A stretch of DNA of 34,867 nt from Stramenopiles sp. TOSAG23-3 (taxonomy: Eukaryota), in NCBI GenBank assembly GCA_900128585.1, contig LT642201.1, forward strand, positions 1-34,867. Reading direction: 5' to 3'. Below, piece by piece: positions 1 through 34,867 of this stretch. The stretch's first letter is position 1. Each line of letters begins with the position of its first letter. A model generated the notes under the pieces. The model was not told where the DNA came from. It worked only from the letters and a program-made list of their open reading frames with translations, and did not search any database. Both the position numbers and the translations under genes were made by a program.

Positions 1-410
1 CGTATTACCAAAACACAAAAACAACTTGCTTGCAGTAGTATATATTAATATTTATCAATAGAGGGGAGTGTCTTCTCTTCTTCTCTCTTCTTTTCTCTTC
101 TTCTAGCTTCACCATTTCCTCCTCTCCTCAGCGCTCTTGCTTCTTCTTCCTGTGTTCTTGTTATTTTGTTTGTTTTGTTATTTATTTTATTTTATTTTTG
201 GGATGTGGATCCATTTTTATGTATAAAATAATAAGAACACAGCAAGAAGAATCAATAAGGGGTTGTTCTGATAAATATTAATACAGACACAGGAGAGACG
301 AACAGAGAGACTAGTTAAGTTGAAGATAATCTTTTGTATTCAACATTAAGTATAATAAGTACAACTTTACAATATCAAATACATTCCTATTTATAATAAA
401 TATTAACTCA

Positions 411-465
411 ATCTCAAATCTCAAATCTCAAATAATCCAGGATCATCCAGGATCCAGGATCCAGG
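411..465. repeat. Adjacent 7-mer tandem repeats: (ATCTCAA)x3 then about 4 x ATCCAGG
   Basis: ATCTCAA at 411, 418 and 425; ATCCAGG at 435, 445, 452 and 459. Lies just downstream of the PUS1 stop. Confidence 0.85.
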
Positions 466-541
466 AGGAGGAATAATTAAAATTCTCTCTCAATCTGTAC
501 GGTAAGGTACCGATAGTATTTATTCGCTCTCTGTGTGTGCT

Positions 542-2272
542 TTACTCTTTACCAGAGTTTGAGTCTTTTTTTCCATGCCACTTTTTGCGTGCCTGGTTGT
601 CGTCTTTGCCTTGCCAGTTCTTGCGCTTCTTTGCGCGGTTTTTTCTACCGTGGCTTGCGCCACTGTTGGCCTCCCGCACTCGTTGAATGTCTACTTTTTC
701 GTGAGCCGTCCCGTGGGGAAGAGAAAAGTAGTGGTTCGACAATGTGTTCAACCATCCAGAAAACGGTCGGTAAAGGACTATTCTCTGTGCAATGTGCCCG
801 TGTATGTACTGCCGTTTGAAACTATCCAGCCGCGCCACCAACTCCGGGCTGTCATACGTGAGCCCATCGCGCACCGTTTTGTTGACGACCAGCATACGGT
901 CGGCCTTCTTGTTGTACCCATCGAAGTACAAGCGGTCGAGGAACAAACCGTCCGGGGGTACGGATGGAACGGGCCATTTGTGAGCCGAAAAGGCGCTTGA
1001 AAAAACGTCTTCAATGTCGCACTTGTCGCTGACTCCGCGTCGCATCAAATGGACAACGAGGCCGCACATTTTTCGGATCTGGTGGAGCATGAAACTTTGC
1101 CCTACGACCCGCAGGGCAACAAACTCAATCCCATGGTTCATGAACGGCTCCGAGCACGTGAAGCTCATTATGTACCGCTGGCAGGACATCTCCCACGGCT
1201 GTTTGCCAGACGTAAAATTGTGGAACTTGTGGGTCCCTACATAACGCCCAAGGTATTCGTTGATCGTTGCCCGATCTTCCTCCGACATGCGGTACTCGGC
1301 AACCTGGACCGCCGAGGACGCCAGCGCCCACCGACCTGCACCATGGTGCAAAACAGCTTTCCCTACCTTTCTCAATTCTTTCTCGTTTTGGAAAAACTGT
1401 GCCACGCGGTTCCAACCCTCCATGCGACCAAGAAGCAGCCTTGTGCCGGTTTGCATCCCGTCGACTCGGGATTCGCTTGCGTCCTCGCCCGCTTTTTCTA
1501 GCGAATCCTCGGCTTCGGGAAATTTCTTTTCCCCGCCTGCGCCTGCTTCCCGGCTGCGCCTGGAGTGCTGTCGGCGGGCTTCAAAACCATCGAGGACGCC
1601 CTGCTTCCATTCCAAGACTCCCCGGGCCATTTCCTCCACGAGGTTGGTGCTTCCGTCGGCTCCCATGTCAACGTCTTCGGACGCAGACGCGTCCTTTCGC
1701 TTACGCTTTGGCCTCCGCTTCCAATCAAAGTAACGCGAGTCCCGCTGAAACATAAAGGTAGGCATGATGTACTCGTACCGCCGCTTTGCGCAGTGCCGCT
1801 GCGCGTTGTACGACTTGGTGACCACGTTCACTGCCATCACACGGATGGCTTCTGGGAGGTGTTTGTTGCAGCGCGCAATGAACGATTCGTGGTCCCCGGG
1901 CTCCAATCCTACCATCAATTTTGCCGTGACAACGTTCATCGCTGCGTGGACCCCCTTGTCGGTCCTCGCTGAACGCGACCACCCGATCCGTTGCAGCTTG
2001 TGCACGTTCGTGTCAAGAATCCCGCCGGCGTGAAAGAAGGCGGTCGCCAACTCGAGCTCGATAGTTTTTGCATGAGGATTAATTTGCAGCCCTCTGTAAC
2101 CACTTCCGCAATAAGACACTAAGATTGCGTACCTTCGTTTAGAGCATCTCGGGATCTCTTTAAAAGTCCCATCGTCTTGCTTCAGAAGGCGCTTTGCGCG
2201 TATGCCTTCGTCGTCCGCGTTGTCCGTAGACAGGTTATTCCTCTCACGGTTTGCAGGGTTCCGTGAGTTCAT
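542..2272 (-). CDS. PUS1: tRNA pseudouridine synthase, TruA/Pus1 family
   Basis: Motifs YCGSGYRGLQ, SARTDKGVHA (catalytic Asp), RRYEY, GTHKFHNFT and GQSFMLHQIRKM. Has a long internal insertion and a basic C-tail as in eukaryotic Pus1. Confidence 0.93.
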   Translation of the reverse strand: MNSRNPANRERNNLSTDNADDEGIRAKRLLKQDDGTFKEIPRCSKRRYAILVSYCGSGYRGLQINPHAKTIELELATAFFHAGGILDTNVHKLQRIGWSRSARTDKGVHAAMNVVTAKLMVGLEPGDHESFIARCNKHLPEAIRVMAVNVVTKSYNAQRHCAKRRYEYIMPTFMFQRDSRYFDWKRRPKRKRKDASASEDVDMGADGSTNLVEEMARGVLEWKQGVLDGFEARRQHSRRSREAGAGGEKKFPEAEDSLEKAGEDASESRVDGMQTGTRLLLGRMEGWNRVAQFFQNEKELRKVGKAVLHHGAGRWALASSAVQVAEYRMSEEDRATINEYLGRYVGTHKFHNFTSGKQPWEMSCQRYIMSFTCSEPFMNHGIEFVALRVVGQSFMLHQIRKMCGLVVHLMRRGVSDKCDIEDVFSSAFSAHKWPVPSVPPDGLFLDRLYFDGYNKKADRMLVVNKTVRDGLTYDSPELVARLDSFKRQYIHGHIAQRIVLYRPFSGWLNTLSNHYFSLPHGTAHEKVDIQRVREANSGASHGRKNRAKKRKNWQGKDDNQARKKWHGKKDSNSGKE

Positions 2273-2798
2273 TGTCGAACAGTGTGTTGGAGGTCGATAC
2301 GTTCGGTTGTATCTCTGTTATATATCCAATCTTCGTCACTTGGATCGTATCAAAAACGTAGAACAAATAGAGATTACATTTATAATCTCTAAACAATAAT
2401 CGCAATCTCGACCTTGTCCAATCGAACTTTAATATCTCATCACCAGGACATGTTCTCTAATCTTTTGATTTTGAGTACGAAGAAGAAGAAATAAATCGCA
2501 CCACTCCTCTTCCTCCTCTGCTCCTCCTTCTCTCCTCCACCCACCGACAAGTTCAAATAAGGTAGGTAATGATAAACAATATGTTCTCTATCATTTGTTC
2601 ATATCAAAAATACATGTATTATAATACTTATTAATAATGGATTAAATATACGATAAAACAAAATAGTATTCAATTAAGTAGATACACCTACCTTAAACTC
2701 ATTTTTATTTCTAGTCGTCCAGCTTTTCTTTCGCTATTTTTTCTTCAATGCTCCAAACCAGTTTTCTATTTCGTTGATCATTGTCCCTCTTGGTTGCT

Positions 2799-5700
2799 TC
2801 ATCGTGTGTATGATGATGCGTATGCATATTCCTCCACCAGCTCCCACGTCTCACCGTTTTTCTCCCCGCACTCGTTTTTCTCACCCCCCCCACCGTGGTA
2901 ACACAAAAACGTTTTGTAAGTGTACAGACCAGAAGAGGCATTCTTTGCATGCCGGCCTTTGAAACCGAAGTATACTGTTGAACAGCGCATTTGGCCATAG
3001 TCGCAATACCCATTACTGCATTTCCCATCTATGTGATTCGTCAAATTGTGAAGCTGAAATTCGCTGGTTGTTGCTGGAATTGTAAGGATACCGCTAATGT
3101 TCAAGTAACCCCGCGGAACCGGTCCTGAAATGCCGGTACCGTGCAAAAATACGCACTTGATGGGCATTTCCCTTGTGCTTGGAATTGCAGGGAATGTCCC
3201 ATTCAACCCAGAATTCCAGTGCAAAAGGAGGGTAACAAGTTTTGCGTTTCGGGCGAACAGGTCATAAGGAAGATGCCCTGATAGAGAATTCTGGTACACA
3301 CTTATTTCTTCTAAGGTACGGCTGGTAAAAGCATCAATTGCGCCATGCAGACCGGCTTTATACATGTAAAACTTCGTCAGATAGGGAAACACACTGCTCG
3401 CAAGCGACGGCATCGCATAATTCGACGTGGGGGAAAAATTTATCAGCACCAAAATATCTAATGTGGAATTGGTAACCTTTTCAAACGGTATCAACCCGAA
3501 GGTTTTCCCGTTGAAATCAATTTTAAGATACTTGTAATCCCAAAAATACGTTGGCCAGTTCCACTGAAAATGTTGCACGCTGGTTTTAAGCAAAGTAAGC
3601 ACTCTAAAATTTGAAAAACAGAGGGGGATGCTTGCAATAGCATTCATGCTTAGCTCATCAATGACAAGATACGATAACTTCGTAAGTCCGCAAAATAAGG
3701 AAAACGTTAAATTTTTCCAATCGTACCGTTTGTACATGTGCAAATTTACTACCGAGTTTTGAACGGCTGGCATTTGCAGCAACCGTTGGGGAACATTTCT
3801 ACCATTGCTCTGCGCGCTCAGCGAGAGCACAGTAACCTTAATTTGACCAGTAATTCGGACGTCTAGATCCGGGCGGTACTCGATGTATCCCGCAACGACT
3901 GAATCAATTAATTCAAGTTTCTCGTTCTCGCCCAAATCTAAAATTTTCAATCGTGGCCACCGCATGTACGGCTCCAAAAGAAAATTTCCACCGCTTCTGC
4001 TGCTGCTATTTACGCCAAACAGGTTAGAAATTTTTGTTTTGGAAACGTTTAAAATTTCTAGATTTGGAAACATGTCTAAAATCTGAAAGACTATCATACC
4101 ACCATCTCTCGAGTCTTTTTCAAAATTACAACCGCTAAAATCTAGAACTTTCATTTCACTGGTGGGAAAATTATTTTTGACAAACACGAAAATTGCCGTT
4201 TTCAATTTCTGCCCTGCAAGGTCTGTCAAAGAAAGATGGTCTACAATAGGGTTCCCGTGAAAACGTACCCGTCCACTCAATTCAACAATTTCGTTTGGCA
4301 ACCCATCTGGGGAAATTATGTTATGCGCCAAATCAAGCCTGGATAGTTTTGCAAACTTCCCTATGCAGGGCGCGATTGAATCGATAGAATTTCCCGACAC
4401 ATTCAACACCTCCAGATACTCGTAAAAGTGATCACACAGAATCTTCTGTGGAAATTCCCCCGTGATGCTGTAGTATGATAAGTCTAACTCCCTGGATACG
4501 GGATTGTTTTGGAATGTCATGCGTTCTACATTCTTCAAATAGAGAAAGGATTTTGGAAGGGTTGCGATTGCATGGTCGTTTACGTGCAGTTCTTTCAACA
4601 ATGTGCAGTTTCCTATTTGTTTGGGCAGGGCACTCATTTTCTTGCTCCACCTTTGATGTCCAGCGCTATCAACGAAATCCGCGTTTATAGTCTCGATATA
4701 AGCGTACCCGCACGAGGGCACATAAGGATTGCCGGAATTCTTGAACATGCGCTTTGGTGAAGCGGACTGCCACAAGTTTTCGCCAAACTCGCCTGCGCAC
4801 CTTTTGTATTCTACCATCAAGGGAACAGCAATTATACCAACCCACACAGCCCCAACGAGGGACAACATCATTCCCGCACGAGCTTCTATTTTGTCAAACC
4901 GGTTGCGTAGTTTAATCAAGCACTGGATCGGTTTACTTTCAAGGCTGTTCTTCACCTTGAGTATGTTTAAAGAAATGCCGTGCAAAGATTTCTTTTGTTT
5001 CCCTTTGAGTATCACGACTTGGTGTATGGATCGCATTTTTAACGTTATGGATATAATCGGCCATGCAATAGCTAAATTTACGAAAGGCCTTGTTTCTACT
5101 TCGGTCCTCGTCTCCCCGCCTCTCCATAAATTGATTCCGAAGTACATCATATCCATCAACCCATCCACAGTGTACACCATCATTTTGCTGAACTCTCTGT
5201 TGTACCGTTTTCGCATCATCATAACTGCAGGAGAAATGATAATGTTGAAAAACATTAGTGTCAGGTAGAGAAAAACATACTGGTGGTTCGCGGTAGTACA
5301 GACGTCATAAAAGCAAAGAACTTGCAAAACGATTTCGAACAGTTCCATGGCGACTTGCTTTACAAAGAAATACTTTCCATACCTTAGCCCAAACATAGAA
5401 CGGTAAAAGGTGTAAAGCTGATAAAATTGCTCGCAAGTGCGCTTTGTTTTTCCGTCTGTGTTTTTATTACCAGCCAACTTTTTTATCCGGAAAGTTAGTC
5501 CACGAACTATACTCGAAACCTGTATGACAGTGAGCACAAATGCAAACATGGACACCCCGTAAAACACCATGATTGAAACGTACCCAGCGCTCCTATTGGC
5601 TGGTGCCTCTTGCTTCAACAGTAACTCCTGGCTTACCGCGTGCAGGGCACCACTAAAAAGCACCGCCGAACAGACAAACGCAGTAATGGACAGATGAACT

Positions 5701-7076
5701 TTATCTTTTCTGCTTAGTTGGGTAAACGGTACCACCCCCACAGTTTTATTTTTGCGGGTGTCCAAACCAGCAACGTAACGTATTCTGCACACCGCAAATC
5801 CTGCACTAAGGCTGGCCAAGACGATCAAATACCAGAACACAAAACCATCAATGCTGACCTGTCCTTTTTTGGCCGCGGCAGCGTCCCTCCCGAGTTCGTC
5901 TACCTCCGTTACGTACGATTTAATACTTTGTTTGGAGCAATGTGATGTGTGGTCTTCCAGCCCTTGCGATGGTGTGACCTTAAACTGTGGCACATCAATA
6001 CACTGTGGGGTTTCAACCGACCGGCATTCGTTCTTTAAAACGGTTCGGTACTCTCTCTCTGCAAGATTAATCATCTCTGCTATTAAATCAAACATGTCGT
6101 CTAACGAAGCTACATTTTGCGATTTCCTAACCTGTTCTACCCCCGGTTTAAATAAGTTGTGCAACGTGTTGCTGTTGTCGTTTATGTTCCTTATCATGTC
6201 AAAGTACAACTCGATTTTGGATTGGGTCTTTCTTGGGCATAGTTTGTGAAACTTCGTGCATCGATCTTTGCAAACAGGAATGGGATTGCACTTGGAATTG
6301 CACGTTGAGAAAATGGTAGCACAAGACATGTCAAATAAGAAATCGAAGCACTCGGCGTCTTCACTGCTATATGTTAATCTCATTTGAGTCGTTATCGTTG
6401 TATACATATAATCGTACACTGCAAGGGTTTCTAGTCTATTCAAGCCTTTCAGACTAACATCAAATGATAGGTGGGATATTGCAGCACCCTTCGGACCAAG
6501 CGCCTTCATGCAGTTGGATCCCCATTCCCTATTGGCCGTTATCACGGTGCAGTTGTCAGTATCAATGTGTGGCACCAGGACTTCGGCCTGGCTAGCCTGG
6601 TTGGGCAGGCTATCTGTTGGCAAATGGTTGAATACCAAGAGAAAAATGTATATAGGCAGTCCAAAAAATGTGGGGATGACTGGAAACCTGCTTTTCCTGA
6701 AACCTTTGCTCTCTTCGTACATGTTTACCACTTGCATGTTTACAAATGACCACCCCGCGACGCCGAATATGAGCCCAAGCGCTATCTTTCCAAGAACGGT
6801 GCCTGTCTGTTTGAAGACCACCAAAGTCACCACCACAGGAAGGGCACTAATGAAAATTGCTGCCAACGCCGTCGCCTGTTTACACTTAACCCCAAGCACT
6901 TCGTTAAAGTAAGACAACCGGTTTCCCCGACCTGTTCGTTTCGCCCCGCGGGATTCCCGAACCTCCTTGCTTACATACAGAGGGTTATGGAACACCTGGC
7001 CTCTCAAACCGTTACCATCCGTTCCCGCCATCGTCTTTGGCCCGTGGTGCGCCGTGTCTTCGGGAGCGACATCCAT
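2799..7076 (-). CDS. Large multi-pass membrane protein: N-terminal TMs, Frizzled-like cysteine-rich domain, multi-TM core, long C-terminal LRR region
   Basis: Open frame of about 1425 aa from ATG 7076 (MDVAPED); the ORF-track start at 7178 is a TTG in AT-rich sequence. About 10-12 hydrophobic segments. Cys block CFDFLFDMSCATIFSTCNSKCNPIPVCKDRCTKFHKLC. LRRs such as LPKQIGNCTLLKELHVNDHAIATLP, LEVLNVSGNSI, LSRLDLAHN and NSLSGHLP. Confidence 0.8.
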   Translation of the reverse strand: MDVAPEDTAHHGPKTMAGTDGNGLRGQVFHNPLYVSKEVRESRGAKRTGRGNRLSYFNEVLGVKCKQATALAAIFISALPVVVTLVVFKQTGTVLGKIALGLIFGVAGWSFVNMQVVNMYEESKGFRKSRFPVIPTFFGLPIYIFLLVFNHLPTDSLPNQASQAEVLVPHIDTDNCTVITANREWGSNCMKALGPKGAAISHLSFDVSLKGLNRLETLAVYDYMYTTITTQMRLTYSSEDAECFDFLFDMSCATIFSTCNSKCNPIPVCKDRCTKFHKLCPRKTQSKIELYFDMIRNINDNSNTLHNLFKPGVEQVRKSQNVASLDDMFDLIAEMINLAEREYRTVLKNECRSVETPQCIDVPQFKVTPSQGLEDHTSHCSKQSIKSYVTEVDELGRDAAAAKKGQVSIDGFVFWYLIVLASLSAGFAVCRIRYVAGLDTRKNKTVGVVPFTQLSRKDKVHLSITAFVCSAVLFSGALHAVSQELLLKQEAPANRSAGYVSIMVFYGVSMFAFVLTVIQVSSIVRGLTFRIKKLAGNKNTDGKTKRTCEQFYQLYTFYRSMFGLRYGKYFFVKQVAMELFEIVLQVLCFYDVCTTANHQYVFLYLTLMFFNIIISPAVMMMRKRYNREFSKMMVYTVDGLMDMMYFGINLWRGGETRTEVETRPFVNLAIAWPIISITLKMRSIHQVVILKGKQKKSLHGISLNILKVKNSLESKPIQCLIKLRNRFDKIEARAGMMLSLVGAVWVGIIAVPLMVEYKRCAGEFGENLWQSASPKRMFKNSGNPYVPSCGYAYIETINADFVDSAGHQRWSKKMSALPKQIGNCTLLKELHVNDHAIATLPKSFLYLKNVERMTFQNNPVSRELDLSYYSITGEFPQKILCDHFYEYLEVLNVSGNSIDSIAPCIGKFAKLSRLDLAHNIISPDGLPNEIVELSGRVRFHGNPIVDHLSLTDLAGQKLKTAIFVFVKNNFPTSEMKVLDFSGCNFEKDSRDGGMIVFQILDMFPNLEILNVSKTKISNLFGVNSSSRSGGNFLLEPYMRWPRLKILDLGENEKLELIDSVVAGYIEYRPDLDVRITGQIKVTVLSLSAQSNGRNVPQRLLQMPAVQNSVVNLHMYKRYDWKNLTFSLFCGLTKLSYLVIDELSMNAIASIPLCFSNFRVLTLLKTSVQHFQWNWPTYFWDYKYLKIDFNGKTFGLIPFEKVTNSTLDILVLINFSPTSNYAMPSLASSVFPYLTKFYMYKAGLHGAIDAFTSRTLEEISVYQNSLSGHLPYDLFARNAKLVTLLLHWNSGLNGTFPAIPSTREMPIKCVFLHGTGISGPVPRGYLNISGILTIPATTSEFQLHNLTNHIDGKCSNGYCDYGQMRCSTVYFGFKGRHAKNASSGLYTYKTFLCYHGGGGEKNECGEKNGETWELVEEYAYASSYTR

Positions 7077-7134
7077 GCCAAAATTGAAACTACTATTCAA
7101 TTTCAACAAACAATACATAAGTGTTAAACTTTGT

Positions 7135-7167
7135 AAATCATTACCGTACGTAAAATCATTACCGTAC
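7135..7167. repeat. Direct repeat AAATCATTACCGTAC x2 (18-bp period) in the divergent LRR-gene/VPS4 spacer
   Basis: Identical 15-mers at 7135-7149 and 7153-7167, about 60-90 bp upstream of the LRR gene ATG. Confidence 0.8.
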
Positions 7168-7751
7168 TCAAAATTCAAAATGTAAAAATGTTTATTTATT
7201 AATATAAAAAATTCGTTAGAAAACGCAAATGCAAAGAAGAAGTAATGTCATATTATAGAATACAGTAATTTATACTACTAAAATTACCTATTACTATTTC
7301 TTTCTTTTATCCCACGCACAAAGCACAAAAGACAAAAGAACCAACCAGGAAGAATAAAGCATTTGTAATTTGCAATGGTATGCGATGTATTATTTCTATT
7401 GAACAGTTGTTTTCCATTATTATTAATATTGGTTTTGGTTTTGGTTTTCTCCTTTTTTTTTAGTTATTAGTTGGATGATTGATGATTGATATAGAAGACG
7501 GGACTACTATGTTGAACATGAGAATAATTCAACAAAACAACAACAGAAAAACAAAAACAAATGAATGAATGAGAAAAATCAAAGCGTAAAAGATCAAACG
7601 TCCTTTACTCCATCGTATCATTTGTATAGACATACATACAATATAGTCTATATACCCCTAGACAAAGACCACAGGAAAAGCAACAACAGATTAAAACGGG
7701 TTACAAACGCAACGAGGAGAGTAAGCCGAGTCATAACAGCAACTTGACACC

Positions 7752-9179
7752 ATGTCCAACAAACTAACAAACGAGGCGTTGAAAATTATTTCGGACGCTC
7801 ACGCGGCGGACAAGCGTGGGGATTTGAAGCGGTCTAAGGAACTGTACGCAAAGGGCCTTCCCATTCTGGGGAAAGCGATACGGTTCGAAAAATTAGAACA
7901 AACGAAGAAGCAGTTGACCGAGTTCCTGCACTCAAAATTGGAACGTGCAGAAGAAATTGCAAAGCAGCTGAGGGAGGGGCCAGCGGGCGATTCCAGCAAG
8001 AAACCTAGCCCCTCCGACTCCGAAAAGAAGAAGGCCGACGGGAAAGGGAAGGAAGAGTCAAAAAAAGGCGAGGAAGGCGAAGAGAAGGAAGAGGAGTTGG
8101 ACCCGGAAATGCAAAAGCTGCAAAAGGGGCTGGCCGGGGCCATCTTGGGGACCAAGCCGGACGTCAAGTGGGACGACGTCGCGGGGCTGGAAGGGGCCAA
8201 GTCGGCGTTGAAAGAAGCGGTGATCCTGCCCGCAAAGTTCCCACAACTGTTTACGGGCACGCGCAGGCCGTGGAAAGGGATCCTCCTGTACGGCCCGCCG
8301 GGAACGGGGAAGTCGTACCTTGCCAAGGCGGTCGCCACGGAAGCGGAGTCCACGTTTTTCAGCGTCAGTTCGTCGGATTTGGTGTCGAAATGGCAAGGGG
8401 AGAGCGAAAAGCTGGTGAAGAATTTGTTCGAAATGGCCCGAAAGCGGAAACCGGCCATTTTGTTTATAGACGAAATAGATTCACTGTGCGGCGCACGGGG
8501 GGAAGGGGAGAGCGAGAGCTCCCGGCGCATCAAGACAGAGTTTTTAGTGCAGATGCAGGGCGTCGGCCACTCGCACGACGGTATTTTGGTGCTCGGGGCT
8601 ACCAATACCCCGTGGAGCCTGGACCCCGCCATGCGGAGACGTTTCGAGAAAAGGATATACATCGCGCTGCCCGAGGAGGAGGCAAGGGCGCGAATGTTTA
8701 AGATACACATGGGGGATACAAAGTGCAACCTGGGCGACAACGAATACGACCGGTTGGGCATCATGGCGCACGGGTACAGTGGGTCAGACATTAGCGTGAC
8801 GGTCCGGGAGGCCTTGATGCAACCGTTGCGCGAGTGCCAGAATGCCAAGTTCTTCCGCCCCGATAGAGACGGGATGTTGACCCCAGAACTGCGCTACCCC
8901 CCCTGCTCTGCGTGCCCGATGGTGCTTGATTCTCGGCAACTGGACGACTGGGACAGTGCCAAAGGGACGAACTCCCCGAGCAGCCGCCAGTGCAAAAAGT
9001 GCGGCTGCATTCGCATCGACTTGATGGACGACCACATGGAGCCCGAAAAGTTGTTGTGCCCCATAGTTACCTTTAACCATTTCCAACAGGTACTGAGCCG
9101 GGGCGGTGGGGCAACCGTAAGCCCAGGGGAATTGACACGCTTTGAACAGTGGACCCAGGAATTCGGCCAGGAAGGTTGA
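7752..9179 (+). CDS. VPS4: Vacuolar protein sorting 4 AAA+ ATPase (MIT + AAA + Vps4_C)
   Basis: N-terminal MIT helices, [13 protein letters not shown], Walker A GPPGTGKS, pore loop [11 protein letters not shown], Walker [19 protein letters not shown] and the terminal FGQEG hallmark. Confidence 0.97.
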
Positions 9180-9921
9180 GAAAATTGTCTCGTGTTAGCA
9201 TGAACACCGTCTGCGTGTAGTCCGTGTGTGTATCACCATTGCGATTCTTCTCTTGTATATACTCGTAGTGTGTGTACCAATCTAAAATTTAATAGATGTT
9301 CGAACATGTGTTGTGGTTAGTAAATATTTAGTTATCTTATATAATATTTCAATATTTTATTACTTAAATAGTTCTAATATTAATAATATTTTATAACCTT
9401 TAAAACCTCATTCACTCCTCTTCTTTTATTTTTATTAATTTTATTAATTGTCGTATAAATAGGCAATTGTATTTAGTATACCTATTACATATACTTATTT
9501 AAAATGAGGAACCTTTTTCTTTGGATCATTATTCTTAGTCTATGATGTAGCTATATTAGAGTCTAGAATGATATCATTTTTAAAAAAGGGGGGGGAAGGA
9601 AGGGAAGGGAGAAGTAAATTGTATACAGTACGTATATGCATATATAAAAGGAAATGGTACATTGAATAGGAAGGGAATATATAGTTAATCAACAGATATA
9701 TAATGTAGAAGTATATTCCATAGTCTCTACTATAACGACATAACGACTTGTTTATTACTTCCTTCATATTTAGGGATTTGTGTTTCATTAGTGTCATGAG
9801 TGAGAGTTTGAATCGAACGGAAAGGAAAGGAAAGGTTTTATTTGAAAAGGGAGTGAAATGAAGAAGGAAATCCGAGGATATTGAATTCTTTAGTGTATAG
9901 TTATATTGAAGATATTGAAAA

Positions 9922-10440
9922 ATGAAGATTCTATCATTGGTAGTTGCGTCCTCCCTTTTGGTTCTGGGCCAGGGGATAAACATCCGCCACCAACACCAAC
10001 TGCATTCAACTCCGTCCTGCACGTATACGCCGTTTCGCAGAACAGTTATATTTACCGTCCGTGACGAAGACAAGGGGAGCCCCATCGAATTCAAAAAGAA
10101 TGACACTAACTGGGTACGCGATTATCTTTCTCGTTCCACAGATGGTCGAAAGGTTGCGGTCACCTTGGATTGTGATTGCTGCAAAACTTATCCGAACAAC
10201 AAACTCTGCAACGCGAAGTGTCACAAAGGTACAACTTTCTACGCAAAAGTTGGCAACTCGAAAATCATCTTGTCAAATAATGGTAACAGCAAAGATCCAA
10301 AGCATGGAGACATCTTGTTTTCAGCCGAAATGCACCCAGGAGAAATGGTAAAAGACATTCCGTATGATGTATTGTACCCCGTTCAGAAGCAAGGCCGTCG
10401 GCGCAGGCTGCTTGCGGAGCACAAGTCTCCAATGAGCTGA
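9922..10440 (+). CDS. Small secreted protein of unknown function, Cys cluster, C-terminal RRRRLL motif
   Basis: Signal-peptide-like MKILSLVVASSLLVLGQG. The GC rise matches the ORF boundaries. Contains CDCC..LCNAKC and ends GRRRRLLAEHKSPMS. Confidence 0.75.
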   Translation: MKILSLVVASSLLVLGQGINIRHQHQLHSTPSCTYTPFRRTVIFTVRDEDKGSPIEFKKNDTNWVRDYLSRSTDGRKVAVTLDCDCCKTYPNNKLCNAKCHKGTTFYAKVGNSKIILSNNGNSKDPKHGDILFSAEMHPGEMVKDIPYDVLYPVQKQGRRRRLLAEHKSPMS

Positions 10441-10514
10441 ATGCGTGAACTTATCTTGTTAAGCTTACTCTAAATACTTTCATGATATGATAACATTAAT
10501 TTAGTCAATGATTT

Positions 10515-12647
10515 TTAAGAACAATCCATGCCATCAAAATTGCACGAGATCGAATTACACGCCGCGTCGCACTCTTTGTCGTTCAAGTACTGAGGCGATG
10601 GACAGTACCTACTGCATATTGGTTTACAAGATGGTAGATTGATCGTACCGCTTGAACACCCATGATTACCTGATAAATATAGCTCAAGACCAACTGTGTT
10701 TTGTTGCCGAGCAATGAAATCAGCCATTGTCTGGGATATGTTTGTCAAATTATTATCTCGTGCATCCATATATTGTAAAACAGAAAATGCTGTCAACATT
10801 TCGGGCAACGCGGTGAGTCCTAACCTTGCTATACCCAAATTTCGTAAAGATAGATTCATCCTATTAAATCCGTCCGGCAACTTTCCAACTTCACGCAACT
10901 CGTTTCCATCTATAAAGAGAGAACCAACCTGTGGCAATTCCTCTGCACCTAGTCTACTTGGCAACAAACGGCTGTTGTTGACCAAATTCAAATAGAACAA
11001 GTTTGGTAAAAACATACCCCCTTCTTTATTTGGTAATTGCAGTCCAACGTTTCTGTTTACACGAAGGCTCACTAACGTTTCATGCCTCCACAAATTTGGG
11101 TGCACATTTGTTATATTATTGAAACCAATCCGTAAGTCGATCAATTTGTGCCACTTTTCCACATCAACGTCGAATGTTTTCAACCGATTGAACGACAGGT
11201 CAAAGTATGTCATTTTGTTCAATCTTTCCATGTCCCTTGGAAGTTCCTTCAACGGGCCACTTCGCAAAACTACTTTTCTCAACCCCTCCAGTTGAACGAA
11301 GTCCTTGGGCAGGCTGCGTATGGGATGGTCCTTCAGTTCAAACACAGCACAGTTGCATGTAGGCGTCAACAAATTGGTGCAGAAAGGAATTTTTACTTGG
11401 CACCCCCGAGAAAAGAAATCTTTGGGGGCGGGATGCGATTCTAAAGTCGTATTCGAGGTGTTACTGTGCACGTCTCTGGGGCCTTCGCACTCTCGGTTGA
11501 CATAGCACTCGCATTTGTTCTCAAGCTGCCAAACCGACGCGACTTGTACAATTCCAATAACCAACAGCACACATACATACATCAAACTAAGCGAGAACAC
11601 GCCCAGTTTCGCCCACCTAGGAAAATATTTGTCTTGTATTCTCTCCACTTGCTCTGTACGCGAATTTCCAAAAATACTTACGCGCCGACGTTTAAACCGC
11701 TCAGACAGTTCCGTTTCAATTTCCATCGCGATCTGGTCTGCGTGATCCTCAACGGTCTCGTTTACCATCTTTCGCAGCTTGCCAAGTAAGGACATGGAAG
11801 GGAATAAAACAATGAGAATGTTTTCTTCTATTGTTAAAGGCACCACATATAAGTAAGTGATCAATAATGGAAAAATCAAAAAGATCATATCAACAACAAT
11901 GTCTACGGTGATTTGCAGGTCCCGATTCCGCTTCGAAACGGATTTCCCTCCCCACAAGTATCCAACCATACTGTATGCCCGGTAGGACGACTCTGCAATC
12001 AAAACTGCCATCAATACTAGACAAACCCAGTGCGGTAATGAACACAAGTATATGGTCGCCATGTTGTACGCGGACATGTAGTTTTCCATGAATTCAAACG
12101 CGTGCAACCTCCAAAGATAGAACTTTCCGTTCAACCCAAGCGTGTTCAGGTACTTGTAGTATGCATTGACCACTACGGATTTTCGTGCTGATTTCTGGAT
12201 TGCTGTGCGCATGCCATTGACGTTGTTGTAAAACTTAATGGCGGCTTTCTTCCACTGGCACGGTAAAATGGCATTGACAAAAATGATCAGAAATAAACAA
12301 GCAAGCACTAGGAACACCCATACAAAATCTCTGTTCCAACGAACGAACGGTCGGAACCCGTTGTGAGTGTATCCAAACAGCAGTCCAACGTGCAACCCTG
12401 CTACGATCAGCAATAAAGTCAAATAAACTACCCCTCGGCACCCAAACAATTTTCGACAGCTAATCCGTTTTTTAAATTCCGCAGACGCCGAAGACATAGT
12501 GTTTGGAGCTTCCCCTTCCTCACTACTATCAGTACTACTATCATCGTCTGCATCAGGGGCCACTATCATTGGATTCGCGGTGGTATCCATCAAATCATCA
12601 CCCCCCTCGATTTCCAACGCCTTCATGGTGGTCGTATTTTTTGCCAT
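10515..12647 (-). CDS. Multi-pass (about 6-7 TM) membrane protein with C-terminal LRRs and a terminal LNR (Lin12/Notch)-like repeat
   Basis: Acidic N-tail, hydrophobic segments and LRRs (LKELPRDMERLNKMTYFDLSFNRL, LQYMDARDNNL). C-terminus is CPSPQYLNDKECDAACNSISCNFDGMDCS. Confidence 0.85.
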   Translation of the reverse strand: MAKNTTTMKALEIEGGDDLMDTTANPMIVAPDADDDSSTDSSEEGEAPNTMSSASAEFKKRISCRKLFGCRGVVYLTLLLIVAGLHVGLLFGYTHNGFRPFVRWNRDFVWVFLVLACLFLIIFVNAILPCQWKKAAIKFYNNVNGMRTAIQKSARKSVVVNAYYKYLNTLGLNGKFYLWRLHAFEFMENYMSAYNMATIYLCSLPHWVCLVLMAVLIAESSYRAYSMVGYLWGGKSVSKRNRDLQITVDIVVDMIFLIFPLLITYLYVVPLTIEENILIVLFPSMSLLGKLRKMVNETVEDHADQIAMEIETELSERFKRRRVSIFGNSRTEQVERIQDKYFPRWAKLGVFSLSLMYVCVLLVIGIVQVASVWQLENKCECYVNRECEGPRDVHSNTSNTTLESHPAPKDFFSRGCQVKIPFCTNLLTPTCNCAVFELKDHPIRSLPKDFVQLEGLRKVVLRSGPLKELPRDMERLNKMTYFDLSFNRLKTFDVDVEKWHKLIDLRIGFNNITNVHPNLWRHETLVSLRVNRNVGLQLPNKEGGMFLPNLFYLNLVNNSRLLPSRLGAEELPQVGSLFIDGNELREVGKLPDGFNRMNLSLRNLGIARLGLTALPEMLTAFSVLQYMDARDNNLTNISQTMADFIARQQNTVGLELYLSGNHGCSSGTINLPSCKPICSRYCPSPQYLNDKECDAACNSISCNFDGMDCS

Positions 12648-13366
12648 CCTTTCTAAATTGCAATAATCTAACTTTATTTAAATTACAACTCCCTTCCTTT
12701 CTTTCAGTTCCTATAAAATATACAATATCATTTAATTATCCTTTAAATTAATGTTTTTAAATCGTTTAAATTCATACATATATAATAAATAGAAGATTTT
12801 AAAAAATGTAAAATGTATACGAAAAATATGAATATGAATGAGCTACTCTCTCTGTTTTGTGGCTGGCTTTCTTTTCTTTCTCTTCTTCTTCTTCTTCTCT
12901 TTTCTTCTTTCTTTTCTCATTCCTACCTCCCATCATATGTATTATTTATATAGTTATTTTTATTTTAGACTATAAAAATAGAATTGAAAATACACTTATC
13001 ACGCACAACAGAATAACACTATTTTGATTATTAAGAGATATGCTAATATGATGAAGAACTTTCTTTCTCTCTTTTCTTCTTCCTTTCTCCTTTCTCCTCT
13101 GTTCGTTCTTCTTATAATTAACAAAAAAAAACTAAAAAAAATTATACACAAGAGTACATTAAACGACTATAATAATAAACAAAACACAAAAAATATGTAA
13201 TCACAAATTAACAAAATTTATAACAAAGAATTGTTGGTTTAAAAGTTGGAAGAAGTCGATCTTTTCATCTAGAAAGGAAACCTTACGACACAAGCGGACC
13301 ATCTTGTCATTAAAACCGTCCCAAGTCTTTTGTGCAACACCACCGTCTCGAGCAAGCCAAGGGAAC

Positions 13367-14002
13367 ATGGGGAACTCCGGACAAAAGTCCATGCAAAATG
13401 AAATTTTCAATATGAAGTTTACCAGCAAGCAGCTAGTGCGAAGGTACGAAAAGTACGAAAAGCAGAGCAATAAGCGAAAGAAGGAGGTTGCCAAAGCAGT
13501 CAAAGACGGCAACCTTGAGATAGCAAAGGAGTACGCGCAGATGGCCATCCGGGACCATAAAACAGGGATTTCGTTCTTGGGGCTGTCGTCGAAGATCGAC
13601 GCGGTGGTGAGCCGGCTGGAGGCCGCGGAGCGGCAACGGCAAATAACCCCAATGATGTCGAAGGCCGTGCACGGGATGAAGTCGGCGATGGATTCGCTGA
13701 ACGTTGATAAACTCACGGAAACGATGGGTCAGTTTGAGACAATATTTGAGGATCTAGATGTGAAGGCAGGGTACATGGACGCGACGATGAACGGGGTGTC
13801 CGCTGCCTCTACCCCAGTAGACGAGGTTGACAAGCTAATGGAGCAAGTGGCCGCTGAAAACGGTTTGGAGGTCGCGGCGCAATTAGATGCTGCTGGGCTT
13901 GTCGGTTCCCATACAGCTAAAGATATTGTCGCCGAGCCTTCGAAAGCTAAGGAAGACGAGATCAATGCACGATTAAAAGAGTTGAGGGCTGAACTAGGGT
14001 AA
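13367..14002 (+). CDS. CHMP1: ESCRT-III subunit CHMP1/Did2/Vps46 (Snf7 family)
   Basis: ATG at 13367 (MGNSGQK). IFNMKFTSKQL..AKEYAQMAIR..LSSKIDAVVSRL, MGQFETIFEDLDV and STPVDEVDKLM. C-terminal MIM1-like EDEINARLKELR. Confidence 0.9.
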   Translation: MGNSGQKSMQNEIFNMKFTSKQLVRRYEKYEKQSNKRKKEVAKAVKDGNLEIAKEYAQMAIRDHKTGISFLGLSSKIDAVVSRLEAAERQRQITPMMSKAVHGMKSAMDSLNVDKLTETMGQFETIFEDLDVKAGYMDATMNGVSAASTPVDEVDKLMEQVAAENGLEVAAQLDAAGLVGSHTAKDIVAEPSKAKEDEINARLKELRAELG

Positions 14003-14279
14003 GATGAAACAAAGATTATGCTTATTCGTTCTATGTTCCGACCGCGATAATAGATAAATGAGATTTTGTGTTACAAAGTTTGTATTAAATAAAATGATTC
14101 ATTTGAACTGTAGGCCCCCAAGTTGCCGTTCTTTCTCAACAAAATATTTAGGTTCGTCATCAAGAAAAACTGACGAATTTCAATTACAAACTACTCTCTA
14201 GTATTTGTACTAAGTTTTAGTATTATCTGACGAAAACATGTGACTTTACACTTACTCCATGTCCCTGCCAATCCTTTCC

Positions 14280-15416
14280 TCAGTTCAGCCCCCCTGTCAT
14301 CGAAGTTCTCACGCCGATGTCGGACGATCCGAGCAAGTCATCGATGTTCAGTTTGAGACCGCCGCCGATCTCTTGGTCTCCAACACCAGGCGGCATGAGC
14401 GATTCCCGCCCAATGTACTCGTCCCCGCTCCAGCTGGATGTCCGCCGTGCGGCAGACGACGTCCCGCTCGGGAACAAGTGCCGAATCAATATTACCACCG
14501 ACCACATGGGAACAAAAGTGTCTAGTATGTACATGAGTATGGAGCCCAGCATTTGTGGAAGGGCCTGCTCGATCGTTTGCGTTTCGACAATTTCACTTGT
14601 CCAGCGGGCGCAAAGGCCCTGCGATTCAATGCCCCCCCTCGAGTACAAAGAGAATGCGAGCGTGGTATACACGGAGACGGAATAGATCACTGCGATCACC
14701 CAGACCTGCTTCGTTTTCCTACGCCTATAGTCTTCCGAAACCACCATTTCCTGCAGCTTCTTAACGATGCCGCACGACGCAAACAGGCTGAACGTGACCA
14801 GTACCGATTCCAAAATACTGAATATGATCCATGTGTTGTCGTGGCAGTTCAGTATAACCGACCCACTCGTCGGTACCGTGCTCGTCCGGTTCCCCGCCGC
14901 TTGGCTGCTTCCGCCCTGTGCAAATGTCCCCAAGGCCCCCAACACGTACACCACAAAAATAGCGGTCACAACGACACCAAAAACAGGGACCACGAACCGC
15001 CTGACGTACTCGGCCTTCTCATATATGCGGCACCATATGGACGCCAGCACGAAAGCCACCGTGATGGAGACGTAACCTTCTAACATTTCGACCGCCGCGT
15101 AGAGCCTCGGGTCCCCATTGATAGTCTTTACGACGAGAAAAAGGATGCAGCTCACGACCGTCAGGTAGTATATAAGGCGTGTCGTTTTCGACCCGTCCAC
15201 GATGATGTGTGACCTGCAGAGCAGCAAAAGGGAGACGAGCGTTCCCACGGCCATAAGGGTCAAAATCATCGACAAAATACACCCCCAAAGAAAACACTTT
15301 TCGGCACCAGAGTCTCCATTTGCATACGGAAAGATACAATAGTACAAAGGAAAAGCAACCGACAAACGGGACTTTCCGTCCCCTATGGCCGAGCAGGTTC
15401 CCGTAGTGGAAGCCAT
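14280..15416 (-). CDS. Seven-transmembrane protein, possibly GPR137/TOM1-THH1-like
   Basis: ATG at 15416 (MASTTG). Seven hydrophobic helices, a basic loop RRRKTKQ between TM5 and TM6, a Pro in TM7 (DTFVPMW) and a Ser-rich C-tail. Family assignment is tentative. Confidence 0.7.
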   Translation of the reverse strand: MASTTGTCSAIGDGKSRLSVAFPLYYCIFPYANGDSGAEKCFLWGCILSMILTLMAVGTLVSLLLLCRSHIIVDGSKTTRLIYYLTVVSCILFLVVKTINGDPRLYAAVEMLEGYVSITVAFVLASIWCRIYEKAEYVRRFVVPVFGVVVTAIFVVYVLGALGTFAQGGSSQAAGNRTSTVPTSGSVILNCHDNTWIIFSILESVLVTFSLFASCGIVKKLQEMVVSEDYRRRKTKQVWVIAVIYSVSVYTTLAFSLYSRGGIESQGLCARWTSEIVETQTIEQALPQMLGSILMYILDTFVPMWSVVILIRHLFPSGTSSAARRTSSWSGDEYIGRESLMPPGVGDQEIGGGLKLNIDDLLGSSDIGVRTSMTGGLN

Positions 15417-15659
15417 ACGTCGTTCTAAAACCCAACCCAACTACTATACACGTTCGTTTCGGAAGAAGACTGTTTTGCTCTTTTCTATCAGTCTATCCTA
15501 CCTTCCTTGTTTAATATGTCTTCTTTGAAAAACTGAACCTAAACGTTCGTTTCGTATTCCTTTACCATTGTTTATTTTGATATCATTGTCAACAAATAAA
15601 ATAGACCGACGACTACTAAAATTTAGTAATTTTTTATTATCGAGTTGGTTGAACGTTGA

Positions 15660-15870
15660 ACGACGAAGAAGAATGAGAAGAAGCAAGAAGAAGAAGAAGA
15701 ATTAAAAGAAGAAGAAGAAGGAATGTGAAAAATGATGGATCTGACATCTGACAACAAACAACAACAACAGCAGAAGAGAGGAGCTCATCATCTCTATCTT
15801 CTTCTTTTCTTTTTTTTCCTTCTCTTCTTCTTCCTCCTCCTCCCTCCTCCTCTTTCTTCTTCTTCTTTTT
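15660..15870. repeat. (GAA)n tract followed by a (CTT/CCT)n tract in a divergent intergenic region
   Basis: gaagaagaa... at about 15665-15721 and cttcttc/ctcctc at about 15797-15870. Confidence 0.8.
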
Positions 15871-16117
15871 TAAATAATAAAAAAAAAATAATAAATCATC
15901 ATCATTCATCAATAATTTATTACACTCGCTTATAAAAAATTATATAGAAAATAATATTATATATCTTCACCAGAAAACGACACCACGAATGATTTTATAT
16001 TGACACAACACTTCCTTCGAACGAAACGTCAAGTGAAGTGAAGAACTCTCTCAAAGAATATAGTGCCTGTTGCATTTTTCTAACTTTATGCAACGGCGGT
16101 AAGTGTGGGAATAGCTC

Positions 16118-17776
16118 ATGGCGGAGTTTACGGTATTGAGCGAGGAAGAGGAAACCGTTGAAATCTTCCGGAAAGAAGGGAACGAAGCGTTCAAGGCAGG
16201 GCGGTATGAAGACGCGGTGGAAAAGTACACGGGTGCAATTGAACTTTGCTGCGGGGGCGGTGACAGCGTTCTGGACGTGGCGGCGCTCTTCTCGAACCGG
16301 TCGGCGTCCTATTTAAAGATGAACATGTACGAGGAAAGCCTGAACGATGCGAACAGCTGCGTTGAGGCCAAACCGGGGTGGATAAAAGGACACTACCGCA
16401 AAGTTGTGGCCCTCAAAGAACTGAAAAAATGGAAAGAGACCCTCCTCGCCTGCAAGGCGGCGCTGAAAATTGACAAAACTAATAGACCCATTTTGAAGAT
16501 ATACAAAACGGTGTCGAAAGAGACAAAGATAGTCCTGCCCGGTGGGGAGGAGGAGGAGAAGAAGAAGAAGAAGAAGAGCAGGAAGAAGGCCGGCACGCCG
16601 TCCAAGAGCAGCACCCCGGTCCTCGACGAACAAAGCAATGAATACCTTCGACTCCTCAACCGTATGAAGCGCATGGCGAATGAAGATAGTGTTGCAGGAG
16701 GTATGATAGAGAAAACGTTCATCGCATTGATGGATCCGAAACAGTTTCAGCAGAGGATATACCCCGGGGTGAGCTTGCCGGAAGATTCGCCAATGCCCAA
16801 GAACTTGAAAGAATTGCTGAACAACCCGCTGTACCAACGAGGCCTGGTGGAGGCCATGCCGACTGTGATCGCAAAAGCGGACAGGATCATCGACAACGTA
16901 AAGCGAAAGGGGGCCCTGAAGGGGGACATCATGGACAAGCAAACGGAGGGAATGCTCCGGCCACAAGTTTTGATGGAAGCGTTTGCACGAGAGATTGCCA
17001 ACATAGTCATGCGGACGCAAGCTATGGTGTCCAAGCACTTTGCAATTATGGAAGCCAAACTGGCCTCTCCGGAGGACGAGCGCGCCGATTGGGACATGCT
17101 GGATGACTCTGTATATTCGACGTGGAAGGAGGGGGCGCAGGGGTTTGGGGTGGCAGACAATTTTCTTGGGGATGATTGGCCAGGGGTTGTAGTCGAAGAC
17201 ATCGAACGGTTAAAGAAAGTCCCCAATCGCTTCCAACCATTTCGGGCGAAAGACGTATTCGCAAAACGGATGGGGAACCAAACGCAGGGTGCGACGGAGC
17301 AAATCCTGCACTGCTGGGTGTCGCCCACAGATGAAAAGTTCAAAGATCTTTACCCTGCATTGTCGGAGCTATGTGATTCCCTGGAAGCGATACCATTCCA
17401 GATGAACAAGACGTGCGAGAAAAGCATGGGTCTCGTGGACCCAACAGGAGACCAAGTGTTGGTTACGTACGTTCCCACCGGGTGCTCGTTGGAACCGCGC
17501 TATGACGGTCAAAGTGGCAACGTACAGAGCGGCGTCCTTGTTACTGCCACGTACTGCCCCGTGACCGCACCGGATGCCGTCGTAGATTTAACGCTGCCAA
17601 ACGTTCGAAAAATGCCCATCGATGTCAAGGCCGACCGGTTAATTCTGCACCGAAGTTTAACGACAAAATTTGGCATCCCAAAGGTTGAAAGCCCGAAAGG
17701 GGTGTACACGGTCACATCTTTCTTTCGCACAAAAAAACAGGGTAAGCAGCAGCAACAACAACAACCGGGACAATAA
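16118..17776 (+). CDS. TPR-repeat protein with C-terminal degenerate EGLN/PHD-like 2OG-Fe(II) oxygenase domain
   Basis: Three TPRs (RKEGNEAFKAGRYEDAVEKYTGAI, LFSNRSASYL, WIKGHYRK) and a poly-K stretch. C-domain has GFGVADNFLG, YVP..RYD..VTATY, KADRLILHRS and YTVTSFF. Confidence 0.8.
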   Translation: MAEFTVLSEEEETVEIFRKEGNEAFKAGRYEDAVEKYTGAIELCCGGGDSVLDVAALFSNRSASYLKMNMYEESLNDANSCVEAKPGWIKGHYRKVVALKELKKWKETLLACKAALKIDKTNRPILKIYKTVSKETKIVLPGGEEEEKKKKKKSRKKAGTPSKSSTPVLDEQSNEYLRLLNRMKRMANEDSVAGGMIEKTFIALMDPKQFQQRIYPGVSLPEDSPMPKNLKELLNNPLYQRGLVEAMPTVIAKADRIIDNVKRKGALKGDIMDKQTEGMLRPQVLMEAFAREIANIVMRTQAMVSKHFAIMEAKLASPEDERADWDMLDDSVYSTWKEGAQGFGVADNFLGDDWPGVVVEDIERLKKVPNRFQPFRAKDVFAKRMGNQTQGATEQILHCWVSPTDEKFKDLYPALSELCDSLEAIPFQMNKTCEKSMGLVDPTGDQVLVTYVPTGCSLEPRYDGQSGNVQSGVLVTATYCPVTAPDAVVDLTLPNVRKMPIDVKADRLILHRSLTTKFGIPKVESPKGVYTVTSFFRTKKQGKQQQQQQPGQ

Positions 17777-18003
17777 TTTAAACGATCTTCTGTGAGATAT
17801 CTTTTTTTTTTAAGTTAAATAAATAGGAGAGAATAAGTACCTTTATTAGTATGATAATGTCTTACCTATACTATGTGCCTACTATGCATTGAATAGAAGC
17901 TTCTTCATTCGTATACTCACTAATTACCAAATACGAATATCGTGTATACACACTCTTGGGTAAAAGATCCTGAATAATTTATAATTTCGAGATACATTGC
18001 TCC

Positions 18004-19065
18004 TCAAAGTTCGTCGGCGTCTATGGCAATTCTGCGCCGTCTTCGCCGTCCCTTCGGTACGCTTCGTTTGGTCTCCTCCTTTCGCTGCACAAACTTCTCC
18101 CCAGAGGCTACCAAAGCGTCTTTTACTGCGCCCAGAAGAGACGTAGACGGGTCTTTCGTATCTTGCCCCGCTTCCCAAAGCATGAGCCCGGCCAGCCCTC
18201 GCTTCAACGCGTACGTTGTCTTCTTTTTGACCGTCTCGACCCCGTTAAAGTAAAAACTGTCGGGCCCAGCAATATCGTCTGCTGGCTTTGGGCTGAAATT
18301 GTTCACGATCTCTTCGTACGTTTGCACGTTGCCGGGGGAACTGAGGCTCCGCCCATACCCAGGAAATCCGAGCGCAACCTTGTACGGGGGAAACCCACTT
18401 TTTAAGATGGACTTGACATCTTTCTTTGCAGAGGCAAACGTCGAGTGTTTCCCTTGGTTGTCGTAACTCATCAGGTGCACCCGGTCCAGGCTGTTCACGG
18501 CATCGGCAGACAAATACGTTTGCCACGAGTGCAACGCAGCGGTCACTAAGTATTTCTTCGGCCGAAGCGCCGTCGAGGCCACCACAATCAGCTTGGAATA
18601 GAGAGACGCCTCTTGCTGGTTCACGGGCTGCTCCCAATCAAAATCGATGCCTTGCAAATTGTACTTTTTCAACGTTTCGAGCAACGTGGAAACAAACGAG
18701 TCCATCAGCACGGGGTCGCTGGTTACATGTGCAAAATTACCGCTCCGGCCGCCTCCACCAACGCACAAGAGCAGGCGCACCCCATGGCTTTCCCGAATCG
18801 CCTGGGCCCGTTTCAGATCGTCCGGGGCAAAAAAGAAGTGAAGCCCGCCCGACTTGGTGGGTTCTGCAGAAAATAATATCAAGTCCGTCGTCCGTTCCCC
18901 AACAAAGTCAAAGTTCAACCCTCCAAACCGGTACTCTGGAACATACGCAACTATGGAAAAATTCTCTTTCTCTGGGTCTCGCTTCCTACCATACTTAGAC
19001 CTCCCTGAAACGGGTGCCAGCAGACCGGCCATCAACAATGGCAAAAACAGCAGTACCGACCGCAT
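18004..19065 (-). CDS. Glycoside hydrolase family 18 (chitinase-like) with signal peptide and C-terminal ADEL
   Basis: ATG at 19065 (MRSVLLFLPLL). LLCVGGG, GIDFDWE (catalytic DxDxE), LMSYD, KVALGFPGYGR and GLAGLMLWEAGQD. Confidence 0.92.
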   Translation of the reverse strand: MRSVLLFLPLLMAGLLAPVSGRSKYGRKRDPEKENFSIVAYVPEYRFGGLNFDFVGERTTDLILFSAEPTKSGGLHFFFAPDDLKRAQAIRESHGVRLLLCVGGGGRSGNFAHVTSDPVLMDSFVSTLLETLKKYNLQGIDFDWEQPVNQQEASLYSKLIVVASTALRPKKYLVTAALHSWQTYLSADAVNSLDRVHLMSYDNQGKHSTFASAKKDVKSILKSGFPPYKVALGFPGYGRSLSSPGNVQTYEEIVNNFSPKPADDIAGPDSFYFNGVETVKKKTTYALKRGLAGLMLWEAGQDTKDPSTSLLGAVKDALVASGEKFVQRKEETKRSVPKGRRRRRRIAIDADEL

Positions 19066-19394
19066 AATTATTATCACAACAACCAACCCTTATTGTTCTT
19101 CGCTCGGACGCGCGGCGTGTATACACCTCAACTCTGAGAAACCAATCGTCTTCCTTGGTTCCCTGGTAAGTAAACCTGTATGTTGTGTTTAAATCTTTCC
19201 TCTTCGATATTTCTTGAAAGAGATTAATTGATCGTCGTAAGTAAACAACACAAGACAATTCCTTCTTCTTACAAATGATCACATATTAGTAGAGACTGAC
19301 TATATAATTAATACAAAAAGACAAAAGATTTCTCTGATTAATTAAACAACTTCTTATTTTTTATTATTATTATTTTTTTTTATTTTAGAAGAAA

Positions 19395-19585
19395 TAAAAA
19401 AGAAGAAGAAGAGAAGAAGACATTATTATTATTTTTAATTCCTTTATAAGGATCACAGCATCCAACATATTGAAGGATTGACAAAGTTCGGATATTTATG
19501 ATGACTCGAATACTCCTCTTCCTTCTCTTCTGTCCTCTCTCTCTCTCTTTTCTTTTTCTTCTTCTTCTTCTTTGTTTTTTTTTTA
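19395..19585. repeat. (GAA)n and (CT/CTT)n low-complexity tracts in a divergent intergenic region
   Basis: aagaagaagaagagaagaag at about 19400-19420 and ctctctct/cttcttctt at about 19513-19575. Confidence 0.75.
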
Positions 19586-19975
19586 AAAAGGAAGAACTGT
19601 TATTTTTCATAGTTCATGCTGTATTTATGTATTTAAAATATTAATTTTCAATAAAATAATAATTGGAATTTGAAATTGAAAATATTTTATATTAATATTG
19701 ACACAGCATAATATAGTAGAAAGAAGAAGAAGAAAAACAAATAATAAGAAAAAACAATATTAAAATTAAATACATTATTCTTATTCCCATTCCCCAATGA
19801 TGAGTTTTTATAAGAGTTTGAATTTCAAAATGAATCAACAAAACATATAAATTTTATGTTTTGAAATAAATGCACGGCAGAGTAATTATTAGGATACCAT
19901 TACACGTTTATTTTGTGCTCGTGAACAGTTTGCAAAGAACGTATCTTTCTCTCTCTCACTCAGTCTCGTGTACAA

Positions 19976-20653
19976 ATGAACAATAGTCGTTTCGGGTCGT
20001 CTTCGGGGAACCGACCTTTCGGTCGAGTTTTCAGTGGCAGTGGAATGAACTCGAGGTTTGGGTTGACTGGGCGGGAAGAGCTGGGGGATATCATTGGGCA
20101 GCGAGAATTCAAAAACCAAAGGGTGCAATTGTCCCCCCCTCCGAAGACCAGCTCAGGCGGTTTTAGTAAAATGACGATGGCGACCATATTCTTGGCAGGG
20201 ATCGTCGGGAGGACCGTGCTGAAGGCCCTCCTGGGGGACGCGGCCTCGCCGGTCGTGCTCCTTCTGATCGGTGGGTTTTTGTACTATTATCGGCACCAAG
20301 AAAATTTGAAGCAGCAGCAAACTGCGGATGGGTTACGGAGCATGCAGTCGAACATGGGCTCTGTGGAAGGCTTTACCGCCGCTTTTGGGGGGAAAGGTAG
20401 TAGCAGCAGTTTTGGGGGCGGAGCGTCCATGGGCAACGATAGAAATTTCTTCCGTTCGCAGTCCGGGACGATTAAATTGTCCCGTGCAGAAGTGAGCAAA
20501 ATTAGACTATCAAACAATAACTCGTCCTCTCCATCGACCGTTGGAGAGCACGTTTCATTCAGCAAAGGGAAGTCGGAAAGACGAGTGTATCAGGGGAGGA
20601 CGCGCCGGAGGCGTCGGGGGAAAATATCGTCCGTCCCAACTTCCACAGAGTAA
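19976..20653 (+). CDS. Hypothetical small membrane protein (1-2 TM) with G/S/F-rich low-complexity flanks and a basic C-tail
   Basis: GC-rich ORF bounded by AT-rich DNA. Hydrophobic ATIFLAGIVG and PVVLLLIGGFLYYY; RTRRRRRGK near the end. Confidence 0.7.
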   Translation: MNNSRFGSSSGNRPFGRVFSGSGMNSRFGLTGREELGDIIGQREFKNQRVQLSPPPKTSSGGFSKMTMATIFLAGIVGRTVLKALLGDAASPVVLLLIGGFLYYYRHQENLKQQQTADGLRSMQSNMGSVEGFTAAFGGKGSSSSFGGGASMGNDRNFFRSQSGTIKLSRAEVSKIRLSNNNSSSPSTVGEHVSFSKGKSERRVYQGRTRRRRRGKISSVPTSTE

Positions 20654-20897
20654 GTTTAGAAATAATATTTGGAGCGTCCTGATTTTGTTTTTGTTGTGAG
20701 GAGAGAGATTTTGAAAATGCGCCTGCTGGCACACAACAAAATGATCAGTACGAACCCATTATCAAACAAAAAGAATATTAAAATGCAAGTAGAAGCAAAC
20801 CAATTTTTGTGTGCCTCCCCCCTTCCCATCCAGCGCGCCTGCAATTTAAATTTACAAAAATCTTCAGTTGTCCCTCCCCCCACCCTGGTTTCTTCTC

Positions 20898-22283
20898 TCA
20901 CTTTTTCCGTCTATTCAGCCGTGTTTGGACCCATGCGCAGGTGTTGCACTGCCAGTTGTACTTGCAGCTGCGGACTACTTTTCGGCTCAAATATTCTGTT
21001 TTGTTCCATCGAAAATGTGAGGAGAATGCATCAAAGTCTGACTTTAACCGAAGAATGTGCCGGGCAAATTTCTCCATGCCCTTTTCGTTCGACGGGAAAC
21101 TGTTAGTGTGCACGGCCGCCCCGCTTGGCACCATGAATTTGACTTTTTCGGTCCCGTAATACAGCGGTACGGTCCCTGCCTCCAGGGCCATAAAGATTTT
21201 CTCAGTCACGTATGAGTCTGCGTTCGAATTTTCAAACGCTACACTGAATTTATATTTTTTTAAAACTTTCAGTTTTGCTGCATACCAGTCCTTTTGGTGC
21301 CGGGACGTCTGGTCATCCACATTGTGAAAGCACTTTCCATACGAGTCCACTGCAAGTGTCCCGTTCTTCAGCGCCTTGGCAAAGTTTATCAAATACTCTA
21401 TCCACTTCATCCGCTCCCCCGAGCAATTCGATACAAAAATGGCAATATCCCCGCTTCGCTCGAATACAGACTTAGGGTCGTACAGCGAAACGCCTTCGGG
21501 TCGGGTGAAAACAGTCCCGGATTCTAGCCTTTTCCGCATCCTTCGAATGGCCTCGCACCCGTGGCCAAGAAACACGTCCGAGCTCAACCGATAATTAATT
21601 ATGCCATCAAAGCGATATTCTGTTTTAAAGTTGTCCATGGACTCCATGTTCCCTTCGCCGGCGTACAATAATTTGTACTGCTTTTTTTTCCGAAACCAAG
21701 AACGTATACCCCCCCCCCATTTTGTTTTTCTTGTAAACGAAACCATGCGCCCGTTACTGGGCTTGGCGGCCATATGGACAATTGCATGGCACTTTTTGCA
21801 GGACTTTGGCAAATCGTCTGAAATGATACGAAAATTGCACTTCTCGACCAAAGGGCAAGGGATATTCCCACTGAAACCGTGGTTTTCTTTCAGTGCGTCT
21901 AGGCCCCATTGCGTTTTAATCAGCCTATCGTTATAGAGTGCGATTTTAATGGATCTATACTGTTCTGATGAACGTTCCTGCTGGGTCGTCCCTGGGTTTG
22001 CGGGTGCGAGACCTTTGAGAGACGGTGTAGTAGTACGGCTCTCTGCTGGTGTAAACGTTTTCTGCAATGAGCCAACAGTGCGATTTCTCGCAATTGCACT
22101 TGATTTCTGCAATGTTGGTGAATGTACCACGGGCCGCAAGCTAATGGCTCTGTTCGAATCCCCCCGGTTGGCCGCTACTATAAAATAGTTACACAAAGCA
22201 AAACAAACCATCAAAACTATAAGCGCAGTCGCAACAGATCGAAGCAGCGATTTCATAATGCGCTGGGGTTGTGATGAACACAT
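20898..22283 (-). CDS. Glycosyltransferase family 10 (alpha-1,3/4-fucosyltransferase), type II membrane protein
   Basis: N-terminal TM anchor and S/T-rich stem. FVSNC, VDSYGKC and the alpha-1,3-FucT motif YKFSVAFENS..SYVTEKIFMALEAGTVPLYYG. Confidence 0.93.
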   Translation of the reverse strand: MCSSQPQRIMKSLLRSVATALIVLMVCFALCNYFIVAANRGDSNRAISLRPVVHSPTLQKSSAIARNRTVGSLQKTFTPAESRTTTPSLKGLAPANPGTTQQERSSEQYRSIKIALYNDRLIKTQWGLDALKENHGFSGNIPCPLVEKCNFRIISDDLPKSCKKCHAIVHMAAKPSNGRMVSFTRKTKWGGGIRSWFRKKKQYKLLYAGEGNMESMDNFKTEYRFDGIINYRLSSDVFLGHGCEAIRRMRKRLESGTVFTRPEGVSLYDPKSVFERSGDIAIFVSNCSGERMKWIEYLINFAKALKNGTLAVDSYGKCFHNVDDQTSRHQKDWYAAKLKVLKKYKFSVAFENSNADSYVTEKIFMALEAGTVPLYYGTEKVKFMVPSGAAVHTNSFPSNEKGMEKFARHILRLKSDFDAFSSHFRWNKTEYLSRKVVRSCKYNWQCNTCAWVQTRLNRRKK

Positions 22284-23005
22284 ACAATTGAGGGAAACAT
22301 TTCTCTGGGGTTTTTTAATATAAAATCCTCCTCTCGGATATTCATGAATGATTCATTGCACTTACAAGTGAAGAAATTGCTTTTTATTATATTTTTTTAT
22401 TGCGCCGCCGCCGCGACGCATTCATGCACAGCACACATTTTCATTTGAAATAATTTGAAACTGATATAAATTTGATGTTTTTATACTTATGTGAATACCA
22501 TTCTACTTATTTTTAAATAGGGGGAGGCCGGGAGAATATGTAGGCAGGACTGTTAGGAGAACTTACAGGGAGGATGATGACTCTTTAAAAGAATATACTG
22601 GAAGGGTAGTTAATTATGACGCTAAAAATAAATTGGAATATTTGATTGATTTTGGAAAGGAATACAAGAGAAGAGAAAAAGAAGAAAAAAACAAGCGCGC
22701 GATCTCTGTGGTGGTGGTGGTGATGGGTTAGTATTAGGGTTATTTCATAAGCAACGTTATATAAATGATTTCCTTAATATAAAACTAAACAACCATATTG
22801 GGACATACTGATAATCTTAAACTTATCAACTTAGAAAAGAAGAAATATTTATATATTTTTATTAAGGATTGTGTTTATACAATTATATGCTCAGGTGCTA
22901 TTTTTTGATTAAATATAATAGTAGGGGCTTGGATGACATACCACGCTATCAACGTATACTAACGATGCCAGGGCGGTGAAATACGGACTGTCCTCATTTA
23001 AAACT

Positions 23006-24145
23006 TCACAGGAATGCGAATGGCCGAAGACTGCGTACTCTTCCAATTTTACCTGCGGACATTGCTTTCATCAACTTGTTCATCAGTTCCCTTTCTTTGA
23101 TGATGGCTCGGGTTTCTGCGCATTCTGGTGGCATCGATTCTGGCGTATGATAGAGCGATTCTGGCATATGATAGTAACATTCGTTATCATTTGTTCCGCA
23201 AACTTTGCAGGATCTTTGGAAGAACATTGCTCTTTGGCAAGCAAAAGTAGCTGGAAATTGCTTTTTCGTCATAAATTCGTCGACAAGTCTATCGCAACGA
23301 TCGCACAGAGAGCCTTTGCACCTAGAGTTACATCGCAGTCTCCAATTAGTTTTAGCATATTTTGCAAAACCGCGAAAGGCGCTTTCACTGCAAGATTCCA
23401 CATGAGCAGCCTTTAGCTCACGCGTAAAAACCTTTCGCTCTAGCGTGCGGGCAGCACCGCGTAGTGACGAAATAAGAGCCTGCGCTTGCTGTAGCTGCGA
23501 ATGAATATTTGCAAACTGGGCAGCTAACTCTGGAGATAGACCCGGTGTTACTTCTGGTGCAGGTGCTGCGACAGGGGCCGGAGCCGGGGTCGTCCCACTT
23601 TGGCACCCTTTGTTGCAAGCCAGGCAGGTCGCGACCTCGTACGTGTAATCGCACCCAGTGTTCTGCTTCTGCATGGTGAACTTGGTGTCCTTCAGGTCGC
23701 CCTTCATCTGCGACTCGTCGCAGGAAAAGACCACGTTCAGCTGTCTCGGTTCTCCCATTGGGCAGTCCGCTCCGGACCCCACGGCGGTCATTGTCGCGGT
23801 TTGCTTCTCCGTGTCTTCCGTCCAGACCACGGTCGAATCGTCCACCCCAAGGATGTAGCAACGGTCCTCACTGGTCTGGGCGGCCATTCCTTCGAGCACT
23901 CCATCCGGGTCATCCGGGCACTTTTGCGACGATGTCCCGCAAGTATGCAATGTGTACGTGTAGCCCTCTGTCGTTGTGTTCAGTACAAAGGCCGCCAAAG
24001 GTGAAAAATCATACTTGCCCCCTTTCTTTCCACACTCATTGGCCGCAGTATCAAAGTCCAGTGTCCTGTAGTCCAAGGCCTCCGTTTGCGTGGTACAAAA
24101 GGCCGCTAAAAGCGCAGATAGTAAAAGTAATTGTGAAAGCTTCAT
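23006..24145 (-). CDS. Secreted protein: MRH (mannose-6-phosphate receptor homology/ATG27-like) domain, PA-rich linker, coiled coil, Cys-rich C-domain
   Basis: ATG at 24145 (MKLSQLLLLSALLAAFC). KYDFSPL, YTYTLHTCG, AAQ..RCYILG, GADC..PRQLNVVFSC and GCDYTYEVATCLAC. No C-terminal TM. Confidence 0.8.
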   Translation of the reverse strand: MKLSQLLLLSALLAAFCTTQTEALDYRTLDFDTAANECGKKGGKYDFSPLAAFVLNTTTEGYTYTLHTCGTSSQKCPDDPDGVLEGMAAQTSEDRCYILGVDDSTVVWTEDTEKQTATMTAVGSGADCPMGEPRQLNVVFSCDESQMKGDLKDTKFTMQKQNTGCDYTYEVATCLACNKGCQSGTTPAPAPVAAPAPEVTPGLSPELAAQFANIHSQLQQAQALISSLRGAARTLERKVFTRELKAAHVESCSESAFRGFAKYAKTNWRLRCNSRCKGSLCDRCDRLVDEFMTKKQFPATFACQRAMFFQRSCKVCGTNDNECYYHMPESLYHTPESMPPECAETRAIIKERELMNKLMKAMSAGKIGRVRSLRPFAFL

Positions 24146-24680
24146 TGTTTTGTTTAGTGCGCTAATTTTTGATTTAAAATTGTTGGTTCTTATGTTCCTT
24201 TTATATTTAATTTTTTTTATTGTCATTTGTTTTTCTTAATTATCAATGTTGTCAAAGAACTGGGTATTATATTTCAAGAACGGGGAGAAGAAGAGGGTAA
24301 TCGGCGTCGTCGATGTTGTTGGAAAATCGCAACTTTTGATGCTATTCCCATGCTATTCTTGTGGATATTCCGAAGCTCCCCTCAGAATTCCAATAATCGC
24401 ATTGAAAAACGTTGAAGAGAAAAAAATATTGAATCTGCTACCTGCTCCCTCTTCTTGTGCTCTTGCCTCTTGCCTCTTGCGCCTGAAAAGAAATATAATT
24501 CGGATACAGCCTGGTTGGTGTATAAGTACAATACCAGGTATTAATACCGTGCAGTGAACTGAGCTCTCTGTTGTATTTTTTTCTTCTTTCTTTCTTCTTT
24601 ATTAATAGTTATTTTTTTAATATTAAATATAATTGACAATTTTATTATATCTTTTTACATCATTCTTCCGATCATCCATC

Positions 24681-24743
24681 GAGAGGTGTGCGAGATGCAA
24701 CACCGTCGATTGCGAATACGACAAAGGGGAGTGCCAAGTTTAA
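24681..24743 (+). pseudogene. Orphan fragment encoding the C-terminal half of an LNR-like repeat plus stop
   Basis: Frame reads ERCARCNTVDCEYDKGECQV*. There is an in-frame TAA at 24630 and no ATG between it and the fragment. The stretch is a GC-richer island in an AT-rich spacer. Confidence 0.55.
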
Positions 24744-25004
24744 ACCCTCTCCAGTCTTTAAATGACCTGATTTAGTACATTCGCAAATTCGTGAAAGTAT
24801 CGGTCTTTCGACGGATAATGAGAGAGTTGATTATGGTGAGAGTGATGTTGTGAAGGGAGGTTCTGTCGTAAGATTTTCTCAATTTTTGTAAAAACTGAAT
24901 TGCCAAAAACATTTTTTTATTATATGTTGAGAGTCATCTCATTAACCGTTTTATATATATGATAGTTTAAAACTTTTTTGTTTTAATTGTCGAGAGCGAT
25001 ATTA

Positions 25005-25246
25005 TTAAATAACAGCCAATTTTCTTGTTTTTATATGTTTCATCTCCTATGGAATATCTTAAAACAGTGAGATATCGGATGAGGAAGTTGATTACGGTTC
25101 ATATGCAAGCAATGTCGATTTAGATATCGCTTCGGATAGTTCATNNNNNNNNNNNNNNNNNNNNNNNAAATTACAGAATCAAGTTAGGATTAGGGTACGA
25201 CGAAGCTAAATTTAATTACTTAAATAACAGCCAATTTTCTTGTTTT
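25005..25246. repeat. 27-bp direct repeat TTAAATAACAGCCAATTTTCTTGTTTT flanking an assembly gap
   Basis: Copies at 25005-25031 and 25220-25246. Confidence 0.85.
25145..25167. other. Scaffold gap (23 N)
   Basis: Run of n characters. Confidence 0.99.
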
Positions 25247-25347
25247 CTTAAAACATACTATATAATTAGTTTTTTCATATATACTATATATTTTGTTTAT
25301 CATATATGAAAAATTGATAATAAATCATTTTTTAAATTTAGAAATTT

Positions 25348-26634
25348 TTACCGTGAGCTGTACATTCGTACTTTTATTTCCTTCCCGTTCTCGTCGCGGG
25401 TTGCCGTCATGCTATTTCTGGTATTCTTTAGCAGTAGGCTTGCCATGGACTTTCCGGGGGCGACAATGTCTTCCACAAACGGCTTCAAATCTTGCTCCAA
25501 CCACTTGCTTCGCCTTTCAAACAGGGCTGCGAACCGTAACTTGACTGCGGTCGGCAAATCGGTGGCAAAGTACTTCTCGACGTACTTTCCCTCGCTGTCA
25601 GTTTCGACCAGTGCAAATTTATTAATCAAAGACATGTCCAAATTGTTGTTGCGCGCCTGCGCGGTCGAAAGCAAGCCGTACAGGCTGTCCTGCCATGCGT
25701 CCATGAAGTCCTCCATGCGCCACCGCTTTAACCCGGCGCGATCCCCGTCCGTCCGAGAAAGGAGCTGTTTGGCCCTAAACACTGTGACCTGCTCGACTTG
25801 CAACGCATAACTGGACACTTCGTCCTCCAGCTGGTTTGCTATCAAGGTTAGGCCTTGCTCGATCACTTCGGGGAGGTGCTCGTTTCGCAGTTTCTCGACC
25901 AGTGCGATCGATTGAAATTTCTGCGGGTCCATCTTCTCGCCAACAACGATCGAAAGAATTTGATCGATCAGCCTTGTCAGGTAGGCCTTCTCGAACACAC
26001 GGAATTTCCCGTCAATTTCAAACGCTCCCATGTCTGCAAGGGCCTGCTGAAGCTCAGCCTCGGAGCACTGGACAAGTTCGAACAGTTCCGAGAACGCATA
26101 CGGCCGGGCGCTGCCGCTAGCATCGGCACTCCCATCGTTCAGTTTGGCCCGCTTCGCGCGCGTCTCGCCGGACGAATCTATCTCTTCTTCCCCAGAATAG
26201 GAAGTCTGCTCCAGAAGTTTCGATAGCTTGCCAAGGCGTGGAGCAATTTTTGTCATTGTGTATACATTCGGCATTGCCCCGGCGATGACGACGTCGGAAG
26301 TCTCGTCGGCGTTTTCCCCTGGGATCGCCGCGTTCGGGGAGTTCCGTGTGGCCAAGGTTTCGTTGAGCTTGGGCACCAGCAGCATTGTGTTGGAACTCTC
26401 AATCTTTCGAATTTCGAACGTCTCGTCTTTCGTGCACAACACGGCTTCTTCCCCACGCGCCCCTTTGATTCGAAATGTATGTTTTCCCGACACCAGCTTT
26501 TCTCCTAGCGCGCCATCAACTTCGAAGAGTCGATACTTTCCCGACGCACCCTCAGTAGCTAGGCCCCGGTCGTCAAAATCACCCGAAAACCGCAAGACGA
26601 CGCTATCGTCCCCCGTATCATTCGCTTCTGCCAT
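25348..26634 (-). CDS. DCC1: Sister chromatid cohesion protein DCC1 (Ctf18-RFC subunit)
   Basis: YRLFEV, IKG..EEAVLCT..TFEIRKIESSNTMLL, VQCSEAELQQAL..GAFEIDGKFR and LP...KLRFAALFERRSKW...DLKPFVED. Confidence 0.9.
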   Translation of the reverse strand: MAEANDTGDDSVVLRFSGDFDDRGLATEGASGKYRLFEVDGALGEKLVSGKHTFRIKGARGEEAVLCTKDETFEIRKIESSNTMLLVPKLNETLATRNSPNAAIPGENADETSDVVIAGAMPNVYTMTKIAPRLGKLSKLLEQTSYSGEEEIDSSGETRAKRAKLNDGSADASGSARPYAFSELFELVQCSEAELQQALADMGAFEIDGKFRVFEKAYLTRLIDQILSIVVGEKMDPQKFQSIALVEKLRNEHLPEVIEQGLTLIANQLEDEVSSYALQVEQVTVFRAKQLLSRTDGDRAGLKRWRMEDFMDAWQDSLYGLLSTAQARNNNLDMSLINKFALVETDSEGKYVEKYFATDLPTAVKLRFAALFERRSKWLEQDLKPFVEDIVAPGKSMASLLLKNTRNSMTATRDENGKEIKVRMYSSR

Positions 26635-27492
26635 CGTTCTCTTACGTCGTCCTCTTCTCGTATATAGTCAACAGCGTACGTTCTCTAGATAATAACTTTC
26701 CAATTAATCCTAGATATTAAATACACAAACCACTCAATTTAAAAATCAACCAAGCGTGTATTAAACAAACTCTGTTTCTATATATATGTGTGTCATTTAT
26801 TCCATCTCTACTTTCTTCGTTCTCCCTCTCTCCGTCGGTTGGTTCTACTCAAATCAATAATAAATCTCCTCAAATGATTATTTTATTATTATTATTATAA
26901 TAATCTTTTGTTGTTGTCCTCCTCCTGCTGTTATTATGTAATAAGAATACTTTTCTATTATTTTGAAAATGACTCCTCTCCTCTGAAACACAAACAAAAG
27001 AACAAAAGGCGCCAAAACTAATAATCATTTAATGATAGATGATATATGTATTTAATATTATACTTATATTTTAATATATATTATTAGTATACTATATATA
27101 ATACTATATATTTATAATTACCTATTTAATATTATTTATTAAATCTCTTATGGAACTTTCCTTCTTTTTCTTTCTCTCTTTTTTTAAATAAAATAAAATA
27201 TGACTTTTTCTTTTTTCTTCTTCTTTCTTTATTATTAGTCTATATTATATTTATATAATAATGAAGAAGTCAATGCATTAAAATATATACCTTGAATGTG
27301 AATGAAATGGTTGTATTTGTGCGATTGACGAACGTTTTTGCATTTATTGACGATCGCAGGTATGAATGGGAAGAAAGAAAAATACCACACAGTATTCTGG
27401 AAGAATAATTCAACCCCTTTTTTTGATTGTGTTGTGTAGAACTTGGATCTTTCCCCGGGGCCAGGAGTTCGAAGGCAACGAACGAGGGCATC

Positions 27493-29649
27493 ATGGAAAA
27501 TAGCAACGAAAGGCAGCGCGTAAAAGTTTTTATACGGCTGCGCCCACAGTTTAAGAACTCTTATGCAACCAACAGCGAAGATTCGACCAACTGCGACGAC
27601 GTTGTGGATACGTTTAATACTGAAAACAACAGTGTTCGCTTGAAAATCGAAGGCGGGGTGTCTAAAACATATCACTACGACGGATGCCACGGCCCCACGT
27701 CGACGCAGGAAGAGGTCTACGAAGCCAGCAGTAAATCAATCGTCGAATCTGTACTGGAGGGGTACAACGCGTCGTTGATAGCCTACGGTATGACAGGAAG
27801 CGGGAAGACGCACACGATGCTCGGGAACTTGGGCGTGCAGAAGGATGCCGGTGTGATGCCAAGGGCACTTGGTACGATATTTGATCACATCTCGAATGAC
27901 CCTGCAAACATTTACGCAGTATCGTTGTCGTACGTGCAGATTTACCTTGATGAGATCCAGGATCTGCTGCAGCCCACAAACACAAAGATTGGATTGAGGG
28001 AAGATCCTAAAAGAGGGGTTTTTGTATCCAACGTTGCCTCTGTGGATATATACAACATCCAGGACTTTGCCGAGGTGCTGGAGGTCGGGAACAGCAACCG
28101 CGTCTCTGCATTTACGGACTTGAACGCCCAATCGTCCCGAAGTCACGCGTGTTTAATATGCAAAGTGCAGAAGGTGGCCTCCAAGTTGCGAGAAAAAGGA
28201 GCTTCAGCGACAGCGGCAGACGACGAGGAAGACAAAACAATTTTTACTGGAAAACTGTACTGCCTTGATCTTGCGGGTAGTGAACGAGTTAAGAAGAGCG
28301 GGGCCACGGGGGCCCGTTTAGAAGAGGCGAAAAAGATAAACTCCAGCTTGTCGGCGTTGGGGAATTGCATCGCAGCGCTGGCGAGTACGAACAGGCAACA
28401 CATACCTTATCGTAGCTCCACACTCACCCGTTTGTTGCAAGAAAGTTTAGGTGGAAACAGTTTGACTAGCCTGATCTTAACGATGCACGGGGACAAACAC
28501 TGTCTGACAGATACCCTGAGCACGCTAAAGTTCGGGTCGCGGGCCATGAAAGTAAAGAATGTCGTAGCCCAAAATGTCGAAGAAAACAACTACGAAGCGC
28601 TCTGCGAAAGCTTGCAGGACCAGTTGGCAGCGACAAAATCTCAACTGGAGAACATTCGAAGAAAATCTGAGGCCGAAAGCATTGTCACCAGTCATTTAAA
28701 CATGCAGGAACTGGACGTCCTCAAAAGACAAAACAAAGAGCTGACCTCAAAACGTGCGACGTTAGAGGATAGATTGGGAGAAATGGCGCAAGACATGGAA
28801 GCTTTGAAAGGGGAGAAAGAGTTGCTCGGAGAGAGCCTGAAGAGTACGGAAGAATCTTATGCAATAGAAAAAGAAAAGGTGTCGGAGCAGGAGAGGCTGA
28901 TGGCGGGTCGCCAAAAGAGCATAGACACGCTGCAAATTAAATACGATACCGCAAAACATACAGTGAAACAAATGAAGCTGTTGCTGGCAGAAGCGTTGGA
29001 AAACATCCAAACGAAGGACAAGGAAACGAAAACACTGAGAGCGCAAAAGGATGATTTTTCAAATTCACTGTCGAACCTTCGGGGTGATCTTAAAGCGAGT
29101 CAAGATACTATTACCCATTTAAAAGCGTCGGAACACAACTTGCTGAACAAAGTCAAAGCAATGCAAAGGGATTTAAAAGACGGCTTTCTACTCGGTGAGA
29201 AAATTAAGGGAATGGATTCCAGCGATCAAGAATCAGAAGGCTTCACCCAAACACTTCTCGGGGCTGTACGGGAGCAACATGCAAAAGCGATAGAACGGGT
29301 GGAAGAGCTTATGAAAGAAGACAACCAGAGACAAATGAAACTCTTGAAGGAAGGTTACGAGCGAAAGCTGCGCCACGTGAACCGAATCCTGGAAATGGCA
29401 CACATACCGGCGCCATCGTTTGACGATAGTGACTTTGAAAAGTTGCACAAAAATGACAAAAAGGCTGCCGGAAGTACTTCAGCAACCCCTACCGACCCCG
29501 CAATCCCTCAGCTCAAAAAGCAAATACAGAGTATGCAGCGATTGCTTCAGTCTCACAATCATCAATTGTGCGCCCGATGCGGATGGGGGTGGAAGCTCTT
29601 TGATACTTCGGACATCCACAAAAGTTTGGGGGACAAATATGCATTGTAA
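27493..29649 (+). CDS. N-terminal-motor kinesin with long coiled-coil stalk
   Basis: ATG at 27493 (MENSNER). RVKVFIRLRP, P-loop YGMTGSGKTHTM, switch I SSRSH, switch II DLAGSER and HIPYRSSTLTRLLQESLGGNS. Subfamily not assigned. Confidence 0.95.
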   Translation: MENSNERQRVKVFIRLRPQFKNSYATNSEDSTNCDDVVDTFNTENNSVRLKIEGGVSKTYHYDGCHGPTSTQEEVYEASSKSIVESVLEGYNASLIAYGMTGSGKTHTMLGNLGVQKDAGVMPRALGTIFDHISNDPANIYAVSLSYVQIYLDEIQDLLQPTNTKIGLREDPKRGVFVSNVASVDIYNIQDFAEVLEVGNSNRVSAFTDLNAQSSRSHACLICKVQKVASKLREKGASATAADDEEDKTIFTGKLYCLDLAGSERVKKSGATGARLEEAKKINSSLSALGNCIAALASTNRQHIPYRSSTLTRLLQESLGGNSLTSLILTMHGDKHCLTDTLSTLKFGSRAMKVKNVVAQNVEENNYEALCESLQDQLAATKSQLENIRRKSEAESIVTSHLNMQELDVLKRQNKELTSKRATLEDRLGEMAQDMEALKGEKELLGESLKSTEESYAIEKEKVSEQERLMAGRQKSIDTLQIKYDTAKHTVKQMKLLLAEALENIQTKDKETKTLRAQKDDFSNSLSNLRGDLKASQDTITHLKASEHNLLNKVKAMQRDLKDGFLLGEKIKGMDSSDQESEGFTQTLLGAVREQHAKAIERVEELMKEDNQRQMKLLKEGYERKLRHVNRILEMAHIPAPSFDDSDFEKLHKNDKKAAGSTSATPTDPAIPQLKKQIQSMQRLLQSHNHQLCARCGWGWKLFDTSDIHKSLGDKYAL

Positions 29650-30121
29650 TGTATACGTAGCCGAGTCTCTTTCTGGTGGAATTGTTAAATGTATAAATAT
29701 ATAGGGGGCTATATATAAGAACCTCTTGTGGTACCTTGGTACCCGGTACCCGTTCCTGTATCTAATAATAAAAATGACGAGGAGGAGATCCGGGGAGTAA
29801 TATCTTAGACGACTATTATTAATATCATGGTCACAGCAGGGGCAAAAGGTCTGGAAGAAAGGGGACAGCAGCAGGGGTGGTGGGTTGTTGTGCATTTTAT
29901 TGCATTCTTCTTCTTTTTTTCTCAATTTTCTTCATTCTTCAACTTTTGTTAAACAAATCTTTACTAGTCGTCTATAAAATTATAAACGATCACGTCGTGA
30001 AGGTTTTCAAGCACGATAACCAATACGTAAAATATTCGTTTATCTTGAGCTCTATTTTCCTGTGGTTATCACGCTTTACAATACGCAACGGCGTGAACTC
30101 ATAGAGAAGTGAAATATAAGT

Positions 30122-33100
30122 ATGCTTCCTTCAGGCTGGACAGTCATCAGTTCAGGGCCACCTCCCATAACAGCAACGGTCTTGGTAGAAGAAGAAATAG
30201 ACGATGCAGATACAATCACATGGAGAAGCACCGCGTCCTTTTATATCAACGGCAAACTGCACACTCTTGCAGATGATGTATCGCCACGCTTGACATTGGC
30301 GCAATATTTACGAGAAAATGTTGGATTAACAGGAACAAAGATCGGTTGCAATGAAGGCGGTTGCGGCGCATGCACAGTTGTTTTGTCCTTCAACGAACCT
30401 TCCGAAGAAGGCGAGGACGTTCCGAAAACCGTCGTTGTTAATTCATGCTTGCGACCTATTGCCAGTTGTGATGGAATGTCAATCACTACCGTTGAAGGGA
30501 TTGGGAGTAAACGGAAGGGGTTGCATCCTATCCAAGAGCGGATCGTCAAGGCCAACGGTACCCAGTGCGGTTTCTGCACCCCCGGGTTTGTTACCAGTAT
30601 GTATGGCTTTCTGCAAAAGAATCCTACTAACCCAAAAAAAACATCTTCCGCCACCTCACCGCCATCTGTGGGAGACATCCAGGACCATTTTGACGGTCAT
30701 ATTTGCCGCTGTACAGGCTATCGTCCTATTTTGGCAGCGATGAGTTCCTTTGCTGTGCCATCGGAAGAGAAAGGGAACCCGAATTCTTGCTCAAAGCACT
30801 GTTGCGTCGACATTGAGGATCTGTGTCGAACAGTGCCGTACGACGGGGAGGAAAGTTTTCCTCGCCCAAGCAATGCATCTAGCTCGCTGCTCCCGTTGCA
30901 TTTATCCAGCGAAACTTGTGATTGGTATTGCCCTTTGACCCTGGCGCAAGTCACTGAGATTTACAAGGCTGCCAAAGATCCAAATGATGTTCAATTGATA
31001 AATGGGAATACTGCGTCGGGGATTTTAAAATATTACGATGGGAGTGTATACGGCGAAAAAGTACCTGCCCCGTTGTCATCTACCGTAATAGAAGTGCGTC
31101 TGGTCAAAGAAATGAACGGTTCTGCAGTAAACAGTGATGGAAGCATTGCATTGGGAGGATCGCGGAGTTTGGAAGAGTTGATCGGATTGTTGAAACAGAC
31201 TGGGGTCAACGATAAAGGGCACATGCAAATGGCGAACCATATCGAACGAGTGGCGAACCATCAGGTGCGATCAGTAGGTGGTTGGGCAGGTAATTTGTGC
31301 TTTGCAAAAGAGTACAACACATTTCCAAGCGACATTGCATTGCTACTTGTTGGCGCTGGGGCAATGGTGCAGACAATTTCACCATGGGATGGAGAGGAGG
31401 CGAACATAACCGTCGAATCTTTTTTAAGCAGCCCAGATAGTCGCGAAAAACCGTTGTTGCTCGTCTCCTTGACCATACCCCCATTGAACGGAGAGGGGCA
31501 GGCATACTGTTCCTACAAACTAGCTGCCCGTCGCCAAAATTCTCATGCAACAATTAACGTTGTCTCCAATATTCGAGCAGGGTCGTCGTTTGCGTTCGTG
31601 TACCATGTTGAAAATCTTGCCGGGCCTGTGCACGCAACGACGATGGAAGCATACATCAATGCGCACGGCACGTATGACCAAGACTGTTTGACAGCGTCGC
31701 TGAGTTGCTTGCAAACAGACATGAAAAATTCAGGCGTCCAAGAATCCTCGCCTGAGTTTTTGCAATGCCAATCGTGCCTGTACAAAGTCTTCATGTCCCT
31801 TCAGTCTCGTTTGGACCCCGCCCTTCGAAGCGGGGTAGAGTGGGAATTGCCACGCAACCCGAGCAAAGGCACAGAACTATACCCCGACCCCGAGTCTCCA
31901 GAATTGCCCGTCTCAAAAGCCATTCCAAAGCTTTCTGCTGCTTTACAAACGACGGGGGAAGCGAAATATACTAATGATGTGGCCACAGAAAGTGCTCACG
32001 AAGGTCTGCTCTACGGTGCACTGGTGAAAAGCACGGTTCCTTTGGCACTGCTGAAAGCAATCGATACTTCCGTCATTTTGGGAAAGCTGCCTGGTGTCAT
32101 AGACGTGATCACTGCTGCGGACATTCCCGGGAGCAACAACATAAATATTTTGAAAGAAGATGAGTTTGTATTCACTCCAATTGATGGGAAGATTGAATGT
32201 TGCGGGCAAGCCTTGGCATGTGTCTTGGCCGATTCACAGCGCCACGCTTGTGCCGGGGCGCTTGCTTTGCAAGCGTCGGGGATCACATACAATCCTGTGC
32301 CATCGGAAAAGCCCATACTAACTTTAGAAGAAGCCATCGAGCAAAAGAATTTCTTTGATTTGCCGAGCGGTGCGCCGTTTGCGATGTCAAAAGGAAATCC
32401 TGACATCGATAAGGCCTTGGATTCGGCCCCGCACAAATTATCAGGGACTGTCCACTGCGCCTCGGAGAAACATTTTTACATGGAAACGCAGCGAGCGTTT
32501 GTGAAGCCGGCGGAAGATGGAGAAGGCCTGGAGGTTCTAGCAAGCACCCAAGATTTGGACACAACGCAAAAAACGGTCGCGCAGGTAATGAAACTTCCGT
32601 ATAACCAAGTAGTGGGAAAGATGATACGGGCTGGCGGTGGGTTTGGTGGGAAATCGTCGAGGCAATTGCCCGTGGTTTGTGCTGCTGCAGTTGCAGCCGC
32701 CAAACATCAAACTCCAGTGAAAGTAGTAAACGAGCGCGTGGATGATATGATCATGGTCGCTGGTCGAGAACGTGCCAAAGTGGACTATACAGTCGGTTTC
32801 GATGATAATGGCAAGATTCTTGCGTTCAAAGAGGAGTTTTACATGGACGCAGGGTTCACTGATCGCGAGAGCCAAGGTGATCTGAACATGGCATGTTACA
32901 TGGCAGACAATGCGTACAATATACCGAATTGGGCCTCCCAAGGTTTTTTGTTGAAAACGAACAATTCGACGCACTGCTCGATGCGGGCGCCCGGGGTTGT
33001 TCACAGCATCCACGTGATGGAACGCGTTTTGGAAAGCATAGCAGACTATTTGCCAAATCTTCAACCTTCACAGGTGCGTTCCACAAACTTTTACCAAGCG

Positions 33101-34171
33101 GGTGACAAAACTCCATACGCTCAACCGTTGGTGGAGACACCAACATTGGAACGAACCTGGACCGAAGTGCAAACTTCTGCTGGGTTTGAAACGTTGCAAG
33201 CGTCGGTTGCCAGCTTCAATAAAGCCAATCGATGGCGAAAGCGAGGGGTGGCGTTGATACCCGTTAAATATGGAATGCAACAACAAGGTTTTAACATGGA
33301 AGCAACCGTTCACGTGTACCCTGATGGGTCCATCACACTTGTTCATGGCGGCATGGAAATTGGGCAAGGCATAAACACTAAAGTTGCTCAATGCTGTGCA
33401 TACGCATTGTCGGCCCCGTTGGAAAATGTGCGTGTAGCTAATCCATCGACGGTAAAAATTTCTTCCTCTGGAAACACTGGTGGGTCGGCCACGTCGGAAT
33501 GTTCTTGTGCCGCTGTGATGATTGCATGCAAAGTTATTGTTTCCCGACTTGCCCCGTACAAAAGTAAATACAACACGTGGGCTGCAATTATTGCTGCAGC
33601 TTCGAACGACAATGTGATGCTGTCCGCCTCTGGACAATATAGCCCGACGCCCTACGAGGGCCACAAGTACCGTTATTTTGTGTGGGGTTCGAGCATTTCC
33701 GTAGTAGAATTGGATGTTTTAACTGGCGAGACGGAGATCTTACTTTCTAGCTTGGTTTACGATTGCGGGGTATCGTTAAATCCTGCCATCGATATTGGCC
33801 AAGTAGAGGGCGCGTTTGTTTTCGGCATAGGCACATTTCTTATGGAAGAAGTTTTAATGGACGAAAACGGCATCTTGCTTACTAACGGTACATGGGACTA
33901 CAAGCCACCAGCAAGTAAATCGATCCCAGTCGAATTCAACGTGAAATTTTTGGAAAATTCAAACAACCCAAGCGGAATTCTCTCCAGCAAAGCGACAGGC
34001 GAGCCGCCCTATTCTTTCGCCAATAGCGTGTACTTTGCCCTTCGCCGATGCATCAATGCCGCACGCTTGGATGCCGGGCTGAAACTTGGGTACGATTTGG
34101 ACATTCCCGCAACGCAGAAGCGTATCGTAGCCGCTCTGGCGGTCGATCCGATCAAAGACTTTCAATTGTGA
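30122..34171 (+). CDS. Molybdo-flavoenzyme of the xanthine dehydrogenase/aldehyde oxidase family, probably aldehyde oxidase-type
   Basis: 2Fe-2S motifs GCNEGGCGACTV, QCGFCTPG and CRCTGYRPI. FAD domain ANHQVRSVGGWAGN. Moco domain HFYMETQ, GGGFGGK, MRAPG, GQVEGAF and SKATGEPP. Confidence 0.93.
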   Translation: MLPSGWTVISSGPPPITATVLVEEEIDDADTITWRSTASFYINGKLHTLADDVSPRLTLAQYLRENVGLTGTKIGCNEGGCGACTVVLSFNEPSEEGEDVPKTVVVNSCLRPIASCDGMSITTVEGIGSKRKGLHPIQERIVKANGTQCGFCTPGFVTSMYGFLQKNPTNPKKTSSATSPPSVGDIQDHFDGHICRCTGYRPILAAMSSFAVPSEEKGNPNSCSKHCCVDIEDLCRTVPYDGEESFPRPSNASSSLLPLHLSSETCDWYCPLTLAQVTEIYKAAKDPNDVQLINGNTASGILKYYDGSVYGEKVPAPLSSTVIEVRLVKEMNGSAVNSDGSIALGGSRSLEELIGLLKQTGVNDKGHMQMANHIERVANHQVRSVGGWAGNLCFAKEYNTFPSDIALLLVGAGAMVQTISPWDGEEANITVESFLSSPDSREKPLLLVSLTIPPLNGEGQAYCSYKLAARRQNSHATINVVSNIRAGSSFAFVYHVENLAGPVHATTMEAYINAHGTYDQDCLTASLSCLQTDMKNSGVQESSPEFLQCQSCLYKVFMSLQSRLDPALRSGVEWELPRNPSKGTELYPDPESPELPVSKAIPKLSAALQTTGEAKYTNDVATESAHEGLLYGALVKSTVPLALLKAIDTSVILGKLPGVIDVITAADIPGSNNINILKEDEFVFTPIDGKIECCGQALACVLADSQRHACAGALALQASGITYNPVPSEKPILTLEEAIEQKNFFDLPSGAPFAMSKGNPDIDKALDSAPHKLSGTVHCASEKHFYMETQRAFVKPAEDGEGLEVLASTQDLDTTQKTVAQVMKLPYNQVVGKMIRAGGGFGGKSSRQLPVVCAAAVAAAKHQTPVKVVNERVDDMIMVAGRERAKVDYTVGFDDNGKILAFKEEFYMDAGFTDRESQGDLNMACYMADNAYNIPNWASQGFLLKTNNSTHCSMRAPGVVHSIHVMERVLESIADYLPNLQPSQVRSTNFYQAGDKTPYAQPLVETPTLERTWTEVQTSAGFETLQASVASFNKANRWRKRGVALIPVKYGMQQQGFNMEATVHVYPDGSITLVHGGMEIGQGINTKVAQCCAYALSAPLENVRVANPSTVKISSSGNTGGSATSECSCAAVMIACKVIVSRLAPYKSKYNTWAAIIAAASNDNVMLSASGQYSPTPYEGHKYRYFVWGSSISVVELDVLTGETEILLSSLVYDCGVSLNPAIDIGQVEGAFVFGIGTFLMEEVLMDENGILLTNGTWDYKPPASKSIPVEFNVKFLENSNNPSGILSSKATGEPPYSFANSVYFALRRCINAARLDAGLKLGYDLDIPATQKRIVAALAVDPIKDFQL

Positions 34172-34867
34172 TGTTTAGACGAACGGATAAGCATGACTCA
34201 GCTGTGTCGTATTTTTAGAATATTAAACTTTAAATTATTATCAGTAGATAAAAAACTGCAAATAACTCAGATTTTAATGGATATTTAGTAAATAGGCGAT
34301 AATAACTACATTTATTAGTATACTATACAATGATTCCATTATTTTTTCAACGCGAGACTTTTGACGAGAGCAAGGATGCAAGTATCTTTGGCGCGGAATT
34401 GAAAACTGGGAAAGAACTTTACGTTAACTATTTCAAACGAAGAGATCTTTATGAAAAAAGAATAATTTTTACTATTCTAAACCGTCAAACGTCTTTTTAG
34501 ATACACAAAACTGTGCGTCTAGGACTCATCTTTCCATATCCTAAAAAGAAACAAGTGCTTGTTTGGGTGGGGTTTGGTACAAATCGTCCATTTCACATAA
34601 AACTGTCCCTAGGAACCACATTTCCAAGTCAATTGAAGGCAAACAATTTATAAACGTTCGTTGACGGTCGCATTTATAAAGCGGAACGTTTGCATGATGT
34701 AAACTTATGCAATTAGGCATCCCCTTTGCTTTAATTTGTCGTTATCGCTAAAATTGCTTCCATACTTTGAAATTCGAGTCGGATTTTTTTTCGCGCCAAG
34801 GACACTGAACACTTTATTAAACAGGTGTCTACGATGGCATTTTACTTAAAGAAAAACAACGACGGTC

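Follow-up and report, generated by a model that had tools for sequence, protein, structure and literature searches.

A Fz-type cysteine-rich domain in a predicted outer loop of an orphan TM-LRR protein family of Stramenopiles sp. TOSAG23-3

What does a Frizzled (Fz)-type cysteine-rich domain (CRD) do in a loop of a multipass membrane protein that ends in leucine-rich repeats (LRRs)? An earlier note on 34,867 nucleotides of contig LT642201.1 (hereafter the window) placed such a domain at 5930-6560 and proposed that it may sense a lipid or sterol. The window consists of eukaryotic DNA with few introns and belongs to an assembly of 28.4 Mb in 7,088 contigs. All motifs quoted in the note lie in one stop-free frame of the minus strand, within a single ORF (Table 1). 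Residues of its product (P0001) are numbered as the count from ATG 7076 plus one.

Near-identical full-length proteins in other assemblies show that the gene is no assembly chimera. Its 90% cluster had 11 members; JGI and ENA assemblies contributed four other full-length proteins among these, 1,423-1,439 aa long. The near-identical proteins differed from the reference by 2-3 changes in 221 CRD residues, none at a cysteine, and allelic variation this small does not point to rapid diversification within the species. Parts of the gene's DNA were found in 20 of 24 runs among the matches listed; apart from two rows that may be the source itself, these runs were, where labelled, marine or seawater metagenomes. 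RNA contigs fell inside the ORF in all four RNA runs examined. They were short, two lay on the CRD, and DNA carry-over is possible. None in these four runs spanned the whole gene, and one lay outside the ORF, at 2358-2554.

Table 1 Features of the CRD-TM-LRR gene and of its CRD-less neighbour, in window coordinates.
Feature	Coordinates	Strand	Residues	Description and evidence
ORF	2799..7076	-		intronless, 1,425 aa: 3TM + Fz-type CRD + 8TM + LRRs; ATG 7076, stop 2799
TM1-3	6627..6869	-	71-151	N-terminus predicted cytosolic; hydropathy, charge bias, present in 8 paralogues
Fz-type CRD, 12-Cys subtype	5925..6557	-	175-385	canonical C1-C10 plus C264/C381; pattern, profile, model
Three-helix insert between C8 and C9	6027..6236	-	282-351	70 residues; site of the ROR alpha5 insert; modelled
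TM4	5784..5846	-	412-432	predicted to return the chain to the cytosol; low model confidence
Seven-TM core, TM5-11	4809..5705	-	459-757	common with the TM-LRR(-LNR) family; hhalign 98.6%, pLDDT 84.7, tree
Four-helix segment, TM7-10	5022..5369	-		conserved polar E579, E582, Q586, N612, D639, D643 and P674
Two-cysteine cap between TM11 and LRRs	4710..4799	-	C761, C790	C761 in 60/60 rows with a residue there
LRR region	3090..4643	-	about 813-1330	second half like plant receptor ectodomain LRRs; Pfam
Cys-rich C-terminal tail	2868..3020	-		5 Cys
Neighbour, CRD-less TM-LRR member	10515..12647	-		7TM core + LRR + LNR, 710 aa

By its cysteine pattern and its modelled fold, the loop is a real Fz-type CRD with the four-helix Fz fold. 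The interval 5930-6560 corresponds to residues 174-384, among which there are 12 cysteines (177, 190, 244, 253, 260, 264, 270, 274, 281, 352, 360 and 381). Ten of them match the ten-cysteine FZ-CRD pattern in ECOD, C*C*CX8CX6C*CX3CX6,7C*C*C (accessible part of PMC4256011), with spacings of 12, 53, 8, 6, 9 (3+1+5), 3, 6, 70 and 7. Shuffling the loop 200,000 times gave a six-cysteine core pattern four times. The Pfam check recommended in the earlier note failed: Fz (PF01392) stayed below its gathering score (E 8e-4, 20.3 against 32.1 bits; residues 238-286). The shortfall reflects limited sensitivity towards a domain carrying a long insert, and not a defect of structure. The same profile matched 5 of 10 CRD-family rows (best E 2e-6), and the paralogue on contig C3558 scored 31 bits. 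A profile of the CRD family gave 14 matches at E ≤ 10 against PDB sequences; ROR2 or Frizzled accounted for 11 of these, and no match was significant alone (best 0.071). A single-sequence PDB search with the loop returned one chance match only. In the Atlas, the loop's look-alikes were Fz clusters, whose scores of 0.81-0.84, being below 0.9, count as a lead only.

The fold match carries the assignment, as Pfam alone was sub-threshold. The CRD was modelled with AlphaFold2 from 10 sequences, without templates (pLDDT 71). Foldseek with this model gave nothing at E ≤ 0.001 and ranked ROR2 and MuSK top. A wide structural search against 48,161 chains gave four chains with Z ≥ 5, all of them ROR2 (Z 7.7, rmsd 3.6, 128 aligned), Nrk (6.5) or MuSK (6.4 and 5.8), values which, being under 8, may reflect a common arrangement. 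The top unrelated chain had 4.6, and NPC1/NPC1L1 chains were at 3.7-4.2. In a second look at 231 chains, rows 1-18 were all Fz-type CRDs; those of Frizzled and Smoothened reached Z 4-4.9, and FAM155A had 2.1. Because the structural and profile tests draw on the same model and the same alignment, they are not fully independent. The earlier claim of a Fz-type CRD with at least ten cysteines was thus borne out by the ten-cysteine pattern, the shuffles and the exclusive presence of ROR2, Nrk and MuSK at Z ≥ 5. Frizzled and Smoothened, the families that the note had named for comparison, scored below ROR2, Nrk and MuSK.

The paralogues add an indication from cysteine loss. Disulfides of Fz-CRDs are C1-C5, C2-C4, C3-C8, C6-C10 and C7-C9 (PMC4256011, accessible part). 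Among the 10 family rows, C4 was missing in four, the same four that lacked C2, and C6 in two, the same two that lacked C10. The two rows lacking C6 and C10 are sisters, with two extra cysteines beside C1. The paired loss fits the C2-C4 and C6-C10 bonds, at a count of few independent events.

The two cysteines outside the canonical ten mark a subtype. C264 was present in 10/10 rows and C381 in 9/10, the tenth being a fragment, and the two are probably bonded to each other. Between C8 and C9 the CRD-family rows carry an insert of 58-79 residues, with three helices in the model. Hydrophobic positions kept in it among the paralogues are 306, 309, 310, 314, 329, 332, 333 and 337. Paralogue CRDs were 14-22% identical to the reference CRD. 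Against a relative from outside the genome, the insert was the most variable part (16/67 identical, vs. 21/38 in C3-C8). The CRDs of ROR2 (9fse), Drosophila Nrk (7me4) and MuSK (3hkl, 9lgg; Z 5.8-7.7 for all three proteins) resemble the protist CRD in the ten-cysteine pattern, in the four-helix core and in having additional helical segments between C8 and C9. It differs from them in the length of its insert, the extra cysteine pair, an identity of only 12-19% and its setting in the TM3-TM4 loop of a multipass protein that lacks Kringle, Ig and kinase domains.

Homologues of the FZ-CRD occur widely among eukaryotes (PMC4256011, accessible part), and the source genome holds several more. The 8-6-3-5 spacing with an insert of 44-56 residues recurred in five ORFs without a multipass core: L011, L035:683-2125 (-), L047:1953-4026 (+), L048:2536-3525 (+) and L049. 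The insert had only 27 residues in one partial ORF among them, and two of the five had a signal-like start. Tandem copies of the 12-Cys subtype were found on contig C6023 and probably on C6677, with low-complexity repeats close by. Six further Fz-like ORFs had ordinary spacing. Small signal-peptide proteins with an ordinary Fz-like CRD were encoded at L012:131-847, L013:352-1026, L008:1282-1962 and L010:1348-2217, two of them with a hydrophobic end. On contig C2430, L016:175-2034 (-) encoded a fusion of a Fz-like CRD and a NIPA transporter, and the same contig carried a Fz-like single-pass protein (L014). The premise that Fz CRDs normally precede a 7TM was too strong: they also occur on kinases, secreted proteins and FAM155/Mid1, as well as stand-alone and NIPA-fused in this genome. 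Outside the source genome relatives of the loop were rare, with three matches in 1.84 billion representatives; the outside relatives included a 1,364-aa protein with identical layout and 32% identity. Word-index searches returned only the protein's own cluster. Pattern scans of metagenome and viral contigs with a three-sequence alignment gave no relative, and the pattern scan with P0003 gave one partial locus.

Hydropathy gave nine clear membrane segments, with TM9 and TM10 below threshold. The TM model (64 sequences, pLDDT 84.7, pTM 0.81) adds two helices to these nine, giving 11 TMs in all, three before the CRD and eight after it. With TM ends placed by hand, the net charges over nine family rows were +1.2, -0.6, +1.4, +0.3 (CRD loop), +3.9, -0.7, +2.8, +0.2, +1.0, +0.5, +3.6 and -0.5 (LRR side). 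Charge thus alternates over the 12 loops, being low at the CRD and on the LRR side and +1.4 to +3.9 in the loops that flank them. From this alternation the N-terminus is predicted to lie inside, and the CRD and the LRRs on the same outer (extracellular or lumenal) side. Sequon density did not tell the two sides apart and gave no help with the topology. The later LRRs matched plant receptor ectodomains (PEPR1, E 9e-12; BRI1, E 3e-6), and the first LRRs matched SHOC2 and Leptospira LRRs. Hydropathy, Pfam and the LRR matches confirmed the layout described earlier, with about three TMs before the CRD and LRRs at the protein end. The proposed outer location of the CRD, with the LRRs as a second outer module, is supported as a prediction by charge bias and LRR matches. 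Features that the earlier note had overlooked are the conserved C264/C381 pair, the helical insert of 70 residues and the presence of eight TMs after the CRD.

Pfam detected no cytosolic enzyme domain in the 1,425-aa protein, and the cytosolic loops are short. A duplication of the TM core as the origin of TM1-3 was not detectable (profile comparison 0.15%). A homodimer prediction scored 0.00, with the alignment unused and the fold uncertain. The five-cysteine tail aligned weakly with the LNR end of the neighbouring protein (6/17, not significant).

The TM core of the CRD branch matched 12 places in the genome (14 candidates). The 3TM-CRD-8TM order was found in eight of the 12; three were cut by contig ends, and C3143 was left out upstream. 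Two of the eight CRD copies were frame-broken: L005 near 175-220, at a T run before the LRRs, and L007 near 3869-3900, where about 40 codons are gone between TM6 and TM7. Either break may reflect an assembly error or a pseudogene. The CRD-less neighbour belongs to a family with at least 56 places in the genome (57 candidates). BLAST found no link between its TM region and those of the CRD branch. Profiles linked both, with 30/30 ORFs tested matching and hhalign at 98.6% (E 1e-15). The unit common to both groups is TM5-11, a cysteine cap and LRRs, and its core carries the family motif G..E-x2-E-x3-Q..D-x3-D..P, together with the cap and the predicted outer LRRs. CRD-less members differ from the CRD branch in having no TM1-4, no CRD and many fewer LRRs; LNR forms the end of the neighbour. 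Other genes of the window were a VPS4-like AAA ATPase at 7752-9179 (+), with MIT, AAA and Vps4_C domains and a cysteine-containing insert ahead of the C-terminal domain, and a 386-aa ORF at 14280-15440 (-), which has several hydrophobic stretches and matched nothing in Pfam at E ≤ 1.

The TM-core alignment has polar residues conserved within the membrane: E579 (58/60), E582 (53/60), Q586 (49/60), N/E/D612 (57/61), D639 (57/63) and D/E643 (61/63), besides P674 (60/63). A tree was built from 60 of the 64 rows, excluding short fragments and rooted by midpoint only. The 11 CRD-family rows made up one side of a branch with 100/100 support, and on this tree the CRD-bearing branch is one clade. On the simplest reading, a module consisting of TM1-3, the CRD and TM4 was gained a single time.

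As judged from profiles and model, the TM core is an orphan family with no assigned fold. It had no Pfam match, no family being common to more than three of the 64 rows, and its Atlas look-alikes included no usable match. Foldseek with the TM model gave nothing at E ≤ 0.001 against PDB and viral libraries. The TM7-10 model reached Z 8.4-9.0, in a tie among DHHC enzymes, pannexin-2, XKR9 and designed bundles. Four-helix units of XKR scramblases, pannexin/LRRC8 and DHHC bundles superpose on TM7-10 at Z 7.5-9.0, scores that tie with designed helical bundles. XKR9 had Z 8.5 (rmsd 4.2, 129 aligned) and XKR4 Z 7.5 against the TM model, likewise tied with unrelated bundles. XKR proteins also have acidic residues in two helices, and the core motifs are reminiscent of XKR helices, perhaps permuted in order, which is a lead only. 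Profiles did not support an XK-related scramblase: the locus was not among the seven PF09815 matches of the genome, and hhalign gave 0.1-0.2%, whole or in halves, for a small profile of low power. Half-XKR membrane domains followed by repeats like RI-type LRRs were seen at L111, L112 and L114. LRRC8 also joins TMs and LRRs, but its repeats are cytosolic, whereas the protist LRRs are predicted outside.

We consider that the best overall explanation is an orphan two-sensor surface receptor with output through the acidic helix bundle, to which we give a probability of about 0.5. Its architecture is very likely and a receptor role is probable; output through the acidic bundle is tentative. An older seven-TM protein with outer LRRs would have gained, once, an N-terminal four-TM module with a Fz-type CRD in its outer loop. 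The protein would act at the cell surface (or an endomembrane) as an orphan receptor, whose CRD and LRRs may jointly recognise an outside ligand. This ligand would most likely be a protein or a surface structure, for example one on prey, on a virus or on a partner cell, and paralogues varying both modules would vary in specificity. Output would most likely run via the acidic TM7-10 bundle, by cation binding or a gated ion or lipid path, because neither a cytosolic enzyme domain nor a GPCR fold was found. We infer the ion path from the conserved residues alone, because the only matches of the TM model were generic four-helix bundles (the tie at Z 8-9). FAM155A, with its MuSK-like CRD lobe over the NALCN ion channel, is a precedent (PMC7672056, accessible part).

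Lipid or sterol sensing by the CRD is unproven. One possibility is that the CRD controls the TM core through an exchangeable lipid ligand, which, as in NPC1, might occupy a deep pocket with the insert as its wall; we regard this as unlikely, and any exchangeable lipid signal as rather unlikely. Many Fz-like CRDs bind hydrophobic ligands, in a groove in Fz8 and Smoothened, while NPC1-type CRDs bury them by means of protrusions from the core (PMC3809587, accessible part). The insert also keeps its eight hydrophobic positions across paralogues, and NPC1/NPC1L1 chains were among the structural matches. These positions may, however, reflect helix packing only, and the low identity of the paralogue CRDs does not suggest one conserved pocket. 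Smoothened and Frizzled scored lower than ROR2 and MuSK, which were top in the second look and have no groove, in ROR2 because an inserted helix, at the same position as the insert here, blocks it (accessible part of PMC11219042). The insert of the protist CRD is longer still. Nrk, the second-best structural match, does hold a fatty acid, buried, probably non-exchanging and judged a cofactor (bioRxiv 10.1101/2021.04.29.442059, accessible part); its site, too, corresponds to that of the insert. The helical insert could thus wall a pocket or plug one. For this CRD, a buried lipid cofactor as in Nrk, or no lipid as in ROR2 and MuSK, is more likely than a lipid signal.

A new protist class of ligand-gated receptor-channels or receptor-scramblases, in which the acidic TM7-10 bundle would be a cation or lipid path, gated in this clade by coincidence of a lipid read by a pocket-type CRD and a protein read by the LRRs, for example in prey recognition, appears improbable. 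Decidedly improbable is a CRD that binds no outside signal and sits on an ion or lipid transporter as a structural lid or for its trafficking, in the manner of FAM155A/Mid1 with NALCN/Cch1. The FAM155A precedent, the NIPA fusion in the same genome and the conserved acidic residues of the core speak for it. At least 56 family members, however, work without a CRD, FAM155A itself reached only Z 2.1, and the 12-Cys subtype also occurs in apparently secreted proteins, some of them tandem, which suits a binding module. FAM155A/NALF1, Mid1, NPC1 (Z about 4.2) and the Fz-NIPA fusions do share a Fz-like CRD above a membrane transport protein, but have other TM folds, and none has LRRs.

An adhesion or prey-capture protein, with the TMs as an anchor only and no signalling output, would agree with the presence of two large binding modules outside, with the shortness of the cytosolic loops and with the lack of an enzyme domain. 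Eleven TMs and near-invariant membrane charges over 60 divergent rows exceed the needs of an anchor, and we consider it very improbable. Hardly credible is a divergent Frizzled/Smoothened-type GPCR with TM4-10 as its 7TM and extra helices at both ends: before TM11 the seven helices after the CRD do run in Frizzled's out-to-in order, but the homologous unit is TM5-11, the core has no Pfam family, the locus is absent from the genome's four PF01534 matches, hhalign against these ORFs gave 0.1-0.6%, and no listed fold-search row spans the seven helices of a GPCR. By these profile comparisons the core is non-Frizzled, as the earlier note had held. The four PF01534 matches are other loci (L116-L119), 7TM ORFs above the Pfam cut-off in which no CRD was seen; they resemble cAMP-receptor-type GPCRs. 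The protist protein shares with Frizzled and Smoothened a Fz-type CRD outside a multi-helix membrane domain. It differs from the class F signature, a signal peptide and a CRD directly before the 7TM, as it has no signal peptide, three TMs precede the CRD and eight follow it, and the C-terminus consists of predicted outer LRRs.

In the literature, no description of a fusion of a Fz CRD with a TM-LRR protein was found, most subscription journals being beyond the scope of the search. The fusion is absent from the accessible parts of PMC12716839 and PMC3019232, and a term search in PMC8163842 gave no mention. The domain is known, and the architecture is undescribed in the literature searched. Wnt was not found in the genome, which is incomplete, and the search control was also silent.

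Outside animals, Fz-type CRDs have been recognised as mobile modules, and the domain alone is therefore no surprise. What is new is the setting, a CRD grafted in a predicted outer loop onto an orphan seven-helix/LRR family. Within one genome there are family members with and without the CRD, besides apparently secreted proteins of the 12-Cys subtype. This set makes it testable what Fz CRDs bind where no Wnt is detected, and how a receptor-like family may signal across the membrane.
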